Source: Chakrabartia sp. (GTDB taxonomy: Bacteria > Pseudomonadota > Alphaproteobacteria > Sphingomonadales > Sphingomonadaceae). From it: a stretch of 64,000 bases of DNA. Shown here one piece after another: positions 1 through 64,000 of this stretch; the stretch's first letter is position 1, and each line of letters begins with the position of its first letter. The notes under the pieces were generated by a model. The model was not told the DNA's origin, made no database searches, and was given only the letters and a program-made list of their open reading frames with translations. The translations under genes were made by a program, and so were the position numbers. The stretch is from the NCBI GenBank assembly GCA_040398625.1, contig JBBATS010000001.1, forward strand, positions 47,212 through 111,211, in the 5' to 3' direction.

Positions 1-877
1 CGACAATGCCCGTTGGCGATGTCACGTTGATTTCGGTCAGCCACTTGCCGCCGATGACGTCTATGCCGACGAACAGCAGGCCGCGCTTCTTGAGTTCGGG
101 CCCGATGGCAGCGCAGATTTCGCGTTCGCCAAGCGTTAGGTCAGTCGCTTCGGCGCGGCCACCGGCGGCAAGGTTGGACCGGATTTCACCAGCGCCTGGA
201 ATGCGGTTGATGGCGCCGGCCACTTCGCCGTCGATCAGAACGATACGTTTGTCGCCGCTTTCAACGGCGCGGATGAAGGCCTGCGCCATAAAGGGTTCGC
301 GCCAGACTTGGCCGAACAGCTCAGTAATGGCGGCCAAATTCTTGCCGTCCTTGGCAATGTGCATGACGGCAGAGCCTGCATTGCCATGCAGCGGCTTCAC
401 AACGATTTCGCCGTGCGTCTTGTGGAACTCACGCACCTCGTCGAGCGAGCGTGTCACGAGCGTCGGCGGCATGAACTGCGCGAAATCGAGCACGAAGACT
501 TTTTCAGGAGCGTTGCGCACGCTCACGGGATCATTAGCGACCAACGTCCGATGCGTGATCCGCTCCAGCAGGTGCGTGGCCGTGATGTAGCCGAGGTCAA
601 AAGGCGGGTCCTGACGCATCAGCACGGCGTCGATGTCGTCTGCGAGGTCGATTTTGACCGGCGCGCCGAAGGTGAAATGATTGCCCGCCTCGCGCTGAAC
701 CGTCACCGGGCGCGCCGTCACCCAGACACGGCCGTCGGAATAGTTCAGCTCGTCTGCGGTATAGTGATAGCTGGTATAGCCGCGGGCCTGCGCTGACAGC
801 ATCAGCGCGAAGGTCGAATCGCCGGTAATGTTGAGACCCTCCATCGGGTCCATCTGGAATGCGACCTTCAGGGTCAT
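1..877 (-). CDS. gshB: Glutathione synthetase (3' end runs off the window)
   Basis: Manual translation from ATG at 877: MTLKVAFQMDPMEGLNITGDSTFALMLSAQARG...LMRQDPPFDLGYITATHLLER, typical GshB motifs. Missing from the ORF track because it has no stop in the window. Confidence 0.95.
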   Translation of the reverse strand, partial: MTLKVAFQMDPMEGLNITGDSTFALMLSAQARGYTSYHYTADELNYSDGRVWVTARPVTVQREAGNHFTFGAPVKIDLADDIDAVLMRQDPPFDLGYITATHLLERITHRTLVANDPVSVRNAPEKVFVLDFAQFMPPTLVTRSLDEVREFHKTHGEIVVKPLHGNAGSAVMHIAKDGKNLAAITELFGQVWREPFMAQAFIRAVESGDKRIVLIDGEVAGAINRIPGAGEIRSNLAAGGRAEATDLTLGEREICAAIGPELKKRGLLFVGIDVIGGKWLTEINVTSPTGIV

Positions 878-926
878 CGCGGGTCTCCTTGTCTGGCGGG
901 CGATCTAGGCGAAGCGGGCGGCTTTG

Positions 927-1277
927 TCACCCGTGCCAGGCATTGGGAATATGGCGGGGGAGGGCGAAAGGTGCGATCAGCATCACGTCGATGCGGATGT
1001 CTTCGCCGTTCGCGGCATATCGCGGCTGGAGGGCATTGGCTGCGGCGGCCACGCGGCGCAGACGCCATGCGTCGATGGCGGTGTCCAAGTCCGCTCGCCT
1101 GCGACGAGCCTTCACCTCAATGAAGGCGACCGTGCGTCCGCGCTTGGCGATGAGATCAACCTCGCCCACCCGCAATTTCACTCGGAAGGCAAGGATGCGC
1201 CACCCGTGCAGCCGCAACCACCAAGCAGCAACCGTCTCTCCCCAGCGGCCGCGACGTTCGGCGGCCTGTCGGGTCAT
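927..1277 (-). CDS. yraN: YraN family protein (UPF0102)
   Basis: GRWGETVAAWWLRLHGWRIL, GEVDLIAKRG, VAFIEVKAR, RIDVM motifs; ATGA overlap with the rsmI stop. Confidence 0.92.
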   Translation of the reverse strand: MTRQAAERRGRWGETVAAWWLRLHGWRILAFRVKLRVGEVDLIAKRGRTVAFIEVKARRRRADLDTAIDAWRLRRVAAAANALQPRYAANGEDIRIDVMLIAPFALPRHIPNAWHG

Positions 1278-2110
1278 TTGCCGAGCAGTTCCAAAGCGCG
1301 GGCATAGAGCGCCTTGCGATCAGCCCCCAGCGTGCGGGCGACCTCTCCGGCGGCTTTGGCCGGGGATGCCGTCTTCAACGCCTCCACGAGAGCCGATTCG
1401 ATGTCATCGCCCGAAGCTGCTTCTGGTTCGCCGGGCGGGCCGACCACAATGACGATCTCCCCCTTTGGCGGAGCCCCCTCGTAGCGCGCGGCCAGCTCTA
1501 ACAACGTGCCGGTCACGCATTCCTCATAGGCTTTGGTGATTTCCCGCGCGACGCCCGCCTCACGGTCCCCCAGCACCTGTGCCAGAATGGCAAGCGTGTC
1601 CGCCAAGCGCGGGCCGGATTCATAGAATACCAATGTGGCGCGCAGGGTTTTGAATTCTGCAATCTGGTCTGCCTTCGCCTTCGCCTTGGGCGGCAGAAAT
1701 CCGGCAAAAAAGAACCGGTAAGTCGGTAACCCGGCAAGCGTTAGCGCGGCAATGACAGCAGACGGGCCGGGAATCGTTACGATATGGCGGCCGGCGGCGC
1801 GCGCATCGCGGACAAGTTTGTAACCGGCATCAGAAATGAGCGGTGTGCCTGCGTCAGAAACTAAGGCGACGGCCTCATTCGCCATACGCTCAATCAGGCC
1901 GGGGCGGACGCGGTCTGCATTATGGTCATGATATGGCTGCATCGGGCGTTTGACCCCGATATGCTGCAAAAGCTTCGCCGTGACGCGGCTGTCTTCCACC
2001 GCTATGATGTCCGCCTCGCGAAGAATCGAGGCAGCACGGGGACTTAAATCGCCGAGATTGCCGATAGGCGTGGCGACGATATAGAGACCGGGTTGAAGCG
2101 TAGAAGCCAT
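1274..2110 (-). CDS. rsmI: 16S rRNA (cytidine1402-2'-O)-methyltransferase
   Basis: LYIVATPIGNLGDLSPRA, VSDAGTPLISDAG, FYESGPRL, REITKAYEE; start reassigned to ATG 2110 (MASTLQPG). Confidence 0.95.
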   Translation of the reverse strand: MASTLQPGLYIVATPIGNLGDLSPRAASILREADIIAVEDSRVTAKLLQHIGVKRPMQPYHDHNADRVRPGLIERMANEAVALVSDAGTPLISDAGYKLVRDARAAGRHIVTIPGPSAVIAALTLAGLPTYRFFFAGFLPPKAKAKADQIAEFKTLRATLVFYESGPRLADTLAILAQVLGDREAGVAREITKAYEECVTGTLLELAARYEGAPPKGEIVIVVGPPGEPEAASGDDIESALVEALKTASPAKAAGEVARTLGADRKALYARALELLGK

Positions 2111-2122
2111 AGGGAGTGCGTC

Positions 2123-3307
2123 ATGGCAGAGGACATGGGTGAGGGGCAAGCGACAGACCTCAAACGGCGGAGAATCATGCGCTGGGGTCTTGTTGGTACA
2201 GCATTGTTTATGGCCGGGTGCCAAGTCGTGCCCAAGGCGCCGCCAAAGCCTGTTGAAGCGCCTCCCGAAGAGGGCCCGGCGACTGGGCTTCCCACAGATG
2301 CCACACGCCACCGTATTGCGCTGCTTGTGCCGCTGACCGGCTCGAACGCGGGCATTGGGCAGTCCATTGCCAACGCGGCGAACATGGCCGTGCTCGATAC
2401 CGGCGGTGAGCGGATCCGGATGACGGTTTATGATACTGCAGGCGGTGCTGCTGCCGCGGCAGACAAGGCCATCGCAGAGGGCAATAAGCTGATCCTCGGG
2501 CCGTTGCTGGCCGAAGATGTGCGCGCAGCCGCCGAAGTCGGCCGCCGCAACCGTGTGCCGCTCATCGGCTTTTCAAATGACGTGTCGGTTGCAGGCAACG
2601 GCACCTATCTGCTCGGATTTACGCCCGCCCAGTCGGTATCCCGCGTGGTCGGCTATGCCCGGTCCAAGGGAATGGTGAAGTTTGCCGGGCTCGTGCCCGC
2701 CGGTGTCTATGGGCAGCGGGCGCAGACCGCATTGGCCCGTTCAGTCGAGGAAGCCGGTGGCGCGCTGGTTTCGGTGCAAAGCTATGACCGGAACGCCGGG
2801 GCCATCATGGGGGCTATTTCTCGCATCAACAAAGCCGGGGCGGCAGACGCCATCCTGATCGCCGATTCCAGCCGGACGGCGGTGCAGGCGATCCCGATCA
2901 TCCGCCGCGGGCCTAGCGCCTCTGCCAAGATCTTGGGGACAGAACTCTGGAACACCGAATCCAGCCTATCGTCGCCAGCCTTGAGTGGCGCCTGGTTTGC
3001 CAGCGTTTCGGACGGCGTCTACACCCAGATGGCAGCAAAATACCGGACGCGCTTTGGCCTCGCGCCCTATCGCCTCTCGAGCCTTGGCTATGATGCGGTT
3101 CTGCTGGCGACCAAGGTTGCGACCAATTGGAAGCTTGGAACCCCGTTCCCGTTGCGGGCATTGGACGATACCGGTGGCTTTGCCGGGATTGATGGCGCCT
3201 TCCGTTTCAATGCCTATGGCGTTGCAGAACGCGCGCTAGAGGTGCAGCAGATAGGCCCAAGCGGGACAACGGTTGTGGCCCCTGCGCCCAAGGGCTTTGT
3301 GGACTAA
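2123..3307 (+). CDS. Penicillin-binding protein activator LpoA-like lipoprotein (periplasmic binding protein type 1 fold)
   Basis: Lipobox FMAGC, RIALLVPLTG, ILGPLLAEDV, LGYDAV, GFAGIDGAFRF; divergent from rsmI, a conserved arrangement. Start chosen at 2123. Confidence 0.8.
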   Translation: MAEDMGEGQATDLKRRRIMRWGLVGTALFMAGCQVVPKAPPKPVEAPPEEGPATGLPTDATRHRIALLVPLTGSNAGIGQSIANAANMAVLDTGGERIRMTVYDTAGGAAAAADKAIAEGNKLILGPLLAEDVRAAAEVGRRNRVPLIGFSNDVSVAGNGTYLLGFTPAQSVSRVVGYARSKGMVKFAGLVPAGVYGQRAQTALARSVEEAGGALVSVQSYDRNAGAIMGAISRINKAGAADAILIADSSRTAVQAIPIIRRGPSASAKILGTELWNTESSLSSPALSGAWFASVSDGVYTQMAAKYRTRFGLAPYRLSSLGYDAVLLATKVATNWKLGTPFPLRALDDTGGFAGIDGAFRFNAYGVAERALEVQQIGPSGTTVVAPAPKGFVD

Positions 3308-4452
3308 ATCGCGACGACGTCCGCCAATATCCGATCAAGCAGAAGCATCCCGGCCGGTAGGACGGTGATGCGGCTGCCGGATTGGACTAGGAGCCCATAG
3401 CCAGCCAGTCGCGCTGCCGCGTCGGTATCAATCAGGGCATCCATGTTCACTCCCGTCCGGCGCGCAATGTCGGCAAGGTCAATGCCTTCGCGCAGACGCA
3501 GGCCCATCAGCAAGGCCTCCTGCGCCTGCTCTGCGGGAGACAGGGCGTCCTCCTGCTGTGCGCCGTGGCTGTTGCGGGCGACGGCGTTCAGGAAATTCTC
3601 CGGCTTCTTATGGCGGGCCGTCGCCATGCCGCCACGTCTGCCATGCGCGCCGGGGCCGATGCCTGCATAGCTGCCATAGCGCCAATAGGTCAGGTTATGG
3701 CGGCTCTCCTGACCCGGGCGCGCATGGTTGGAAATCTCATAGCGCGGCAGACCAGCCTCGGTCGTCAGGGCGTCGGTCAGTTCGTAAAACTCCGCTGCCT
3801 CATCCGGGTCCTTGGGGGTCAACGCGCCTGTGCGCACCAGCGTTTCAAAGCGCGTGCCGGGTTCGATGGTCAATTGGTAGAGGGAGAGGTGCCCCGTCCC
3901 GAAGGACAAGGCCCGTCTCAGCTCTGCTTCCCATCCACTGAGCGTCTGCGCGGGCAGGGCGTAAATGAGATCAAACGACACGCGGGAAAAGGCTTTTTGT
4001 GCCACCTCGAGTGCGGCGAGCCCTTCCTCCACATCATGGGCCCGACCCAAAAGCTTCAGCACATCATTGTCGAGCGACTGCAGGCCGAGCGAGACGCGGT
4101 TGACGCCCGCTGCCGCAAGATCAGCAAAGCGGTCCGCCTCGACCGAGGAGGGGTTCGCCTCCAGCGTGATCTCAATGTCTGGTGCAAAGCCCCAATGCCG
4201 CTCTGCCGCCGAGATCAGCGCGGCGACTGTTGCAGGTGGCATCAGCGAAGGCGTGCCGCCGCCAAAGAAGATGGAGGTCAGCGGTCGTCCGCCGATCTGG
4301 CTAGCCTCATAAGCCATGTCGGCCAGAAGCGCGTCTAACCAGACTGCCTGATCCGTAGTTTCACGGACGTGGCTGTTAAAGTCACAGTAGGGACATTTCG
4401 ATACACAGAAAGGCCAGTGGATATAGAGGGCAAGGGAATCGGCCAAATGCAT
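3304..4452 (-). CDS. hemW: Radical SAM heme chaperone HemW
   Basis: LYIHWPFCVSKCPYCDFNSH (CxxxCxxC with HemW-type HxPFC), FFGGGTPS, EANP, YEISNHA, HNLTYW. Confidence 0.95.
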   Translation of the reverse strand: MHLADSLALYIHWPFCVSKCPYCDFNSHVRETTDQAVWLDALLADMAYEASQIGGRPLTSIFFGGGTPSLMPPATVAALISAAERHWGFAPDIEITLEANPSSVEADRFADLAAAGVNRVSLGLQSLDNDVLKLLGRAHDVEEGLAALEVAQKAFSRVSFDLIYALPAQTLSGWEAELRRALSFGTGHLSLYQLTIEPGTRFETLVRTGALTPKDPDEAAEFYELTDALTTEAGLPRYEISNHARPGQESRHNLTYWRYGSYAGIGPGAHGRRGGMATARHKKPENFLNAVARNSHGAQQEDALSPAEQAQEALLMGLRLREGIDLADIARRTGVNMDALIDTDAAARLAGYGLLVQSGSRITVLPAGMLLLDRILADVVAI

Positions 4453-5001
4453 GGACGGCGCTTAGCATTGATGGCGGCAAGTGTAAGCTTTCTGGCCACG
4501 ATCTTTGGATCGCCCGCAATGGCGCGGCCATCTGGCGATTTCGAAACAGAGGTATTGGCGGCGCATAATGAAGAGCGGGCAACCAAGGGCGTCCCGCCGC
4601 TCGTCTGGAATGACGCGCTTGCCCGCGATGCGGCTGGATGGGCGGGGACACTCAAAGGAAGCGCAACGCTGCGCCATGCCGGGGTTCAGGGGCAGGGCGA
4701 GAACCTTTGGATGGGCACGCGGGACTATTTTGCGCACGCAACGATGGTGGGTGATTGGATCGAGGAAAAGGCAGATTATCGCCCCGGCCGGTTCCCCGAT
4801 ATCTCGCGCACGGGCAAATGGTCCGATGTCGGCCACTATACCCAGATCATCTGGCGCAACACGCGTGAGGTCGGCTGCGCCGTCGCGACGGATGCCGAGT
4901 TCGATTATCTCGTCTGTCGTTATTTTCCGGCGGGCAATTGGATGGGGGAAGACCCGCTTGGCAGTCATGCGCCGCGTGTTGCGGGCTGGCTCGGCGAGTA
5001 A
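4447..5001 (+). CDS. Secreted CAP (SCP/PR-1-like) domain protein
   Basis: LAAHNEER, LVWNDALA, QGENLW, GHYTQIIW, VGCA, LVCRYFPAGN; signal-peptide-like N-terminus. Start is 4447 or 4471. Confidence 0.88.
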   Translation: MHGRRLALMAASVSFLATIFGSPAMARPSGDFETEVLAAHNEERATKGVPPLVWNDALARDAAGWAGTLKGSATLRHAGVQGQGENLWMGTRDYFAHATMVGDWIEEKADYRPGRFPDISRTGKWSDVGHYTQIIWRNTREVGCAVATDAEFDYLVCRYFPAGNWMGEDPLGSHAPRVAGWLGE

Positions 5002-5008
5002 TCCATTT

Positions 5009-5064
5009 CCGTTTGCGTCGAGCGAAGTCGAGACACGTCCCTCGACTTCACTCGGGACGAACGG
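5009..5064. repeat. REP-like palindromic element, family A (TCGAGCGAAGTCGAG...CTCGACTTC-CTCG)
   Basis: CCGTTTGCGTCGAGCGAAGTCGAGACACGTCCCTCGACTTCACTCGGGACGAACGG folds on itself; an inverted copy lies at 51951-52023. Sits between convergent CAP and rdgB. Confidence 0.85.
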
Positions 5065-5069
5065 TTCGA

Positions 5070-5690
5070 TTAGAAAAGCGCCGCCACGAGTTTCTTGAAC
5101 GCATCCGCCCGGTGGCTGATCGAGTGTTTGGCCACAGGGTCGATTTCGGCAAAGGTTTGGTCGGCGCCGGACGCCACAAAGACTGGATCATAGCCGAAGC
5201 CCAGCGCGCCGCGCGGAGGCCAGGTCAGGCTGCCTTCGACACGACCTTCAAAGACTTCACTGTGTCCGTCCGGCCATGCCACGGCGAGTGTGCAGACGAA
5301 CGCCGCAGAGCGATCCACCGAGGGACCCTGTTCGGCGAGCAGGCCTTCGACCTTGCCCATCGCCATATACCAGTCGCGCCCGGGTTGGCCCTCAAACCAT
5401 TGCCGTTCCGCCCAGTCGGCGGTGTAGACGCCGGGGCGACCACCCAGGGCGCGCACTTCCAGCCCGCTGTCGTCGGACAATGCAGGCAGGCCGGACAGCG
5501 CGGAGGCACGGGCCTTGAGCAGGGCGTTCTCGGCAAAAGTTGTGCCGGTCTCTTCCGGCTCGGGTAGGCCGAGTTCAACTGCCGACACGGGCTCGATCCC
5601 GAACGGGGCAAGGAGATCGCGGATTTCGCGGACCTTGCCCTGATTGTGGCTGGCGATCACCAGCCGTCCGGGTTCGAGCTTGCGGGCCAT
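5070..5690 (-). CDS. rdgB: dITP/XTP pyrophosphatase (Ham1 family)
   Basis: [51 protein letters not shown]; start at ATG 5690. Confidence 0.95.
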
Positions 5691-5692
5691 GT

Positions 5693-6409
5693 TTAGCGAC
5701 CTGTTGCCTTCAACTGCGCTTCGAAAACCTTCGTGCAACCGATGCGGGCGAGGCGGAGCAGACGGAGCAGCGCTTCCTCGTCATAGGTTTCGCCTTCCGC
5801 CGTGGCCTGTGCCTCAGCAATGTTGCCGTTCGACAGCAGCACGAAGTTCGCGTCGGCACCTGCATTCGAATCTTCGATGTAATCGAGGTCGAGCACGGGT
5901 GTACCGTTATAAATGCCGCAGCTGATCGCAGCGACCTGCTGTTCGATCGGGTCGGTCTGAAGGAGACCATCCGCCATCAGCTTGTCGACCGCGAGACGCA
6001 GGGCGACCCATGCGCCCGAGATGGACGCGGTGCGCGTGCCACCATCGGCCTGAATGACGTCGCAATCGAGCGTGATCTGGCGTTCGCCCAGTGCCTTCAT
6101 GTTGACGACGGCGCGCAGCGACCGACCGATGAGGCGCTGAATTTCCTGCGTGCGGCCAGACTGCTTGCCCTTGGCGGCTTCACGGCTGCTGCGCGTGTGC
6201 GTCGCGCGGGGCAGCATGCCATATTCCGCTGTTACCCAGCCTTCACCCTTGCCGCGCAAGAAGGGGGGAACCCGTTCTTCGATGCTGGCGGTGACGAGAA
6301 CGCGCGTTTCGCCAAAGCTGACGAGCACGGAGCCTTCGGCATGCTTGGTGAAATGGGGTTCAATGGTGATTTCACGCATCTGATCTGGGGCGCGGCCTGA
6401 TGGGCGCAT
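5693..6409 (-). CDS. rph: Ribonuclease PH
   Basis: [53 protein letters not shown]; start at ATG 6409. Confidence 0.97.
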
Positions 6410-6488
6410 AAGGGCTTGTCCTTTTCTACGGTTTCGGCGCATCTAACGGGAGGGGCGGCATCCGACCAGCCCCGATGGGAGGAAAGCC

Positions 6489-6686
6489 ATGAAAATCGTC
6501 AAAGGTCTCGTCTTGGGGCTGTCAGTCCTCATGATTCTGATGGGCGGTCTCTGGATCGGGCAGGGGCTGAACATCATCCGCTGGCCGGCTGAAAGCTTCA
6601 TGATCGGCGTGCCGCAGTGGAGCTGGAATGGCACCGGACTCGCTTTGGTTGGCCTGCTCCTCTTCTGGTGGGCGCGACGTCCCTAA
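6489..6686 (+). CDS. Small two-TM membrane protein, unknown function
   Basis: 65 aa, two hydrophobic segments around WIGQGLNIIRWPAESFM; strong RBS GGAGGAAA. Confidence 0.7.
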   Translation: MKIVKGLVLGLSVLMILMGGLWIGQGLNIIRWPAESFMIGVPQWSWNGTGLALVGLLLFWWARRP

Positions 6687-6704
6687 AGGCCATGCGCATG
6701 CAGA

Positions 6705-6734
6705 CTTGCACTTAGGGGGCGATGGTCCCTAAGT
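6705..6734 (+). promoter_or_regulatory. Putative RpoH (sigma32)-type promoter of hrcA overlapped by a perfect 8-9-8 inverted repeat
   Basis: CTTG...CCCTAAGT resembles alphaproteobacterial CTTG-N17/18-CYTATNT; ACTTAGGG-N9-CCCTAAGT at 6710-6734. Confidence 0.5.
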
Positions 6735-6741
6735 CAGGTCT

Positions 6742-7779
6742 ATGTCCACCGTCCATGAATTGACTGATCGCGCGCGTGACGTGTTTCGCGTGGTCGTCGA
6801 ATCCTATCTGGGGTCCGGCGCCCCTGTCGGCTCACGGACGATTTCCAAACTTGGGCAAATGAGCCTGTCGCCCGCCTCCATCCGCAATGTGATGCAGGAT
6901 CTGGAAGAACTGGGCCTGCTCGCCGCGCCGCACACATCGGCCGGCCGGATGCCGACGGAACTCGGCCTGCGGCTGTTTGTTGATGGCATGATGCAAGCGG
7001 CCGAACCCACTGCGGACGAACGGGCCGTCATAGAAGCACGCGTTGGCCAAAGTGGGCCGATTGAGGACGCTTTGGCCGCGGCGACCTCGACGTTATCGGG
7101 CCTTTCCCAATGTGCAGGTATCGTTCTTGTCCCGGCGCGGGAACCGCGCTTGCGGCAATTCGCGTTCGTGCCGCTAGGCCCTACGCAGGCGCTGGCCGTG
7201 CTGGTGGGGGAAGACGGATCGGTTGAAAACCGCGTCGTAGACCTTCCACCGGGCCTTCCGGTTTCAGCTCTTGTTGAGGCGGGCAATTTCATCACCGCTC
7301 ACCTTGCGGGCCGGACATTAGCTGAGGCTTCGGCGGTGCTGGCGACACAGATTGCGCGGGAACGGGCGATGCTCGACATCGCATCGCAGGATCTGGTGCA
7401 GCGGGGCATTGCCGTCTTGAGCGAAGATAGCGCGCACCGCCCAGTGTTGATTGTTCGGGGCGCCGCTCACCTGATTGATGATACCGCTGTGGCCGATCTG
7501 GACCGTGTTCGTAACCTGCTTGATGAGATTGAGGGCAAGGAAGACATTGCCCGCTTGCTCGACGGCGCCCGCGAAGGCGCTTCGACCAAGGTTTTCATCG
7601 GGTCGGAGAACAAGCTGTTTGCGCTTTCAGGGTCATCGGTGATAGCGGCCCCTTACCACGGACGCGACGGGCGTGTGGTCGGCGTGGTCGGGGTGATCGG
7701 CCCCACGCGCTTGAATTACGCCCGTGTCGTCCCCATGGTTGATTTTACAGCACAAACCCTCACGAGATTGATGACGTAA
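6742..7779 (+). CDS. hrcA: Heat-inducible transcription repressor HrcA
   Basis: VESYLGSGAPVGSRT, SPASIRNVMQDLE, PHTSAGRMPT, IGSEN, VGVIGPTRLNY. Confidence 0.97.
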   Translation: MSTVHELTDRARDVFRVVVESYLGSGAPVGSRTISKLGQMSLSPASIRNVMQDLEELGLLAAPHTSAGRMPTELGLRLFVDGMMQAAEPTADERAVIEARVGQSGPIEDALAAATSTLSGLSQCAGIVLVPAREPRLRQFAFVPLGPTQALAVLVGEDGSVENRVVDLPPGLPVSALVEAGNFITAHLAGRTLAEASAVLATQIARERAMLDIASQDLVQRGIAVLSEDSAHRPVLIVRGAAHLIDDTAVADLDRVRNLLDEIEGKEDIARLLDGAREGASTKVFIGSENKLFALSGSSVIAAPYHGRDGRVVGVVGVIGPTRLNYARVVPMVDFTAQTLTRLMT

Positions 7780-8312
7780 TGAGCGACGAAGAGTTGAAGA
7801 ACGACGCACACCCTGAAGATGCCGGTGCCGAAGCCGAAGCCGCTTCCGACCCGCTTGGCGCTTTGCTTGGCGAACTGGAAGAGGCGCGCCAGCAGATCCT
7901 TTATGCGCAGGCTGAAACACAGAATGTGCGCCGCCGTCTGGAAAAGGACGCGCAGGATGCCCGTGCCTATGCCGCCACCAATTTCGCGCGTGACGTTCTG
8001 TCGGTTGCCGACAATTTGTCCCGCGCGCTCGATGCCATGCCGGCTGCCATGCGTGAGGATGAAGGCTCCAAAAGCCTGATCATCGGTCTGGAAGCGACGC
8101 AGCGCGAATTGATGTCGGTGTTTGAACGCAATGGCATCACCCGCATCGCGGCCATGGGTCTCCCGCTTGATCCCAACCAGCATCAGGCGATGGTTGAGCT
8201 TCCCAGTGATGTGGAGCCGGGCACCATCGTGCAGGAAATGCAGGCCGGTTACATGATCAAGGACCGCTTGCTGCGTCCTGCGCTGGTCGCTGTGGCGAAG
8301 AAGCCGGAGTAG
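7779..8312 (+). CDS. grpE: Nucleotide exchange factor GrpE
   Basis: AETQNVRRR, DVLSVADNLSRAL, LDPNQHQAM, GYMIKDRLLRPALVAVAK; TAATG coupling to hrcA. Confidence 0.97.
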   Translation: MSDEELKNDAHPEDAGAEAEAASDPLGALLGELEEARQQILYAQAETQNVRRRLEKDAQDARAYAATNFARDVLSVADNLSRALDAMPAAMREDEGSKSLIIGLEATQRELMSVFERNGITRIAAMGLPLDPNQHQAMVELPSDVEPGTIVQEMQAGYMIKDRLLRPALVAVAKKPE

Positions 8313-8323
8313 CTCAAAGAGTT

Positions 8324-8451
8324 CCTCCCCAATGACTTGCATTGGGGAGGGGGACCATCCGTAGGATGGTGGAGGGGCCAATAAGCTCGAAATTGCCCCT
8401 CCGTCAGTCGCTCACGCGACTGCCACCTCCCCATCGCAAGTCGATGGGGAG
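8324..8451. repeat. Composite of two inverted REP-like palindromic units, family B (CTCCCC hairpin type)
   Basis: Unit 1 at 8324-8377 (CCTCCCCAATG-CATTGGGGAGG and ACCATCC-GGATGGT hairpins); unit 2 at 8396-8451 in opposite orientation. Lies between convergent grpE and MaoC genes. Confidence 0.8.
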
Positions 8452-8457
8452 ATTAAG

Positions 8458-8910
8458 TTAGGCCTCCACCGGCCGCCGTGCCACGAGGCCAATCGACAGC
8501 AGCCTCATCACTGGCTCATCATGTTGGTTGAACACGGTCACCTTGGCCTTCGTGCTGCCCATTTCGGGGCGGGATCGCGACGGGGTGACTTCGGTGAGTT
8601 CGGACTCAACGCGCAGCGTGTCGCCGGGATAGACAGGCTTTAGCCAGCGCAGCTCGTCCAGTCCGGGTGAACCAAGCCCTGCCTGCTTATTCTTCTTTAG
8701 ATTCTCGACCAGCATCGCCATCGTCATCGCGCAAGTGTGCCAGCCAGAGGCGGAGATGCGCCCGAAATGCGTCTTCGCGGCGGCTTCATCGTCGAGATGG
8801 AAGGGCTGCGGATCATATTTGCCCGCAAATTCCAGCACCTCTTCGCGTGTGACCTCATACCGGCCAAAGCTCGCTTTGGTGCCGACCTTCATGTCTTCGA
8901 GATATTGCAC
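8458..8910 (-). CDS. MaoC family dehydratase
   Basis: YDPQPFHLD, ASGWHT, LRWLKPVYPGDTL hot-dog motifs; GTG start. Confidence 0.9.
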   Translation of the reverse strand: MQYLEDMKVGTKASFGRYEVTREEVLEFAGKYDPQPFHLDDEAAAKTHFGRISASGWHTCAMTMAMLVENLKKNKQAGLGSPGLDELRWLKPVYPGDTLRVESELTEVTPSRSRPEMGSTKAKVTVFNQHDEPVMRLLSIGLVARRPVEA

Positions 8911-9000
8911 GCATCGTCTCCCTTTTGCTCCGTCTTACGTTAACGGAAAGCGAGAGGGGAAGAGGTTTTCTTCAGGCAGGCCTGATTATGGGCAGGCGGC

Positions 9001-10101
9001 TTAGACGTTGAACCGGAAGAGCATGATGTCGCCATCCTTGACGAGATAGTCCTTGCCTTCGGAACGCCACTTGCCCGCTTCCTTGGCACCAGCCTCCCCA
9101 TTGTGGTCGACATAGTCCTGATAAGCCATGGTTTCCGCGCGGATGAATCCCTTTTCAAAATCGGTGTGGATGGCACCTGCGGCATTTGGCGCAGTGGCGC
9201 CCTTGAAAACGGTCCAGGCGCGCGCTTCCTTGGGGCCGACCGTGAAGAAGGTGATGAGGTGCAGCAATTCATATCCTGCACGAATGACGCGGGCGAGCCC
9301 GGTTTCCGTCAGGCCAAGGTCGGAGAGGAATTCTGCGCGATCCTCAACGGGCATCGTGACAATATCGGCTTCGATGGCCGCGGAGACAACCACAGCTTCG
9401 GCACCTTCGGCCTTGGCTTTTTCGAAGACCTTGGCGGACAGGTCATTGCCGGTGGCGGCTGATCCTTCATCCACGTTGCAGACATAGAGGACAGGCTTGG
9501 ATGTCAGAAGCTGTGCCTGTTGGAACGCCTTTTCCTCTTCCGCATCGTTGCGGACCGTCAAACGCGCCGGTTTGCCTTCGCGCAGCAGATCGAGCGCCTT
9601 GCCGAGCACGACGGCAGCGACCTTCGATTCCTTGTCGCCTTGAGCGGCTTTCTTTTGCAGGTTGGGCACCCGCTTTTCGAGGCTTTCAAGGTCGGCGAGC
9701 ATCAGCTCGGTCTCAACGGTATCGGCGTCTGAGATCGGGTCGATCTTGTTGTCGACATGCTGAATATCGTCATCGACAAAGCAGCGCAGCACATGGACGA
9801 CGGCATCGACTTCGCGGATGTTGGCGAGGAACTGGTTGCCCAGACCTTCGCCCTTGGATGCGCCGCGCACGAGGCCGGCGATGTCGACGAAGCTCAACTG
9901 GGTTTCGATGATCTTCTGGCTGCCACCAATTTTGGCAATCGCCTGCAAGCGCGGGTCCGGCACGGCGACGTTCCCGACGTTTGGCTCAATCGTGCAGAAC
10001 GGATAATTGGCAGCCTGTGCCGCCTGCGTTTCCGTCAGTGCGTTGAACAGGGTGGACTTCCCAACATTGGGCAGGCCGACGATACCGCATTTGAAACCCA
10101 T
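9001..10101 (-). CDS. ychF: Redox-regulated ATPase YchF
   Basis: [61 protein letters not shown]. Confidence 0.98.
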
Positions 10102-10106
10102 TTCAG

Positions 10107-10679
10107 TCAGTCCTTCTGCATTCTCATCGCCACATCATTCATGAAGCGCACATCGTCTCCATCGGCCAGCCATTTGGCCTCGGCGGCAACGACGCCCAAC
10201 ATATGGGCAAGATCATCTGTTTCCGCCTTGGCAAAGTTGCCGAGGACGTAGCCTGTCACCCGGTCCTTATGGCCAGGATGGCCAATGCCAAGACGCACCC
10301 GGCGAAAATCTTCGCCGATATGGGCGATGGTGGAACGGATGCCGTTATGGCCAGCCGCCCCGCCGCCGCGCTTTACCTTCACGCGGAACGGATCGATGTC
10401 GAGCTCGTCGTAAAAGACGGTCACGTCCTTGGTCTCGAGCTTGAAGAAGCGCATCGCTTCGCCAATGCTGCGGCCGCTCTCGTTCATGAAGGTAGCGGGT
10501 TTGACGAGCAGGATCTTGTCGCTGCCAATCCGGCCTTCTGATGCCAGTCCCTGAAAGCACGTTTTCCAAGGCCCAAAAGAGAAGGTCTCGGCAATCACAT
10601 CGGCGGCCATGAACCCCACATTGTGGCGGTGCATGGCATATTGTGCGCCGGGATTACCGAGACCTGCCCAGATTTGCAC
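10107..10679 (-). CDS. pth: Peptidyl-tRNA hydrolase
   Basis: GLGNPGAQY, RHNVGF, TFMNESG, GGAAGHNGIRS, RVRLGIGHPG; GTG start. Confidence 0.97.
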   Translation of the reverse strand: MQIWAGLGNPGAQYAMHRHNVGFMAADVIAETFSFGPWKTCFQGLASEGRIGSDKILLVKPATFMNESGRSIGEAMRFFKLETKDVTVFYDELDIDPFRVKVKRGGGAAGHNGIRSTIAHIGEDFRRVRLGIGHPGHKDRVTGYVLGNFAKAETDDLAHMLGVVAAEAKWLADGDDVRFMNDVAMRMQKD

Positions 10680-10685
10680 GAACGT

Positions 10686-10780
10686 CTCCCCTCCCGCTTG
10701 CGGGAGGGGCTGGGGGAGGGCGTGTGCACACTCCCCAGAACAGACCCTCCCCTGACCCCTCCCGCAAGCGGGAGGGGAAG
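10686..10780. repeat. CIR/REP-like element, family C (CCCCTCCCGCTTGCGGGAGGGG terminal hairpins)
   Basis: Two inverted ~35-bp arms with a variable centre; a near-identical element lies at 34609-34709. Confidence 0.88.
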
Positions 10781-10790
10781 GGTATGTGGC

Positions 10791-11402
10791 TTACTCGCCT
10801 TCAGCCTTGGTGGTGTCACCTTCGGCCGACTTGAGGCCCGACGGCGCAACCAGCGTGGCAATCGTAAAGTCACGATCGGTGATCGCGCTCTTCGAGCCAG
10901 CGGGAAGTGCCACATGGCTGATGTGGATCGAATCGCCGATTTCGAGGCCCTTGAGCGAAATCTTGATGTCGTCGGGGATCAGGGCTGCATCGCAGACCAG
11001 TTCCAGATCATGACGGACGATGTTGAGCACAGCGCCGCGCTTCATGCCGGGCGACGTTTCATGGTCGACGAAGTGAACAGGGACGTTCACATGCACTTCG
11101 GAATGTTCACCGATGCGCAGGAAGTCCGCATGGAGCGGGCGTTCGCTGACGGGGTGGAAAGACACATCCTTGCAAAGCGTGCGGACCTGCGTGCCACCAA
11201 CGTCGATCATGATGACCGCGTTCATGAAGTGGCCGGTGTGCAGTGCCTTCAACAGCAGCTTTTCTTCGACGTGAATCGTCTGGGGTGCTTCGTTATTGCC
11301 GTATACGACGGCGGGGACGCGGCCCTGATTGCGCAGTGCACGAGAGGCTCCCTTGCCTTCCCGTTCGCGCGTTTCGGCCGACAGCGTCAGCTGATCGCTC
11401 AT
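10791..11402 (-). CDS. rplY: 50S ribosomal protein L25/general stress protein Ctc
   Basis: [40 protein letters not shown]; start at ATG 11402. Confidence 0.96.
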
Positions 11403-11423
11403 ATGTAATCTCCGGTTAAATTT

Positions 11424-11466
11424 GCTTCTTCCGTCACGCCTCCAGGGATGACCATAACGGAAGAGC
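11424..11466 (-). promoter_or_regulatory. Candidate structured 5' leader of rplY
   Basis: mRNA GCUCUUCCGUUAUG pairs with CGUGACGGAAGAAGC (14 bp, one bulge, three G-U pairs), enclosing GUCAUCCCUGGAGG; ends ~21 nt before the ATG. Confidence 0.5.
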
Positions 11467-11521
11467 GCGCGCCTATGCGAAAACGGGCAGGAATGCAAGC
11501 AATGGTGCGCGGGGGCGCTGC

Positions 11522-12418
11522 TCAGTTGATGCGCACAGCCTCCAGGTGATTGGCCTTCAGCATGGCCTGCACGCTTTCTTTGCCTGCCAGATGCCCGGCG
11601 CCAACTGCGACGAAGACCGTGCCCGGTTGCTCCATCCGCTTGGCAATCCATCCAGCCCAACGCTGGTTGCGGTCGGTCAAAAGCACCTTCTTGATCTCCG
11701 GCATGGTGTTCATTCCGTCATTCATGACGGCGGCCAGCGTGTCGGGCTTTCCCTTGGCCCAGCTGCCGACCATGACGGATACAACTTTCTTTGCCTTTGG
11801 CATTTCTGCCACGGCTGAGTTGAGGAACTTGATCTGCTGGTCTTCCGGCAATGTGTCAAAGAACCCGATCTGCTCTTCCATGCTTTCCAAAGCGCCGATC
11901 TTCTTGGAGGCGGCTTTGGCTTCCGCCGTCAGCACCTTCTCCGCGCCCGATTCCGGATCATAACCCAGCTTCTGCATGGGGGCCATGGCGACAAGGGTAG
12001 AGGCGAACCAGGGTTCAAAGGGCTCCAGCCCTTGCGGGTCGATATCCAATGTCTTGAGCGCAGCCCGGTATTTGGCGGCGTCCTTTGGGGTCAGCTTTTG
12101 CGATAAGGGCGGCCCATCGGGGTCGATGGCGCGCGATATGACGATCTTTTGTGCCTCGGCCTCGCTTGGCTGGACCATTTCCAGAACCAGTTCATCCGAT
12201 GCATCGAAGGCGGTTTTGATCTTACCTTCCAACCACTGCGTGCCCGGCTTCAGCAAATGGATTGTACCGAACAGATAAATGGTCGTGTCTGCATCGGAGA
12301 CCTTCCACAACGCCGGTTTGGCCATGAGGACCGGAGCAGGCTTCGCTGCGGGTTCGGTTGCAGGCTCTGCTGCGGAGACGAGGAGAAGGGCCATGAGGCC
12401 GAGGGGGAGCACACGCAT
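11522..12418 (-). CDS. TraB/GumN (TIKI) family exported protein
   Basis: Signal peptide; [35 protein letters not shown]. Confidence 0.88.
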
Positions 12419-12456
12419 TCCCAGTGATGTAAGGCATTAAACGTTAAAAGTAAGCG

Positions 12457-13377
12457 TCAATCGACGCGGGAAACCGCAATTCCGTTCCCCGAAAGCAGGT
12501 GCTGGAGCGAATCGGGTCCAGCCAGATGCCCCGCACCAACGGCGAATAACACCGTGCCCGGTTTTGCCATCCGGTTGGTCAGCCATCCGGTCCAGGCAAT
12601 ATTCCGCTGGCGGACCAAGACGTTGTAAAGTTCTGCACCCAGTTTCTCTTCGGTGAAGTCCGCATCAAGCTGGCTCACATCACCCGCCGCCCAAGCCCGG
12701 TCGCTCTCATTCGGGGTGTTTGGCTCGGTCGCGTCCATATCCTCCAGCGTATCCTCCAGCATTTTGCGCTGGGCATCCTCGGACAGAGCATGCATCTGCC
12801 GCAGGACGGCGCTCCCATCCTCCACAGCAAGGATGGGCCGACCGGCGCGCACAAAGGCTTTTTGCAGCACCGCCTCCACGCCATTGTCGTGTGACAGGCC
12901 ATCCTTGCTCATGTCCTCAACCGCGAGGACAAGGCTCGCCATCCAGGTCGGCATGGCGTCGTAAAATTGTTCGGGAAAGTCGGTGCGGGCGATGGCACGC
13001 TTTAGCAGCGGCCGTATGTCGGGCGCGACCCGCGCGGCGATCGGCCGGTCGGGCACCACTGGGTTGATCGTGTCGTCCACGGCACCCTCTGCCTTCTTGT
13101 CTGTCTCGGGCGAATCGACCGTCTCCAACACCAGCTCATCCGCCTGCGCGACAATCTGTTTCAGGGCAGGGGACTGCCAGCGAAAACCCTTGGGCAGCGC
13201 GTGCGTCGTGCCGAACAGATAGATGGTCGTATCGGCATCGGCGATCTTCCAGATGGCGGGGTGGGGATCGGCCGGAAGGGCGGATGACTGGCGCGCGGGG
13301 GAGGCCGCTTCGCTTGCCGGGGCAAGGAGCAAGGCAGGCAGCGCCAACATGGCGCACAGGGCCATCCGTTTCCGCAT
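12457..13377 (-). CDS. TraB/GumN (TIKI) family exported protein, paralog 2
   Basis: Signal peptide; [30 protein letters not shown]. Confidence 0.88.
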
Positions 13378-13504
13378 CTCTCTCCAGTCCGGTTTGTTGC
13401 CCGGATTGTTATGGTGGGAAGCTGCGCCCGCATGTGGCCTTCGTCAAGGCGATTCCGCTCCACTTTGCTTGACCGTAGCGGCCCCATCCGCCAAAGGCGC
13501 GGCC

Positions 13505-14407
13505 ATGGCGGCGGACAATCAAAGCTTGAGCTTTCAGGACCTGATCCTGACCCTTCACGATTATTGGGGAAAGCAGGGATGTGTCATCCTGCAACCCTAT
13601 GACATGCGCGTGGGCGCGGGGACCTTTCACCCTGCGACGACGCTGCGTGCGCTTGGCCCGGAAAGCTGGAATGCCGCTTATGTGCAGCCCTCCCGCCGTC
13701 CGACCGACGGGCGTTATGGGGAGAACCCCAACCGGCTGCAGCATTATTACCAATATCAGGTGATCATGAAGCCGAGCCCGGCGAACCTGCAGGAGCTCTA
13801 TCTGGGCTCGCTCGACGCCATCGGTATCGATCCGCTCAAGCACGACGTCCGCTTTGTGGAGGATGACTGGGAAAGCCCGACGCTGGGCGCCTGGGGCCTT
13901 GGCTGGGAAGTCTGGTGTGACGGGATGGAAGTCACCCAATTCACCTATTTCCAGCAGGTTGGCGGCTATGATTGCAAGCCCGTCGCAGGCGAGTTGACCT
14001 ATGGGTTGGAACGTCTGGCCATGTACATTCAAGGCGTCGACCGCGTGTACGACCTGCGCTTCAACAACCACGGCGTCAGCTATGGCGACGTCTTCCTTGA
14101 GAATGAACGCCAGTTTTCGAAGTACAACTTCGAGGTCGCAGACACCGCCGCGTTGTTCGTCGGATTTGCGAAGGCCGAGGCCGAGTGCCAGCGTTGCATC
14201 GAAGCGGGTGTGCCGCTTGCTGCCTATGATCAGGCGATTGAGGCGAGCCACTTGTTCAACCTGTTGCAGGCACGCGGCGTCATCTCCGTGCAGGAACGCG
14301 CCAGCTATATGGGCCGCGTCCGCGATCTGGCGAAGGGCAGCTGTCAGGCTTGGATCGAAAAGCAGACGCCCGAATGGACTGAGAAATTCCCGGGGTGGAC
14401 GGCATGA
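13505..14407 (+). CDS. glyQ: Glycine-tRNA ligase alpha subunit
   Basis: [56 protein letters not shown]; start at ATG 13505. Confidence 0.98.
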
Positions 14408-16566
14408 CCGACTTCCTCCTCGAACTCCTCTCCGAAGAAATCCCGGCGCGCATGCAGGACAAGGCGCGGGATGATCTTGCGCGCCTGTTCTCAGCGGAAC
14501 TTGATAAGGCGGGCCTGAAGGCTGCCGACCTCATCACCTATGCGACCCCGCGCCGTTTGGCGTTGATTGCCAAGGGCTTGCCGCTGGAAACGCAGGCGGT
14601 TTCCGAAGAAACCAAGGGGCCAAAGGTCGGCGCGCCGCCACAGGCGATGGAAGGTTTCCTCCGAAAGGCCGGCCTCACGCAGGACCAGTTGGTTGAGCGC
14701 GACGGCGTCTATTTCGCGGTTGTTGAAAAGCCGGGCCGCAAAACGGCGGACGTGCTGGCAGAGGCCATCCCCACGATCATCCGCGCCTTCCCATGGCCCA
14801 AATCACAGCGCTGGGGCGCCGCCTCCCGCTCGACCGAGAGCTTGCGCTGGGTGCGTCCGTTGCAGGGCATCATCGCGCTATTGGGCGACGATGTTGTCCC
14901 TTGCGAGATTGACGGCATCACCAGCGCCGCCGCGACGATGGGCCACCGCTTCCATCATTCCGGCCCCGTCACCATCAGCAATGCGGATGATTATGCCGCA
15001 AAGCTGAAGGCGGCGCACGTCATCGTCGATCAGGACGAACGCCGCGCGATCATCCGTGCGGGTGCCGAAAAGGCGGCGGCGGATGCGGGCCTTGTGCTCG
15101 TGCCCGACGAAGGCTTGGTCAATGAGAATAGCGGCCTGACCGAATGGCCCGTGCCGATGCTCGGCCGCTTTGATCCCGATTATCTGACTGTGCCCGAAGA
15201 AGTCATCCAGCTCACCGCGCGCGTGAACCAGAAATACTTCATCTGCCGTGATGCGGCAGGCAAGCTCGCCAATGCGTTCATCTGCACAGCAAACATCGTC
15301 GCCAATGATGGTGGCGCTGTGATCGTTGCGGGCAATGAGAAGGTGCTGGCCGCGCGGTTGAGCGATGCGCGCTTCTTCTACGACACCGATTTGAAAACCA
15401 GCCTTGAGGTGCATGCCGAAAAGCTGAAGGACATCGTCTTCCACGAAAAGCTGGGGACTGTGGCCGATAAGGTCGAGCGCGTGGCGAAGTTGGCGCGCTG
15501 GTTGGTTGAGAATGATATCGTCACCCCAGCGCAGGCTGGGGTCTCCGGTGCCGAGATGCCAGCCTCCGCTGGCATGACGAAGGAGCGGCTGGCCGACATG
15601 GCCGAACGCGCCGCGCGTCTGGCGAAGGCCGATCTTGTCACCGGCATGGTCGGGGAGTTCCCTGAACTTCAGGGGCTTATGGGCGGATATTATGCCGCCG
15701 CCCAAGGTGAACCCGTCGAAGTCGCCGCCGCCGTGCGCGACCACTACAAGCCGGTCGGGCAGGGCGATGACGTGCCGACCGCGCCGGTGACGGTGGCGGT
15801 GAGCTTGGCGGATAAGCTGGATACGCTTGTGTCGTTTTTCTTTGCTGACATGCCGCCCACCGGATCGAAGGATCCTTTCGCGCTCCGGCGTGCCGCACTT
15901 AGCGTCCTCGAATTGTTGACGAGGAACAACCTGCGTTTCAGCCTTTGGGAGACAATCACGAACGCCCTAGCAGGGCTGACGAAGCAGCGCTGTTGGGACA
16001 GCATGCAGGACAGCGAATACGAAGCCCATCAAGCTGGATTGAAGCGCGCGTTTGCGACGCTGCCGGACTTCTTCGCCGACCGCCTCAAGGTCCAGCAGAA
16101 GGGAGCCGGCGTCCGCCACGACCTGATCGACGCGGTGTTTGCCCTCGGCGGTGAGGACGACCTCGTCCGCCTGTTGGCCCGCGTGAAGGCGCTTCAGGCC
16201 TTCGTCACAACAGAGGACGGCACTAACCTTCTCGCCGGATACAAGCGCGCCGCGAATATCCTGAAAAAAGAAGGCGTTGAGAACCTTACGGCGAAGTCAC
16301 TTTCCTATGCGCCCGCTCCGGAGGAAACGGCGCTCATCAACGCGCTTGATTCGGCAGAGCCGCAGGCCGCTGCCGCGATCGCGCGGGAGGATTTTGAAGG
16401 GGCCATGGCGGCGCTTGCGTTGCTGCGCGCGCCGATTGATGCGTTTTTTGACAAGGTGATCGTGAATGATCCGGACGAAGAGAAGCGACTGGCACGATTG
16501 GCCATGCTCGCGCGCGTCCGCGATGCCGTTCATCAGGTGGCCGACTTCTCCCGTATTGAGGGATGA
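14404..16566 (+). CDS. glyS: Glycine-tRNA ligase beta subunit
   Basis: [57 protein letters not shown]; ATGA overlap with glyQ. Confidence 0.97.
15519..15579 (+). repeat. REP-like palindromic element (family D, GTCACCCC...ATGACG type) in frame within glyS
   Basis: CGTCA terminal repeat with hairpins CCCCAGC/GCTGGGG, GTCTC/GAGAT and ATGCCAGC/GCTGGCAT; translates as [20 protein letters not shown]. Confidence 0.85.
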
Positions 16567-16575
16567 CGAGATTAT

Positions 16576-16609
16576 CCCGCTCCCCTTGAGGGAGAGGGCA
16601 GGGTTCGGG
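16576..16609. repeat. Partial CIR/REP-like unit between glyS and ppdK
   Basis: CTCCC-CTTGA-GGGAG-AGGGCAGGG resembles one arm of family C. Confidence 0.5.
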
Positions 16610-16617
16610 AGTAGCAA

Positions 16618-19275
16618 ATGACGCAATATGTGTACCGTTTCGGCGGCGGTGTTTCGGACGGTGATGACGCGACGCGGGGCAATAAGAACCTGCTCGGCGG
16701 CAAGGGCGCGAACCTTGATGGCATGGCGTCCATCGGCCTGCCGGTGCCCCCCGGTTTCACCATCACGACCGAAATGTGCACGCGTTATTATGCCGAAGGG
16801 CAAAGCTTCCCCGACAGCGTCCGCGCGGAAGTGGCAGGCGGCGTTGCGCATATTGAGGCGGTGACCGGCAAGAAGTTTGGTGACGCAGGCGATCCGATGC
16901 TCGTCTCCGTCCGCTCCGGCGCGCGCGTGTCGATGCCGGGCATGATGGACACGGTCCTCAACCTTGGCCTCAATGATGAGACGGTCGTCGGCCTCGCGGC
17001 ATCGTCCGGCGATGCCCGCTTTGCCTGGGACAGCTATCGCCGCTTCATCCAGATGTATTCGGACGTCGTGCTCGAACTCGATCATGGTGCGTTTGAAGAG
17101 GCGCTGGAAATCGCAAAGGAAGATCGCGGCTATTTCCTCGATACTGAAATGCTCGCGGAAGACTGGCAGGCGCTGGTTGCGGAATACAAAACGCTCGTTG
17201 AACAGCAATGGGGCAAGCCCTTCCCGCAGGACGTGCATGACCAGCTCTGGGGTGCCGTCGGCGCGGTGTTCGGATCATGGGAGGCAGATCGCGCCAAGGT
17301 CTATCGCCGGTTGAACAGCATCCCCGGAGACTGGGGCACCGCCGTCAATGTGCAGGCAATGGTGTTCGGCAATATGGGCGACACGTCCGCAACGGGCGTG
17401 GCCTTCACGCGCGACCCGGCGACCGGCGAGAATGCCTATTATGGCGAATTCCTGATCAACGCGCAGGGCGAGGACGTCGTCGCGGGCATCCGCACGCCGC
17501 AGTATCTGACCAAGGCCGCCCGTGAGCGCGCCAATGCCAAGCCGCTCTCGATGGAAGAGGCGATGCCGGAAGTGTACGGCCAGCTCGCCGACGTCTTCCG
17601 CATCCTCGAAACGCACTACCGCGACATGCAGGACATTGAGTTTACCGTGGAACGCGGCAAGCTGTGGATGCTCCAGACGCGCTCGGGCAAGCGCACGGCA
17701 AAGGCCGCGCTCAAGATCGCGGTCGACATGGCGAATGAAGGCCTCATCACCCAAAATGAAGCCATCCTGCGCGTCGAGCCCTCAGCGCTGGACCAGTTGC
17801 TCCACCCCACACTTGACCCTAGCGCCAAGCGCGATGTGCTGACCAAGGGTCTGCCCGCTTCTCCGGGGGCTGCGTCAGGCAAGATTGTGTTTGATGCTGA
17901 TACTGCCGAACGGGCCGCCGCTGATGGGCAGAGCGTCATCCTCGTCCGCACAGAAACGTCGCCTGAGGATATTCACGGCATGCACGCGGCCAAGGGCATC
18001 CTGACCGCACGTGGTGGCATGACGAGCCATGCGGCGGTCGTGGCGCGCGGCATGGGCCGCCCCTGCGTGTCGGGGGCCGGTGGCATCTCAATCGACAGCA
18101 AGGCCAAGCAACTGCGCGTCGGCGACCGGACTTTGGGCGAAGGCGATATTCTGACGCTGGATGGCTCCACCGGGGAAGTCATGGCCGGAGCGGTCGAGAC
18201 GGTTCAACCAGAGTTGGTCGGTGATTTCGGCGTGCTCATGGAATGGGCCGATAAGATCCGCCGCATGAAGGTGCGTGCCAATGCGGAAACGCCGCTTGAT
18301 GCACAAACCGCGCGTGATTTTGGCGCGGAAGGCATCGGCCTGTGTCGGACCGAACATATGTTCTTCGATGCCGGTCGTATCACTGCCGTTCGCCAGATGA
18401 TCTTGGCCGACAGTGAAAAGGGCAGGCGTGCCGCCCTTGAGAAGCTGCTGCCCGAACAGCGCGCGGACTTTGTTGCCATTTTCAAGGTGATGGCGGGTCT
18501 TCCTGTCACCATCCGTCTGCTTGATCCGCCGCTGCATGAATTCCTGCCGCATCAGGAAAGCGAATTTGCCGAAGTCGCTGAAGCCGCCGGCGTCGACGTT
18601 GAGGTCCTCAAGCGCCGCGCGGCGGACCTGTTTGAGTTCAACCCCATGCTCGGCCATCGCGGCTGCCGACTGGGCGTGACCTATCCCGAAATCTACGAGA
18701 TGCAGGCCCGTGCCATTTTTGAAGCCGCCTGTGCGCTCGAGACGGCACCTGTCCCGGAAATCATGATCCCGCTCGTCGCGACCAAGCGCGAGCTGGAGTT
18801 GATGAAGGATGTGGTGGATGCCGCAGCAGAGGCCGTCTTTGCCGAAAAGGGCAAGCGCATCGAGTATCTCGTCGGCACGATGATCGAACTGCCGCGCGCA
18901 GCACTCAAGGCAGGCGAGATCGCCGAGGTGGGCGAGTTCTTCAGCTTTGGCACCAACGATCTCACGCAGACGACGCTTGGCGTCTCCCGCGATGACGCGG
19001 CCCGTTTCCTGACGACATACGTCGACAAGGGCATCTACCCGCAGGACCCGTTCGTTTCGATTGATGAAGAAGGCGTGGGCGAGCTTATCGCGCTGGCCGC
19101 AGAACGCGGTCGTAAGACCCGGCCCGACATCAAGATGGGCATTTGCGGTGAACATGGCGGCGATCCGCGCTCCATCGCGTTCTGCGAAAAGACCGGCCTC
19201 GATTACGTCTCGGCCTCGCCCTATCGCGTGCCGATCGCGCGGTTGGCAGCAGCACAGGCAGCACTTCGCAAATAG
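16618..19275 (+). CDS. ppdK: Pyruvate, phosphate dikinase
   Basis: LLGGKGANL, LVSVRSGARVSMPGMMDT, GGMTSHAAVVARG (phospho-His), GLCRTEHMF, FSFGTNDLTQ, GICGEHGG. Confidence 0.98.
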   Translation: MTQYVYRFGGGVSDGDDATRGNKNLLGGKGANLDGMASIGLPVPPGFTITTEMCTRYYAEGQSFPDSVRAEVAGGVAHIEAVTGKKFGDAGDPMLVSVRSGARVSMPGMMDTVLNLGLNDETVVGLAASSGDARFAWDSYRRFIQMYSDVVLELDHGAFEEALEIAKEDRGYFLDTEMLAEDWQALVAEYKTLVEQQWGKPFPQDVHDQLWGAVGAVFGSWEADRAKVYRRLNSIPGDWGTAVNVQAMVFGNMGDTSATGVAFTRDPATGENAYYGEFLINAQGEDVVAGIRTPQYLTKAARERANAKPLSMEEAMPEVYGQLADVFRILETHYRDMQDIEFTVERGKLWMLQTRSGKRTAKAALKIAVDMANEGLITQNEAILRVEPSALDQLLHPTLDPSAKRDVLTKGLPASPGAASGKIVFDADTAERAAADGQSVILVRTETSPEDIHGMHAAKGILTARGGMTSHAAVVARGMGRPCVSGAGGISIDSKAKQLRVGDRTLGEGDILTLDGSTGEVMAGAVETVQPELVGDFGVLMEWADKIRRMKVRANAETPLDAQTARDFGAEGIGLCRTEHMFFDAGRITAVRQMILADSEKGRRAALEKLLPEQRADFVAIFKVMAGLPVTIRLLDPPLHEFLPHQESEFAEVAEAAGVDVEVLKRRAADLFEFNPMLGHRGCRLGVTYPEIYEMQARAIFEAACALETAPVPEIMIPLVATKRELELMKDVVDAAAEAVFAEKGKRIEYLVGTMIELPRAALKAGEIAEVGEFFSFGTNDLTQTTLGVSRDDAARFLTTYVDKGIYPQDPFVSIDEEGVGELIALAAERGRKTRPDIKMGICGEHGGDPRSIAFCEKTGLDYVSASPYRVPIARLAAAQAALRK

Positions 19276-19351
19276 GGCGCTTTCATTTTTTCTTGGCCCC
19301 CAACGGCGCACGCGTTAGCGTCGCTGAAAATAAAGGGGAGGGTCGAGAAAA

Positions 19352-19930
19352 ATGAAGAGGTGGCAACGCTATACGCTTGGCGTGGCGGTCGGGTTGGCTG
19401 CGGGCTTTGGTCTCGTCTGGCAGGAAACAGGCTCTGCCTTTGACAGTGGTAGCGTGACCAATGGTATTTGGTCGACCTCGCTCAACTACGGCATCGCATC
19501 GGCCGACCCGTTGACCCGCGCAGCGGTTGCACGGCGGGGTCTGCTCGCGTTGCCGAAGACCGAAACCGTTTATTGGGCGGCTTCGCGTGACAGCGATGGC
19601 AAGCCGCTCGACGGGTCGTGCACCTATGAACTCACGGGCAAGGCGCTCGACTCCCGCTGGTGGAGTGTGACTTACTATGACCGGGATGGCTATCTCGTCC
19701 CCAATGATGCGCGCATCTGGTCCTTCAGTGGAGCGTCGATCACGCCAGAAGAAAAAGCCGGTTGGAAGGTGACAATTTCTCCCGCGAAGCCTGTAGCCGG
19801 TCACTGGCTGCCCGGCGTCAAGGGCCAGCCCTTTGAGCTGACCCTGCGGATGTACAATCCCGGCCCCGCTTTTGTGAAGGACCCCAAGGCCGCAGAGCTG
19901 CCCGTTTTGAAGAAGGAGGGCTGCGCATGA
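19352..19930 (+). CDS. DUF1214 domain protein with N-terminal anchor
   Basis: ETVYW...RDSDGKPLDGSCTY, RWWSVTYYD, WLP, FELTLRMYNP; RBS GGGGAGG. Confidence 0.8.
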   Translation: MKRWQRYTLGVAVGLAAGFGLVWQETGSAFDSGSVTNGIWSTSLNYGIASADPLTRAAVARRGLLALPKTETVYWAASRDSDGKPLDGSCTYELTGKALDSRWWSVTYYDRDGYLVPNDARIWSFSGASITPEEKAGWKVTISPAKPVAGHWLPGVKGQPFELTLRMYNPGPAFVKDPKAAELPVLKKEGCA

Positions 19931-20445
19931 AACGGTGGTTTGGACCCACAGCCGTTGCGCTGCTCGTTGCCGCTGCCGCTTGGCATGGCGGCCTTGCCTT
20001 GGCGACTTATGGCCTGATGGAAGCTGCCGTCCGCAAGACAGCGGCTGATACCGGTCTCAACAAGATGCGGTACAATGCGCTCGCCACGCCGGAGAACCAG
20101 CCGGTTGTCCGGCCCAGCCCGGACTTGGCCTATGCTGCCTGCGCTTATGATCTGACCGACGGCCCGGTTGTAGTGACGATGGCACCAGTGCCGGGCCGCT
20201 ATTCGTCGCTGAGTGTCTTCGATGCGCGAACCGACGTGGTGTTCGTCCGCAATGACCAGCAAGCGAAGGAAAAGCCCTTCCAGATCGTCATCGCGCGCGA
20301 CGGGCAGGCCGTTCCTGCGGGCAAAGAGGTTGTGCGTGTTGGCTATGACCGCGGGATCGCGCTTGTCCGCCTCTTGCTCAATACGCCGTCAGAGATCAAA
20401 TCTCTGGAGCCTCTCCGGCGGCAGTCGAGCTGCCGCCAGATTTAG
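19927..20445 (+). CDS. DUF1254 domain protein
   Basis: VVRPSPDLAYAACAYDLTDGPV, RYSSLSVFD, GIALVRLL; ATGA overlap with the DUF1214 gene. Confidence 0.78.
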   Translation: MKRWFGPTAVALLVAAAAWHGGLALATYGLMEAAVRKTAADTGLNKMRYNALATPENQPVVRPSPDLAYAACAYDLTDGPVVVTMAPVPGRYSSLSVFDARTDVVFVRNDQQAKEKPFQIVIARDGQAVPAGKEVVRVGYDRGIALVRLLLNTPSEIKSLEPLRRQSSCRQI

Positions 20446-21443
20446 CCCAAGCGATTGACGAAGTTGTCGCTGATCGAACAGGCCGCCGGGCCGAGAATAA
20501 CGATAAATAGCACCGGCAGAATGAAAAGGATCAGCGGCACCGTCATGATGGCCGGCAGACGTGCGGCTTTCTCTTCCGCACGCATCATACGCTCGTTTCG
20601 GAATTCGGCCGACAGAACACGAAGTGCTGACGCCAGCGGTGTGCCATACTTCTCGGTCTGAATCATGGTCGTGACGACGCCCTTTACGGCATCAAGTGGA
20701 ACGCGTGTCGCCAGATTTTCAAACGCGGTTCGGCGATCTGTCAGGAAGCCGAGCTCGATGGACGTCAGTGTCAGTTCGTCGCCCAGTTCCGGATAGCCAC
20801 GGACAAGTTCTTTGGCCACGCGGCCGAAGGAGGCGTCGACCGTCAAGCCGGCTTCGGCGCAGATCACGAGCAGATCGAGCGCATCTGGAAGCCCCTTGCG
20901 GATCGCATCGGAACGCTTGGAAATCTTGTTCTGCAAGAAGATGTCGGGCGCTTTATACCCCCCGATGAGGGCCGCCGCTGCGGCACCGAAGCGCTTGAAA
21001 GGCGTCAGATCCGGCCAGTGGTTCATGACATAAATCATAAACACAGCGGTGCCACCAATGACGATGGGCAGGATTAGTCGGCTAAAGATGACCGCGATCG
21101 CCAGTTCTTTGGACCGGATACCAGCCTGCATCAGCTTAACCTGCGCCTCTTTGACCTGCGATTCCTGCAGCATCTTAAAGGTCGATAGGAAGCCACGCAG
21201 CTTGTCTGTGCGCTGGTTATTATGGGTGATCTTGGTGCGACGCTTGGACGTGGACGCAACGATGCCCGCCTTCAACTGCTCGCGCCGTTCGTTGAGCGCC
21301 TTGACCCTTTTGGCCATGGGGTCGCGCACTGTCGTTGCGGCATAAAGCGCGACAAGGATGGCGAGGGCTGCGACGGCCGTGAGCAGCGTCGCTACCCACA
21401 TAACGTCGACACCCATCAGGGTAGGGCCGGATACTGGTTGCAT
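20442..21443 (-). CDS. tadC: Tad pilus inner-membrane protein TadC (GspF family)
   Basis: LPDALDLLVICAEAGL, QTEKYGTPLASALR, AEEKAARLPAIMTVPLILFILP. Confidence 0.93.
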   Translation of the reverse strand: MQPVSGPTLMGVDVMWVATLLTAVAALAILVALYAATTVRDPMAKRVKALNERREQLKAGIVASTSKRRTKITHNNQRTDKLRGFLSTFKMLQESQVKEAQVKLMQAGIRSKELAIAVIFSRLILPIVIGGTAVFMIYVMNHWPDLTPFKRFGAAAAALIGGYKAPDIFLQNKISKRSDAIRKGLPDALDLLVICAEAGLTVDASFGRVAKELVRGYPELGDELTLTSIELGFLTDRRTAFENLATRVPLDAVKGVVTTMIQTEKYGTPLASALRVLSAEFRNERMMRAEEKAARLPAIMTVPLILFILPVLFIVILGPAACSISDNFVNRLG

Positions 21444-21467
21444 GTTCTTGTCTCGCTCCCGGATCCG

Positions 21468-22433
21468 TTAGATTTCAAAGCTGACCATTTTGGCCATGAT
21501 GGCGACCCCGATGCCCATCCAGAGCAGCCCGCCAAGGCCAATCACCATCAGGCGCTGGTCAATAAAGAAGTCCCCGATGTATGCCGGGTTCATGGTGTAC
21601 AGCAGGCCGAACACGATGAACGGCAGCGAGCCGACGATATAGGCAGAGGCCTTTGATTCCGAAGACATGGCGCGGATCTTCAGCTTCATCTGCGACCGTT
21701 TGCGCAACACGTCGGCGAGGTTTGACAGGGTTTCAGCCAAGTTGCCGCCCGTTTCGCGCTGAATGGCGAGCGAGATGCAGAAGAACTGAAACTCCGGAAT
21801 GTTGAGGCGTTCGGCCGCATCCTGCAGCGCTTCGTCCATCGTCCGTCCGATCCTGACCTTGTCGGCAACAAACTGAAATTCAGCGCCCACAGCACCCGGC
21901 AATTCCTTGCCGACGATGCCCAATGTTTCGGAGATAGGAAGGCCCGACCGCAAACCGCGCACCATAAGTTCGATGGCATCGGGAAAGCGGACGTTGAAAT
22001 CGCCAACGCGCTTCCCGATCAGAAAGCCGATTGTCATGTGCGGAAGGCCAAGGCCCAAAACCACCCCAGCCAAAAGGCCGAGCAGAATAGGGGCGCCCTT
22101 GATCACCAGTCCAGCCGCGACAAGGATGCCAATGCCGACGCAAGCCAGCGCGTAGTTTCGCAGCGTCCAGCTTTTGCCGGTCCGCTCAATGCGCTTGGCG
22201 AGCAGCTCCGGGTTCGGGATCAGGCTGGTGCCGATGCTCTGGTTGGGAGTCGGTTTTGAGGCAACCATTTTGCGCATCTGTTTTTCAACAGAGTTTGTGG
22301 CGGCGCCGTGCCGTTCTCTCAACTCATCCAGACGGCGGTGATACGCCTTGCCTTGAGACGGTCCGGAAAAGGCAAGAAACAGCAGGGCGAGGGCCAGGAG
22401 GGCACCAGAGCCAAGCATGATAACGGACATCAT
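21468..22433 (-). CDS. tadB: Tad pilus inner-membrane protein TadB
   Basis: FPDAIELMVRGLRSGLP, IQRETGGNLAETLSNL, KIRAMSSE. Confidence 0.93.
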   Translation of the reverse strand: MMSVIMLGSGALLALALLFLAFSGPSQGKAYHRRLDELRERHGAATNSVEKQMRKMVASKPTPNQSIGTSLIPNPELLAKRIERTGKSWTLRNYALACVGIGILVAAGLVIKGAPILLGLLAGVVLGLGLPHMTIGFLIGKRVGDFNVRFPDAIELMVRGLRSGLPISETLGIVGKELPGAVGAEFQFVADKVRIGRTMDEALQDAAERLNIPEFQFFCISLAIQRETGGNLAETLSNLADVLRKRSQMKLKIRAMSSESKASAYIVGSLPFIVFGLLYTMNPAYIGDFFIDQRLMVIGLGGLLWMGIGVAIMAKMVSFEI

Positions 22434-22484
22434 CTTACTGCCACTTTCCTATCGTCAAAAACCAATGCGGTGCCGCAACGTCGA

Positions 22485-23798
22485 TTAGGCGACCGGTTCC
22501 GCAGCCTGTTTTGAGGCCTTTTTGGGGAACAGGGATTTCAGATCGCCGATCTTTGTCATCAAGGATGGCTTTGCTGCTGCCTTGGTGCCGATCATCGGCA
22601 GGTCGTTTTCCTGACCCGCGATCGCGAGCATCTTGGTCACGACATCCTGCAGAGCGCCGCCGATCTTTGATCCCTTGCCCGCATCAGCTACCGGCTTGCC
22701 AAGCTTGGCGGCCTGGCTGGTGACTTTAAGGTCATAGGGAATGACGACATCGATCTTGCGCTCGATTGAGGCTTCGAAATCCTTCTTGGTGATTTCCGGC
22801 GTTGCGCCGGCCACCACCTTGTTCAAGACAACGATGACCTGTGATTGTGGCGCGTTTGATTTGAGCCAGGAAAGAATGCGGATCACATCGCGCGCGGATG
22901 CGAGCGTCAGCTCTGCGACAATGACTGTGCATTGTACGTCGCCCATCAGGTGCGGGTGCTGAACCAGCGTGGTGCGCGGAAGATCGATGACGGTGCATTC
23001 AAACGCCGTCTTCATTTCCTCTTGCAGCAGATGGAAGGCCGTACCGTCCGTCAGCGTTGGCTGATGGATGGGGGCTTCTGCCGAGAGGATCGCCAGCTTT
23101 TCGCTTGCCTTCACCATCGCGCGCTCAATGAAGAGACCGTCGATGCGGCTCGGGTTCTCGATCGCATCGGTCAGGCCGCGGCCGGGTTCCAAATCCAGCG
23201 TCAGGGCACCTGTTCCAAAATGCAGGTCGAGGTCGAGCAGCGATGTCGAACGCCGCTCTTTCTCAGCCAGCAGCCATGCAATGGAGGTGGCCAGCGTGGA
23301 CGCGCCCGATCCGCCGCGCGCGCCGATGATGGCGGTCATCAGGTGCGGACGTTCAATGGGGCCTTCGCCAGCCTTAGGTGCATGAAGAACGGCCTGAGCA
23401 TGGGCGATGGCGTCGCGCAATTGGTCTGGGCTGAACGGCTTCAGAAGATAATCCTGAATGCCGCTGGCCAACAGGTCGCGGTACAAGCGCACGTCATTCA
23501 CCTGGCCCGCCGCGATCACGACAGTGCCGGGCTCGCAGACTTCGGCCAGTGCGTTGATGTCGTTCAGCGGATCGCCGGACTCAGACAGGTCAACGAAAAG
23601 GATGTTCGGGCTTGCGGCGACCGAAAGTGTCTGGACGGCATTGCGAAGGCCGCCCTTATGGACCTTCTCAACCGCCCATCCCATTTCGACAATAACAGGA
23701 CGGATGACGTCGGCTGCGTTGTCGTCACAAACGAAGGCAGCAAAAGGCTCGCGGTTCGCACCGCCACCGCCACGCGAAGGAGACCAGGGAGCGTTCAT
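22485..23798 (-). CDS. cpaE: Pilus assembly protein CpaE/TadZ (receiver-like plus atypical ParA domain)
   Basis: NDVRLYRDLLASGIQDYLLKP, GARGGSGASTLA, DLDLHFGT. Confidence 0.92.
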   Translation of the reverse strand: MNAPWSPSRGGGGANREPFAAFVCDDNAADVIRPVIVEMGWAVEKVHKGGLRNAVQTLSVAASPNILFVDLSESGDPLNDINALAEVCEPGTVVIAAGQVNDVRLYRDLLASGIQDYLLKPFSPDQLRDAIAHAQAVLHAPKAGEGPIERPHLMTAIIGARGGSGASTLATSIAWLLAEKERRSTSLLDLDLHFGTGALTLDLEPGRGLTDAIENPSRIDGLFIERAMVKASEKLAILSAEAPIHQPTLTDGTAFHLLQEEMKTAFECTVIDLPRTTLVQHPHLMGDVQCTVIVAELTLASARDVIRILSWLKSNAPQSQVIVVLNKVVAGATPEITKKDFEASIERKIDVVIPYDLKVTSQAAKLGKPVADAGKGSKIGGALQDVVTKMLAIAGQENDLPMIGTKAAAKPSLMTKIGDLKSLFPKKASKQAAEPVA

Positions 23799-24427
23799 TA
23801 GTTCTTGGTTCCTTCCTTGATCAAGCCGCCGGCACCTGTTGACGGTGCATCACGATACGTCTTGACGGCCTTGCTGGAGGCCAGTGTGGACGCGACAGGG
23901 CTGCCGGAACGGCCGGAGACGAGGTCTTCTGGATTGGCGATCATCGCCGCCAAATTGCTGTTGGTCGCGCAGCCATAGTTGGATGAGGCATGGCCGGTCA
24001 TATCGGGTTGTGAGGCACGGCTCCAGTCCGGGCAGCCTGGCACGCTGGCCTTGATGCGGCTTACCACCACGCGGACATTGCCCGGCGCGATCTCACCCGC
24101 TGTGAGCGGTGCGGTCTCTTCCAAAAGCAGGCCATAGCGTGCGGCGAGGGAGGCAACGGCCTCCCGCGTGGCCCGCGTGTCGCCCGCGCTGGTCGAGTCG
24201 ACCGAAACGCGATCGCCATAGGTGAGCTTCATGGCTTCGAACCAACCGGCAAGGCGCTGGAGCTCTGTCCGTTCCAGACCACCCTGACCGGCGACATCAT
24301 AGACATAGTCTGTCCGCTGGACGACCGGCTGGTGAACGCTGCTCAGGCCCCGGTTTTCCGTGCCACAGGCAGAAACCGCCAGAGCGAGCCCAAGAAGGAG
24401 AGTGTGACGTGCCTTGTACATGACCAT
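23798..24427 (-). CDS. cpaD: Pilus assembly lipoprotein CpaD
   Basis: Lipobox LAVSAC, PGCPDWS, SNYGCATNSNLAAMIANPEDL; RBS GGAAGGA before ATG 24427. Confidence 0.9.
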   Translation of the reverse strand: MVMYKARHTLLLGLALAVSACGTENRGLSSVHQPVVQRTDYVYDVAGQGGLERTELQRLAGWFEAMKLTYGDRVSVDSTSAGDTRATREAVASLAARYGLLLEETAPLTAGEIAPGNVRVVVSRIKASVPGCPDWSRASQPDMTGHASSNYGCATNSNLAAMIANPEDLVSGRSGSPVASTLASSKAVKTYRDAPSTGAGGLIKEGTKN

Positions 24428-24442
24428 TATTCCTTCCACCAA

Positions 24443-26107
24443 TTAGTTGCCAAAGCCGGGAGCGGGCGTGTTCGCCGCTGCAGACTTACGAGATGCTTTC
24501 GATCCAGACGTTGGTGCCGGGAGCATGCCGCCAACAGACGGGGCTGCAGGCACGGTGACCGGATCCCCCATTGTCGGCTTCTTGGGTTGTTCTCCGGTCT
24601 TGCCGGTGAAGGTCTGACCCATGACGATGCGGTCAAAGTCACTCGGGGTGCGATAGCCGTCAGTCGGCAGCTTGATCTCACCTGCCGAAACTGGCTTCAC
24701 CAGATAAGGCGTCACGACGATCACAAGTTCTGTCTCGTTCTTACGGAAGCCGTTTGAGCGGAACAGCGTGCCAAGAACGGGGAGGTTGCCAAGCCCCGGC
24801 GCACGGTCAATCGAGTTGTTCTGCGTGTTCTGCATCAGACCACCGATCATGAAGCTCTGGCCGGAACCAAGCTCCACGGTCGTTTCGACGCGGCGGGTCG
24901 CGAGGGCTGGAACCTGAAAGCCGTTGATGACAACCGAGCCAGCCGATGTCAGCTGCGACACTTCCGGTCGGACGCGCATCGAGATGCGGCCATCAGACAG
25001 CACGGTTGGCGTGAAAGCCAGGCTGACACCATATTGCTTATACTCAATCGACACCTGACCTAGCGAGGTCGACAGCGGGATCGGGATTTCGCCACCCGCC
25101 AGGAAGCTCGCGGTTTCGCCTGAAAGTGCGGTCAACGTCGGCTGGGCAAGCGTTGTTGCCATCCCGTCGGTTTCAGCAAGGTCGATCGCCGAAGCGAGGT
25201 CGAGACCCAGCAGGCGACCTGCAAGGCCGATGCTTGTCTTGCCGGCGCCAAGCCCAAGTGACTTGAAGTCATAGGCGGTTCCGCCCTTGGCAATGAACTG
25301 ACCCGTTGTAGGATCAAACGGCAGCGAGATCGAACCGCTCGGCAATCCGAACAGCGAGGATGCATCCAGCTTTGGAAGGCCCGACAGGTCCTGTGTGCCG
25401 ATGGAACCAAAATTGCGGCCTTGGGAAATGCCCATCAGAAAGCCACCGGTCGTATCGCGCGACAACAGGTTGACGCCGAATTCCTTAACCAGCTGGCGGT
25501 TCACTTCCGCAATCTTCACCTGCAGGTTGACCTGAAGCGGGGTTGCCGTCTTCGTGCGGTTCACAACTTCAATATCGTTACCCACAAAGGCACGGGCAAG
25601 ACGTTCAGCCTCAGCCCCGTCTTCGGGCGACGCCACGGTGCCGGTCAGCAGGACCAGACCGTTCATCGTCGTCGCCTTGATGTCGGCTTCCGGCATGGCG
25701 AGGTTCAGCATCTCGTCAATCGAGTTGACGTTGGCACCGACACGGACGTTGGCTGAGTAGACAACCTTGCCGGCCGCGGTCGTAGCAAACACCGTCGATT
25801 CGCCGCTCGCCTTACCCAGAATGTAGAGCTGACGCGGAGAGCGGACTTGGACGTCTGCAACGTCCTGATTGGAAATCAAGACATCCGAGATGGGGACAGG
25901 AAGCGTGACAAGCTGGCCACGGCCCTTGGAGAGCGAAATCTCCGTCGAGGCGCGTTGCGTAACAGGTGCGCTCGAACCCGACACCTGGACGGCGCGTACG
26001 GTTGGACGCTTTGGCGCTGCAGCCGGGGCGGAGGTCGTCACGAGGGCCACTGAGATGGCGCTCGCCGCGAGGAGCGCTTTGCGCCCGTAATTGGTGTTGG
26101 TGCTCAT
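24443..26107 (-). CDS. cpaC: Pilus secretin CpaC/RcpA
   Basis: QVNLQVKIAEVNR, LAQPTLTALSGETASFLAGGEIP, PGLGNLPVLGTLFRS, ETELVIVVTPYLV; start at ATG 26107. Confidence 0.93.
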   Translation of the reverse strand: MSTNTNYGRKALLAASAISVALVTTSAPAAAPKRPTVRAVQVSGSSAPVTQRASTEISLSKGRGQLVTLPVPISDVLISNQDVADVQVRSPRQLYILGKASGESTVFATTAAGKVVYSANVRVGANVNSIDEMLNLAMPEADIKATTMNGLVLLTGTVASPEDGAEAERLARAFVGNDIEVVNRTKTATPLQVNLQVKIAEVNRQLVKEFGVNLLSRDTTGGFLMGISQGRNFGSIGTQDLSGLPKLDASSLFGLPSGSISLPFDPTTGQFIAKGGTAYDFKSLGLGAGKTSIGLAGRLLGLDLASAIDLAETDGMATTLAQPTLTALSGETASFLAGGEIPIPLSTSLGQVSIEYKQYGVSLAFTPTVLSDGRISMRVRPEVSQLTSAGSVVINGFQVPALATRRVETTVELGSGQSFMIGGLMQNTQNNSIDRAPGLGNLPVLGTLFRSNGFRKNETELVIVVTPYLVKPVSAGEIKLPTDGYRTPSDFDRIVMGQTFTGKTGEQPKKPTMGDPVTVPAAPSVGGMLPAPTSGSKASRKSAAANTPAPGFGN

Positions 26108-26108
26108 G

Positions 26109-27122
26109 TTACTTGCCCCCAAACGTGACTTCTGTGGGTGTCGAACTGCGCCAGACTTTGACAACCGGACCGCGGTTTGCAGGATCGACAGATGCTCCGG
26201 CCGTCGGCGTGCCGCCGTTGGATGAAGCTGTGCTGGTCTGGGCACGCGGAACCGAACGACGCTGGAAACGCGACACGTCGGCACCCGTCACAAAGGTCGG
26301 GTCGGTATCGACCGGACGCGATGCGATGGCGAGCAGCATCTGCTTTTCCGTCTTCGGGTCAGCGCCTTCGGGAACCCGCACGTCGCCAGATGCAATCGCA
26401 CGTTCCAGTTCCGACGCATTGTCGGCAATGGAGCGCAAGGACAGCGAGAGCTGACCGATCGACTGAGCAACGGCAATCTTCTCTGCGATGCGCGGCGTGA
26501 CTTCCAGCGTGACGTTGGACGACACCTTCACTTCGGTGTTGCCATCCTTGTCTTCCGAAACGGTCCGCTGGTCCGTCGCAAGAACGCGGACATTGCGAAT
26601 GATCGTTTCAGAGGCGCGCAGGGCCGGGCCGTCACTGCCGTCCACTGACTGTGTCAGCACCATATCGACGCGGTCACCCGGGAAGACGAAGCCGGCAACG
26701 CCGCTTTGCGCGGACACCGAAACCGTAACGGCACGCATGCCTGGTCCGAGCGCTGCTGCCAGGAAGCCGCGGTCACCCGATTTGACGAGTGCGCCTTGTG
26801 TGATCGGCTGCCCAGCGGAGATCGCATTGCGAACCACGGTGCCGTGCAGCTGGTTCAGATCGACGTTCTGACCCTCAACGAAATAGGCGTTTTCCACCAA
26901 CTCCTTGGGCCAGGGCTGATAGCGAAAGCTGTCAGGGCCGATGATGGTGCCAATGGGCAAGGCGCGGGTCGCGACCAAAATCTTTGGCCCAACAGGCTGC
27001 GGCGCGGCTGCGGCTTGCACCTGCGGTGCCGGAGACCCCGCAAACATGTTCTTCGCCATAAAGGCTGTGACACCCGCTATAATGAGCGCCCCAACCAGGA
27101 GTGCGATTTTCTTAGGATCCAT
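26109..27122 (-). CDS. cpaB: Flp pilus assembly protein CpaB/RcpC
   Basis: SAF domain ILVATRALPIG, GMRAVTV, GFVFPGDRVDMVLT, VRVLATDQ. Start is 27122 or 27131. Confidence 0.93.
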   Translation of the reverse strand: MDPKKIALLVGALIIAGVTAFMAKNMFAGSPAPQVQAAAAPQPVGPKILVATRALPIGTIIGPDSFRYQPWPKELVENAYFVEGQNVDLNQLHGTVVRNAISAGQPITQGALVKSGDRGFLAAALGPGMRAVTVSVSAQSGVAGFVFPGDRVDMVLTQSVDGSDGPALRASETIIRNVRVLATDQRTVSEDKDGNTEVKVSSNVTLEVTPRIAEKIAVAQSIGQLSLSLRSIADNASELERAIASGDVRVPEGADPKTEKQMLLAIASRPVDTDPTFVTGADVSRFQRRSVPRAQTSTASSNGGTPTAGASVDPANRGPVVKVWRSSTPTEVTFGGK

Positions 27123-27171
27123 GACGCGCATTCCCCTTGCCGCGTGGGTTAATCATTCAAGGCAAGAGTGA

Positions 27172-27645
27172 TCACCCAAAATGGTTAAAATATCGTTCGT
27201 GAATGGCCCATATGCCCGCCATGGAAATGGCGACCCCATAGGGAACCTCGATGTTTTTGCCGGATTTCCGTGCCTTTTCGAACGCCCACATGCCAAGCGT
27301 GATGATCCCGCCGATAATCGACATGACCATCAGGAGTTGCAGGAAAGCGATTGCCGGGAACCAGAGTGCGAGTGCAGCGATCAGTTTGACATCACCGCCA
27401 CCCATCGCGTTGAGCGCAAAAAAGATCGAAAACAGAGCCAAGAAGCCGATGGCGACACCGATCTGAATGGCGATATCCGGCCAAAGCGACATGCCGGTCG
27501 TGGCCCACATGAGCGGCGCGCACGCAGCGATGGTAATGACGAGCCAATTCGGAATGGTGCGGGTGCGCACATCGCCAAATGCCGCAAAAGCCAGCATGAG
27601 GGCGAGGGCCGCATAGAGCGCCATGACAAGTGTAAGTCCGTTCAT
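27172..27645 (-). CDS. cpaA: Prepilin peptidase CpaA/TadV (A24)
   Basis: AAFGDVRTRTIPNW and MGGGDVKL (two catalytic Asp), VPYGVAI. Confidence 0.93.
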   Translation of the reverse strand: MNGLTLVMALYAALALMLAFAAFGDVRTRTIPNWLVITIAACAPLMWATTGMSLWPDIAIQIGVAIGFLALFSIFFALNAMGGGDVKLIAALALWFPAIAFLQLLMVMSIIGGIITLGMWAFEKARKSGKNIEVPYGVAISMAGIWAIHERYFNHFG

Positions 27646-27762
27646 GGCACCTTCCTATAATCACGACGCATTATCAAAGCGTAACTAAGTAAACGAAGGC
27701 GGGAACGCCTTGTCCCAAAGGGCAGGGTTGACCGGTCCATGCCGCATCGCCACTGCACGCCC

Positions 27763-28890
27763 ATGGCTTATGACGTCGCCATTATCGGAGCTGGAATTGC
27801 CGGAGCGAGCCTTGCAGCCGCGCTATCCGCGCACATGTCCGTCATTGTGTTGGAGGCGGAAGATCAGCCCGGATATCACACGACAGGACGCTCTGCTGCT
27901 TTCTGGAGCGTGACCTACGGCGGGCCGGTCGTTCAGCCTTTGTCCTCGGCTTCGGGGCCGTTTCTCGCCAACCCGCCCAAGTCGTTTTCTGAAAACGGTT
28001 TTCTGTTGCGTCGCGGTGCATTGATGATCGGGCGGGCGCAGGATGAGGCTCAGATTGCTGACTTTCTCTTTGCGTTTGAGGGTTCAGGCGTGGCCCTAGA
28101 GCGGTTGGTGGCAGGCGGTGTGCGGGCCCATATGCCCGGCGCGCACGCAGCGTGGGACCGCGCGGTCTGGGAACCCAGCACGACGGATATCGATGTTGCA
28201 CGGCTTCATGCTGCCTATCTGCGGCAGGCAAAGCAGACGGGCGCGGTTCTGGCGACCAGCCAAAAGGTGCAGCGCATTTCCCGCGGTCAGCAGGGTTGGA
28301 CATTATCATGTTCCAGCGAAGAGGTTTTGGCCAACCGGATCATCAATGCAGCCGGCGCGTGGGCGGACGATGTCGCGCGGCTTGCAGGTATCGAACCTGT
28401 CGGTGTGACGCCTTATCGACGGACGATGGTGCAGTTAGAAGTCGCGGCGGACGTGCCTGCGAACCTTCCGCTTGTCGTCGACATCAATGAGCAATTCTAT
28501 TTCAAACCTGACGGGCAAAACCGCATATGGTTGAGCCCACATGATGAAACACCGTCACTGCCCTGCGATGCCGCGCCCGAAGAGATGGATGTCGCTCTGG
28601 CCATTGCGCGCTTTGAAGAGGTGATGGACTGGCCGGTTGTCCGTGTTGAGCGGACATGGGCGGGATTGAGGAACTTTGCACCGGACAGGCTGCCGGTTTT
28701 CGGCGCCGATCCGCAAGGCGCGGGCTTTTTCTGGTGCGCAGGGCAGGGTGGCTTCGGCATCCAGACGGCGCCTGCCATTGCCGATCTCTTGGCGGCCGAA
28801 ATTCTAGGGCAACAACCCGGCGCCGAATATGGCCGCATCAACCCCGCCGCCTTTGCGCCGGGTAGGGAAACCCTAAGATCGCAACCTTAG
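27763..28890 (+). CDS. FAD-dependent oxidoreductase, DAO family (D-amino acid dehydrogenase DauA-like)
   Basis: DVAIIGAGIAG, GYHTTGRSAA, NAAGAWAD, WAGLRNFAPDRLPVFG, GQGGFGIQTAPA. Confidence 0.88.
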   Translation: MAYDVAIIGAGIAGASLAAALSAHMSVIVLEAEDQPGYHTTGRSAAFWSVTYGGPVVQPLSSASGPFLANPPKSFSENGFLLRRGALMIGRAQDEAQIADFLFAFEGSGVALERLVAGGVRAHMPGAHAAWDRAVWEPSTTDIDVARLHAAYLRQAKQTGAVLATSQKVQRISRGQQGWTLSCSSEEVLANRIINAAGAWADDVARLAGIEPVGVTPYRRTMVQLEVAADVPANLPLVVDINEQFYFKPDGQNRIWLSPHDETPSLPCDAAPEEMDVALAIARFEEVMDWPVVRVERTWAGLRNFAPDRLPVFGADPQGAGFFWCAGQGGFGIQTAPAIADLLAAEILGQQPGAEYGRINPAAFAPGRETLRSQP

Positions 28891-29060
28891 GCTTCGACGA
28901 TTTCGGCTGAGCCGGAATTCTGGACGTTATCAATGCATTTCAGGCAGGCGGCCTTGGAACTATAGCCCTCACTTGCCGTGGCGAGGACGTTCCCATTCTG
29001 GTGGCGCAGGCGCCAGCGGAACTCACCTTTGGCATCCTTGTAGACTTCGAACGTCATCAT
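28887..29060 (-). CDS. YegP/DUF1508 family small protein (single domain)
   Basis: FEVYKDAKGEFRWRL, NGNVLATASEGYSSKAAC; RBS GGAGAG. Confidence 0.88.
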   Translation of the reverse strand: MMTFEVYKDAKGEFRWRLRHQNGNVLATASEGYSSKAACLKCIDNVQNSGSAEIVEA

Positions 29061-29091
29061 CGCTCTCCCCATCCTGATGGCGGTGGAGCGA

Positions 29092-29550
29092 TTATGCGCC
29101 GCTTTTTGCGGCATTCAAGGCCGCGTCGCTGGCCAGCTTGTCTGCGCGTTCATTGTCCGGATCGCCATTATGGCCTTTGACCCAGCGCCAATCGATTGTG
29201 TGTCCTGCGCAGGCTTCGACAAGCTCTTGCCATAGTTCAGCATTTTTGACGGGCTTCTTGTCAGCGGTGCGCCAACCATTTTTGCGCCAGCCGTGAATCC
29301 ACTTCGTAATCCCGTCGCGCACATAGACGCTGTCGGTCTCCAAAATGACCTGACAGGGGCGCTTTAACGCCTGAAGTCCGCGAATCGCTGCCGTCAATTC
29401 CATCCTGTTGTTGGTGGTCAGCGGCTCTCCACCAGACAAATCCCGTTCGCTGCCATTGGCGGCGCGCAGGACGACACCCCAGCCTCCGGGGCCGGGATTG
29501 CCTTTGCAGGCGCCGTCAGTCGACATCTTGATGCGGGGCAGGTCGGTCAC
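29092..29550 (-). CDS. rnhA: Ribonuclease HI
   Basis: [38 protein letters not shown]. Confidence 0.97.
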
Positions 29551-30482
29551 TGGGCGGCGTAGTGTTCAAGCCGGGTGAGGAAGGCCATCGGGTCCTTGCG
29601 CGTGACAAGCGCATCAGCGGGCGTGTTCAACCAATCCCAAGCGCGGGTCAGCAGGAAGCGCAGGCAGGCCCCACGTGCGAGGATATAAAAAGCTGCGCGC
29701 TCGGCCTCGGTCCGCCCGAAGCTCTCATCATATCCACGGACAAGGGACTCGCCCACGTCCTCCAGATAGGTGTTGTTTGCGTCGAAGCTCCACGACACAT
29801 GCGTCACAGCCAGATCCCAGGCGCGGATTTCGGTGCAGGCGAAGTAGAAATCGATGACTGCGCAGACCGTTTCGCCTGCCATCAGGACATTGTCGGGGAA
29901 AAGGTCCGCATGGATCACGCTTTTGTCGAGATCGGCAGGCCAGTTGGCGCTTAGGAACGCGCATTCGTCGGCCACGCGTTGTTTGAGGCCCGGCTGGATT
30001 TTGTCCAGATCATCCCCGCATCGCGCCGCCAGCTCAAGCCAACCGTCCAGTCCAAGCGTATTGGGGCGGTTGAGCGAGAAGTCCTTCAGTGCTGCATGCA
30101 ACTGTCCGAGAGCCCGCCCGGTCGACAGTGCCTGCGCCTGAGTGGGGTGCGAGACGCTTAAGCCGGGCATGAAGTCCATCATCGCCATCGACTTGCCGTT
30201 GTGGCTGATCGTGGCGGCACCTTCCGCCGTCTTCAAGGACGCTGGCACGGGGCAGCCCTTGGCTACGAGGTGGTCGATCATCGCCATGAAAAATGGCAGG
30301 TCCGCCGTGTCGACCCGCTTTTCATAGACGGTGAAGATGAAGCGGCCCTTGGTCGTTTCGACCAGATAGTTGCTGTTCTCAACGCCTTCAGCGATGCCCT
30401 TGGCGGAAATCAGTTTGCCTGCATCAAATCGCAGGACGAGTTCAGCCATCTCCTCAGCAGGGATCTGGGTGTAGACGGCCAT
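29547..30482 (-). CDS. thrB: Homoserine kinase type II
   Basis: [40 protein letters not shown]. Confidence 0.95.
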
Positions 30483-30487
30483 GGCGA

Positions 30488-31435
30488 TTAATCCGCCAGT
30501 TCGCGCGGCAGCTTGAAGACCATGTTTTCGGTCGCGGTGGTGACTTCTTCTTCGACAACGTTGAAACGCTCCCGCAGCGCTGTCACGATTTCGCGCACCA
30601 GGATTTCAGGGGCAGAGGCGCCTGCGGTTAACCCGACACGGGTCGCATCCCCCAACCAGTCAAAATCGATCTCATGCGCGCGCTGGACGAGCAGGGCAGG
30701 TACGCCCATGCGCTGGCCGACTTCGGCAAGGCGCATCGAATTAGAGGAATTGGGCGCTCCGATCACGATCAGTCGCTCAACCGACTGGCAAATCGCCTTC
30801 ACAGCATCCTGACGGTTGGACGTAGCATAGCAGATGTCGTCGCCGCGGGGGCCAGTAATGTCGGGGAAGCGGGCTTTGAGCGCGCCGATCACTGCCGCTG
30901 TGTCATCGACCGAAAGGGTGGTCTGCGTTAGAAAACCGAGCGTGGCGCCATCGAGGTCCGGCAGCTTTGCAACATCCTCGACGGTTTCGACCAAGGTCAT
31001 GTTTCCGTCGGGAACTTGCCCGAAAGTTCCGATGACTTCGGGATGCCCCGCATGGCCGATGAACAGGATGTGCTTGCCCTGATCAACAAGGCGTTCGACC
31101 TGACGGTGAACCTTGGAGACGAGCGGGCAGGTGGCGTCCAGCCATTCAAGGCCGCGCGCGTCGGCCGCGGCCGGGACGACCTTTGGCACGCCATGCGCTG
31201 AAAAGATGACGGGAACACCGTCTGGAACTTCGTCCAGTTCTTCAACGAAGATGGCGCCTTTGGCCTTCAGGCTTTCGACGACATACTTATTGTGGACGAT
31301 CTCATGCCGGACATAAACGGGCGCGCCATATTTCTCGATCGACTTTTCGACGATCACAATGGCGCGGTCGACACCGGCGCAAAAGCCGCGCGGGGCGGCG
31401 ATCATAAGGGTCAGGGTGGGCTTCGTGTCGCTCAT
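30488..31435 (-). CDS. ispH: 4-hydroxy-3-methylbut-2-enyl diphosphate reductase
   Basis: [55 protein letters not shown]; true start ATG 31435 (the track ORF is over-extended). Confidence 0.97.
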
Positions 31436-31519
31436 CTTATCGCAGCCCCTACGCGATTGCTTGCAGGCGGGAAAGCGGGTTCCTATACGGGCGGTCCTAA
31501 TTCTTCGGGGATACCGCCT

Positions 31520-32164
31520 GTGACCTTCCGTAAATCGTTGTTGCTCTCCGGCCTTGCCGCCGTTTCCCTCGCTGGTTGCGCCAAGGATGGTGACTTCGAT
31601 TCGAGCGGCGGTATCGCCGTGACCCGGTCTTCCTGCCCGGCTGTGGCGGTGCCTGTTTATACCGGTGATCTGACGCTGTTCGATCCCGCAACCAGCCGCG
31701 ATGCCCGCGCCATCGACGTGGTCGCGACGCTGACCAACGTCCGCTCGACCTGTGCGGAACAGGGCGACGACATTGTTACAAATGCGACATTTGATGTCGT
31801 TGCCATCCGCCGCGACAGCGCTGGCGCGCGTCAGGTAGAACTGCCTTACTTCGTGTCTGTGGTGCAGGGCGGCCGCGCTGTGGTGTCCAAGCGCGTCAAC
31901 CGTGTCACGATCAACTTCGCCGACGGTCAGACCCGTGCCTCGGGCAAGGGAACAGCGGCAGGCTTCATCAACCGGGCGGCAGCGACCCTGCCACCCGAAA
32001 TTCAAGAACGCCTGACGCGCAAGCGCAAGGCGGGCGACATGGACGCAGCGGTTGATCCGCTGTCTGTGCCTGAAGTCCGTGCCGCAGTGCAGCGGGCAAG
32101 CTTTGAGATGCTGATCGGCTTCCAGATGACCGACGCCCAGTTGCAGTATAACGCAACCCGCTAA
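31520..32164 (+). CDS. Conserved hypothetical lipoprotein
   Basis: GTG start, lipobox [36 protein letters not shown]; divergent from ispH. Confidence 0.75.
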
Positions 32165-32808
32165 TGCAGGTCTCCATCCGGGCCCTGCTTTCGGGACGGG
32201 TCCGGCCCTTTGCGCGCGGCGAAGGCAGCGCAATTTCCAAAGCGCCTCTCTCCGGCAAGGTTCGCATCACCCGTTCGGGTATCGTTGGTGATGAGCAGGC
32301 GGACGCCGTTCATCACGGTGGTCCGGATAAGGCACTGCACCATTATCCCTTCGAGCATTATGAACGTTGGCGGGGCGAGTCTGCCCATGCCGATCTGCGG
32401 GATGCGGGCGCGTTCGGTGAGAATATCTCTACCCTTGGCTTGACCGAAGACGATGTGTGCATCGGCGACAGGTTCCGGTTCGGAACCGTGCTTGTCGAGG
32501 TTAGTCAGGCGCGCAAGCCATGCTGGAAGCAGGGCGACCGTCTCGACTGGACCCAATTGCCCTCGCTGATGGTCCACGAAGGGCGTTCCGGCTGGTATTA
32601 CCGCGTCATCGAAGAAGGCGAAGTTGAAGCCGGTGATACGCTGACGCTCGTCGACAGGACGTTGCCTGAATGGACGGTCCGGCGCGTGTTTGATCTGATC
32701 GTTGCGGGCAAGAACAAGAATGACCTTGCTGCCTTCCGGGCGCTCGCGGAGATGGACGTCCTGTTCGAGGGTTGGCGAAAAATTGCGGCCGAGCGTCTGC
32801 GCGATTGA
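32164..32808 (+). CDS. MOSC domain protein (YiiM-like)
   Basis: [40 protein letters not shown]. Confidence 0.9.
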
Positions 32809-32847
32809 CTCTATGGTCGCGACCGGTCATCTGACGACCGTCGCTGA

Positions 32848-33035
32848 CAGCGCGGGAGAGAGGTTCGTTTAACGGACCCGCCGAAGGAGCAACCGCCCCG
32901 GAATCTCTCAGGCAAAAGGACCGCGCTGACATATGTGACACTCTGGAAAGAGTTCCAGCGAAAGCTGGAGCCGCCGAAGGGGTAACTCTGGATTTGATCC
33001 GGAGGAAAGCTCTCAGGTTCCCGTGACAGAGGGGG
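32848..33035 (+). ncRNA. Tandem glycine riboswitch
   Basis: Aptamer 1: GGAGAGA...CGCCGAAGGAGCAA...AATCTCTCAGGCAAAAGGACC. Aptamer 2: CTCTGGAAAGAG...CGCCGAAGGGGTAA...AAGCTCTCAGG...GACAGAG. Directly upstream of gcvT. Confidence 0.95.
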
Positions 33036-33094
33036 TCTGGTGCATCGCCGATAGGGCAACGCACCGGTCACCTGAACACGTGGAGTCCGTAATA

Positions 33095-34234
33095 GTGAGC
33101 GACACAAACGAAATCGAAGAAAGCACCTTGGATGCGCCTTTGGCGTTGCCGTTAGATGCCTGGCATCGCGCCCGCGGGGCCCGCATGGTCGCGTTTGCGG
33201 GTTATGTCATGCCAATTCAATATGATGGCATCATGGCCGAACATCTTTGGACGCGCGAAAGTGCGGGCCTGTTTGATGTGTCGCATATGGGGCAGCTCAT
33301 CCTCTCAGGCGACGGCGTCGACGCCGCGATTGAAACGCTTGTACCCGGAGACATTGCCGGTCTGGCCGAGGGCAAGCAGCGCTACTCCCTCCTTCTCGCC
33401 GAAGATGGCGGCATCCTTGATGACCTGATGATCGCCCGCGCACCGATGGGGCTCTTCGTCGTTGTCAACGGCGCGGTGAAATGGGACGACATCGCCCATC
33501 TGCGCGAACATCTGCCCGACGAGATCACCATTTCCCATTTGGAAGACCGCGCGTTGCTGGCACTGCAAGGCCCGAAGGCGGTTGACGCGCTCAAGCGGAT
33601 TGTCCCCCGCGTGGACACACTCTTGTTCATGGAGGCAGGCTCCTTCTTCTGGGGGCTGGAGCCGCTGTGGATCAGCCGTTCGGGCTATACCGGTGAAGAC
33701 GGGTTCGAGATTTCGATCCCTGCCGAACGTGTCGCTGAGTTTGCCGACCTGCTCTGCAAAGAGCCCGAGGTAAAGCCCATCGGTCTGGGCGCACGCGATT
33801 CGCTCCGGCTGGAGGCGGGCCTCCCGCTTTACGGACATGATCTCGACCCCGCGACCGACCCGATTGAGGGCGATCTATCTTTCGCGATCTCCAAGCGTCG
33901 CCGGACCGAAGGCGGCTTTCCGGGAAGCGACCGCATCCTGAAAGCGTTGGCAGATGGCGCGGCCCGCAAACGCGTCGGCCTATCGGTTGAAGGCAAGATG
34001 CCGGTGCGCGAAGGCGCGCTGCTCTACGCCGGCGCCGACGTCGTCGGCGAAGTAACGTCGGGCGGCTTTGCGCCGACCGTCAACGCCCCCATCGCCATGG
34101 GCTTTGTCGCCGCAGCGCACAGCATGCCCGGCACCGCCCTTGAAGCAGAAGTCCGCGGCAAGCGGGTGCCGGTCACCGTCACGACACTTCCCTTCGTCCC
34201 TCACCATTACCATCGCAAAGGAGCTGCCCAATGA
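33095..34234 (+). CDS. gcvT: Glycine cleavage aminomethyltransferase T
   Basis: [46 protein letters not shown]; GTG start 33095 after GGAG. Confidence 0.96.
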
Positions 34235-34602
34235 CCCGTTATTTCACCAACGAACATGAATGGATCGACGTAGACGGCAGCAGCGCGACCGTCGGGATCA
34301 CCGACTACGCACAGAGCCAGTTGGGTGACATCGTGTTCGTGGACACGCCCGACGGGGGCAAGAAGCTGTCCAAGGGCGGTGATGCCGCCGTCGTGGAATC
34401 TGTGAAGGCGGCATCCGACGTTTACGCGCCGGTCTCCGGAACGGTGATCGAGGGCAACCCCGCGTTGGCCGAAGATCCTGCGTTGGTGAACTCCGATCCA
34501 GAAGGTGAGGGCTGGTTCTTCAGAATCACGCTTGAGGACCCATCGGAGCTCGACGGCCTGATGGACGCCGCCGCTTATCAGGCTTTCGTCGCGGGGCTCT
34601 GA
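34231..34602 (+). CDS. gcvH: Glycine cleavage H protein
   Basis: [33 protein letters not shown] (lipoyl Lys). Confidence 0.97.
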
Positions 34603-34608
34603 CTTGGG

Positions 34609-34709
34609 TTCCCCTCCCGCTTGCGGGAGGGGTTAGGGGAGGGCGCGGGCCGACTCTTTCCTTTTCAATCAGGCCCTCCCCCAGCCCCTCCCGCAAGCGG
34701 GAGGGGAGA
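34609..34709. repeat. CIR/REP-like element, family C
   Basis: CCCCTCCCGCTTGCGGGAGGGG...CCCCTCCCGCAAGCGGGAGGGG, matching 10686-10780; between gcvH and gcvPA. Confidence 0.88.
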
Positions 34710-34720
34710 AGGAAGATGAG

Positions 34721-36079
34721 ATGCGTTACCTCCCCTTGACCGACACCGACCGGCAATCAATGCTCGCGACCATCGGTGCAAAATCGATTGACGATCTGTT
34801 CATAGACGTCCCCGCCGAAGCGCGACTGCCTGGTCCGATTGCGGGGCTACCCAATCATGCAAGCGAAATGGCGGTCGAACGCCATTTCTCCAACCTTGCG
34901 CGCCAGAACAAGGCGGCGAGCCATCATCCCTTCTTTCTCGGCGCCGGAGCTTACAAGCACCATGTCCCCGCGACGGTGGACCACATCATCCAGCGCGGCG
35001 AGTTCCTGACGGCCTACACGCCCTATCAGCCTGAAATCGCGCAGGGCACGCTGCAGATGCTGTTCGAGTTCCAGACGCAGGTCGCCCGGCTGTTCGGCTG
35101 CGATGTGGCGAATGCGTCCATGTATGATGGTTCGACCGCCTGCTGGGAGGCGATCTCCATGGCGGGCCGCGTGACCAAGCGGAAGAAGGCGGTTCTCTCC
35201 TCGGGGCTGCATCCGCACTATGTCAGCGTCGCCAAGACGATGGCGCATTTCACCGGCGATACGCTGGATGCGGCTTTGCCTTCGCTGGAAGCCAATACGG
35301 ATGCCGACCGTCTGCTCGCCGCCATCGATGACGAAACAAGCTGTGTCGTTGTCCAATATCCCGACATTTTGGGTCGTATCGCGGACTTGAGTGACATCGC
35401 GGCCAAGGCCCATGCGCAGGGGGCGCTGCTGATCGCTGTCGTCACCGAGCCGGTGGCGCTGGGCGCGATCCGCGCACCGGGCGAAATGGGCGCGGACATT
35501 GTCGTTGGTGAAGGCCAGTCCATTGGTGTCGGCCTCCAATTCGGCGGCCCTTATGTCGGGCTGTTCGCCTGCAAGGAGAAGTTCGTCCGCCAGATGCCGG
35601 GCCGCCTGTGCGGAGAGACAGTCGATGCGACCGGCAAGCGCGGTTTCGTGCTGACGCTCTCGACGCGCGAGCAGCATATCCGGCGGGAAAAGGCGACGTC
35701 CAACATCTGCACCAATGCGGGGCTCTGTGCGCTGGCGTTTGGCATCCACATGACGTTGCTGGGGGAGAGGGGCCTGCGCGATCTGGCCACGCTCAATCAC
35801 GCCAACGCCGTGCGTGCGGCAGAGCGGCTGAGCGCGGTTCCCGGCGTCACGCTGCTGAATGACAGCTTCTTCAACGAGTTCACGCTGATGCTCTCCAAGC
35901 CTGCCCGCCCGATCGTCCATACGCTGGCCGCGCAGGGCATTCTGGGCGGCGTCTCGCTTGGGCGTCTCTTCCCGGATGCTTCGGAACTGGAACACGGGTT
36001 GGTCGTCGCCGTCACCGAAACAGTGACCGAGGACGATATCGAAGCCCTTTCAGCAGCTCTACAGGAGGCCTTGGCATGA
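34721..36079 (+). CDS. gcvPA: Glycine dehydrogenase subunit 1
   Basis: [44 protein letters not shown]. Confidence 0.96.
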
Positions 36080-37644
36080 CGATCAACCAAAGCGGATGGC
36101 GCCCGGAAATGGGTGCAAATTCGGACAGCGACGTCGCCACCTATACCGGCAACCGCGCGCTGATGCTGGAAGAGGCGCTGATCTTTGAGATTGGCACCAC
36201 CGACACGACCGGCGTCGATATCGCGCCTGCCCCCAAGGTCGCGTCTCGGCTTGGCGGGCTGGGGCGCAACACGGGCATAGGTCTTCCGGGACTTTCAGAG
36301 CCGGAGACGGTGCGCCATTACACGCGCCTCAGCCGCCAGAATTACGCCATTGACCTTGGGCTGTTCCCGCTTGGCTCGTGCACGATGAAGCACAATCCGC
36401 GCCTCAATGAAAAGGTCGCGCGGATGGCGGGCTTTGCCGATGTCCACCCGCTCCAGCCGCAGGAAACGGTGCAAGGCGCGTTGGCTGTCATTCAGGAACT
36501 TGCGGTCTGGCTCATTGAATTGACCGGCATGTACGGCGTCGCGATGGCCCCCAAGGCGGGCGCGCATGGCGAACTGTGCGGTATCCTGTGCATCAAGGCG
36601 GCACTGGAAGCACGCGGCGAGGACCGCCCGGTCATCCTCGTGCCGGAATCGGCCCACGGGACGAACCCTGCGACGGCGGCCTTTGCTGGCTTCCGGGTCG
36701 AAAACATTCCCGCGACCACTGAAGGCCGCGTCGATCTGGCCGCGCTCAAGGCACGGCTCGGGCCGGATGTGGCGGGCGTGATGATCACCAACCCCAATAC
36801 CTGCGGCCTGTTTGAGCGCGACATGAAGGCGATCTCGGACGCGGTTCATGCGGCGGGCGCTTATGTCTATTGTGACGGCGCGAACTTCAACGCCATCGTC
36901 GGGCGCGTCCGTCCGGGCGATCTTGGCATCGATGCGATGCACATCAACCTGCACAAGACCTTCTCCACCCCGCATGGCGGCGGCGGTCCCGGCTCTGGCC
37001 CGGTCGTGCTGTCGGAAGCACTGGCACCGTTCGGGCCGATCCCCTTCGTTTCGCTGCTGAAGGACGGCACCTACAAGCTGGTGGAAGAGGAAACGGCAGG
37101 GGAGCTGCATCCCCAAACCTTTGGCCGCATGGCGGCCTTCCACGGCCAGATGGGCATGTTTACCCGCGCGCTCTCCTACATTCTGAGCCACGGCGCGGAT
37201 GGCCTGCGCCAAGTGGCGGAGGATGCCGTGCTGAACGCCAACTACATCCTGCGCAGTTTGGAAGATGTGCTGGAGGCCCCGTTCGCGTCGTCCGGCCCGT
37301 GCATGCACGAGGCATTGTTCTCCGACAACGGACTGGCGGAGGGTTTCTCCACGCTCGATATCGCCAAGGGGCTGATTGACGAGGGCTTCCACCCGATGAC
37401 GGTCTATTTCCCGCTCGTCGTCCACGGCGCGATGCTGGTGGAGCCGACCGAAACCGAGTCCAAGGCGACGCTCGACCAGTTCATCGGCGCGCTGCGCTCG
37501 GTCGCAAGGCGGGCACGGCAGGGGGATGCTGCGCTGAAGTCCGCCCCGCATTTCGCCCCGCGCCATCGGCTCGATGAAACTTTGGCCGCGCGAAAGCCAG
37601 TGCTTGTCTGGAAGGAGGCAGAACTGGCACAAGCCGCCGAATGA
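36076..37644 (+). CDS. gcvPB: Glycine dehydrogenase subunit 2
   Basis: [44 protein letters not shown] (PLP Lys), MLVEPTETE. Confidence 0.96.
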
Positions 37645-38276
37645 CAACACCACAGCCATTCATCATCGACGCAGGGGAGGTGGAGAAACGCCACGCCCCT
37701 GCCACCGTCCGTAATCGCGACGCCATTGCCGAGGTGCTTGAGACGGTTCTGCCGTCTTCGGGGACAGTGCTGGAAGTGGCGAGCGGGACAGGCGAGCACA
37801 TCGTGCATTTTGCCCAGCGCTTCCCGCAGCTTGTGTGGCAGCCTAGCGACTATTCTGAACTGTCGCTGCCATCCATCGCCGCATGGGTGGCCGAAGCGGG
37901 GGTGGGGAACGTGCAGCCCTCTGTCCAACTGGATGCTTCCCTACCGGACTGGCCTGTGAGGCAAGTGAACGCCGCCCTGTGCATCAACATGATCCACATC
38001 TCCCCTTGGGCAGCGACCGAGGGACTTATGGCAGGCGCGGGCCGCCTGCTTCCGGCCGGAGCGCCGCTCTATCTCTATGGCCCGTTCCTGCGGGACGATG
38101 CCGAAACCGCGCCCAGCAATCTTGATTTTGACAAGTCGTTGAAGGACCGCGACCCGGATTGGGGCCTGCGGCACCTGACCGACGTAACCGCACTTGCCGC
38201 CGCGCAGGGCCTGCAGCTCGACCGCGTCATTGAGATGCCTGCCAACAACCTGTCGGTCATCTTCCGTAAGGGCTGA
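37641..38276 (+). CDS. DUF938 family SAM-dependent methyltransferase-like protein
   Basis: RNRDAI, LEVASGTGEH, NMIHISPW, LYGPF, WGLR, MPANN. Confidence 0.9.
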   Translation: MTTPQPFIIDAGEVEKRHAPATVRNRDAIAEVLETVLPSSGTVLEVASGTGEHIVHFAQRFPQLVWQPSDYSELSLPSIAAWVAEAGVGNVQPSVQLDASLPDWPVRQVNAALCINMIHISPWAATEGLMAGAGRLLPAGAPLYLYGPFLRDDAETAPSNLDFDKSLKDRDPDWGLRHLTDVTALAAAQGLQLDRVIEMPANNLSVIFRKG

Positions 38277-38360
38277 CGCAATTGGCAGCTTTACGTCTGC
38301 GACAAGGGCCCCATAACTCTCCGCCATAAATAGAATCATGATGAGAGAGGGTTTCCCCGC

Positions 38361-39917
38361 ATGGCTGAGCTAGCCGACCTGCTGACGTTTGATGAGTTTC
38401 TGACCCATTGGGGCACGGAACGCCGCGACCATCTGGGGATGCGCGAGGAAGACCGGTTCTGGTCCTATGGCCAGTTGGAGGACCGCACGGCGCGCGTGGC
38501 GTCCATGCTGCTCGCCGCGGGCCTGAAAAAGGGTGACCGCATCTGCTGGATCGGCAAGAACTCCGACATCTACTTCACGCTCTTTTACGGCGCGGCGCGG
38601 GTGGGCGTGGTCATGGCCCCCATTGGCTGGCGTCTGGCCGCGCCCGAATGGGCCTATATCGTCAACGACACCCACGCGAAGATCGTCTTCACCGGCCCCG
38701 GTTTTGAAGGGGCGGAAGAGGCGCTGAAGCCGCACCTCACCAACAATCCGCGCTTCATTGGCGAACAGGAGGCGCGCAAGCTGGTCGAGACGACCGAACG
38801 GGTCGACTTCACCGCCGCCGGTCCCGACGATGCGGTGCTGCAGCTCTACACATCCGGCACCACCGGCAACCCCAAGGGTGTCGAGTTGTCCAACCGCAAC
38901 CTGTTCGCCCTGCGCAAGGGCACGGCGGATGCAGGTCTTGCCTACACCCAGTGGGAAGATGACGAAGTCGTCCTCGTCGCTATGCCCTGTGCGCACATCG
39001 GCGGCACGGGCCTCGGCGTCATGGCGCTGGCGAGTGGCCTGCCCGGCTATGTTCTGGCAGAATTCACGCCCGACGGGCTGTTCGACGCGATTGAAACTGG
39101 CGGCGTCACGCGCTTCTTCATCGTGCCCGCCGCGCTCCACATCTTGTTGCAGCACCCGCGCTGCGCGACGGTCGATTACAGCCGCCTGAAGTATATTCTC
39201 TACGGCGCCGCACCCATCCCGCTTGAGCTACTGCGCGAATGCATCAAGACCTTCGGCTGTGAGTTTATCCAGAATTATGGGATGACCGAGACGACGGGCA
39301 CCATCGTCATGCTGCCGCCCGAGGATCATGACCCCAACGGCAACCCGAGGATGCGATCGGCCGGAAAGCCGCTTCCCGGCGTCGAACTCAAGATCGTCGA
39401 TGCAGACGGCAACATCCTGCCGCAGGGCGAAGTGGGAGAAGTCGTCACCCGCTCCAGCAACAACATGATCGGCTATTGGAACCTGCCCGACGCCACGACG
39501 AAGACGCTCACAACTGATGGCTGGGTCTATACCGGCGATGCCGGCTATCTGGATGAGGACGGCTATCTCTTCATCCATGACCGCGTGAAGGACATGATCA
39601 TTTCGGGTGGCGAGAATGTCTATCCGGCTGAAGTTGAAAGCGCGATTTATGGGCATCCGGCGGTGCTTGAAGTTGCCGTGATCGGCGTGCCCGATGACAA
39701 ATGGGGCGAGGCGGTCAAGGCCGTCTGTGTCCCCAAGCCCGGCACCACGATTGATCCGGAAGATGTCATCTCCTGGGCGCGCGAGCGGATTGCCGGGTTC
39801 AAGGCCCCCAAGACCATCGACATCATCGAGGCGCTGCCGCGCAACGCGAGCGGCAAAATCCTGCGCAAAGATCTGCGGGCGCCCTATTGGGCAGGTCGTG
39901 ACCGGCAGGTGAACTAG
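38361..39917 (+). CDS. Long-chain fatty acid-CoA ligase
   Basis: YTSGTTGNPKG, YGMTETTG, YTGDAG, DRVKDMIISGGENVYPAEVE, LPRNASGKILRK. Confidence 0.92.
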   Translation: MAELADLLTFDEFLTHWGTERRDHLGMREEDRFWSYGQLEDRTARVASMLLAAGLKKGDRICWIGKNSDIYFTLFYGAARVGVVMAPIGWRLAAPEWAYIVNDTHAKIVFTGPGFEGAEEALKPHLTNNPRFIGEQEARKLVETTERVDFTAAGPDDAVLQLYTSGTTGNPKGVELSNRNLFALRKGTADAGLAYTQWEDDEVVLVAMPCAHIGGTGLGVMALASGLPGYVLAEFTPDGLFDAIETGGVTRFFIVPAALHILLQHPRCATVDYSRLKYILYGAAPIPLELLRECIKTFGCEFIQNYGMTETTGTIVMLPPEDHDPNGNPRMRSAGKPLPGVELKIVDADGNILPQGEVGEVVTRSSNNMIGYWNLPDATTKTLTTDGWVYTGDAGYLDEDGYLFIHDRVKDMIISGGENVYPAEVESAIYGHPAVLEVAVIGVPDDKWGEAVKAVCVPKPGTTIDPEDVISWARERIAGFKAPKTIDIIEALPRNASGKILRKDLRAPYWAGRDRQVN

Positions 39918-39918
39918 T

Positions 39919-41109
39919 ATGTCTGGGTCGCTGGATGCGTTTCGCGGGGAGGTCCGCGACTGGCTCGCCGCCAACCTGACGGACGAACTGCGCGAGGTCA
40001 GCGCCAAGTCCACCAGTGTGTTCGTGGACAAGCAGCACACGCTGAAATGGCAGGCGATCCTCCACAAACGGGGCTGGGTCGCGCCGACATGGCCCGCGCA
40101 ATATGGCGGCACCGGTTGGTCGGAGGCGGAGCGCCATGTCTTTTCGTCGGAATGTGCGTTGGCCGGGGCGCCGCCGCTGGCGCCAATGGGTCTCCGCATG
40201 GTCGCGCCTGTGATCATGCAGTACGGTTCGCTGGAACAGAAGGCGTGGTATCTGCCGCGGATCCTGTCGGGCGAGGATTATTGGTGTCAGGGCTATTCGG
40301 AGCCGGGGTCCGGGTCCGATCTCGCGTCGCTGTCATTGAAGGCAGAGCGTGACGGCGATCATTATGTGCTCAACGGCTCCAAAATTTGGACGACGCATGC
40401 GCATTTCGCGAACAAGATGTTCTGCCTCGTCCGCACCAGCCGGGAAGGTCGCCCGCAGCAGGGCATCACCTTCCTGCTGCTCGACATGGACCTGCCCGGC
40501 ATCACCGTGCGCCCGATCCATTCGATCGCGGATGATCATGACTTCAATCAGGTCTTTTTTGAAGACGTTCGCGTGCCCGTGTCCGGTCGTCTTGGTGAAG
40601 AAGATCAGGGCTGGGGCGTTGCCAAATATCTGCTCGAGTTTGAACGCGCTGTCGCGCATTCGGCGGGGCTGAAGGCGGCGCTGTCGGTGGTCATCGCACA
40701 TGCCGGTGCGTTGGCTGACGGCGAGGGTGGGGCAGAGATCAACGTACCAGCCATTCGCCGGAAAATCTCGATTCTTGCGGCGCAGATCACCGCAATTGAA
40801 GCCAGTGAGGACGTGGTCATGGCGCAGGTCGCGCGTGGCTTGAACCCCGGTCCTGCCGCGTCGATGCTGAAGATACAGGGCACCGAAACCGCTCAAAAGG
40901 TTCAGGAACTCGCCGTGGAACTGGCGGGCGACTATGCCGCTGTCAGTCAGATTGCGGCGCGCCAACCGGGCAGCAACGAAACCCCCGTCGGCTCAGATAT
41001 AGCCCTCACCGCCGTTCCGCGTTATTTCAACGGTCGGGCCGCCTCCATTTATGGCGGCTCGAACGAGATCCAGCGCGGGATCATCTCCAAACTGGTTCTC
41101 GGCCTTTGA
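39919..41109 (+). CDS. Acyl-CoA dehydrogenase (FadE17-like group)
   Basis: WCQGYSEPGSGSDLASL, NGSKIWTT, FNQVFFEDV, IYGGSNEIQR. Confidence 0.92.
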   Translation: MSGSLDAFRGEVRDWLAANLTDELREVSAKSTSVFVDKQHTLKWQAILHKRGWVAPTWPAQYGGTGWSEAERHVFSSECALAGAPPLAPMGLRMVAPVIMQYGSLEQKAWYLPRILSGEDYWCQGYSEPGSGSDLASLSLKAERDGDHYVLNGSKIWTTHAHFANKMFCLVRTSREGRPQQGITFLLLDMDLPGITVRPIHSIADDHDFNQVFFEDVRVPVSGRLGEEDQGWGVAKYLLEFERAVAHSAGLKAALSVVIAHAGALADGEGGAEINVPAIRRKISILAAQITAIEASEDVVMAQVARGLNPGPAASMLKIQGTETAQKVQELAVELAGDYAAVSQIAARQPGSNETPVGSDIALTAVPRYFNGRAASIYGGSNEIQRGIISKLVLGL

Positions 41110-41135
41110 GTGTGTGACCAGTTTTGGAGGGAAGT

Positions 41136-41387
41136 ATGAATCCGCGTGCAATGGTTCAGACAATGATTGCGCTTGCTTCGGCGTCGCTGGGGCTGGTGGC
41201 GGCGCTGGCCTGGAATGAAGCGATCAAGGCGACATTGGCGTTGCTCGATCTCGGCGACGACCTTGATGGGCTTTACACTTATGCCATCGTCGCGACGCTG
41301 GTCGCGATCCTTGTGCTCGTATATCTCGGCAAACTTGCCAGCCGTGTTGGCGGCGATGCTGTTATCGAACGCGAAGCCGAAGGCTGA
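41136..41387 (+). CDS. DUF5654-like small membrane protein
   Basis: SLGLVAALAWNEAIK, YAIVATLVA; RBS GGAGG. Confidence 0.75.
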   Translation: MNPRAMVQTMIALASASLGLVAALAWNEAIKATLALLDLGDDLDGLYTYAIVATLVAILVLVYLGKLASRVGGDAVIEREAEG

Positions 41388-41405
41388 TTGTGAGGGGGCG
41401 TCAGC

Positions 41406-42029
41406 TTAGCTGGCGCCCTTCTCCCGCGCCACAGACTGAACAAACGCCGGGCGCGCCTTCAACCGGGCATACCAGTCTTGGGTGAGCGGTCCCAATTCCT
41501 TGTCGAAACCGAACCCTGCCGCCAGATGCACCGCATAACCAACGCAGATGTCGGCAGCGGTGAAGCGGCCAGCCACCAGCCATTCCCGCCCGTCGGACAG
41601 TGCTTCCTCGATGGACTTGGCACGTCCCATGAAGAAGCCCTTATAGTCCTCGACCGCCTGCGGCAGTTTGCGTTCCTTCGGCTCCAGCCGTGTGTAGCGC
41701 AGCACGATGGTGAGCGGGAAGGTGAGCGTCGCGTCGCTGCGGTGCATCCAGTTGAGATAGGGCAGATAGTCGGCTTCGTCCGGACGGACCTCCAGTTGAG
41801 TGCCTGCGGCGATACGTTGGCAGATCGCGGCGGACTCCGTCAGCAGATGGCCATCCTCTTCCCAAGCCGGAATGGTGCCAAGCGGATTGATGTCTTTGAA
41901 CTGTTTCGCAAAAACGCGAGGTGGGAAGGCCCACATCCGCAGATCAATCTCCATGCCCGCCTCTTCAGCCGCCCAAAGACAGCGGAAGGAGCGCGCACCG
42001 GCGCAATGATGGAGAACAGGCAGGGTCAT
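41406..42029 (-). CDS. Glutathione S-transferase family protein
   Basis: RSFRCLW, INPLGTIP, LTESAAIC, GRFTAADI; ATG 42029 overlaps the DMT stop. Confidence 0.9.
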   Translation of the reverse strand: MTLPVLHHCAGARSFRCLWAAEEAGMEIDLRMWAFPPRVFAKQFKDINPLGTIPAWEEDGHLLTESAAICQRIAAGTQLEVRPDEADYLPYLNWMHRSDATLTFPLTIVLRYTRLEPKERKLPQAVEDYKGFFMGRAKSIEEALSDGREWLVAGRFTAADICVGYAVHLAAGFGFDKELGPLTQDWYARLKARPAFVQSVAREKGAS

Positions 42030-42985
42030 ACAGTCATCTCTCTTGGTTTTTCGATAGATAGCCGATGCTCGCGCCAGGCGATGTAAAGGCCACTGGCGAT
42101 GATGATCGGCGCGCCCATCCATGTCGACGTGCCGGGCAGGACGCTCCAAATCAGCCAGCCATAAGCGGTCGACCAGATCAGGCTCGTATAATCCATGCCG
42201 ACGACGGTGGAGACGGGCGCGTAACGTAGCGACGCGGTAAGGGCGATCTGGCCTAAGCCGCCGCACAGGCCGAGCCCTGCAATCAGCATCCACTGGTACG
42301 GACTATGGGATGTGGTGCCCCAAGCCAAGGCCTCTTCAATCGGCCCGGGCAATGGTGCGAAATGCAGGATCAACAGCATCGAGGAGGACAGCAGCGAAAA
42401 ATAGAAGACGGTCGTGGGCGGTGCCTCGGTCTTGCCAAGGTCGCGTAACTGCAGGCTGATTATGCCGACCATCAGCGCCGCCATCAGGCCGACGAGCGCA
42501 CCTTTGAGGGGGAAGCCACCTCCGCCCGGTTGGATGACGACCAGAACCCCGATGAAGCCGACAATAACAGCGGCCCACCGGTGGAGGCCCACTTTTTCGC
42601 GCAGGAAGAAGGCAGATAGGATCGTGGCGAAGATCGGGACGGTGAAGCCAAGCGTCGTCGCTTCGGCGAGCGGCAACAGCACGATACTGCCAAAGGTGAA
42701 GAACATGCCGGTCGCGCCGAGGAAGGACCGTCGCAAATGCGCCACAAAGCGTGTGGTCCTCAGGCTGGAAAGCCCGGTGGAAAACAGCACCCAGACGAGC
42801 ACGACCGGGATGGCCATGAACTGACGCCAGAACATGATTTCCGGCAAGTGAATGCCGCTCTCACTCGCGAGCTTGACCACCATCGACATGGTCGACAGCC
42901 CGAATATCGCTGCCAGTCGGAAACCGAGGGCCAGCATGCGCCGGTCATCTGTATGGGTTGAATTTGCGGTCACGCAAAATCGCAT
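42026..42985 (-). CDS. DMT/EamA family transporter
   Basis: About 10 TM helices; LPLAEAT, REKVGLHRWAAVIVGFIGVLVV, DYTSLIW. Start uncertain (GTG 42973 possible). Confidence 0.9.
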   Translation of the reverse strand: MRFCVTANSTHTDDRRMLALGFRLAAIFGLSTMSMVVKLASESGIHLPEIMFWRQFMAIPVVLVWVLFSTGLSSLRTTRFVAHLRRSFLGATGMFFTFGSIVLLPLAEATTLGFTVPIFATILSAFFLREKVGLHRWAAVIVGFIGVLVVIQPGGGGFPLKGALVGLMAALMVGIISLQLRDLGKTEAPPTTVFYFSLLSSSMLLILHFAPLPGPIEEALAWGTTSHSPYQWMLIAGLGLCGGLGQIALTASLRYAPVSTVVGMDYTSLIWSTAYGWLIWSVLPGTSTWMGAPIIIASGLYIAWREHRLSIEKPREMTV

Positions 42986-43082
42986 AGGCGACCTCGAATG
43001 GGACGCAACAGATTTATGAATGAGGGAACGGGCTGTTCCCTAAGCTTGCGGTTGACTGCCCGCCTCGGCTAACGCGCTCTGC

Positions 43083-44609
43083 ATGAAACATGCTCTCACC
43101 GTCACCCGCGCCCAGAATTTCGCCTCTTGGTATCAGGAGGTCATCTCTGAAGCTGATCTGGCCGAGGAATCCGGCGTTCGCGGCTGCATGGTCATTCGCC
43201 CTTGGGGCTATGGCATGTGGGAACGCATCCAGAAGCTGATGGATGCCGAAATCAAGCTCGCAGGCGTTGATAACTGCTATTTCCCGCTCTTCATTCCGCT
43301 GTCATTCTTTGAAAAGGAAGCCGACCATGTGGAGGGCTTTGCCAAGGAAATGGCGGTCGTAACGCACCATCGGCTGATCGGTGACGGCAATGGCAAGCTG
43401 GTGCCCGACCCGGAGTCGAAGCTGGAAGAGCCGCTGGTCGTGCGCCCGACGTCAGAGACGGTCATCGGAGCCGCAATGAGCCGCTGGGTGCAAAGCTGGC
43501 GTGATCTGCCTTTGATGGTCAACCAATGGGCAAACGTCGTCCGTTGGGAGATGCGCACGCGCATGTTCCTGCGCACGTCAGAATTCTTGTGGCAGGAAGG
43601 GCACACCGCCCATGCAGACCGCGATGATGCGATGGTGGAAACGCTGCGTGCGCTCGAAATGTATCGCGCCTTTGCGCAAGGCCCGCTCGCTATGCCCGTG
43701 GTTGCGGGTGAAAAGCCTGAAAATGAACGCTTCCCCGGTGCTGTTGCGACCTATTCGATCGAAGCGATGATGCAGGACGGCAAGGCGCTGCAAGCTGGCA
43801 CGTCGCACTATCTTGGCACCGGTTTCGCCGAGTCCGCCGGAATCCGGTATCAGGACAAAGAAGGTGGTCAGCAATTCTGCCACACGACGAGTTGGGGCGT
43901 CTCCACCCGTCTAATTGGCGGTGTCATCATGACGCATGGCGATGATGATGGCCTGCGCTGTCCGCCGCAGATCGCGCCGCAGCAGGTGGTTATCATCCCG
44001 ATGCTTCGCGACAATGATGAAGATGAAGCCGTGCTCGATTATTGCCGCGGCCTCGCCGCCGACCTGCGCAAGCTCTCCGCCTTTGGAGAGCCGGTGCGCG
44101 TCTTGCTCGATACCAAGGCAACGAAGGCGGCGACCAAGCGTTGGTCCTGGGTGAAGAAAGGGGCGCCGATCCTTGTTGAAGTCGGCCCGCGTGATGTAGC
44201 GGGCGGCAACGTCGCCGTTGTGCGTCGCGACCGACTTTATAAGGATGACGGCAAGCTCAACTCTGCCTTCATCGCGCGCGCTGACTTTGCTGCATCCGTC
44301 TCAGACACGCTCGTCGACATTGAAAAATCGCTGTTCATTGAAGCCAATGATCGGCTGGAGTCCAATATCCGCCGCGACGTGACGGACCTTGCTGCTCACT
44401 ATAAGGGCGATGAGGCGAAGTTCGCCGGATGGGTCGAAGTGCAGTGGGCGCGCCCGACGGGTGAGGCCCTGACCAAGATTGTTGAGACGCTCAAAGGCCT
44501 GAAGCTGACGATGCGTAACGCGCCACTCGGGGCAGCACCTGTCGATGGCACCTGCTTCTTCACCGGTGCGCCTGCGGCCGAACGGATTCTTATCGGACGC
44601 ACTTATTGA
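43083..44609 (+). CDS. proS: Proline-tRNA ligase, archaeal/eukaryote-like type
   Basis: VRPTSET, NQWANVVRWEMR, FLRTSEFLWQEGHT, LQAGTSHYLG, TTSWGVST; no INS editing domain visible. Confidence 0.96.
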   Translation: MKHALTVTRAQNFASWYQEVISEADLAEESGVRGCMVIRPWGYGMWERIQKLMDAEIKLAGVDNCYFPLFIPLSFFEKEADHVEGFAKEMAVVTHHRLIGDGNGKLVPDPESKLEEPLVVRPTSETVIGAAMSRWVQSWRDLPLMVNQWANVVRWEMRTRMFLRTSEFLWQEGHTAHADRDDAMVETLRALEMYRAFAQGPLAMPVVAGEKPENERFPGAVATYSIEAMMQDGKALQAGTSHYLGTGFAESAGIRYQDKEGGQQFCHTTSWGVSTRLIGGVIMTHGDDDGLRCPPQIAPQQVVIIPMLRDNDEDEAVLDYCRGLAADLRKLSAFGEPVRVLLDTKATKAATKRWSWVKKGAPILVEVGPRDVAGGNVAVVRRDRLYKDDGKLNSAFIARADFAASVSDTLVDIEKSLFIEANDRLESNIRRDVTDLAAHYKGDEAKFAGWVEVQWARPTGEALTKIVETLKGLKLTMRNAPLGAAPVDGTCFFTGAPAAERILIGRTY

Positions 44610-45871
44610 GCAACCTTGTCAGCCTCCTTGCGGCAGTGGGCATCGGCCTGCTGATCGGATTGGAGCGGGGCTGGCGGCAGCGCGATGAACATGCGGGCGG
44701 ACGGATTGCGGGGATAAGGACTTATGCGCTGCTGGCGCTGGGGGGCGCTTTGTCCGGTCTTTTGTCGCTGAATCTCTCGATCTGGTTTGGCCTGATCGGC
44801 ATTGGGGGCATCATCGTGGCGCTCTTGCTTGCCCACCGCGCGCGGCTTGCCGAAGCCGACGACAATGTTTCGGCCACCAATGTTGTCGTCAGTATTCTAA
44901 CCGTCATGCTTGGGCTTGCCATGACGACCAGCTTTCTGCGCGAGGCTATTGTCGCAGGCGGCGTGATGACGCTGATCCTCTCCATGCGGGAACAGTTGCA
45001 CGGCTGGCTGCGGACGCTGAGTGCAGAAGATGTCCGCGCTGTTGCCGTTTATGGCGCCATCACACTCGTCGTTCTGCCTTTGCTGCCTGACAAGAATATC
45101 GGTCCCTATGCCGCGCTCAACCCGCGCAATCTTTGGCTTGTCGTGGTGTTTGTGACGGGGCTGTCCTTTGCGGGCTATTGGGCCTCCAAAAGGGTGGGCG
45201 ATGCGCAGGGGACGATCATTGCGGCAGCCATTGGAGCGACCTATTCCTCGACAGCCGTGACGGCAGAATTGTCCCGGCGGTTGCGCAATGGGCAGGAAGA
45301 CCCGCTGCCACTGCGGGCCGGGATTGCGGCTGCGACAGCGATGATGCCCATTCGCATTTGTATTCTCGTGGCGGTCCTCCTCCCTGGCGTGCTGCTGCCT
45401 TTTCTGGCGATGGTGGGGCCTGCCATTGCTGTGGCGCTGCTCTTCGCGGTGCTGCTTTACTGGCGCGCGCGTGGCGGTTCGAGCAAAGCGATGACGGCAC
45501 GCCGCAACCCGTTTGATATCTGGCCTGCCATCGGATTTGCCGCGCTGGTCGGGGTCATCGTCATCCTATCGCGCTGGACCATTGATCAATATGGTGGCCA
45601 AGGCGTCAGCATCCTTATTGGTCTGACCGGCCTTTATGATGTCGATGCGGCCATCGTCACGGCGAGCAATTTGCCAAAAGGCCTGCTCGACACGTCCTCG
45701 CTCGCAGCCCTTCTTGCACTGCCGGTTCTAGTGAACTCAGCATTGAAGGCGGTTCTTGTGCCGGTGCTCGGTGGTGTCCGTGACGGCGCACGCGCTGCCA
45801 TTCCGCTGATCGCCAGCGCGATATTGATTGCCATCGGCATTGCGCTCATCAACGGGTTTCACTTCGCCTGA
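44606..45871 (+). CDS. MgtC/SapB plus DUF4010 membrane protein
   Basis: GLLIGLERGW, AGIRTYAL, LPLLPD, YSSTAVT, GLYDVDA; TTG start overlapping the proS stop. Confidence 0.88.
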   Translation: MSNLVSLLAAVGIGLLIGLERGWRQRDEHAGGRIAGIRTYALLALGGALSGLLSLNLSIWFGLIGIGGIIVALLLAHRARLAEADDNVSATNVVVSILTVMLGLAMTTSFLREAIVAGGVMTLILSMREQLHGWLRTLSAEDVRAVAVYGAITLVVLPLLPDKNIGPYAALNPRNLWLVVVFVTGLSFAGYWASKRVGDAQGTIIAAAIGATYSSTAVTAELSRRLRNGQEDPLPLRAGIAAATAMMPIRICILVAVLLPGVLLPFLAMVGPAIAVALLFAVLLYWRARGGSSKAMTARRNPFDIWPAIGFAALVGVIVILSRWTIDQYGGQGVSILIGLTGLYDVDAAIVTASNLPKGLLDTSSLAALLALPVLVNSALKAVLVPVLGGVRDGARAAIPLIASAILIAIGIALINGFHFA

Positions 45872-45966
45872 GCGGGCGCAAACGGGGTGGCGGACCACGA
45901 CGCTAACCTCTAGACAGGTCTAAATGATGGCGGGCCGTTGACCCGTTTCCGGGGGGAGTTTCTTTG

Positions 45967-47208
45967 ATGCAGCGTATTCTGATCGGGCTGGCCGGTATGG
46001 CCCTGATCCTGCTGATCGCCTTTGCCTTTTCATCGAACCGAAAGGCGATCCGTCTGCGGGTTGTCAGCGCAGCCTTCGCGCTTCAGGCGGCAATTGCGGT
46101 GCTCGTGCTGTATGTTGATGCAGGCAAGGTCGCTATTCAGGCGATGTCGCACGGCGTCAGCAATCTGCTCGGCTATGCGCAGGCGGGCATCGATTTCCTG
46201 TTCGGCAATCTCGCCAAGCCAGAACTGGGCGGATATTCCTTCGCCATTGCGGCACTCCCCGTCATCATCTTCTTCGCCAGCCTTGTGTCGATCCTCTATT
46301 ATCTCGGCGTGATGCAGTTCGTTGTGAAATGGCTCGGCGGCGGCATTCAGAAGATTACCGGCATCAGCAAAGTGGAATCGCTTGGCGCTGCCGCCAACAT
46401 CTTTGTCGGGCAAAGCGAAGCGCCTTTGGTGATCCGCCCCTATCTGTCGGCGATGACGCCCGCTCAGCTTTTCACGATCATGACGGTCGGTATGGCCGGT
46501 GTCGCGGGCACGATCCTCGCGGCTTATGCATCGATGCTCGGGCCAGAGCTTCTGCCCTATCTACTGGCCGCAAGCTTCATGTCGGCCCCCGGCGGCATCC
46601 TCATGGCCAAGATCATGCAGCCCGATGATCCTGCCGATGCGGGCAAGGAGCCTGTCGTTGACGGCCCGATCCGCTTTGGAGACGAGCAGCCGGCCAATAT
46701 CATTATGGCGGCGGCAGAGGGCGCGCAGACGGGCGTGCGTCTGGCCGTGGCCGTCGGGGCCATGGTGCTGGCGTTCGTGGCGCTTGTGGCGCTCGCCAAT
46801 GGCTTGCTCGCAGGCGTCGGCGCATGGGTTGGCTATCCTGACCTCAGCTTCCAGAAGATCGTCGGCGCGGTGTTCGCGCCTGTCATGTACATGCTCAATG
46901 TGCCGGCAAACGACGCGATGACGGCAGGTGGCCTGTTCGGCACCAAGCTTGTGCTCAACGAATTTGTCGCCTTTACGCAGCTTGGCCCGTTGAAGGAAAC
47001 GCTGGCGCCCGCGACGGTGGCCATTGTCACCTTTGCACTGTGTGGCTTTGCCAATTTCAGCTCGATTGCGATCCAGATGGCGGTGACAGGTGGGTTAGCG
47101 CCCAATCAGCGCGCCGTGATCGCGCGGCTCGGCCTGAAGGCCCTGCTGGCGGGGAGCCTTGCAAACCTGATGAGTGCGGCGTTGGCGGGGCTGCTGGTGA
47201 CGGGCTGA
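45967..47208 (+). CDS. NupC/NupG family concentrative nucleoside transporter
   Basis: ALPVIIFFASLVSILY, ANIFVGQSEAP, KLVLNEFVAF, ALCGFANFSSIAI. Confidence 0.93.
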   Translation: MQRILIGLAGMALILLIAFAFSSNRKAIRLRVVSAAFALQAAIAVLVLYVDAGKVAIQAMSHGVSNLLGYAQAGIDFLFGNLAKPELGGYSFAIAALPVIIFFASLVSILYYLGVMQFVVKWLGGGIQKITGISKVESLGAAANIFVGQSEAPLVIRPYLSAMTPAQLFTIMTVGMAGVAGTILAAYASMLGPELLPYLLAASFMSAPGGILMAKIMQPDDPADAGKEPVVDGPIRFGDEQPANIIMAAAEGAQTGVRLAVAVGAMVLAFVALVALANGLLAGVGAWVGYPDLSFQKIVGAVFAPVMYMLNVPANDAMTAGGLFGTKLVLNEFVAFTQLGPLKETLAPATVAIVTFALCGFANFSSIAIQMAVTGGLAPNQRAVIARLGLKALLAGSLANLMSAALAGLLVTG

Positions 47209-47209
47209 C

Positions 47210-47971
47210 CTAGGTCGACAGATACCAGCGGTCGGTGCCTTGCAGCCCGATCGCGGTCAGCCGGCCGCTGGCATAGGCGCCAGTATCAATGCCGATGCGG
47301 TTTGCGCGCTCTTCCACCTCGTCGCGGATCGTATGGCCGTGGACCACGACAGCGCCGAAATCTGCCGTAGACTCGATGAAGTCGCTGCGAATCCAGCGCA
47401 GATCCGTCTCATCCTGATCGTCGAGCGCAATGCCGGGCCGGACGCCTGCATGGGTGAAGTAGTAATCACCCAGCCGGAATGCAGGGCGGAAGGCGCGCAG
47501 AAAATCGATATGCGCCTTGGGCACAACACGTGCCGTGGCGTCAGTCACTTCGCCTAGATCCCAGCTGTCATATTGCTCTGCTGTGATGCCATAGCTGATC
47601 AGCGTTTCGCGGCCTCCTGCACGGTGGAAGGTCGCTGCCGTCGCGCGATCTCCGTCCCACACCCGGATCAAGAGTTCCTCATGATTGCCCTTGATAAACA
47701 CAGTGCCAGGCTGGGACTTTGCCAGCGCCATGGCGTGTTCGATCACTTGTCGGGAGCCGGGGCCGCGATCCGGCAAATCGCCGAGAAAGATGATCTGCGC
47801 CTCTGCGTCACCGCGCGCCGCATCATCGGCGAGGATTTTTACCAGCAACTGGTCGAGCAGATCGGCCCGTCCATGAATATCGCCAATCGCATAGACCCGT
47901 TTACCGGCCGGGATGGCGGCAGGCGGCGGGGCAGGGCTTTCCTTGCGGGCGAAGAAGCGTTTCAGAACCAT
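47210..47971 (-). CDS. PPP-family metallophosphoesterase (PrpA/PrpB-like Ser/Thr phosphatase)
   Basis: YAIGDIHG, FLGDLPDRG, KGNHE, FTHAG, VVHGHT, RIGIDTG. Confidence 0.9.
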   Translation of the reverse strand: MVLKRFFARKESPAPPPAAIPAGKRVYAIGDIHGRADLLDQLLVKILADDAARGDAEAQIIFLGDLPDRGPGSRQVIEHAMALAKSQPGTVFIKGNHEELLIRVWDGDRATAATFHRAGGRETLISYGITAEQYDSWDLGEVTDATARVVPKAHIDFLRAFRPAFRLGDYYFTHAGVRPGIALDDQDETDLRWIRSDFIESTADFGAVVVHGHTIRDEVEERANRIGIDTGAYASGRLTAIGLQGTDRWYLST

Positions 47972-48014
47972 GGGACGACCGCGATATAGTCGCTTTGGCA
48001 TCGATTGCCAGATC

Positions 48015-48371
48015 TCAGGCGGGTTCGCGGTCCATCAAATCAGCAATATCGATGTCCAGCCGTTCAATCAGATTGCGCATGCGGGGCCAGATTTTGTTCA
48101 GGAAGATGTCGCGTTCCTGCACCTTCAGCGCCTGCACAGCGCCGGGGGCTACGAACATGCCCACGCCGCGTTTGACGAGAACATGGCCATCATCCTGCAG
48201 CGTTTGATACGCCTTGGCGACAGTCAGCGGATTGGTGCCGGTCTGTGCCGCAAAAGCCCGGACGGAGGGCAATTGATCGCCTTCTCCATACTTGCCCTCG
48301 ATGATCTCAATGGCGAGCATCCCCCGCAAACGGAGGTATACTGGGATTTCGTCGAAACTAGCTGCTGTCAT
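48015..48371 (-). CDS. GntR family regulator (YtrA-like, short C-terminus)
   Basis: PVYLRL, GDQLPSVR, NPLTVAKAY, VKRGVGMFV; 118 aa. Confidence 0.9.
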   Translation of the reverse strand: MTAASFDEIPVYLRLRGMLAIEIIEGKYGEGDQLPSVRAFAAQTGTNPLTVAKAYQTLQDDGHVLVKRGVGMFVAPGAVQALKVQERDIFLNKIWPRMRNLIERLDIDIADLMDREPA

Positions 48372-48385
48372 ACCTACTTAATACA
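48366..48385 (-). promoter_or_regulatory. Putative autoregulatory operator overlapping the GntR start codon
   Basis: TGTATTA-N6-TATGACA on the minus strand; imperfect palindrome covering the ATG. Confidence 0.55.
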
Positions 48386-48420
48386 CCAACGCACTCACCG
48401 AGTCACGTCCAAAAAATGGG

Positions 48421-48996
48421 TTAACCCGGCCAGTGGCTGATGACGTCTGATGGAGCGGGGCGGGGCCGCTCGTCCAATTCGCGACTGGGGGAGCCGATGA
48501 AAATGAACCCGGCAATGCGCTCCTCCTCGCCGCCAAAGGCATCTCGGACCTGATCAGAATAGCTCGGCCATCCCGTCAGCCAGCCGCCGACCAACCCTTG
48601 GGCATGGACGGCATTGAGCAACTGCATACAGGCCGCACCCACCGACAATTCCTGCTCCCAAAGCGGGATCTTGCTCGCCTTTGGGCTGGAGAGCGCGACG
48701 ACCAGCGCCGGGGCCTGATGCGCGAACTGCTCCATGGCTTCGATCTCAAGGCGTCCTGCTTCAGGCTTCTCGCTGCGATAGGCGTCCACAAGGAGCGCAG
48801 AAAGCCTATCCCGCTGGTCCGCACCGACCACAACGAAACGCCAAGGCGCCAGCTTGCCATGATCCGGCACGCGGGTTGCAGCGGCAAGAATGGCGTCCAT
48901 CTGCGTTGCATCCGGGCCGGGCGCAATCATGTCACGCGGCTTGCCCGACCGACGGGTGAGGAGGAGGCTGAGCGGGGAGGAGGTGTCGTTGAACAT
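48421..48996 (-). CDS. Nitroreductase family protein (YdjA-like)
   Basis: LLTRRS, VPDHGKLAPWRF, EQELSVGAAC, WLTGW, GFIFIG; start at ATG 48996. Confidence 0.92.
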   Translation of the reverse strand: MFNDTSSPLSLLLTRRSGKPRDMIAPGPDATQMDAILAAATRVPDHGKLAPWRFVVVGADQRDRLSALLVDAYRSEKPEAGRLEIEAMEQFAHQAPALVVALSSPKASKIPLWEQELSVGAACMQLLNAVHAQGLVGGWLTGWPSYSDQVRDAFGGEEERIAGFIFIGSPSRELDERPRPAPSDVISHWPG

Positions 48997-49049
48997 AGAT
49001 GCGCCGCTATCAGGCGGGGGCGGGTGGGGCAAGCGGGACCCATCCATCT

Positions 49050-49073
49050 AAACCTCCCACCACTCGTTTGCCC
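49050..49073 (+). repeat. Left direct repeat of the WYL cassette
   Basis: AAACCTCCCACCACTC-GTTTGCCC versus AAACTTCCCACCACTCCGTTTGGCC at 51411. Confidence 0.7.
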
Positions 49074-49130
49074 TGCGCCTGTCGAAGGGCTGTCCTTTCT
49101 TTTCCACTCAGGTGAACAGGAAGAGCGGTT
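49065..49130. repeat. Truncated REP-like element, family E (left arm only)
   Basis: CGTTTGCCCTGCGCCTGTCGAAGGGCTGTCCTTTC. The expected complementary right arm (TTCGACA..CTCAG..CGAACG) is absent after GGAAGAGCGGT. Confidence 0.6.
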
Positions 49131-49231
49131 ATTCAACTAGCGACATCAAGGCGTACATGTACCCTGCGAACCTCGATTGGTTGCATCTGCAGAGATCGCG
49201 GAAATCTAACCGAAGACGGTTCAAGCCGCCC

Positions 49232-49861
49232 TCAGGACTTGTTTTTCTTAGTACCGGATGCCGTGTTCGATAGCGCCTTGACCAGTAGACCTGCCGCGAT
49301 ACCAAACACGCAGGGGAAGGCGTGGCCAACCTTGATTTGCCCGTGATCGCTGACCAGCAGATCTATTGCAAAACCGATCAACACACCCGCCCAGGCCAGT
49401 CCAAGGCCGGCACGCCCAATCCGACCAGCCACGATCACAAATCCGCATAGAGCCATGTAAGCCTGCGACGCACCGGATAGAAAAGCCTCGGGTTCGAGGA
49501 ACACCAGTAGTGCCTGGCTCAGTGTCCCGCCCGCCAAGGCAATTGTGCCTGGAAGAACCCGGCCCCAGCGTGCCTCAGCGGCTAGGCCCACGCCGCCAAT
49601 GACCAGCGCATTGAGCAACATGTGCGGCGCTTTCACGTGGAGCCACTGTGATGCGATGAGTTTCCAGCTCTGCTTCCAGCTAAAATACTCGCCCTTGATC
49701 ACGCCGAAGTCCAAAAGTTCTCTTGAACTTTGCTGCGCCCCGAGCGGCTGATGGAGCGCAAAGGCCGCGGCGCACCACACAACCAAAAGGCTGACGGCCC
49801 AGAGCAAAAGCGGAGATGACAGCACCCTCACGGATTGGTCACCAACAGGCCCGATTGCCAT
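49232..49861 (-). CDS. Rhomboid-family intramembrane protease-like protein
   Basis: Multi-TM; WKLIASQWLH, HMLLN, SGASQ (GxS motif), H in GHAF at the catalytic His position. Confidence 0.72.
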   Translation of the reverse strand: MAIGPVGDQSVRVLSSPLLLWAVSLLVVWCAAAFALHQPLGAQQSSRELLDFGVIKGEYFSWKQSWKLIASQWLHVKAPHMLLNALVIGGVGLAAEARWGRVLPGTIALAGGTLSQALLVFLEPEAFLSGASQAYMALCGFVIVAGRIGRAGLGLAWAGVLIGFAIDLLVSDHGQIKVGHAFPCVFGIAAGLLVKALSNTASGTKKNKS

Positions 49862-50196
49862 CAGTCCGCCTTAAGGGCGGCAAGCTCGTTTCCGCTCGGA
49901 TCGCGGAAGTGGAAGCGCCTGCCGCCCGGAAAGGCGAATACCGGTTTGGTAATGACGCCTCCCGCCTTGCTTACCGCTTCGAGGGATGCTTCCAGATCAT
50001 CGACAGTAATGACCGTGAGCGGTGCCGAAGTGGCCTCGCTTGAGTCGGCCTGCAGGCCGATGTCCACATCGCCCGTCATCGTGCACGAGTAGCTGGGGCC
50101 GAAGTCGGTGAGGGCAAAGCCAAACGTATCGGTATAGAAGGACCGGGTTGCGGCTAGGTCCGATGCGGGTAGTTCAACGAAGCTGATACGAGCCAT
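49861..50196 (-). CDS. VOC/glyoxalase/bleomycin-resistance family protein
   Basis: ISFVELPASDL, FYTDTFG, VDDLEASL, FPGGRRFHFRDPSGNEL; TGATG coupling. Confidence 0.9.
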   Translation of the reverse strand: MARISFVELPASDLAATRSFYTDTFGFALTDFGPSYSCTMTGDVDIGLQADSSEATSAPLTVITVDDLEASLEAVSKAGGVITKPVFAFPGGRRFHFRDPSGNELAALKAD

Positions 50197-50561
50197 TATT
50201 TGCCCTCCTGAGGTTTCTTGCGCGGCGTCTTGGTTTTCGGCTTTAGGCCTGCCGCACTGCGCGCTATCCATGACCTGAGGCTCTCGGGATCGGACAGCAT
50301 CGCTTCGGGCAACAGCAGATAGGTCTTGCTCGGCGGATCTTCCGGCTCATACCGGAGCGGCTTCACGCCCGGCACCGCGCTCAAGGCCGCATGCTCTGTG
50401 CCAGTCATCTTGAGGGCGATTCCCACATTCGAGAGAGACACGAACACTTGGCCCGCAGCATAGCCCATGATCCCGCCGAACATTGGGCGAAAGCTCAGTT
50501 CAAGGTCGGGTGGGCTCGCCCTCTCCATGACGGCTTGCAACTCCTTTGGATCGTGCTCCAT
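50196..50561 (-). CDS. TfoX/Sxy N-terminal domain protein
   Basis: RPMFGGIMGY, IALK, SKTYLLLP, LRSWIARS; TAATG coupling to the VOC gene. Confidence 0.82.
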   Translation of the reverse strand: MEHDPKELQAVMERASPPDLELSFRPMFGGIMGYAAGQVFVSLSNVGIALKMTGTEHAALSAVPGVKPLRYEPEDPPSKTYLLLPEAMLSDPESLRSWIARSAAGLKPKTKTPRKKPQEGK

Positions 50562-50607
50562 TCCATGCCTCACCGTCGTTGAATCAAAGCTATGCATACA
50601 CGATGCC

Positions 50608-50629
50608 TACTGCCAACGTAGTGTCAGTA
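50608..50629. promoter_or_regulatory. Putative WYL/YafY regulator binding site
   Basis: TACTGCCA-N6-TGTCAGTA (7/8 palindrome) abutting the regulator ATG, with no RBS. Confidence 0.65.
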
Positions 50630-51357
50630 TGACACGTCGCGCCGATCGCCTCCTTGCCCTGCTCGAATTGCTGAGAGGCAGCCAAGTTAGCACTGCTTCG
50701 AGCCTCGCCGCGACGCTCGAAGTGTCTATCCGCACCGTTTACCGCGACATTGATGCTCTTGTCGCAACAGGCGTACCGCTTCGCGGCGAAGCGGGGGTTG
50801 GTTACACGCTGGAAGCCGGTTATCATCTACCGCCGCTCAATCTTACGACCGAAGAAGCCGAGGCATTGGCGCTCGGCGCGCGAATGCTCGCCAACTGGAG
50901 CGACGGGGCCGTGGCCGGGCAAGCAGCTGCGGCGCTGGCGAAGATAAGGGCCGTCCTGCCCTCGTCGGGCCAAGCTGGGGTCGACCAGAACATATTCTGG
51001 GCACCGCCCTGGGTGGAACGCCATGTACCCAAGGTCGACCTGCTCGAACTGAAGCGCGCCGCACAACGCCGGCAGGTGCTTTTGATCGAGTATGAAGCGC
51101 TGAACGGCGCACGCACCACCCGCACGGTTCGCCCGCTTTCGGTCAACTTTTTCGGCCCGGTTTGGCTGCTGGCGGCTTGGTGCGAGCTTGCCGACGACTT
51201 TAGGTGTTTCCGGCTTGATCGGATTGCTTCCATGTTGCCGACTGGCACAACGTTTCGTGACGAAGATGGGAAGCGACTTGCTGATTTCAGGCGGATCAAG
51301 ACCGAGGAAGTGAGCCGGGCTGCGTTTGATAACGGCGTCAGGACCGAAGGATTTTGA
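50629..51357 (+). CDS. YafY-family HTH-WYL transcriptional regulator
   Basis: RADRLLALL, EVSIRTVYRDI, GEAGVGY, LPPLNLT, RTVRPL, WLLAAWCELADDFRCFRLDRI. Confidence 0.93.
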   Translation: MTRRADRLLALLELLRGSQVSTASSLAATLEVSIRTVYRDIDALVATGVPLRGEAGVGYTLEAGYHLPPLNLTTEEAEALALGARMLANWSDGAVAGQAAAALAKIRAVLPSSGQAGVDQNIFWAPPWVERHVPKVDLLELKRAAQRRQVLLIEYEALNGARTTRTVRPLSVNFFGPVWLLAAWCELADDFRCFRLDRIASMLPTGTTFRDEDGKRLADFRRIKTEEVSRAAFDNGVRTEGF

Positions 51358-51410
51358 CACGGTTTGAAGGGCGGCGTGTTGCGCCTTTTCCTGAACTCGG
51401 ACATGGCAGC

Positions 51411-51435
51411 AAACTTCCCACCACTCCGTTTGGCC
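51411..51435 (+). repeat. Right direct repeat of the WYL cassette
   Basis: See 49050; followed by CGAAGG, a remnant resembling the REP arm TCGAAGGG. Confidence 0.7.
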
Positions 51436-51445
51436 CGAAGGATAT

Positions 51446-51859
51446 CTACTGATCCGTCCCCTTCGCCTTCCCCCATTGCCGCGCGACGGTGTAGCCGAGA
51501 TAGCCGGTGCCGAAGAGCGTCCACATAGGTTCCGGGATGCCGCCGAGATAGGCGTTCATGCCAGCCGCGATGTTCTTCGCCATCTCGGGTTGCGTGGCGG
51601 CGATGAGGCCCATGGGGATGGCCCAGAGGATGATCGCGTACATCACATAAAGGAAACTCGGCCGCGCGCGGCTGGTCCATGGGTCGGTGGAGCCGGCCTC
51701 CGCGATGATCGCCGACATCTGGACGCGGACGGCCTCCAGCTCCTGCGATCCTTGCAGTTTCAGCAGTTCCAACTTCGCCGCGTCGCGGGCGCGGGGGTCT
51801 GGAATGATCTTGTCGATCAGCTTGGAAAGGGGCGCAATCAGCCCGTCGAGAAGGGACAT
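51446..51859 (-). CDS. Holin, GTA-type 3TM family
   Basis: LIDKIIPDP, IIAEAGSTDPWTSRARPSFLYVMY, LFGTGYLGYTVAR. Confidence 0.82.
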   Translation of the reverse strand: MSLLDGLIAPLSKLIDKIIPDPRARDAAKLELLKLQGSQELEAVRVQMSAIIAEAGSTDPWTSRARPSFLYVMYAIILWAIPMGLIAATQPEMAKNIAAGMNAYLGGIPEPMWTLFGTGYLGYTVARQWGKAKGTDQ

Positions 51860-51888
51860 GGCAACGACTCCGAATCTGGGGGAAGGAT

Positions 51889-51920
51889 TTGGAGATAACC
51901 AAATAGGTTCTAAAAGTCAA
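51889..51920 (-). promoter_or_regulatory. Putative sigma70 promoter of the holin with a palindrome in the spacer
   Basis: Minus strand TTGACT-N17-TATCTC; AGAACC-N5-GGTTAT at 51895-51911; the most AT-rich intergenic stretch noticed. Confidence 0.5.
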
Positions 51921-51950
51921 GTTTTATATAACCATTTCGACACAAGTCCC

Positions 51951-52023
51951 CCCGCTTGTCCCGAGCGAAGTCGAGGGACGTTGGCACGGAGCCGGTGTCT
52001 CGACTTCGCTCGACACGAACGGG
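51951..52023. repeat. REP-like palindromic element, family A
   Basis: CCCGAGCGAAGTCGAGGGAC...GTGTCTCGACTTCGCTCGAC; inverted homolog of 5009-5064 with a longer loop. Confidence 0.85.
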
Positions 52024-52033
52024 ATTGGGTAGT

Positions 52034-53782
52034 CTAACCTCTTGCCTTCTCCGTTGAAATCCAGCGGTCAATCGCCTGTTCCAACACATCAAGCGGCACC
52101 GCACCTTGCGCCAGCACAGCGTCGTGGAAGCGGCGCAGGTCAAACTTTGTGCCGAGCGCGGCGGTCGCCTTGGCGCGCAGTTCGCGCAGCTTGATCTCGC
52201 CGATCTTGTAGCCGAGCGCCTGTCCGGGCCAGGAGATGTAGCGGTTCACCTCCGCCTCGATATTGGCGGCGGAGAGCGCGCTGTTGTCGGTCATGAACTT
52301 GATGGCCTGCGCTTTAGTCCAGCCCTTGGAATGCATGCCGGTATCCACCACGAGACGGCAGGCGCGCCACATTTCATAGGACAAGCGGCCCATCATCTTT
52401 TCGGGCGTGTCATACAGGCCCATCTCTTCGCCCAGATACTCGGAATAGAGCCCCCAACCTTCGCCATAAGCGGTGAACCATGCGGCGTGCTTGCGGAAAT
52501 CGGGCATGTCGATTTCCTGCTGCAACGCGCCCTGAAAATGGTGGCCCGGCACCGCCTCATGCGCGGTTAGCGCCGGCAGCTCGTAGATAGGGCGTTGGTC
52601 CAGCTTGGAGGTGTTGACGTAGTAGAACCCCGCAATGCCAGAGGCGAGTGAGCCGGGGCTGTAATAGGCGGTCGTCGTCGTTTCCGCGGTTTCTTTGGGG
52701 ATTTCTTTCAATCCGTAGGTGAGGCGCGGCAGCTTTCCGAAATATTGCGGCAGCATGCCGTCGATGAGCTTGGCCTGCCGAGCCGCGGTCTGCATCAGCT
52801 CTTCGGGCGTTTTCGCGTAATAGGTCGGGTCGCTGCGAAGCTTGGCGATGAAGCTCTGCCGGTCGGCATAGCCCGCTTGCTTGGCCACTGTGTCCATGCG
52901 GGTGAGGATGCGCGCGACTTCACTCAATCCGATGTCATGGATTTGCGCGGGTGTTAGGTCTGTCGTTGTGTGTGACCGCGCTTGGAAGGCATAATAGTCC
53001 TTGCCACCGGGCTGGTAGGACACGCCCACTTTTGCGGCGCATTTCGGCTTATACTCCTTCACGTAAAAGTCGGAGAATTGCTGATAGGCCGGCGTCAGAA
53101 CGTCGCGGATGATGCGCAGGCCCTCCGCTTTCATTGCGGCCCAATCTGCGTCGCTGACATCATTGGGCTTGTTGCGCTTGAAGGGCTCGTAAAAACGCGT
53201 TTCCTCAGGCTTTCCGGCAATGGCGCCGGTGATCGTCGTCTCAAACCCGTTCATGGCTTCGCAGGGCTGGACAAAACCCTTGGTGATCGCCTGGCGGGTG
53301 ATGGAAATGATGTCGGCATTGATCTTTGGAAACTGCGCAAGGCGCGTCAGATAGCTGCGGTAATCCGCCTTTGTGTAAAGCGGCACATAAGACCCGAGAT
53401 CGGCAAAGCCCTGATGCGGGCTGGAATAGGTCGTGAACAGCATGAGCCGCTGGCCGAAGCGGTTGCCTTCGATCTGTTCGCTCAGGATGCGGGAAAGAAC
53501 ACCCTTATTGGCCCGGTCGGCATCGGTGAGACCGGCATCGGGGATTGCCTTTAGTCGATCGAGGAGAGCTTGCGCTTCCGCCGCAGATTTGTCTCGGGCA
53601 GCAAGGCTATAGTCGGAGAGCTTATCATCATAGTCACGCACGCCAAGCGAGGACGCGGCTGTGGGGTTTTCCTTCAAGAACCAAGCCCAATGGTCCGCGA
53701 TCATGGCCTTCAGATCGGCTGATGGGGCGGCCAGCGCCGGGCTTGAAACCGACAGCAACAGGGCCAGGGCAAATTTCCGCAT
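52034..53782 (-). CDS. DUF885 family exported protein (putative metallopeptidase)
   Basis: Signal peptide; AYY.PG, LTAHEAVPGHHFQ, AYGEGWGLYSE, WRACRLVVDTGMH, PGQALGYKIG. Confidence 0.92.
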   Translation of the reverse strand: MRKFALALLLSVSSPALAAPSADLKAMIADHWAWFLKENPTAASSLGVRDYDDKLSDYSLAARDKSAAEAQALLDRLKAIPDAGLTDADRANKGVLSRILSEQIEGNRFGQRLMLFTTYSSPHQGFADLGSYVPLYTKADYRSYLTRLAQFPKINADIISITRQAITKGFVQPCEAMNGFETTITGAIAGKPEETRFYEPFKRNKPNDVSDADWAAMKAEGLRIIRDVLTPAYQQFSDFYVKEYKPKCAAKVGVSYQPGGKDYYAFQARSHTTTDLTPAQIHDIGLSEVARILTRMDTVAKQAGYADRQSFIAKLRSDPTYYAKTPEELMQTAARQAKLIDGMLPQYFGKLPRLTYGLKEIPKETAETTTTAYYSPGSLASGIAGFYYVNTSKLDQRPIYELPALTAHEAVPGHHFQGALQQEIDMPDFRKHAAWFTAYGEGWGLYSEYLGEEMGLYDTPEKMMGRLSYEMWRACRLVVDTGMHSKGWTKAQAIKFMTDNSALSAANIEAEVNRYISWPGQALGYKIGEIKLRELRAKATAALGTKFDLRRFHDAVLAQGAVPLDVLEQAIDRWISTEKARG

Positions 53783-53895
53783 GATGTTCTCCTCTGCTGC
53801 CAACTTCGTCCAAAGCGCACGCGCTTGCAATGCCTCGCCTGTCACCTCTACACCGCGCGTAACGAACAAGATTGTTGCGTAAGGAGCCTCCGCAG

Positions 53896-56043
53896 ATGCG
53901 GCGTATATCGATGATGATCATATCTTTAGCGGCGACCGCCGCCACCGCGGGCACCATCCCCGGCCAGCCCAAGCCCGATTATCCGCACACCCGCAGCGAC
54001 GGCATTGTCGAAACCCAGTTCGGGGAGAAGGTGGCAGACCCCTATCGCTGGCTTGAGAATGACGTGCGCAACGACGCCGAAGTGCGCAACTGGGTGGATC
54101 AGCAGAACAAGCTTACGGAATCCTATCTGGAGACGCTGCCAGGTCGGGACATCTTTGCCTCCCGCCTGAAGCAGCTCTTCAATTTTCAGCGCATGGGCAC
54201 ACCGCGCAAAGCAGGTGAGAATTATTTCTTCACCCGGAATGATGGATTGCAGAACCAGTCGGTCCTGATGGTGCAGCAGGGGGTGAGCGGCACGCCAAAA
54301 CTGCTGATTGATCCCAATGCTTGGGCCAAGGACGGGGCGACGGCGCTGGCCGAATGGCAGCCATCTCCCAACGGACGCTATCTGGCCTATGCCGTGCAGG
54401 ATGGCGGAACCGACTGGCGCACCTTGCGCGTCATTGATGCGGAGACGGACGCTGCGCTTGAAGATGACATCAAATGGGTCAAATTCTCCAATATTGCCTG
54501 GACGAAGGACAATAAGGGTTTCTTCTATTCGCGCTTTGCCGAGCCTAAGAAGGGCGCTGCCTTCCAGTCGCTGAACACCAATCAGCAGGTCTGGTATCAC
54601 AAGATCGGGACGAAGCAGGCCGAAGATCGGCTTGTCTACCAAACGCCAGATCGACCACTGCTGGGCCATTCGGCGGAAGTCACGGATGACGGGCGGTATA
54701 TTCTCATCACCTCATCGGGCGGCACGGATGAGCGCTATGAACTGACTGTGGGCTCGCTCGACGCTAAGCAAGGCCTGAGCAAGGCTGTGAAGTTCAAGAC
54801 GCTTGTCGGCGGGCTGGACTATGAATGGCAATTGGCGGGCTCGGTTGGGTCTACCTTCTATTTTCGCACCAACCGCGCCGCGCCGCGTGGGCAGATTGTG
54901 ACGCTGAACGTTGAGAAGCCGCGTCTTGCGCCAACGACCGTCATTGCTCAGACCGGGGATGCAATGGTCGGCGCCTCGCTCGTCGGCAACCGGCTGATCG
55001 TCGCCTATTTAGGGGATGCCCGGTCGGAAGCTGAATTGCGCGAATTGGACGGGCGTCTGGTGTCGACCATCCCGCTGCCCTCCATCGGGACGGCCGCTGG
55101 CTTTGGCGGGGCGGGCGGTGATCCCGAAACCTTCTACACCTTCTCCGGCTTTGCGGTCCCGCCTTCGGTCTATCGCTACAATACCGCCACCGGGAAGGCG
55201 GAGCTGTTCTTCCAGCCCAAGGTTGCGTTCGACCCTGCCGATTATGTGACCGATCAGGTCTTCTACACGTCAAAGGACGGCACCCGCATCCCGATGTACA
55301 TCGTGAAGCGCAAGGATACGCCCGCGGGGGCGCCCACGATCCTTTACGGTTATGGCGGGTTCAACATCTCGCAGACGCCCACTTTCGCGCCGACGCGTCT
55401 GGCCTGGCTGGAACAGGGTGGGGTGCTGGCCGTCGCCAATCTGCGCGGCGGTGGTGAATATGGGAAGGAATGGCACGATGCCGGCCGCCTCGCCCGTAAG
55501 CAGAATGTGTTCGATGATTTTATCGCGGCAGGCGACTATCTCATCGCCAATAACATCTCAGCCAAGGGCAAACTGGCCATTGAGGGTCGCTCAAACGGGG
55601 GGCTGCTTGTCGGCGCGGTCGTCAACCAGCGCCCCGATCTGTTTGCAGCCGCCATCCCCGCTGTGGGCGTGATGGACATGCTGCGCTTCAACCGCTTCAC
55701 CGCCGGCCGCTATTGGGTCGATGATTATGGCGATCCGGCCAAGGAAGCGGATTTCAAAGTCCTCCGCGCTTATTCGCCCTATCACAACATCACGCCGGGT
55801 AAGGATTATCCCGCCATCCTCGTAACGACAGCAGACACCGATGACCGCGTCGTGCCGGGCCATAGCTTTAAGTACACAGCTCAGCTGCAGGCGTCAGACA
55901 TTGGTCCGAAGCCGCACCTCATCCGTATTGAAACGCGGGCAGGGCATGGCTCCGGCAAGCCGACCGACAAGATCATTTCAGAAACGGCCGACCTTTGGTC
56001 GTTCGTTGCGAAATGGACAGGGTTGGAGGTGCGCCCGCGCTAA
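53896..56043 (+). CDS. Prolyl oligopeptidase (S9A), exported
   Basis: DPYRWLE, YGYGGF, GRSNGG (Ser), TADTDDRV (Asp), AGHG (His). Confidence 0.95.
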   Translation: MRRISMMIISLAATAATAGTIPGQPKPDYPHTRSDGIVETQFGEKVADPYRWLENDVRNDAEVRNWVDQQNKLTESYLETLPGRDIFASRLKQLFNFQRMGTPRKAGENYFFTRNDGLQNQSVLMVQQGVSGTPKLLIDPNAWAKDGATALAEWQPSPNGRYLAYAVQDGGTDWRTLRVIDAETDAALEDDIKWVKFSNIAWTKDNKGFFYSRFAEPKKGAAFQSLNTNQQVWYHKIGTKQAEDRLVYQTPDRPLLGHSAEVTDDGRYILITSSGGTDERYELTVGSLDAKQGLSKAVKFKTLVGGLDYEWQLAGSVGSTFYFRTNRAAPRGQIVTLNVEKPRLAPTTVIAQTGDAMVGASLVGNRLIVAYLGDARSEAELRELDGRLVSTIPLPSIGTAAGFGGAGGDPETFYTFSGFAVPPSVYRYNTATGKAELFFQPKVAFDPADYVTDQVFYTSKDGTRIPMYIVKRKDTPAGAPTILYGYGGFNISQTPTFAPTRLAWLEQGGVLAVANLRGGGEYGKEWHDAGRLARKQNVFDDFIAAGDYLIANNISAKGKLAIEGRSNGGLLVGAVVNQRPDLFAAAIPAVGVMDMLRFNRFTAGRYWVDDYGDPAKEADFKVLRAYSPYHNITPGKDYPAILVTTADTDDRVVPGHSFKYTAQLQASDIGPKPHLIRIETRAGHGSGKPTDKIISETADLWSFVAKWTGLEVRPR

Positions 56044-56169
56044 GCGCTTCGTGGCCGGAGCAAATTCCTGAACCTGCGACTACAAACCGGTTCAGCAAGT
56101 TGTCATCGCGCGATTCGCATATTCGTCTCTGCCGACGCTTGATTGTCGGCCAAGTGATGGAGACGATGT

Positions 56170-56754
56170 ATGAAGATGCTCTCAAAGGCCGCGCTGATGG
56201 CGACGTCGGGCGCGATGTTGGTCACGGCCCTGCCGGCCGATGCCCGGTCCTATCGCCGCCACCATGACGGCATCAGCGCAGGCGATGTAATTGCCGGCGC
56301 GCTCATCATTGGTGGGATTGCCGCTGTCGCTTCTGCGGCGTCCTCGTCATCGCGTGATCGTTATGATGATCGCTACCGGGATCGTGGCCGGGGTTGGGGT
56401 GATGATCGGGATGACGACCGGAATGGCTATGACAACAACGGCTATTCCAGCCGGAGTGCGGTTGAACAGTGCGTTCAGGCCGCCCGCAGCGAAGCCAACC
56501 GTTATGGTGGCTGGGCACGGGTGACGGACGTGACGCGGATCGACCGTGTCCGAGGCGGCTATGAAGTTCGCGGTCGTCTGGTCGTCGAGGATCGCGGCTA
56601 TCGCAACCGCAACTGGAGCAATGGCTGGGACCGCAATGATCGCTGGGGCAACCGCTATGACCGTTACAATGATGGTTATGACAAGGGGCGCTTTAGCTGC
56701 GTGACGCGCTTTGGACGCGTGGCGGATGTCGACCTCTCGGGCTTGCGCGGCTGA
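56170..56754 (+). CDS. Secreted hypothetical protein with R/D/Y/G-rich low-complexity tracts
   Basis: Signal peptide, IAGALIIGGIAAVASA hydrophobic segment, AVEQCV...FSCV cysteine pair. Confidence 0.75.
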   Translation: MKMLSKAALMATSGAMLVTALPADARSYRRHHDGISAGDVIAGALIIGGIAAVASAASSSSRDRYDDRYRDRGRGWGDDRDDDRNGYDNNGYSSRSAVEQCVQAARSEANRYGGWARVTDVTRIDRVRGGYEVRGRLVVEDRGYRNRNWSNGWDRNDRWGNRYDRYNDGYDKGRFSCVTRFGRVADVDLSGLRG

Positions 56755-56759
56755 TTTGT

Positions 56760-56790
56760 GAAGGACCGGTCTGAAAGGGCCGGTCCTTTC
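56760..56790 (+). terminator. Rho-independent terminator-like hairpin
   Basis: AAGGACCGGTC-TGAAAG-GGCCGGTCCTT followed by TCCGCTTTT. Confidence 0.65.
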
Positions 56791-56845
56791 CGCTTTTGGG
56801 CCTGACAAACTGGACAGCGGGCGGCGCGCTCTTTATCGGCCCGTC

Positions 56846-58417
56846 ATGACCGTCCAGCCCTCCGATTCCATCCTCATTGTCGATTTTGGCAGCCAGGTGA
56901 CCCAGCTGATCGCACGCCGCGTGCGCGAAGCGGGCGTTTACAGCGAAATCGCGCCGTTCACTTCCGCTGAAGCAGCCTTTCACCGGATGCAGCCCAAGGG
57001 CATCATCCTGTCGGGTTCACCTGCCAGTGTGCCGGAGGACGGCAGCCCGCGTGCGCCGCAGGTGCTGTTTGACAGTGGCGTTCCCATCCTCGGCATTTGC
57101 TACGGTCAGCAGGTCATGTCGCACCAGCTGGGTGGCGAAGTACGGCCCGGGCATGAAACGGGGGACGGCGGCGAATTTGGCCGCGCGTTCCTGACCGTGA
57201 CGGAAAACTGCCCCCTGTTCGACGGCCTTTGGGAGGTGGGAGAACGGCATCAGGTATGGATGAGCCATGGCGACAAGGTGACGCGCTTTGCCCCCGGCTT
57301 CAACATCGTCGCCATCAGCGACGGCGCGCCCTTCGCCGTGATCGCGGACGAAGAACGCAAATATTACGGCACCCAGTTCCACCCAGAAGTCGTCCACACG
57401 CCAGACGGTGTAAAGCTGATCGCCAATTTCGCGCACAAAGTCTGCGGCCTGTCCGGCGATTGGACGATGGCTGAATTCCGCGCGACCAAGATTGCAGAAA
57501 TCCGCAAGCAGGTTGGCAGCGGACGCGTGATCTGTGGCCTGTCTGGCGGCGTGGATTCCTCCGTGGCCGCTATCCTGATCCACGAAGCCATTGGCGATCA
57601 GCTTACCTGCGTGTTTGTCGACCATGGCCTGCTCCGCAAGGATGAGCGCGGGCAGGTGGAGACCATGTTCCGCGATCATTACAACATCCCGCTCGTCGTC
57701 GTGGACGCAGAAGATCGCTTCATGGCGGGACTTGCCGGACTTACGGACCCCGAAAAGAAGCGCAAATTTATTGGTGCCGAATTCATCAATGTGTTTGAGG
57801 AAGAGGCCAAAAAGATCGGCGGCGCCGATTTCCTCGCGCAGGGCACGCTCTATCCGGACGTCATTGAATCAGTGTCGTTCACGGGTGGCCCGAGTGTCAC
57901 GATCAAAAGCCATCACAATGTCGGCGGCTTGCCCGCACGCATGAACATGAAGCTCGTTGAGCCGCTGCGTGAGCTCTTCAAGGATGAAGTCCGCGTGCTG
58001 GGTCGGGAATTGGGCCTGCCCGATATCTTCGTTGGGCGTCATCCGTTCCCCGGACCCGGTCTTGCCATCCGCATCCCCGGCGAAGTGACCAAGGAACGCT
58101 GCGATATTTTGCGCAAAGCGGACGCCATCTACCTTGAGGAAATCCGCAATGCGGGCCTCTACGACGCGATTTGGCAGGCTTTTGCGGTGCTTCTGCCCGT
58201 CCGGACGGTCGGCGTCATGGGTGATCATCGCACCTACGACAATGTCTGCGCTTTGCGTGCGGTGACCAGCACGGACGGGATGACGGCAGATATCTATCCG
58301 TTCGACAGCTACTTCCTCAGCAGCGTCGCGACGCGCATCGTCAACGAGGTGCAGGGCATCAACCGCGTGGTGTATGACTATACGTCAAAGCCGCCCGGCA
58401 CCATTGAGTGGGAATGA
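56846..58417 (+). CDS. guaA: GMP synthase (glutamine-hydrolysing)
   Basis: [64 protein letters not shown]. Confidence 0.98.
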
Positions 58418-58830
58418 CGGGAACCGTCCAGATTGCTGAGTTGGCCGACACCGAAGCGCTTGTTGGGCTTTGGCAAGAATGTGGCCTGACGCGGCCTTGG
58501 AACGATCCGCGGGCTGATATTGCGCTTGCGCTCACGACGCCGACATCGGACATCCTCATCCATCGCCGAGATACGCGGATTGTTGCATCGGCCATGGTCG
58601 GCTTCGACGGGCATCGCGGCTGGGTCTATTATCTCGCGGTCGCGCCGGGGTTTCGGGGCTCCGGGCTCGGCAAGGTCATAATGGCTGCTTGCGAGGACTG
58701 GCTGCGGGAACGCGGCAGTCCCAAAATCCAGTTCATGGTGCGGGAGGACAATGCTGCTGCGCTCGGTTTCTATGAGCGGCTGGGCTATGGGCCCCAGGCT
58801 GTCGTGACTCTGGGCCGCCGCTTGGACTGA
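58414..58830 (+). CDS. GNAT acetyltransferase (YpeA-like)
   Basis: [31 protein letters not shown]; ATGA overlap with guaA. Confidence 0.9.
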
Positions 58831-59675
58831 AGGCCTGTGCGCTTCTCGAGTTCTTCCCGGATCAATCGACCCCAACCAATCACCGGCCAGATGAGCAGCC
58901 TCGGCAGATTGGTCGACGGAATGTCCATCTCCCGCGATCCCATGGGCGCGGTGCAGCGACCGGGATCGATATAAGTGCCAAACATCACGTCCCAGATCGG
59001 CAGGATATTGGCGAGGTTCTTCCCATAGGCGACTGGCACATCTGCATGGTGCCAGCGGTGGAAGCGCGGGGAGGCGAGGATGTGGCGGAAGGGCCCGTGG
59101 GTCCAATCGAGGTCCAGATGGACGTAGCAATTGTGCAGCGTCACCAGGAACCAAAGGCCAACGGCGGGCAGGGCAGGCACATTCATCCAGGATATGAGGA
59201 GAATGTAAGACGTCTGCATCACGACCTTTTCCAAACCATGCGCCCGAAACGTCGTGAGGCCATCGACATGCGTGTCCGAATGATGGACGGCGTGGACGGG
59301 AAACGCCCAGCGCAAATGCATGAAGCGGTGGTTCCAGTAATCGCAAAAGTCGTGGCAGGTAAGCGTGATCAGCATCACGAGCGCGACGGGCATGCCTGTC
59401 CACACAGAGGCGGGCAGGCGCGGGATGCCGAGGCTGTCATAGGCGCCTCGGACAGCGGCGAGGATCTCATTTACATATCCGGCGAACAGCAACGGGCCAA
59501 TGAACCAAAGGCCAATGGAAACAAGGGTGTTGGATACTGCGCCTTCGGGAACCGGGCCCTTTTTGCTGAACTGGACAAGTGCTGATGCCGCAAGCGCAAC
59601 CAGCACGGGCAGAACGGGCATCGCCAGCAGAGGATTTAGATCGGGCACGCTCTCTACCTGGAAGAATAAAGCCAA
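58785..59675 (-). CDS. Sterol desaturase/fatty acid hydroxylase superfamily protein
   Basis: His boxes YWNHRFMH, HAVHHSD, HNCYVH, FHRWHH; NLANILPIWDVMFGT. Start uncertain (TTG 59675, GTG ~59648 or ATG ~59621). Confidence 0.88.
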   Translation of the reverse strand: MALFFQVESVPDLNPLLAMPVLPVLVALAASALVQFSKKGPVPEGAVSNTLVSIGLWFIGPLLFAGYVNEILAAVRGAYDSLGIPRLPASVWTGMPVALVMLITLTCHDFCDYWNHRFMHLRWAFPVHAVHHSDTHVDGLTTFRAHGLEKVVMQTSYILLISWMNVPALPAVGLWFLVTLHNCYVHLDLDWTHGPFRHILASPRFHRWHHADVPVAYGKNLANILPIWDVMFGTYIDPGRCTAPMGSREMDIPSTNLPRLLIWPVIGWGRLIREELEKRTGLQSKRRPRVTTAWGP

Positions 59676-59843
59676 TATGGTTTCTTTAGCGCGCTTCTTC
59701 TTAACGTCTGGTATCGCAGGGCAGGTGTCCCCGCGCAGATCGGGCGCGAGAGGGGGACTGGGCCGAATCTGGATGTAAATGTGGCGACCACCAGCTAGGG
59801 TCTGCGGATCAGTTTACTCATGAAACCCATGTGAAGGGGCGAT

Positions 59844-60191
59844 ATGCCAATTACACTCTACGGAATTCCCAATTGCGACACCGTCAAGAAGGCGCGCACG
59901 TGGTTGACCACCAAAGGTCTGGAGCATGATTTCCATGACTTTAAAAAATCTTGGATCGATGAAGCGCATCTGTCACGCTGGTGCGATGGGTTGGGTTGGG
60001 AGAAGGTCCTCAACAAAGCGGGGACGACCTTCAAGAAGCTGGCAGACAGCGACAAGACCAATCTAAATCAGACCAAGGCCATTGCGTTGATGCTGGCCCA
60101 GCCATCGATGATTAAACGGCCGATTGTGGAACATTCCGGCGGATTGCTGATTGGATTTAAGGCTGACGAGTGGAGCGCAGCACTTAGCTAG
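59844..60191 (+). CDS. ArsC/Spx family protein (YffB-like)
   Basis: YGIPNCDTVKKARTWL, LNKAGTTFKKL, PSMIKRPIV. Confidence 0.92.
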   Translation: MPITLYGIPNCDTVKKARTWLTTKGLEHDFHDFKKSWIDEAHLSRWCDGLGWEKVLNKAGTTFKKLADSDKTNLNQTKAIALMLAQPSMIKRPIVEHSGGLLIGFKADEWSAALS

Positions 60192-60222
60192 GCCCAGCCA
60201 GATCGCCTTCGTTCAGGCCATC

Positions 60223-61320
60223 TCAGCTGCGACGAAGGCGGTCTTCAAAGGGCTCGGCAAGTTTGCCTGACAATTTCCACAGGCCGATTGTCATTGCCGC
60301 ACCCACGATGCCGTCTGTTGCATAATGCCAACCGAGGTAGATGGAACCGATCCAGATAAGGACGGCATAGGCGGTCATAACCCAACCGATCCAGCGATGC
60401 ACAACAAAGCCGCCAATCGCGAACAGCGTCGCCATAGCGACGTGAACGGACGGCATCGCAGAAATGCCGAAACCGGGCACATAACTGCCCTCAATATATC
60501 GATTGAGCAGAGACACATGCCCCATTGGCGTCGCCAGCTTGCTGCCGGCCAGTTCGGCCAGTTGGCCAAGCTCAACGATACGGTCGTGCAGCATTGAGAA
60601 GCTTTGATCCGGGCCGACAAGGTGAGGATAATACATGGGGCCAGCCGAGGCGAGCAGCCAGGCTGCGACGCCGCCGATGAGCAACCAGACACCAATCCAG
60701 CAACCGATCAGGCGGGCGCGAACCGCAGGGTCTTTGACGATTGCGGCCCAGATAATCGGGCAGGCCATCAGGATGACAGCCCAAATGGTGTAAGCGCGGT
60801 CGACCAAAATCGTGAACCAGACCGAACCAAACAGGCCATGCAGAATGACCCAAGGGTCCTGCCCAGCGAAGAGGAAACGATCAACCGCTGCGAGAGCAGG
60901 GTCGAACGGAAAGCCCTGCGCCTTCAATATGTACTGCTTGAACATGCCATAGACAGGGATAGCTAGGCTTGTGGCCATCGCAGTGCCCAGCATCCAGGGC
61001 AGCCGGGCGTGGACGGCGTCTTCATCAATGCCAAAGGCGCGCTCAACCCCTGTCACCAGCATCCAAACAACAGATCCAGTGATCAGCGGCAAAAAGGCAT
61101 AGGCCGATATTCCTACGCCGATGGCGGGCAGTGGAATGGGTGTCAGAATGAACAGCAGCATGCCGGCCAAAGCGACAAAACCGAGTAACGACAGAAGAAA
61201 GCTCGCCTCAAGCGCAGGAACGGTCAGGAACGCGCGAAGCAGGCGGGCTGCGGAGAATCGGGGAAGAGTGGCTTCTATCTGCACATTTTGCAGCACGGAA
61301 GAACGATGCAAATCCGTCAT
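60223..61320 (-). CDS. PAP2_3 (Aur1/Ipt1-like) membrane phosphatase/phosphotransferase
   Basis: Multi-TM; SAGPMY, SAMPSVHV, IYLGWHYATDG (His/Asp catalytic motifs). Start uncertain. Confidence 0.82.
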   Translation of the reverse strand: MTDLHRSSVLQNVQIEATLPRFSAARLLRAFLTVPALEASFLLSLLGFVALAGMLLFILTPIPLPAIGVGISAYAFLPLITGSVVWMLVTGVERAFGIDEDAVHARLPWMLGTAMATSLAIPVYGMFKQYILKAQGFPFDPALAAVDRFLFAGQDPWVILHGLFGSVWFTILVDRAYTIWAVILMACPIIWAAIVKDPAVRARLIGCWIGVWLLIGGVAAWLLASAGPMYYPHLVGPDQSFSMLHDRIVELGQLAELAGSKLATPMGHVSLLNRYIEGSYVPGFGISAMPSVHVAMATLFAIGGFVVHRWIGWVMTAYAVLIWIGSIYLGWHYATDGIVGAAMTIGLWKLSGKLAEPFEDRLRRS

Positions 61321-61374
61321 TTTCGCGGAAAGAGCCCCCTGAAATCCCGTAAAACGTGCGGTGATTGGTTGATT

Positions 61375-61444
61375 GTGACAGTCTTATTACGGCCCCGTAT
61401 CGATTTTGCTGCAATGCGGCAAGGATTTGTCGTAAAATTGTCAC
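61375..61444. promoter_or_regulatory. Two divergent Pho-box-like direct repeats
   Basis: Minus strand 61375-61392: CCGTAAT-AAGA-CTGTCAC. Plus strand 61427-61444: TTGTCGT-AAAA-TTGTCAC. 11-bp periodicity as in CTGTCAT-A(A/T)A(T/A)-CTGTCA(C/T). Confidence 0.5.
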
Positions 61445-61515
61445 AAGACGACTGGCAGAGATGCATTTTGAAGAGAGCGCTTCAATCTGACGGTTCACCG
61501 GCGTAAGGAGCAGCG

Positions 61516-62379
61516 ATGTCTACGACCTCCACAACCCTGACGCTTGATACATCCACCAGTCGCGCGAACCCGACGCCGACGCCGATGAAGCGGCTGACCG
61601 TGCCGACGATCCGACAGCGCAAGGGCGGGGAGCCTTTGGTTATGCTGACGGCCTACACCGTCCGCATGGCGCAGATCCTCGATCCGCACTGCGATCTGCT
61701 GTTGGTCGGAGATTCGCTGGGTCAGGTCATTTACGGCTTGCCGCACACAGTGGCCGTGACGATGGAAATGATGGCCCTTCACGGCGCCGCCGTGGTGCGC
61801 GGGAGCTATCATGCCGCCGTCATCGTCGACATGCCCTTTGGCAGCTACGAAGCCTCCCCAGAACAGGCCTTCAAGAATGCGTCCGAGTTGCTCAAGCAGA
61901 CGGGTGCTGCTGGCATCAAGATTGAGGGCGGCAAGGTGCTGGCACCAACGGTTGAGTTTCTAACGTCGCGCGGCATTCCAGTAATGTCCCATGTCGGTCT
62001 CACGCCGCAGGCCGTGAACATCCTTGGTGGCTATGGTGTGCGCGGGAAAAGCGATGAGGAAGCCAAGGCCATCGTCGAAGACGCAATTGCCATGTCTGAT
62101 GCCGGTGCCTTCGCCATGGTGATTGAAGGCGTTCTGGAGCCTATCGCGATTGAGATTACCCAGAAGGTCAAGTGCCCGACCATCGGCATTGGCGCCTCCG
62201 CGCAATGCGACGGGCAGGTGCTTGTGACCGAAGATATGTTGGGTCTGTTTGAGCGTACGCCGAAGTTCGTGAAGCGCTATGGCGGCATGCACAGCTTTGT
62301 TGCCGAAGCGGTTGAGCAATATGCCAAGGAAGTGCGCAGCCGCAGCTTCCCCGGCCCGGAACAGATCTACAAAGCTTGA
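61516..62379 (+). CDS. panB: 3-methyl-2-oxobutanoate hydroxymethyltransferase
   Basis: MLTAY, LLVGDSLG, VDMPFGSY, IKIEGG, HVGLTPQ, IGIGAS, DGQVLV. Confidence 0.97.
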   Translation: MSTTSTTLTLDTSTSRANPTPTPMKRLTVPTIRQRKGGEPLVMLTAYTVRMAQILDPHCDLLLVGDSLGQVIYGLPHTVAVTMEMMALHGAAVVRGSYHAAVIVDMPFGSYEASPEQAFKNASELLKQTGAAGIKIEGGKVLAPTVEFLTSRGIPVMSHVGLTPQAVNILGGYGVRGKSDEEAKAIVEDAIAMSDAGAFAMVIEGVLEPIAIEITQKVKCPTIGIGASAQCDGQVLVTEDMLGLFERTPKFVKRYGGMHSFVAEAVEQYAKEVRSRSFPGPEQIYKA

Positions 62380-62453
62380 CCCGCGCGTAGGCGCTTCCCC
62401 TCTGCCCAGAGCGCGGCTAAGGGAAGCTACGCTTTGCTCCAGGGAGATACGTT

Positions 62454-63158
62454 TTGGCGCTGCCGCCCATCAATACGACCGAAGACAGCTTCCTAAGGGA
62501 AGTGGATGAGGAGCTTCGCCGCGATCAGCTGACAGGGTTCTGGAAGCGCTATGGTCGTTGGATCATCGCTGGCATCGGCCTTGGGCTTGCGGCTTTGGCG
62601 GGATGGCTTGTCTGGCAGGATCGGCAGTTTAAGGCGGCCAGCTTGGAGAGCGAACAGCTGGATGATGCGCTGCGCAAGGCAACAGCGGGCAATGATGCGG
62701 GGACGCGCAAGGCGCTGGCACCGCTCATAGCATCCCCAAATGAAGGCTATCGCGCGACGGCAATGCTGACAGATGCCGCACTTCTGCTTCAGAAGCGCGA
62801 TCTTGAGGGCGCGGCCAAGCTCTATGGTCAGATTGCCAAGGATCAGGACATTCCCGCGCCATGGCGTGATCTCGCGCTCGTGCGCCAGACCTCTGTGCAA
62901 TATGACCGCTTGGCGCCGGACGAAGTTATTACGCGCCTCTCCCCGCTCGCCATCAAGGGTAACCCTTGGTTTGGCAGCGCCGGTGAAATGGTGGCGATCG
63001 CTTATTTGAAAAAGAACCGCGTTCAGCCTGCAGCAAAGATGTTTGCGGATATTGCGGCGGATGAAAATGTCCCCGAAACGATCCGCGGTCGCGCAGCCAA
63101 CATGGCGGCTTCGCTCAATGCGCGCGTGACGGGCGCTGCAAATCAAGGAAAACAATGA
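62454..63158 (+). CDS. YfgM-like TPR ancillary protein
   Basis: SFLREVDEELRRDQL, FWKRYG, single TM then TPR-like helices; TTG start after GGGAG; precedes bamB. Confidence 0.85.
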   Translation: MALPPINTTEDSFLREVDEELRRDQLTGFWKRYGRWIIAGIGLGLAALAGWLVWQDRQFKAASLESEQLDDALRKATAGNDAGTRKALAPLIASPNEGYRATAMLTDAALLLQKRDLEGAAKLYGQIAKDQDIPAPWRDLALVRQTSVQYDRLAPDEVITRLSPLAIKGNPWFGSAGEMVAIAYLKKNRVQPAAKMFADIAADENVPETIRGRAANMAASLNARVTGAANQGKQ

Positions 63159-64000
63159 TGAAAAGACTGTCGGGCAAATTCGGCAGGGCGCTGATCCTCG
63201 CGCCTGTCCTACTGGCAGTGGCTGGTTGCGGCGTGTTCGGCGGCGGCTCCAAGAAGCCCAAGACCCCTGTGTTGGGCCAACGCGTTGCTATCCTGACTTC
63301 AGAGGCCGCAGCAGAGCCGGATCCCGCACTTGCGGATGTCTCGGTACTTTTGCCGCCCGCTCAGGCCAATGACAGTTGGGCGCAGCCAGGCGGCAATGGC
63401 GCCAAGTCGATGGAGCACCTCGCATTGCCGCAGGCGATTGGACAGGCTTGGTCTGTCTCGATCAGCGGTACGAGCAAAAAGGTGCGTTTGGCATCGCCTC
63501 CTGTCGTCTCGGCAGGCCGCATTTACGTGATGGACACCGCGGCGCGCGTTCATGCTTTTGATGCGAAATCCGGCAAGGATATCTGGACTGTCAGCTTTGG
63601 TGTCGACGGCAAGGACCGCAAGGCTGCCTGGGGCGGCGGCGTGAGCGTCGAGGGCGACGTTTTGTATGCGACCAATGGTCTTGGCGATGTGGCTGCGCTC
63701 AAAGCCGCTGACGGCAGTGTCATCTGGAAAAAGCGTCCGGGGGGTCCGCTGCGCGGTGCACCTTCATTTGGCAACGGCAATGTCTATGCCATGAGTTCCG
63801 ATAACCAGATCTTCGCCTTAAAGGCGAGCGATGGATCGGTGGAATGGACTGAGGCAGGTGCGACAGAATTGACCGGCGTCTTTGGTGTGGCAGCGCCTGC
63901 AATCGCGCAGGGCACCGTGGTTGCTGGCTTCTCATCAGGAGAACTCAACGCCTATCGCTATGAAAACGGCCGTGTCCTCTGGGCAGACGCTCTGACCCGC
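63155..64000 (+). CDS. bamB: PQQ-like beta-propeller lipoprotein BamB-like (3' end runs off the window)
   Basis: Manual translation MMKRLSGKFGRALILAPVLLAVAGCGVFGGG (lipobox), WAQPGG, SPPVV, IWT/IWK PQQ repeats; follows yfgM. Confidence 0.85.
   Translation, partial: MMKRLSGKFGRALILAPVLLAVAGCGVFGGGSKKPKTPVLGQRVAILTSEAAAEPDPALADVSVLLPPAQANDSWAQPGGNGAKSMEHLALPQAIGQAWSVSISGTSKKVRLASPPVVSAGRIYVMDTAARVHAFDAKSGKDIWTVSFGVDGKDRKAAWGGGVSVEGDVLYATNGLGDVAALKAADGSVIWKKRPGGPLRGAPSFGNGNVYAMSSDNQIFALKASDGSVEWTEAGATELTGVFGVAAPAIAQGTVVAGFSSGELNAYRYENGRVLWADALTR

Follow-up and report, generated by a model that had tools for sequence, protein, structure and literature searches.

How does an essential aminoacyl-tRNA synthetase gene come to carry a complete palindrome inside its reading frame, and what becomes of the protein? 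The question is raised by glyS, the gene for the beta subunit of glycyl-tRNA synthetase (GlyRS-beta, or GlyS), in the 64-kb stretch of sphingomonad DNA that was analysed here and is called the window throughout. Our answer is that the 61-nt sequence found in this gene is very probably a copy of a dispersed, presumably mobile repeat of the Sphingomonadales, a CGTC-1 REP dimer, which was inserted in frame in a tolerant loop of the enzyme.

A complete palindrome in the glyS reading frame

The features concerned are as follows.

14404 to 16566, plus strand: glyS, glycine--tRNA ligase beta subunit, 720 aa from the ATG at 14404 (list of open reading frames)
15519 to 15579, plus strand: complete REP dimer of CGTC-1 type, a pair of stem-loop units in inverted orientation whose CGTC tags lie outermost (from the sequence, its inverted repeats and the same element in glyS of the relatives L001 and L002)
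15519 to 15545, plus strand: left REP unit, tag CGTC at 15519-15522, with a layout that fits the CGTC-1 description (PMC3733652)
15523 to 15545, plus strand: remaining parts of the left unit, namely stem ACCCCAGC (15523-15530), loop GCAG (15531-15534), stem GCTGGGGT (15535-15542) and tail CTC (15543-15545)
15546 to 15552, plus strand: spacer CGGTGCC, 7 nt, joining the two units
15553 to 15579, minus strand: right REP unit in inverted orientation, with the minus-strand reading CGTC-ATGCCAGC-GGAG-GCTGGCAT-CTC
15553 to 15579, given on the plus strand: parts of the right unit, namely tail GAG (15553-15555), stems (15556-15563 and 15568-15575), loop CTCC (15564-15567) and GACG (15576-15579)

The glyS product matched the TIGR00211 profile over its full length (729 bits), as well as PF02092 and PF05746, and E. 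coli GlyRS-beta (7yse_C) with an E value of 2e-106. Its open reading frame begins with a GTG at 14395, and glyQ ends within it, at 14407; residues are numbered here from the MTDF start. The element at 15519-15579, CGTCACCCCAGCGCAGGCTGGGGTCTCCGGTGCCGAGATGCCAGCCTCCGCTGGCATGACG, codes for V373 to T392 in frame, and the glyS reading frame stays intact across it. The palindrome is thus in frame and the conserved protein unbroken, as in the Rickettsia palindromic elements (RPE).

The layout of the element is CGTC-ACCCCAGC-GCAG-GCTGGGGT-CTC-CGGTGCC-GAG-ATGCCAGC-CTCC-GCTGGCAT-GACG. A repeat search returned the whole of it as an imperfect inverted repeat, with 28-nt arms (15518-15545 and 15553-15580) that are 82% complementary, together with two perfect 8-bp hairpins with 4-nt loops (15523-15542 and 15556-15575). 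Folded as RNA, it had a minimum free energy of -40.7 kcal/mol, as compared with -23.6 +/- 3.3 for shuffled sequences (z -5.2; 0 of 200 shuffles as good), and DNA folding parameters gave a z of -4.7. Sequence, repeat arms and folding z hence confirmed what the first-pass annotation had claimed at these positions, that is, a complete multi-hairpin palindrome with CGTC ends. The fold that it had proposed, an outer stem with three hairpins, is possible as a four-way junction at -35.1 kcal/mol, but the form of lowest energy is one long hairpin, in which 23 of the 27 possible pairs are formed; two separate hairpins reach -30.3 kcal/mol. The window contains the motif CCAGCNNNNGCTGG 3 times, as against 0.18 expected.

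The element resembles the CGTC-1 REPs

CGTC-tagged REPs combine a CGTC tag with an 8-9-bp stem, a 4-5-nt loop and a tail of 3 nt. Usually present as dimers and chiefly in Alphaproteobacteria, they lie within genes in some cases, and no transposase is associated with them (Di Nocera, De Gregorio & Rocco 2013, BMC Genomics 14:522, PMC3733652). The CGTC-1 family has an 8-bp stem and a 4-nt loop. Its units bear an unpaired CGTC tag at one end and an unpaired 3-nt tail, with the consensus CCA, at the other, and complementary A-T residues are found "almost invariably" at stem positions 1 and 2 (PMC3733652). The element in the window opens with CGTC (15519-15522), closes with the complement GACG (15576-15579), and has perfect 8-bp stems with the loops GCAG and CTCC. 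Both units end in a 3-nt tail, CTC as compared with the consensus CCA. The first stem pair is A-T in both units, and the second is T-A in the right unit and C-G in the left one. Judged by these defining letters, the element fits the CGTC-1 family, from which it would deviate only in the tail CTC and in one second-position stem pair.

The first-pass annotation had drawn a link to a repeat that reads VIPAKAGI in translation and to the RPEs of Rickettsia. This was correct, both being CGTC-tagged REPs in the 2013 paper, wherein RPE-6 of R. conorii is assigned to CGTC-1 and RPE-4 to CGTC-4 (PMC3733652). Additional file 3 of that paper lists VIPAKAGI...IPAFAGMT at residues 17-49 of S. wittichii Swit_4867, VTPAEAGVSPGHEQIPASAGMT at residues 467-488 of the Erythrobacter litoralis isoleucyl-tRNA synthetase (IleRS, ELI_13550), and VVPAKAGTSLGQSAKTNEIPASAGMT at residues 398-423 of E. 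litoralis GlyRS-beta (ELI_05865, 742 aa) (PMC3733652). An in-frame CGTC-1 dimer in glyS is, as a matter of fact, a type of event already published in 2013, in that case from the glyS of a related bacterium. To judge by residue numbers alone, the loop that holds the insert in the window is most probably also that of the E. litoralis insert.

The element is dispersed among Sphingomonadales

A blastn-short search found no second copy within the 64-kb window, only 11-nt chance matches. The same element was present in glyS of L001, with 98% nucleotide identity to that of the window, and in glyS of L002, with 95% identity by blastn and 93% in the codon alignment; L002 GlyS is 81% identical. L002 also holds two intergenic copies, one of which has a compensated A-T to G-C change in a stem.

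9922 to 9986 of L002: intergenic copy, glyQ-glyS spacer
6205 to 6267 of L002: intergenic copy, pth-rplY spacer

For a wider sample of genomes, contigs of GTDB species representatives were matched to GGGGTCTCN{5,30}GATGCCAGC. This gave at least 120 stretches, many of them chance matches in unrelated phyla; full elements were re-identified among the listed stretches with a stricter regular expression, and the result is a sample and not a census. Among the matches listed, we counted at least about 40 distinct full copies in 34 loci, mostly intergenic, in Sphingomonas, Sphingobium, Novosphingobium, Novosphingopyxis, Porphyrobacter, Chakrabartia and other genera. Nearly all of these listed copies fit CGTCACCCCAGCG-nnn-GCTGGGGTCTC, a variable centre and GAGATGCCAGC-nnnn-GCTGGCATGACG; nearly all conserve the asymmetry between a left CCCC and a right TGCC and keep the C before GTCA and the G after TGAC. 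At 61 nt, the element in the window is the shortest full one in the sample, the other copies measuring 63-86 nt with longer centres. Most listed copies had no Pfam-recognisable gene at their position, and the only real genes that carried copies among the matches listed were glyS, ileS and uvrA. Long stop-to-stop reading frames across copies were considered as evidence of coding; mostly without a Pfam match, they were judged to be spurious frames of high-GC DNA.

Two isolate runs, X1 and X2, contained 100% of the sampled words of a 1.2-kb glyS stretch around the element. Each held a further copy on one other contig, and X1 a third one on yet another contig, flanked by an apparent gene start with an AGGAAA ribosome-binding site. 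The copy number in this organism, as far as these runs show it, is at least three including glyS, by a method that detects near-identical arms only. The intergenic copies that the first-pass annotation had implied were therefore found, in two spacers of L002 and many times in other Sphingomonadales; two more copies of the element are in the X1 and X2 runs. Dispersal of this kind is what is expected of a CGTC-1 REP.

Many orthologs have an empty site

We aligned GlyS of 117 Sphingomonadaceae (666-829 aa; 66-91% identity to the window protein by BLASTP). The flank ...LARWLVEEGIV and the 17-residue flank downstream are nearly invariant around the insert. A short, empty loop, ...EEGIVKGAS-ADDAERAARL, was seen in 50 of the 117 proteins, including P0007 (82% identity to the window GlyS) and P0013 (80%), the latter being encoded at locus L008 in the same gene neighbourhood as glyS of the window. 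E. coli GlyRS-beta (7yse_C) has a short loop as well, with an alignment gap at the position of the insert. The clean gap foreseen for orthologs was thus observed, even in syntenic relatives with 80-82% identity.

At the DNA level, the empty site of the syntenic locus L008 reads ATCGTGAAGGGCGCGAGCCCCGAC. Comparing the empty ATC GTG AAG with ATC GT[C ACC ... ATG AC]G AAG in the window gives a net gain of 57 nt, that is, 19 codons. The first-pass annotation had spoken of about 20 added residues: 20 residues (V373-T392) are indeed coded by the element, but the net gain over an empty ortholog is 19 codons and not 20, because a Val codon was already present at the empty site. Four of the 61 nt of the element coincide with the sequence of the empty site in L008, because the CGTC tag overlaps native (A/G)TC GTN codons, as it does in the window, L009, L006 and L007. 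This coincidence with a native CGTG-containing site hints at possible microhomology or target mimicry. No target-site duplication was visible between the filled ATCGT[C...GAC]GAAG and the empty ATCGTGAAG, in a single comparison (L008) wherein a present-day relative stands in for the ancestral site.

The insert occupies a loop of the HD domain

AlphaFold2, given the alignment of 117 sequences, produced a model with a mean pLDDT of 87.6 and TM scores of 0.73-0.78 against solved GlyRS-beta structures. Mapped on this model, the insert falls in the HD domain, in a low-confidence loop (pLDDT <50 for residues 378-386) that joins the helices 353-369 and 393-406, in agreement with the surface loop suggested earlier. 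The counterpart of this loop in E. coli is AEQIGADVNHA (residues ~376-386). In E. coli, mutation of K364, R367 and K394, around a conserved cavity of the HD domain, lowered aminoacylation activity, and the loop between the helices that bear these residues is not among the tRNA contacts described (PMC9908026).

We propose the following course of events. A copy of a CGTC-1 REP dimer would have inserted in frame into glyS, in the helix-to-helix loop of the HD domain, by an event that was presumably transposition-like or recombination-mediated. Because the palindrome has no stop codon in the glyS frame and codes for residues that are small and flexible (P, A, G, V, S, T), and because the loop tolerates changes in length, the enzyme would stay functional and the insert would be inherited as a 19-residue surface loop, probably disordered. 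The inserted peptide is likely exposed and near-neutral. A near-neutral insertion of selfish DNA, filtered by the tolerance of a protein loop, is the best-supported explanation. The first-pass annotation had likewise seen in this segment a selfish repeat turned GlyRS-beta loop, a notion that now has the support of the ortholog gap, the intergenic copies and the position in a low-confidence loop. We know of no enzyme that mobilises CGTC REPs. GlyS varies between 666 and 829 aa among close relatives, and repeat-encoded peptides like VTPAQAGV...PASAGMT should not be read as functional motifs.

Three loops of GlyS are hit repeatedly

The same HD-domain loop, here called site A, carried an insert in 67 of the 117 Sphingomonadaceae orthologs (57%). 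Every site-A insert that was examined at the DNA level turned out to be a long nested palindrome, and these palindromes belong to unrelated families. The families, and two further loops of the protein, are the following.

F1 (CGTC-1, three stem variants): CGTC-tagged units; site A of the window, L001, L002, L003, L009, L007 and L006
F2: GCCCTGAGCCTGTCGAAGGGC..., read as RPEPVEG...LRQAQPER; site A of L004
F3: CCCCTCCC-nnnn-GGGAGGGG plus GGGGTGGG, read as PLP..GGVGGG...PSRKREG; site A of L005 and L010
F4 (protein level only): read as VRVERSRDT...LEANG; site A of P0016 and P0048
Site C: GlyS loop after NQKYFICR, hit repeatedly
Site D: GlyS loop after ANILKKEG, hit repeatedly

F2 and F3 also have intergenic copies in the loci of these relatives, and two intergenic repeats of the window itself (10688-10777 and 34611-34706) belong to F3. 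The insertion points at site A differ by a few nucleotides, L010 (F3) for instance being entered after AAG, 3 nt downstream of the junction in the window; the insertions are therefore independent events. All four states of site A, that is, F1, F2, F3 and empty, were found within the syntenic clade of the window (80-91% identity). Sphingomonas laterariae has F1 dimers at both site A and site D, plus one at the glyQ/glyS junction. A hypervariable site B (window aa 518-549) was also considered as repeat-derived and was rejected, because the variants there do not have the appearance of palindromic repeats.

REPs in different genes of one functional category have been described to lie at differing sites, with the exception of recB in two Xanthomonas species, and a glyS hot spot is not reported in that work (PMC3733652). 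Our literature searches found no prior report of one either. The glyS loop as a recurrent hot spot for at least four unrelated palindromic families is, then, a modest and apparently unreported extension of the published case. Three loops of one essential gene have been colonised repeatedly by these families, and syntenic genomes that are ~80-90% identical in GlyS differ in their state at one of these loops. A single insertion is nothing unusual for this repeat family; it is rather this scale that may be worth following up. Sphingomonad glyS offers a convenient natural system for the rates of repeat gain and loss, for the permissiveness of loops, and for whether CGTC REPs still move.

We infer that the hot spot arises mainly from tolerance of the loops rather than from targeting. 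Targeted insertion, whereby the DNA of the loop attracts elements or a resident palindrome attracts later ones, appears unlikely to us, and it has several points in its favour. The native ATCGTGAAGGGCGCGAGCCCCGAC has a CGTG beside a GGGC-GCGA-GCCC mini-hairpin that resembles a REP unit, and the tag overlap and 4-nt coincidence described above go in the same direction. In L007 and L002, partial extra units lie beside the full one at site A. Moreover, the unselected sample of ~40 listed F1 dimers includes 4 that glyS carries in frame and 1 at the glyQ/glyS junction, besides 1 in ileS and 1 in uvrA; glyS makes up roughly 0.05% of a genome, and its share of the listed dimers is far higher. Yet F2 and F3, whose ends are unrelated, enter the same loop at slightly different points, and insertions are also seen in two further GlyS loops, in ileS and in uvrA, which fits a protein-tolerance filter better than a single DNA target.

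In a similar vein, the HD-domain loop and the two further loops might be places where several unrelated palindromic families preferentially land or are retained, and not merely tolerant of them, a reading that we hold to be rather improbable. The cause could then be local DNA that mimics a REP unit, or an advantageous mRNA hairpin or flexible linker. If this reading were true, glyS would be an essential-gene reporter of REP mobility and of how selfish DNA gives rise to protein segments, with turnover among the syntenic genomes of close relatives.

Conservation of the element and its possible use by the cell

Between the window and L001, the element was 98% identical in nucleotides and 95% at third codon positions, as compared with 75-87% at third positions of the flanks (100 codons each). 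Between the window and L002, the values were 93% and 85%, as compared with 59-66% in the corresponding flanks (100 codons each). In both comparisons, the element ranked in the top 6-7% of 20-codon windows of glyS for conservation. Such a level would be unexpected for an old and purely neutral insert, and points to recent spread by recombination, to conversion from other copies or to structural constraint. Because GlyS is clearly mosaic, we give equal likelihood to selection on the hairpin and to a recent spread through recombination: P0002 and P0006 share their site-B allele and differ at site A. The neighbour-joining tree of GlyS is poorly resolved. Conservation above most of glyS was counted, along with the lack of a second copy in the 64-kb window and of a visible target-site duplication, among the points against a simple insertion.

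Could the cell have put the insert to use? The REP-derived segment would now be kept by selection, either through its mRNA hairpin, as a translational pause between the helices of the HD domain or as an RNase or stability signal, or through an extra loop that modulates GlyRS; repeated occupancy of the loop would then reflect benefit and not just tolerance. We consider this quite unlikely. It is true that the palindrome has stayed intact, with 23 pairs out of a possible 27 and a free energy of -40.7 kcal/mol, that the element is among the best-conserved 20-codon windows with respect to L001 and L002, and that 57% of orthologs have some palindrome at this loop. Metatranscriptome contigs, available from relatives only, also run from glyS into F3 and F1 inserts, with DNA carry-over possible, and inserts thus appear to be retained in the RNA of relatives. 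However, close relatives thrive with an empty loop, as does the Sphingorhabdus-like group in its entirety. A specific function of the peptide is at odds with inserts that differ wholly in sequence, in length (8-67 extra residues) and in reading frame. Finally, the excess of conservation is small, with p about 0.06 in each comparison, and recent recombination explains it equally well.

A locally evolved, glyS-specific regulatory palindrome in RNA or DNA, or an assembly artefact, would agree with the single copy in the 64-kb window but is hardly credible. It is refuted by the spacer copies of L002, the listed copies elsewhere and those of the X1 and X2 runs; the full element stands, with the same arms and the left/right asymmetry conserved, in numerous loci and genomes that are unrelated. 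Furthermore, the insert was found in the independent assemblies L001, L002, P0002 and P0004, and also in four public runs, each independent, which contain 98-100% of the words sampled.

Comparison with known systems

Insertion of a dispersed REP dimer into a tolerant loop, the explanation that we favour, can be set against several known classes of repeats. MITEs are recognised by terminal inverted repeats and by a target-site duplication made by a DDE transposase. The element was not assigned to this class, as no target duplication was seen with respect to the empty site in the single comparison with L008. REPINs and RAYT-associated REPs bear a GTAG tag and flank a RAYT gene. REPINs are said to be mobilised by RAYT transposases, in work attributed to Nunvar and colleagues (2010) and to Bertels and Rainey (2011). 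They share with the element two inverted REP units, the potential for one long hairpin and a dispersed, mostly intergenic distribution. This class was set aside as well, since the tag in the window is CGTC and not GTAG, and no RAYT is reported to be linked to CGTC REPs (PMC3733652).

The likeness is closer with the RPEs, which are in-frame palindromes in conserved functional proteins, add a surface peptide and belong to the same tag superfamily. These elements were reportedly described by Ogata and colleagues in 2000 and 2002. RPE-1 is roughly 100-150 bp long, and the element in the window is much shorter. The hosts differ too, a free-living freshwater sphingomonad in our case as compared with an obligate intracellular bacterium, and the two are likened here by tag and description.

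With respect to other CGTC-1 REP dimers, the element differs in its stems CCCCAGC / TGCCAGC, in a tail CTC instead of CCA, in a second pair of the left unit that is C-G and not A-T, and in its 7-nt spacer. The nearest counterpart is the dimer in GlyRS-beta of E. litoralis. Both have the CGTC tag, 8-bp stem, 4-nt loop and 3-nt tail, in inverted units with a short spacer and without a linked transposase; both are read as V-x-P-A-x-A-G ... P-A-x-A-G-M-T, and both reside in glyS of a member of the Sphingomonadales.

Repeats in and beside glyS

Alignment A1 of the GlyS proteins revealed two further loops of GlyRS-beta, sites C and D, where, in other sphingomonads, palindromic repeats from several families lie in frame, one of them translating as RHPELVSGS...WMLKQVQHD. 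In the window glyS, the same alignment showed no insert at either site.

Window, aa ~282-286, nt ~15250: GlyS loop after NQKYFICR (site C)
Window, aa ~627, nt ~16285: GlyS loop after ANILKKEG (site D)
L004 10849-10935; L003 11945-11997; L009 7186-7211: in-frame repeats at sites C/D
L015 674-749; L027 1947-2028: in-frame repeats at sites C/D
Window ~15955-16050, GlyS aa 518-549: hypervariable non-repeat segment (site B)

The site B segment ranges from 13 to 107 aa across orthologs, and many of its variants are mutually unrelated in sequence. Two orthologs, P0002 and P0006, have the same allele there but are in different states at the REP site, a combination indicating that recombination has made glyS a mosaic.

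We also noticed that the short glyQ-glyS junction is often another home of palindromic repeats, and in L027 the repeat may add to the GlyQ C-terminus. At the window junction, the genes overlap without a repeat.

L027 21-97 (Sphingomonas laterariae): junction palindromic repeat
L002 9922-9986; L003 9889-9978: junction palindromic repeats

Other repeats in the window

Two intergenic palindromes belong to F3, a family distinct from that of the window glyS insert. They read CCCCTCCCGCTTGCGGGAGGGG ... CCCCTCCCGCAAGCGGGAGGGG, with inner arms GGGGGAGGG / CCCTCCCC, and elsewhere in sphingomonads F3 lies in frame within glyS, at site A (the HD-domain loop) in L005 and L010 and at site C in L004. F2, another family, is represented by a half unit; complete F2 dimers occupy site A of the L004 glyS as well as spacers of L002, L003, L008, and L010. 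Finally, a hairpin pair enclosing two smaller hairpins appears to be a separate repeat type.

Window 10688-10777: F3 nested palindrome, intergenic
Window 34611-34706: F3 nested palindrome, intergenic
Window 49070-49097: F2 half unit GCCCTGCGCCTGTCGAAGGGCTGTCC, in an intergenic gap
Window 8324-8451: intergenic pair of 10-11-bp hairpins, CCTCCCCAATG..CATTGGGGAGG and CTCCCCATCG..CGATGGGGAG

CGTC-1 dimers in other genes

CGTC-1 dimers, the family of the window glyS insert, were also found in frame in two other genes, and the UvrA insert falls between the UvrA_inter and DNA-binding domains.

L028 1247-1322: ileS (IleRS), Sphingobium lactosutens
L041 2172-2250: uvrA, Sphingomonas sp. Root720

An IleRS insertion in E. 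litoralis is tabulated in the supplement of Di Nocera et al. 2013 (PMC3733652), whose text includes uvrA of other bacteria among the REP hosts it names.

Follow-up and report, generated by a model that had tools for sequence, protein, structure and literature searches.

REPs are known to serve as sites where duplications are joined and to be targeted by insertion sequences. The palindromic repeat described here resembles REP, BIME, and REPIN elements in that it lies between genes as an imperfect palindrome whose arms measure about 21 nt, is dispersed in sphingomonads, and forms a strong hairpin in relatives, and in that the rearrangement joints lie in or beside it. It differs from them in that the window (the whole 64,000-nt stretch of Chakrabartia sp. 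DNA that was analyzed) holds one intact and one trimmed arm in direct orientation, has a low REP density with one full arm in 64 kb, and shows no visible REP-associated transposase. Hotspots and islets between core genes offer a second comparison: the holin-nitroreductase pair of close relatives has nothing, a REP, or varying small cargo between its two genes, while the case in the window measures 1 to 2.4 kb, comes without an integrase, and has a duplicated REP end as its boundary. Integron cassettes and pdif (XerCD) modules are likewise small gene units that occur in many contexts without their own recombinase, but the window has no attC, dif-like site, or IntI, and its module brings a regulator, a promoter region, and terminators. 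CIMEs share the direct repeats, the lack of recombination genes, and cargo of the conjugative-element type; here, however, the repeats are REP-derived and any attachment-site kinship to conjugative elements is only conjectural. We conclude with moderate confidence that the window carries an acquired, self-contained 2.2-kb module of the conjugative-cargo type in a lineage-specific hotspot between a GTA holin and a nitroreductase gene, with the site history and function given below. Since the repeats arose by duplication of the end of a REP that is common in sphingomonads, the arrangement is ordinary genome plasticity and not new cassette machinery.

Pfam matches bore out the gene content of the original prediction, with TfoX_N, VOC, and rhomboid genes on the minus strand and a divergent HTH-WYL gene between the two repeats, and the TAATG and TGATG gene overlaps it described can be read directly from the sequence. 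The rhomboid-family membrane protease (49232-49861; 209 aa; PF01694) has all of the H..H..N, GASQA, and GHA motifs; the gene is missing from the three-gene versions of the module (L093, L095, L245, L247, and L263) and is an accessory part of it. The single-domain VOC/glyoxalase protein (49861-50196; 111 aa; PF00903 and PF22677) has Rv0577 and bleomycin-binding proteins as its closest solved structures, and with 24.5 bits against the NCBIfam model BLMA, under the cut-off of 140, it is a general VOC-fold member only. The TfoX_N-only protein (50196-50561; PF04993) is 121 aa long in public assemblies (gene calls of L081), while an upstream ATG at 50597 gives an alternative of 133 aa. On the plus strand, Pfam identified a YafY/PafC-like HTH_11-WYL transcription factor of 242 aa (50629-51357) with HTH_11 at 7 to 59, HTH_PafC, and WYL at 138 to 201, each over the Pfam cut-off; its closest solved structures are PafC (E 1e-9), PafBC, and CapW. 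A known defense system was rejected as an identity for the locus, PADLOC having matched nothing but its generic WYL model, to the regulator. The divergent promoter region contains an operator-like inverted repeat, CTGCCA-N6-TGTCAG (50610-50627), directly before the start codon of the WYL gene; it is kept in all six aligned copies of the module and is perfect in Brevundimonas. Terminator-like hairpins are found at both module ends. The neighbors of the insert are core genes identified by Pfam, both on the minus strand: the nitroreductase on the left (48421 to 48996 or 49047) and GTA_holin_3TM on the right (51446-51859). Deletion between the repeats would leave about 88 nt from the holin stop to the conserved nitroreductase ATG, close to the 85 bp originally estimated.

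The stretch shared with a conjugative-element copy defines the acquired four-gene module proper (49161-51383; ends inspected by eye). The nearest outside copy (L085 6532-8749; 90.5% identity over 2218 bp by blastn) sits between TraG/TrwB and PadR/SSB/DUF736 genes, and the module contexts outside the window, this one included, comprise two conjugative-element and four chromosomal ones, with 77.9 to 90.5% DNA identity to the module of the window and 80 to 95% identity in the WYL protein. These varied contexts, together with the kept operator-like palindrome and the terminator-like hairpins, support the proposal that the four genes are mobile cargo with their own regulator. A close copy was not found in the plasmid database, and composition gave no signal of foreign origin (GC flat at about 0.6). 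In contrast, the proposal that the repeats are the ends of a cassette did not hold, because homology to the L085 copy spans 49161-51377 and so ends 27 to about 90 nt short of them. No conserved terminal site was found at the module ends across six contexts, and the five other contexts that were scanned (L263 was not among them) had no REPs, repeats, or hairpins at the module ends, which argues against a cassette bound by repeats or REPs. An 11-nt match between the window and the conjugative element, GCGGTTATTCA, which lies across a 26-nt gap and could extend the shared unit, was set aside as too short to trust.

The two repeats themselves were present in the same orientation at 49050 and 51411, as predicted. 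AAACCTCCCACCACTC (49050-49065) and AAACTTCCCACCACTC (51411-51426) form a same-strand pair and are the sole two matches in 64 kb at two or fewer mismatches. On the minus strand, the repeat can be written with gaps as CCTTCG[ACAGGCGCAG]GGC(C)AAACG(G)AGTGGTGGGA(G/A)GTTT, making it 31 to 40 nt and longer than first stated. One could argue that it is a chance match unlinked to the insertion, as a single 16-mer pair is unremarkable over all position pairs in 64 kb, but we find this scarcely credible: the shuffle expectation is 0.05, the gapped repeat reaches into a REP arm with an alignment score that none of 500 shuffles attained, and the two copies occupy the spacers on either side of the insert. 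Chance does account for the 16-mer matches in metagenome and viral collections, since at least 148 such loci had neither the GTTTG/REP extension nor any of the proteins of the window. Among the matches listed from these scans, the 16-mer was not found as a recurring site.

The repeats also have a recognizable source. The left copy, on the nitroreductase side (49050-49090, plus strand), consists of the 16-mer tail (49050-65), GTTT, and a surviving REP arm, GCCCTGCGCCTGTCGAAGGGC (49070-90), and it is as far from the nitroreductase gene as the right arm of the REP is in L249, L001, and L258. The right copy, on the holin side (51411-51441, plus strand), consists of the 16-mer tail, CGTTTGGCC, and CGAAGG; it reads as a REP right arm that has lost 10 nt internally and has a degenerate homologue at L249 4933-4967 (E=1e-5). 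Alignment identifies both copies as outer REP ends, each with a partial arm and a G-rich tail (AGTGGTGGGARGTTT). The earlier observations that the left repeat adjoins a REP arm and a loop without a partner arm, and that CGAAGG follows the right repeat, can be read from the sequence.

The window therefore holds a broken member of a REP-type palindromic repeat family. Among 80 sphingomonad loci and the window, the arm had 15 matches at two or fewer mismatches. In 80 related loci, none of the other REP copies had the 15-nt tail. Because the arm is locally rare, its occurrence twice within 2.4 kb is linked to the insert. In L249, the loop runs on into an intact second arm; the loop remnant of the window (49091-49128, plus strand) has lost this arm through a deletion that, measured against L249, took about 190 nt between two short repeats, GGAAGAGCGGT and GGAAAAGCAGT. 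The window remnants had fold z values of −0.07 (the loop remnant) and −0.06, with no hairpin at either end, while the REPs of L249, L001, and L258 form strong hairpins (z of −5.9, −4.4, and −5.7). With no foldable REP end in the window, there is at present nothing here on which a REP nuclease could act, and the suggested capture by a trans-acting REP-associated nuclease is not supported. A candidate loop remnant in the holin-side spacer of L249 was dropped, as its alignment was not significant (41 of 500 shuffles).

The holin-nitroreductase junction occurs in four states, which we placed on a neighbor-joining tree of the flanking genes. There is no REP in L253 and L255-257 (46-72 nt), one intact REP hairpin only in L001 and L258 (170-180 nt), LMWPc with a full REP in L249, L251, and L252, and the WYL module in the window. 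These empty junctions, with an intact REP or none, uphold the prediction of an insertion at a REP-bearing spacer. An empty site with a single repeat and an intact REP had also been expected; the intact REP was found in L001 and L258, with one arm at the position of the repeat, but the tail formed by the 16-mer was not recognizably conserved, so these sites fit the expectation of one restored repeat only loosely. In the closest relative, the L249 sister lineage (about 7.3% DNA divergence), a low-molecular-weight-phosphatase-like gene (LMWPc) occupies the site between the same flanking sequences. The slot-edge sequence GTCGCTAGTTGAATAACCGCTCTTCC (49119-49144, minus strand) is colinear with L249 5653-5678 and identical at 22 of 26 positions, and ATGTCCGAGTTCAGGAAAAGG (51384-51404, minus strand) is identical at all 21 positions in the sister lineage, next to its different cargo; the cargo slot lies between ATGTCCGAGTTCAGGAAAAGG and GTCGCTAGTYGAAT. 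Around LMWPc, L249 has the repeat on the nitroreductase side, a degenerate copy of it on the holin side, and both slot edges, which again speaks against the repeats as cassette ends. The duplicated-repeat arrangement is carried by these two lineages only.

We propose the following history for the site, in a tentative order of events. Junction comparison shows that the sphingomonad REP hairpin colonized the spacer in the stem lineage of the clade. The comparison also shows in outline that DNA was inserted beside or into the REP, and that the outer end of the REP (arm plus G-rich tail) was duplicated, in the last ancestor shared by the window and its nearest relative. We infer that the likely route was recombination via REP homology, in which a circular piece entered by a single crossover or the ends were joined illegitimately. 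The holin-side copy goes on matching the flank of L001, and this is not predicted by the simple single-crossover model. The content between the copies may then have been exchanged or differentially lost, leaving the phosphatase-like gene in the sister and the WYL module in the window. Sequence comparison further shows that the window later lost one REP arm to deletion and that the other copy was shortened in the same way. The repeat ends are now inert scars and not active cassette ends.

An ancestral larger island with differential loss would account for the site history equally well. That the module or such an island was ancestral to the wider clade, with the empty sites produced by deletion between the repeats, is nonetheless very unlikely in our judgment. 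Direct repeats favor deletion, and the divergence of the module from the conjugative-element copy (9.5%) is similar to that between the window and its sister, but neither the successive outgroups L001 and L258 nor the second clade (L253 and L255-257) has cargo, and the no-REP junctions, just 46 to 72 nt long, carry no repeat scar.

In the ORFs chosen across 1 to 29 kb and about 41 to 63 kb, there was no Pfam match to an integrase, transposase, or recombinase, in agreement with the original prediction that no integrase or transposase is nearby, and no REP-associated tyrosine transposase was found among the scanned ORFs of the 64 kb. Assignment to a known class of mobile unit failed for each class considered: the insert has neither the terminal inverted repeats nor the transposase of a transposon or insertion sequence, and its repeat of 31 to 40 nt is no short target duplication; it has no integrase in or beside it, and its repeats do not delimit a transferred unit as the attL and attR of an island do; and it has no attC-like conserved end and no integrase as for an integron cassette, while its module has its own regulator and promoter region. 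A tRNA-type attachment site was discarded, as Rfam and tRNA scans show neither a tRNA nor a known RNA there.

A decayed ICE or genomic island, in which the repeat is the attachment core (attL/attR) and deletions left different cargo in the manner of a CIME, would explain why no integrase remains, why both lineages have the repeats while their remaining genes differ, and why the closest relatives of the module are conjugative-element cargo. We consider this unlikely, as there is no remnant of a conjugation or integrase gene between the repeats, the L249 insert is dissimilar to the conjugative-element flanks, the repeat has no copy on the conjugative-element contigs, and a REP arm forms part of what was duplicated, as would be expected more of a homology-driven duplication than of a short integrase core.

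Somewhat more doubtful still is a REP-anchored cassette system, in which the REP outer end, arm plus tail, is a reusable recombination site where integrase-free modules are swapped, either in trans by a REP-associated tyrosine transposase, another recombinase, or a host enzyme, or by REP-guided homologous recombination. Two sister lineages do hold different cargo within the same repeat-bearing flanks, the insert lies exactly at a REP, and REP copies are otherwise rare locally. Against this stand cargo junctions without a common motif, the five other checked module contexts without REPs or repeats, the gap of 27 to about 90 nt that separates the repeats from the shared module, the missing hairpin at both window ends, the lack of a recombinase among the scanned ORFs, and the failure of the 16-mer to recur among the metagenome and viral matches listed. 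If such a system did exist, REPs would be docking sites for cargo freed from conjugative elements.

Returning to the acquired module, our functional reading draws on its domains. SiwR provides an HTH-WYL precedent for DNA-damage-responsive regulation, and some siwR loci have glyoxalase-like neighbors (PMC10693628). As in the SiwR, DriD, and PafBC systems, the gene for an HTH and WYL protein and a small operon of stress enzymes diverge from a common promoter that contains a palindrome; the differences are that the protein of the window is only distantly similar to solved WYL regulators (E 1e-9, PafC) and that its putative targets are TfoX_N, VOC, and rhomboid genes and not DinB-like genes. By analogy to these regulators, the WYL protein is likely an ssDNA-sensing regulator of the TfoX_N-VOC-rhomboid operon: a dimer would bind the kept palindrome in the divergent promoter, and under genotoxic stress, binding of ssDNA by the WYL domain would turn the operon on. 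Again by analogy, the probable role of the VOC protein is to bind or detoxify a genotoxin resembling bleomycin.

Taken together, these results reveal no new mobility mechanism at this locus. The site is instead a small, clean example of how a tight spacer invaded by a REP hairpin can become a hotspot where close relatives hold different acquired genes. They also show that a WYL-regulated TfoX_N-VOC(-rhomboid) module circulates in alphaproteobacteria as conjugative-element cargo and can reach the chromosome without its carrier. Being compact, this module is also a candidate system in which WYL regulators of genotoxic stress could be studied beyond actinobacteria and Caulobacter.

The slot between the nitroreductase gene (48421-48996/49047, minus strand) and the GTA_holin_3TM gene (51446-51859, minus strand) is occupied by minus-strand rhomboid (49232-49861), VOC/glyoxalase (49861-50196), and TfoX_N (50196-50561/50597) genes and a divergent HTH_11+WYL gene (50629-51357, plus strand), all assigned by Pfam. 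The direct repeat pair, AAACCTCCCACCACTC at 49050 and AAACTTCCCACCACTC at 51411, accounts for both of the matches found at ≤2 mismatches in the 64-kb window (0.05 expected from shuffles), and it was also recovered as family D13 in a repeat-family search. With the TAATG and TGATG gene overlaps likewise present, the observation of four overlapping or divergent genes between repeats was confirmed. A 365-aa minus-strand ORF (50823-51920), which starts within the holin gene and crosses the right repeat and, in antisense, the WYL gene, is almost certainly spurious; its GC3 is low (0.59).

To place this arrangement among relatives, a nitroreductase query was run against the genome collection; among the 80 loci returned, the holin adjoined the nitroreductase only in Chakrabartia godavariana (L001), and further relatives were gathered by homologue look-ups. 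A neighbor-joining tree of holin, nitroreductase, GntR, and metallophosphoesterase DNA gave the topology ((window, L249), L001, L258) and (L253, (L255, L256)). The junction measures 46 to 72 nt and has no REP in L253 and L255-257, while in L001 and L258 it measures 170 to 180 nt and holds one intact REP hairpin (z −4.4 and −5.7). In the sister lineage (L249, L251, and L252; 7.3% DNA divergence from the window), it spans 1143 nt and contains an LMWPc gene in the opposite orientation plus a complete REP hairpin (z −5.9), and in the window it holds the four-gene module. These junction contents indicate that the module is an insertion and the site a small hotspot; the proposed insertion at a REP is supported, and the junctions of L001 and L258 are empty with the REP intact.

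Several features of the nitroreductase side were also recorded. A 31-nt stretch directly upstream of the conserved nitroreductase ATG (49002-49032, minus strand TTGCCCCACCCGCCCCCGCCTGATAGCGGCG) is identical or nearly so in L001, L249, and L258, and even the REP-free clade (L253, L255) retains its core, CCTGATAGCG(G/C)C; the stretch may serve the nitroreductase-GntR-metallophosphoesterase operon as a regulatory site. The nitroreductase start placed by gene callers varies (191 to 218 aa), and the left repeat provides GGGAGG 5 nt ahead of the upstream ATG at 49047. In L249 (7026-7787) and L250, two ORFs (98 aa and 153 aa) stand in place of the metallophosphoesterase gene 3′ of GntR, likely a frameshift or pseudogene in these assemblies; the window, L251, and other relatives have the gene intact (253-263 aa).

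On the gene strand, the nitroreductase-side copy reads GCCCTTCGACAGGCGCAGGGC-AAACG-AGTGGTGGGAGGTTT and the holin-side copy CCTTCG-[10 nt missing]-GGCC-AAACGG-AGTGGTGGGAAGTTT, so that a piece of REP arm precedes each copy; their gapped alignment scored above 500/500 shuffles. The arm CCTTCGACAGGCTCAGG(GCGAACGG) matched 15 times in the 80 related loci and the window, which identifies it by sequence as a member of a real sphingomonad palindromic repeat family. Since the arm belongs to this family, only one full copy of it lies in the window, and the 15-nt tail is absent from all 80 related loci searched, the direct repeat is a duplicated outer REP end, that is, a partial arm with its G-rich tail. 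Either copy may be the original: the holin-side match carries on into the L001 flank (TTGCTGCCATG versus TTGCCTGCCGTG), whereas the nitroreductase-side copy retains the orthologous distance to its gene. Neither REP remnant in the window was able to fold into a hairpin. In L001 (9848-9938), the REP loop (GGTGAACAGGA.AAGC) has the opposite orientation, with respect to the flanking genes, to that in the window (49091-49128) and L249 (5850-5905), as would follow from a loop flip between the inverted arms or from a separate REP insertion. Between the holin and DUF885 genes there is also a distinct REP-type palindrome (CGCTTGTCCCGAGCGAAGTCGAGGGAC ... GTCTCGACTTCGCTCGACACGAACGG; 51948-52026), C-rich on one outer flank and G-rich on the other, so REP-type elements flank the holin gene on both sides.

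The sister lineage separates the repeats from the cargo. L249 and the window have in common the stretch by the nitroreductase that comprises the loop and right arm of the REP and the tail AGTGCCGGGAAGTTTAGA (88% identity over 49129-48908), GTCGCTAGTYGAATWACYGCTYTTCC (49144-49119), and, after a degenerate holin-side repeat copy in L249, ATGTCCGAGTTCAGGAAAAGG (21/21 identical, 51404-51384), with LMWPc between these edges in L249 and the module in the window. By this comparison, the repeats either predate the window's cargo or are independent of it. A deletion of about 190 nt with respect to L249, with similar 11-mers at its two ends, accounts for the REP arm that the window lacks. The LMWPc-family protein (191 aa; L249 4973-5548, same slot, opposite strand, also in L251 and L252) has a Tat/Sec-like signal (RRRLLAVAISVAAAATLPRQASA) and no NCBIfam match. 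A short frame, MSEFRKR..., opens at the common 21-mer with its start conserved in L249 and may be what is left of a lost gene.

The exact window WYL and holin proteins were found at this locus only, in two public assemblies, while WYL homologues at 80 to 95% identity are numerous. At 95%, the same four genes lie within a conjugative-element backbone (TraG/TrwB, RHH, YAcAr, PadR, SSB, DUF736); this arrangement occurs on 20 contigs, with 90.5% DNA identity over 49161-51377. At 86%, VOC-TfoX/WYL is placed in another conjugative-element context, with TraG-S41-RES-Rce1-HAD on one side and SSB on the other. At 80 to 86%, a three-gene version without rhomboid occupies four unrelated chromosomal settings: adjoining an insertion sequence, amid toxin-antitoxin-like genes, near a truncated integrase in Brevundimonas bacteroides, and between TatD and MetRS. 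In both conjugative-element backbones (L085-L092 and L263-L267), the WYL/TfoX/VOC module has the gene for the TraG coupling protein on one side and SSB on the other; one version includes rhomboid, and the other has Rce1-like protease, HAD, and RES genes nearby. A plasmid database search returned no close module copy, and 16-mer scans of metagenome and viral collections gave only chance matches among those listed.

The common unit stops short of both repeats, by 27 nt on the right and about 90 nt on the left, and neither direct repeats nor REP arms or hairpins were found to border the module in L085 (the nearest external copy), L093, L095, L245, or L247. The original prediction of a REP-anchored, integrase-free cassette system is not supported: the repeats are REP-derived scars, are present in the sister lineage with other cargo, lie outside the transferred unit, and are missing at the other contexts scanned. 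Judged from two lineages and 64 kb of genome, a true REP-guided exchange site is very improbable. A decayed island, judged on the same basis, is unlikely, if a little less so. GC content is flat, tRNA and Rfam searches gave nothing at the insertion site, and no integrase or transposase was found among the Pfam-scanned ORFs (1-29 kb and about 41-63 kb), which encode core functions (glyQS, ppdK, Tad pilus genes, hrcA, guaA, prolyl oligopeptidase, panB). The sole Rfam match in the window at the gathering threshold is a glycine riboswitch aptamer (32843-32933, 76.5 bits). In the most likely history, a REP would have entered the holin-nitroreductase spacer, recombination at the REP would have imported DNA and duplicated the REP end, the cargo between the repeats would have turned over, and the REP would have decayed.

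Terminator-like hairpins lie at both module ends, and the inverted repeat CTGMCA-N6-TGTCAG (50610-50627) in the 67-nt divergent region abuts the WYL start codon and is conserved there in 6/6 module copies compared. The closest solved structures are PafC, PafBC, and CapW for the WYL protein and Rv0577 and bleomycin-binding proteins for the VOC protein, which scores below the cut-off of the BLMA family model; the rhomboid translation retains the catalytic motifs. In mycobacteria, the HTH-WYL dimer SiwR binds ssDNA and a palindrome and, after exposure to zeocin or H2O2, turns on a small divergent operon of stress enzymes (PMC10693628). SiwR is a direct precedent for the layout of HTH-WYL regulator, palindrome, and divergent operon in the module, and by this analogy we infer that WYL regulation of the module would follow the SiwR logic.
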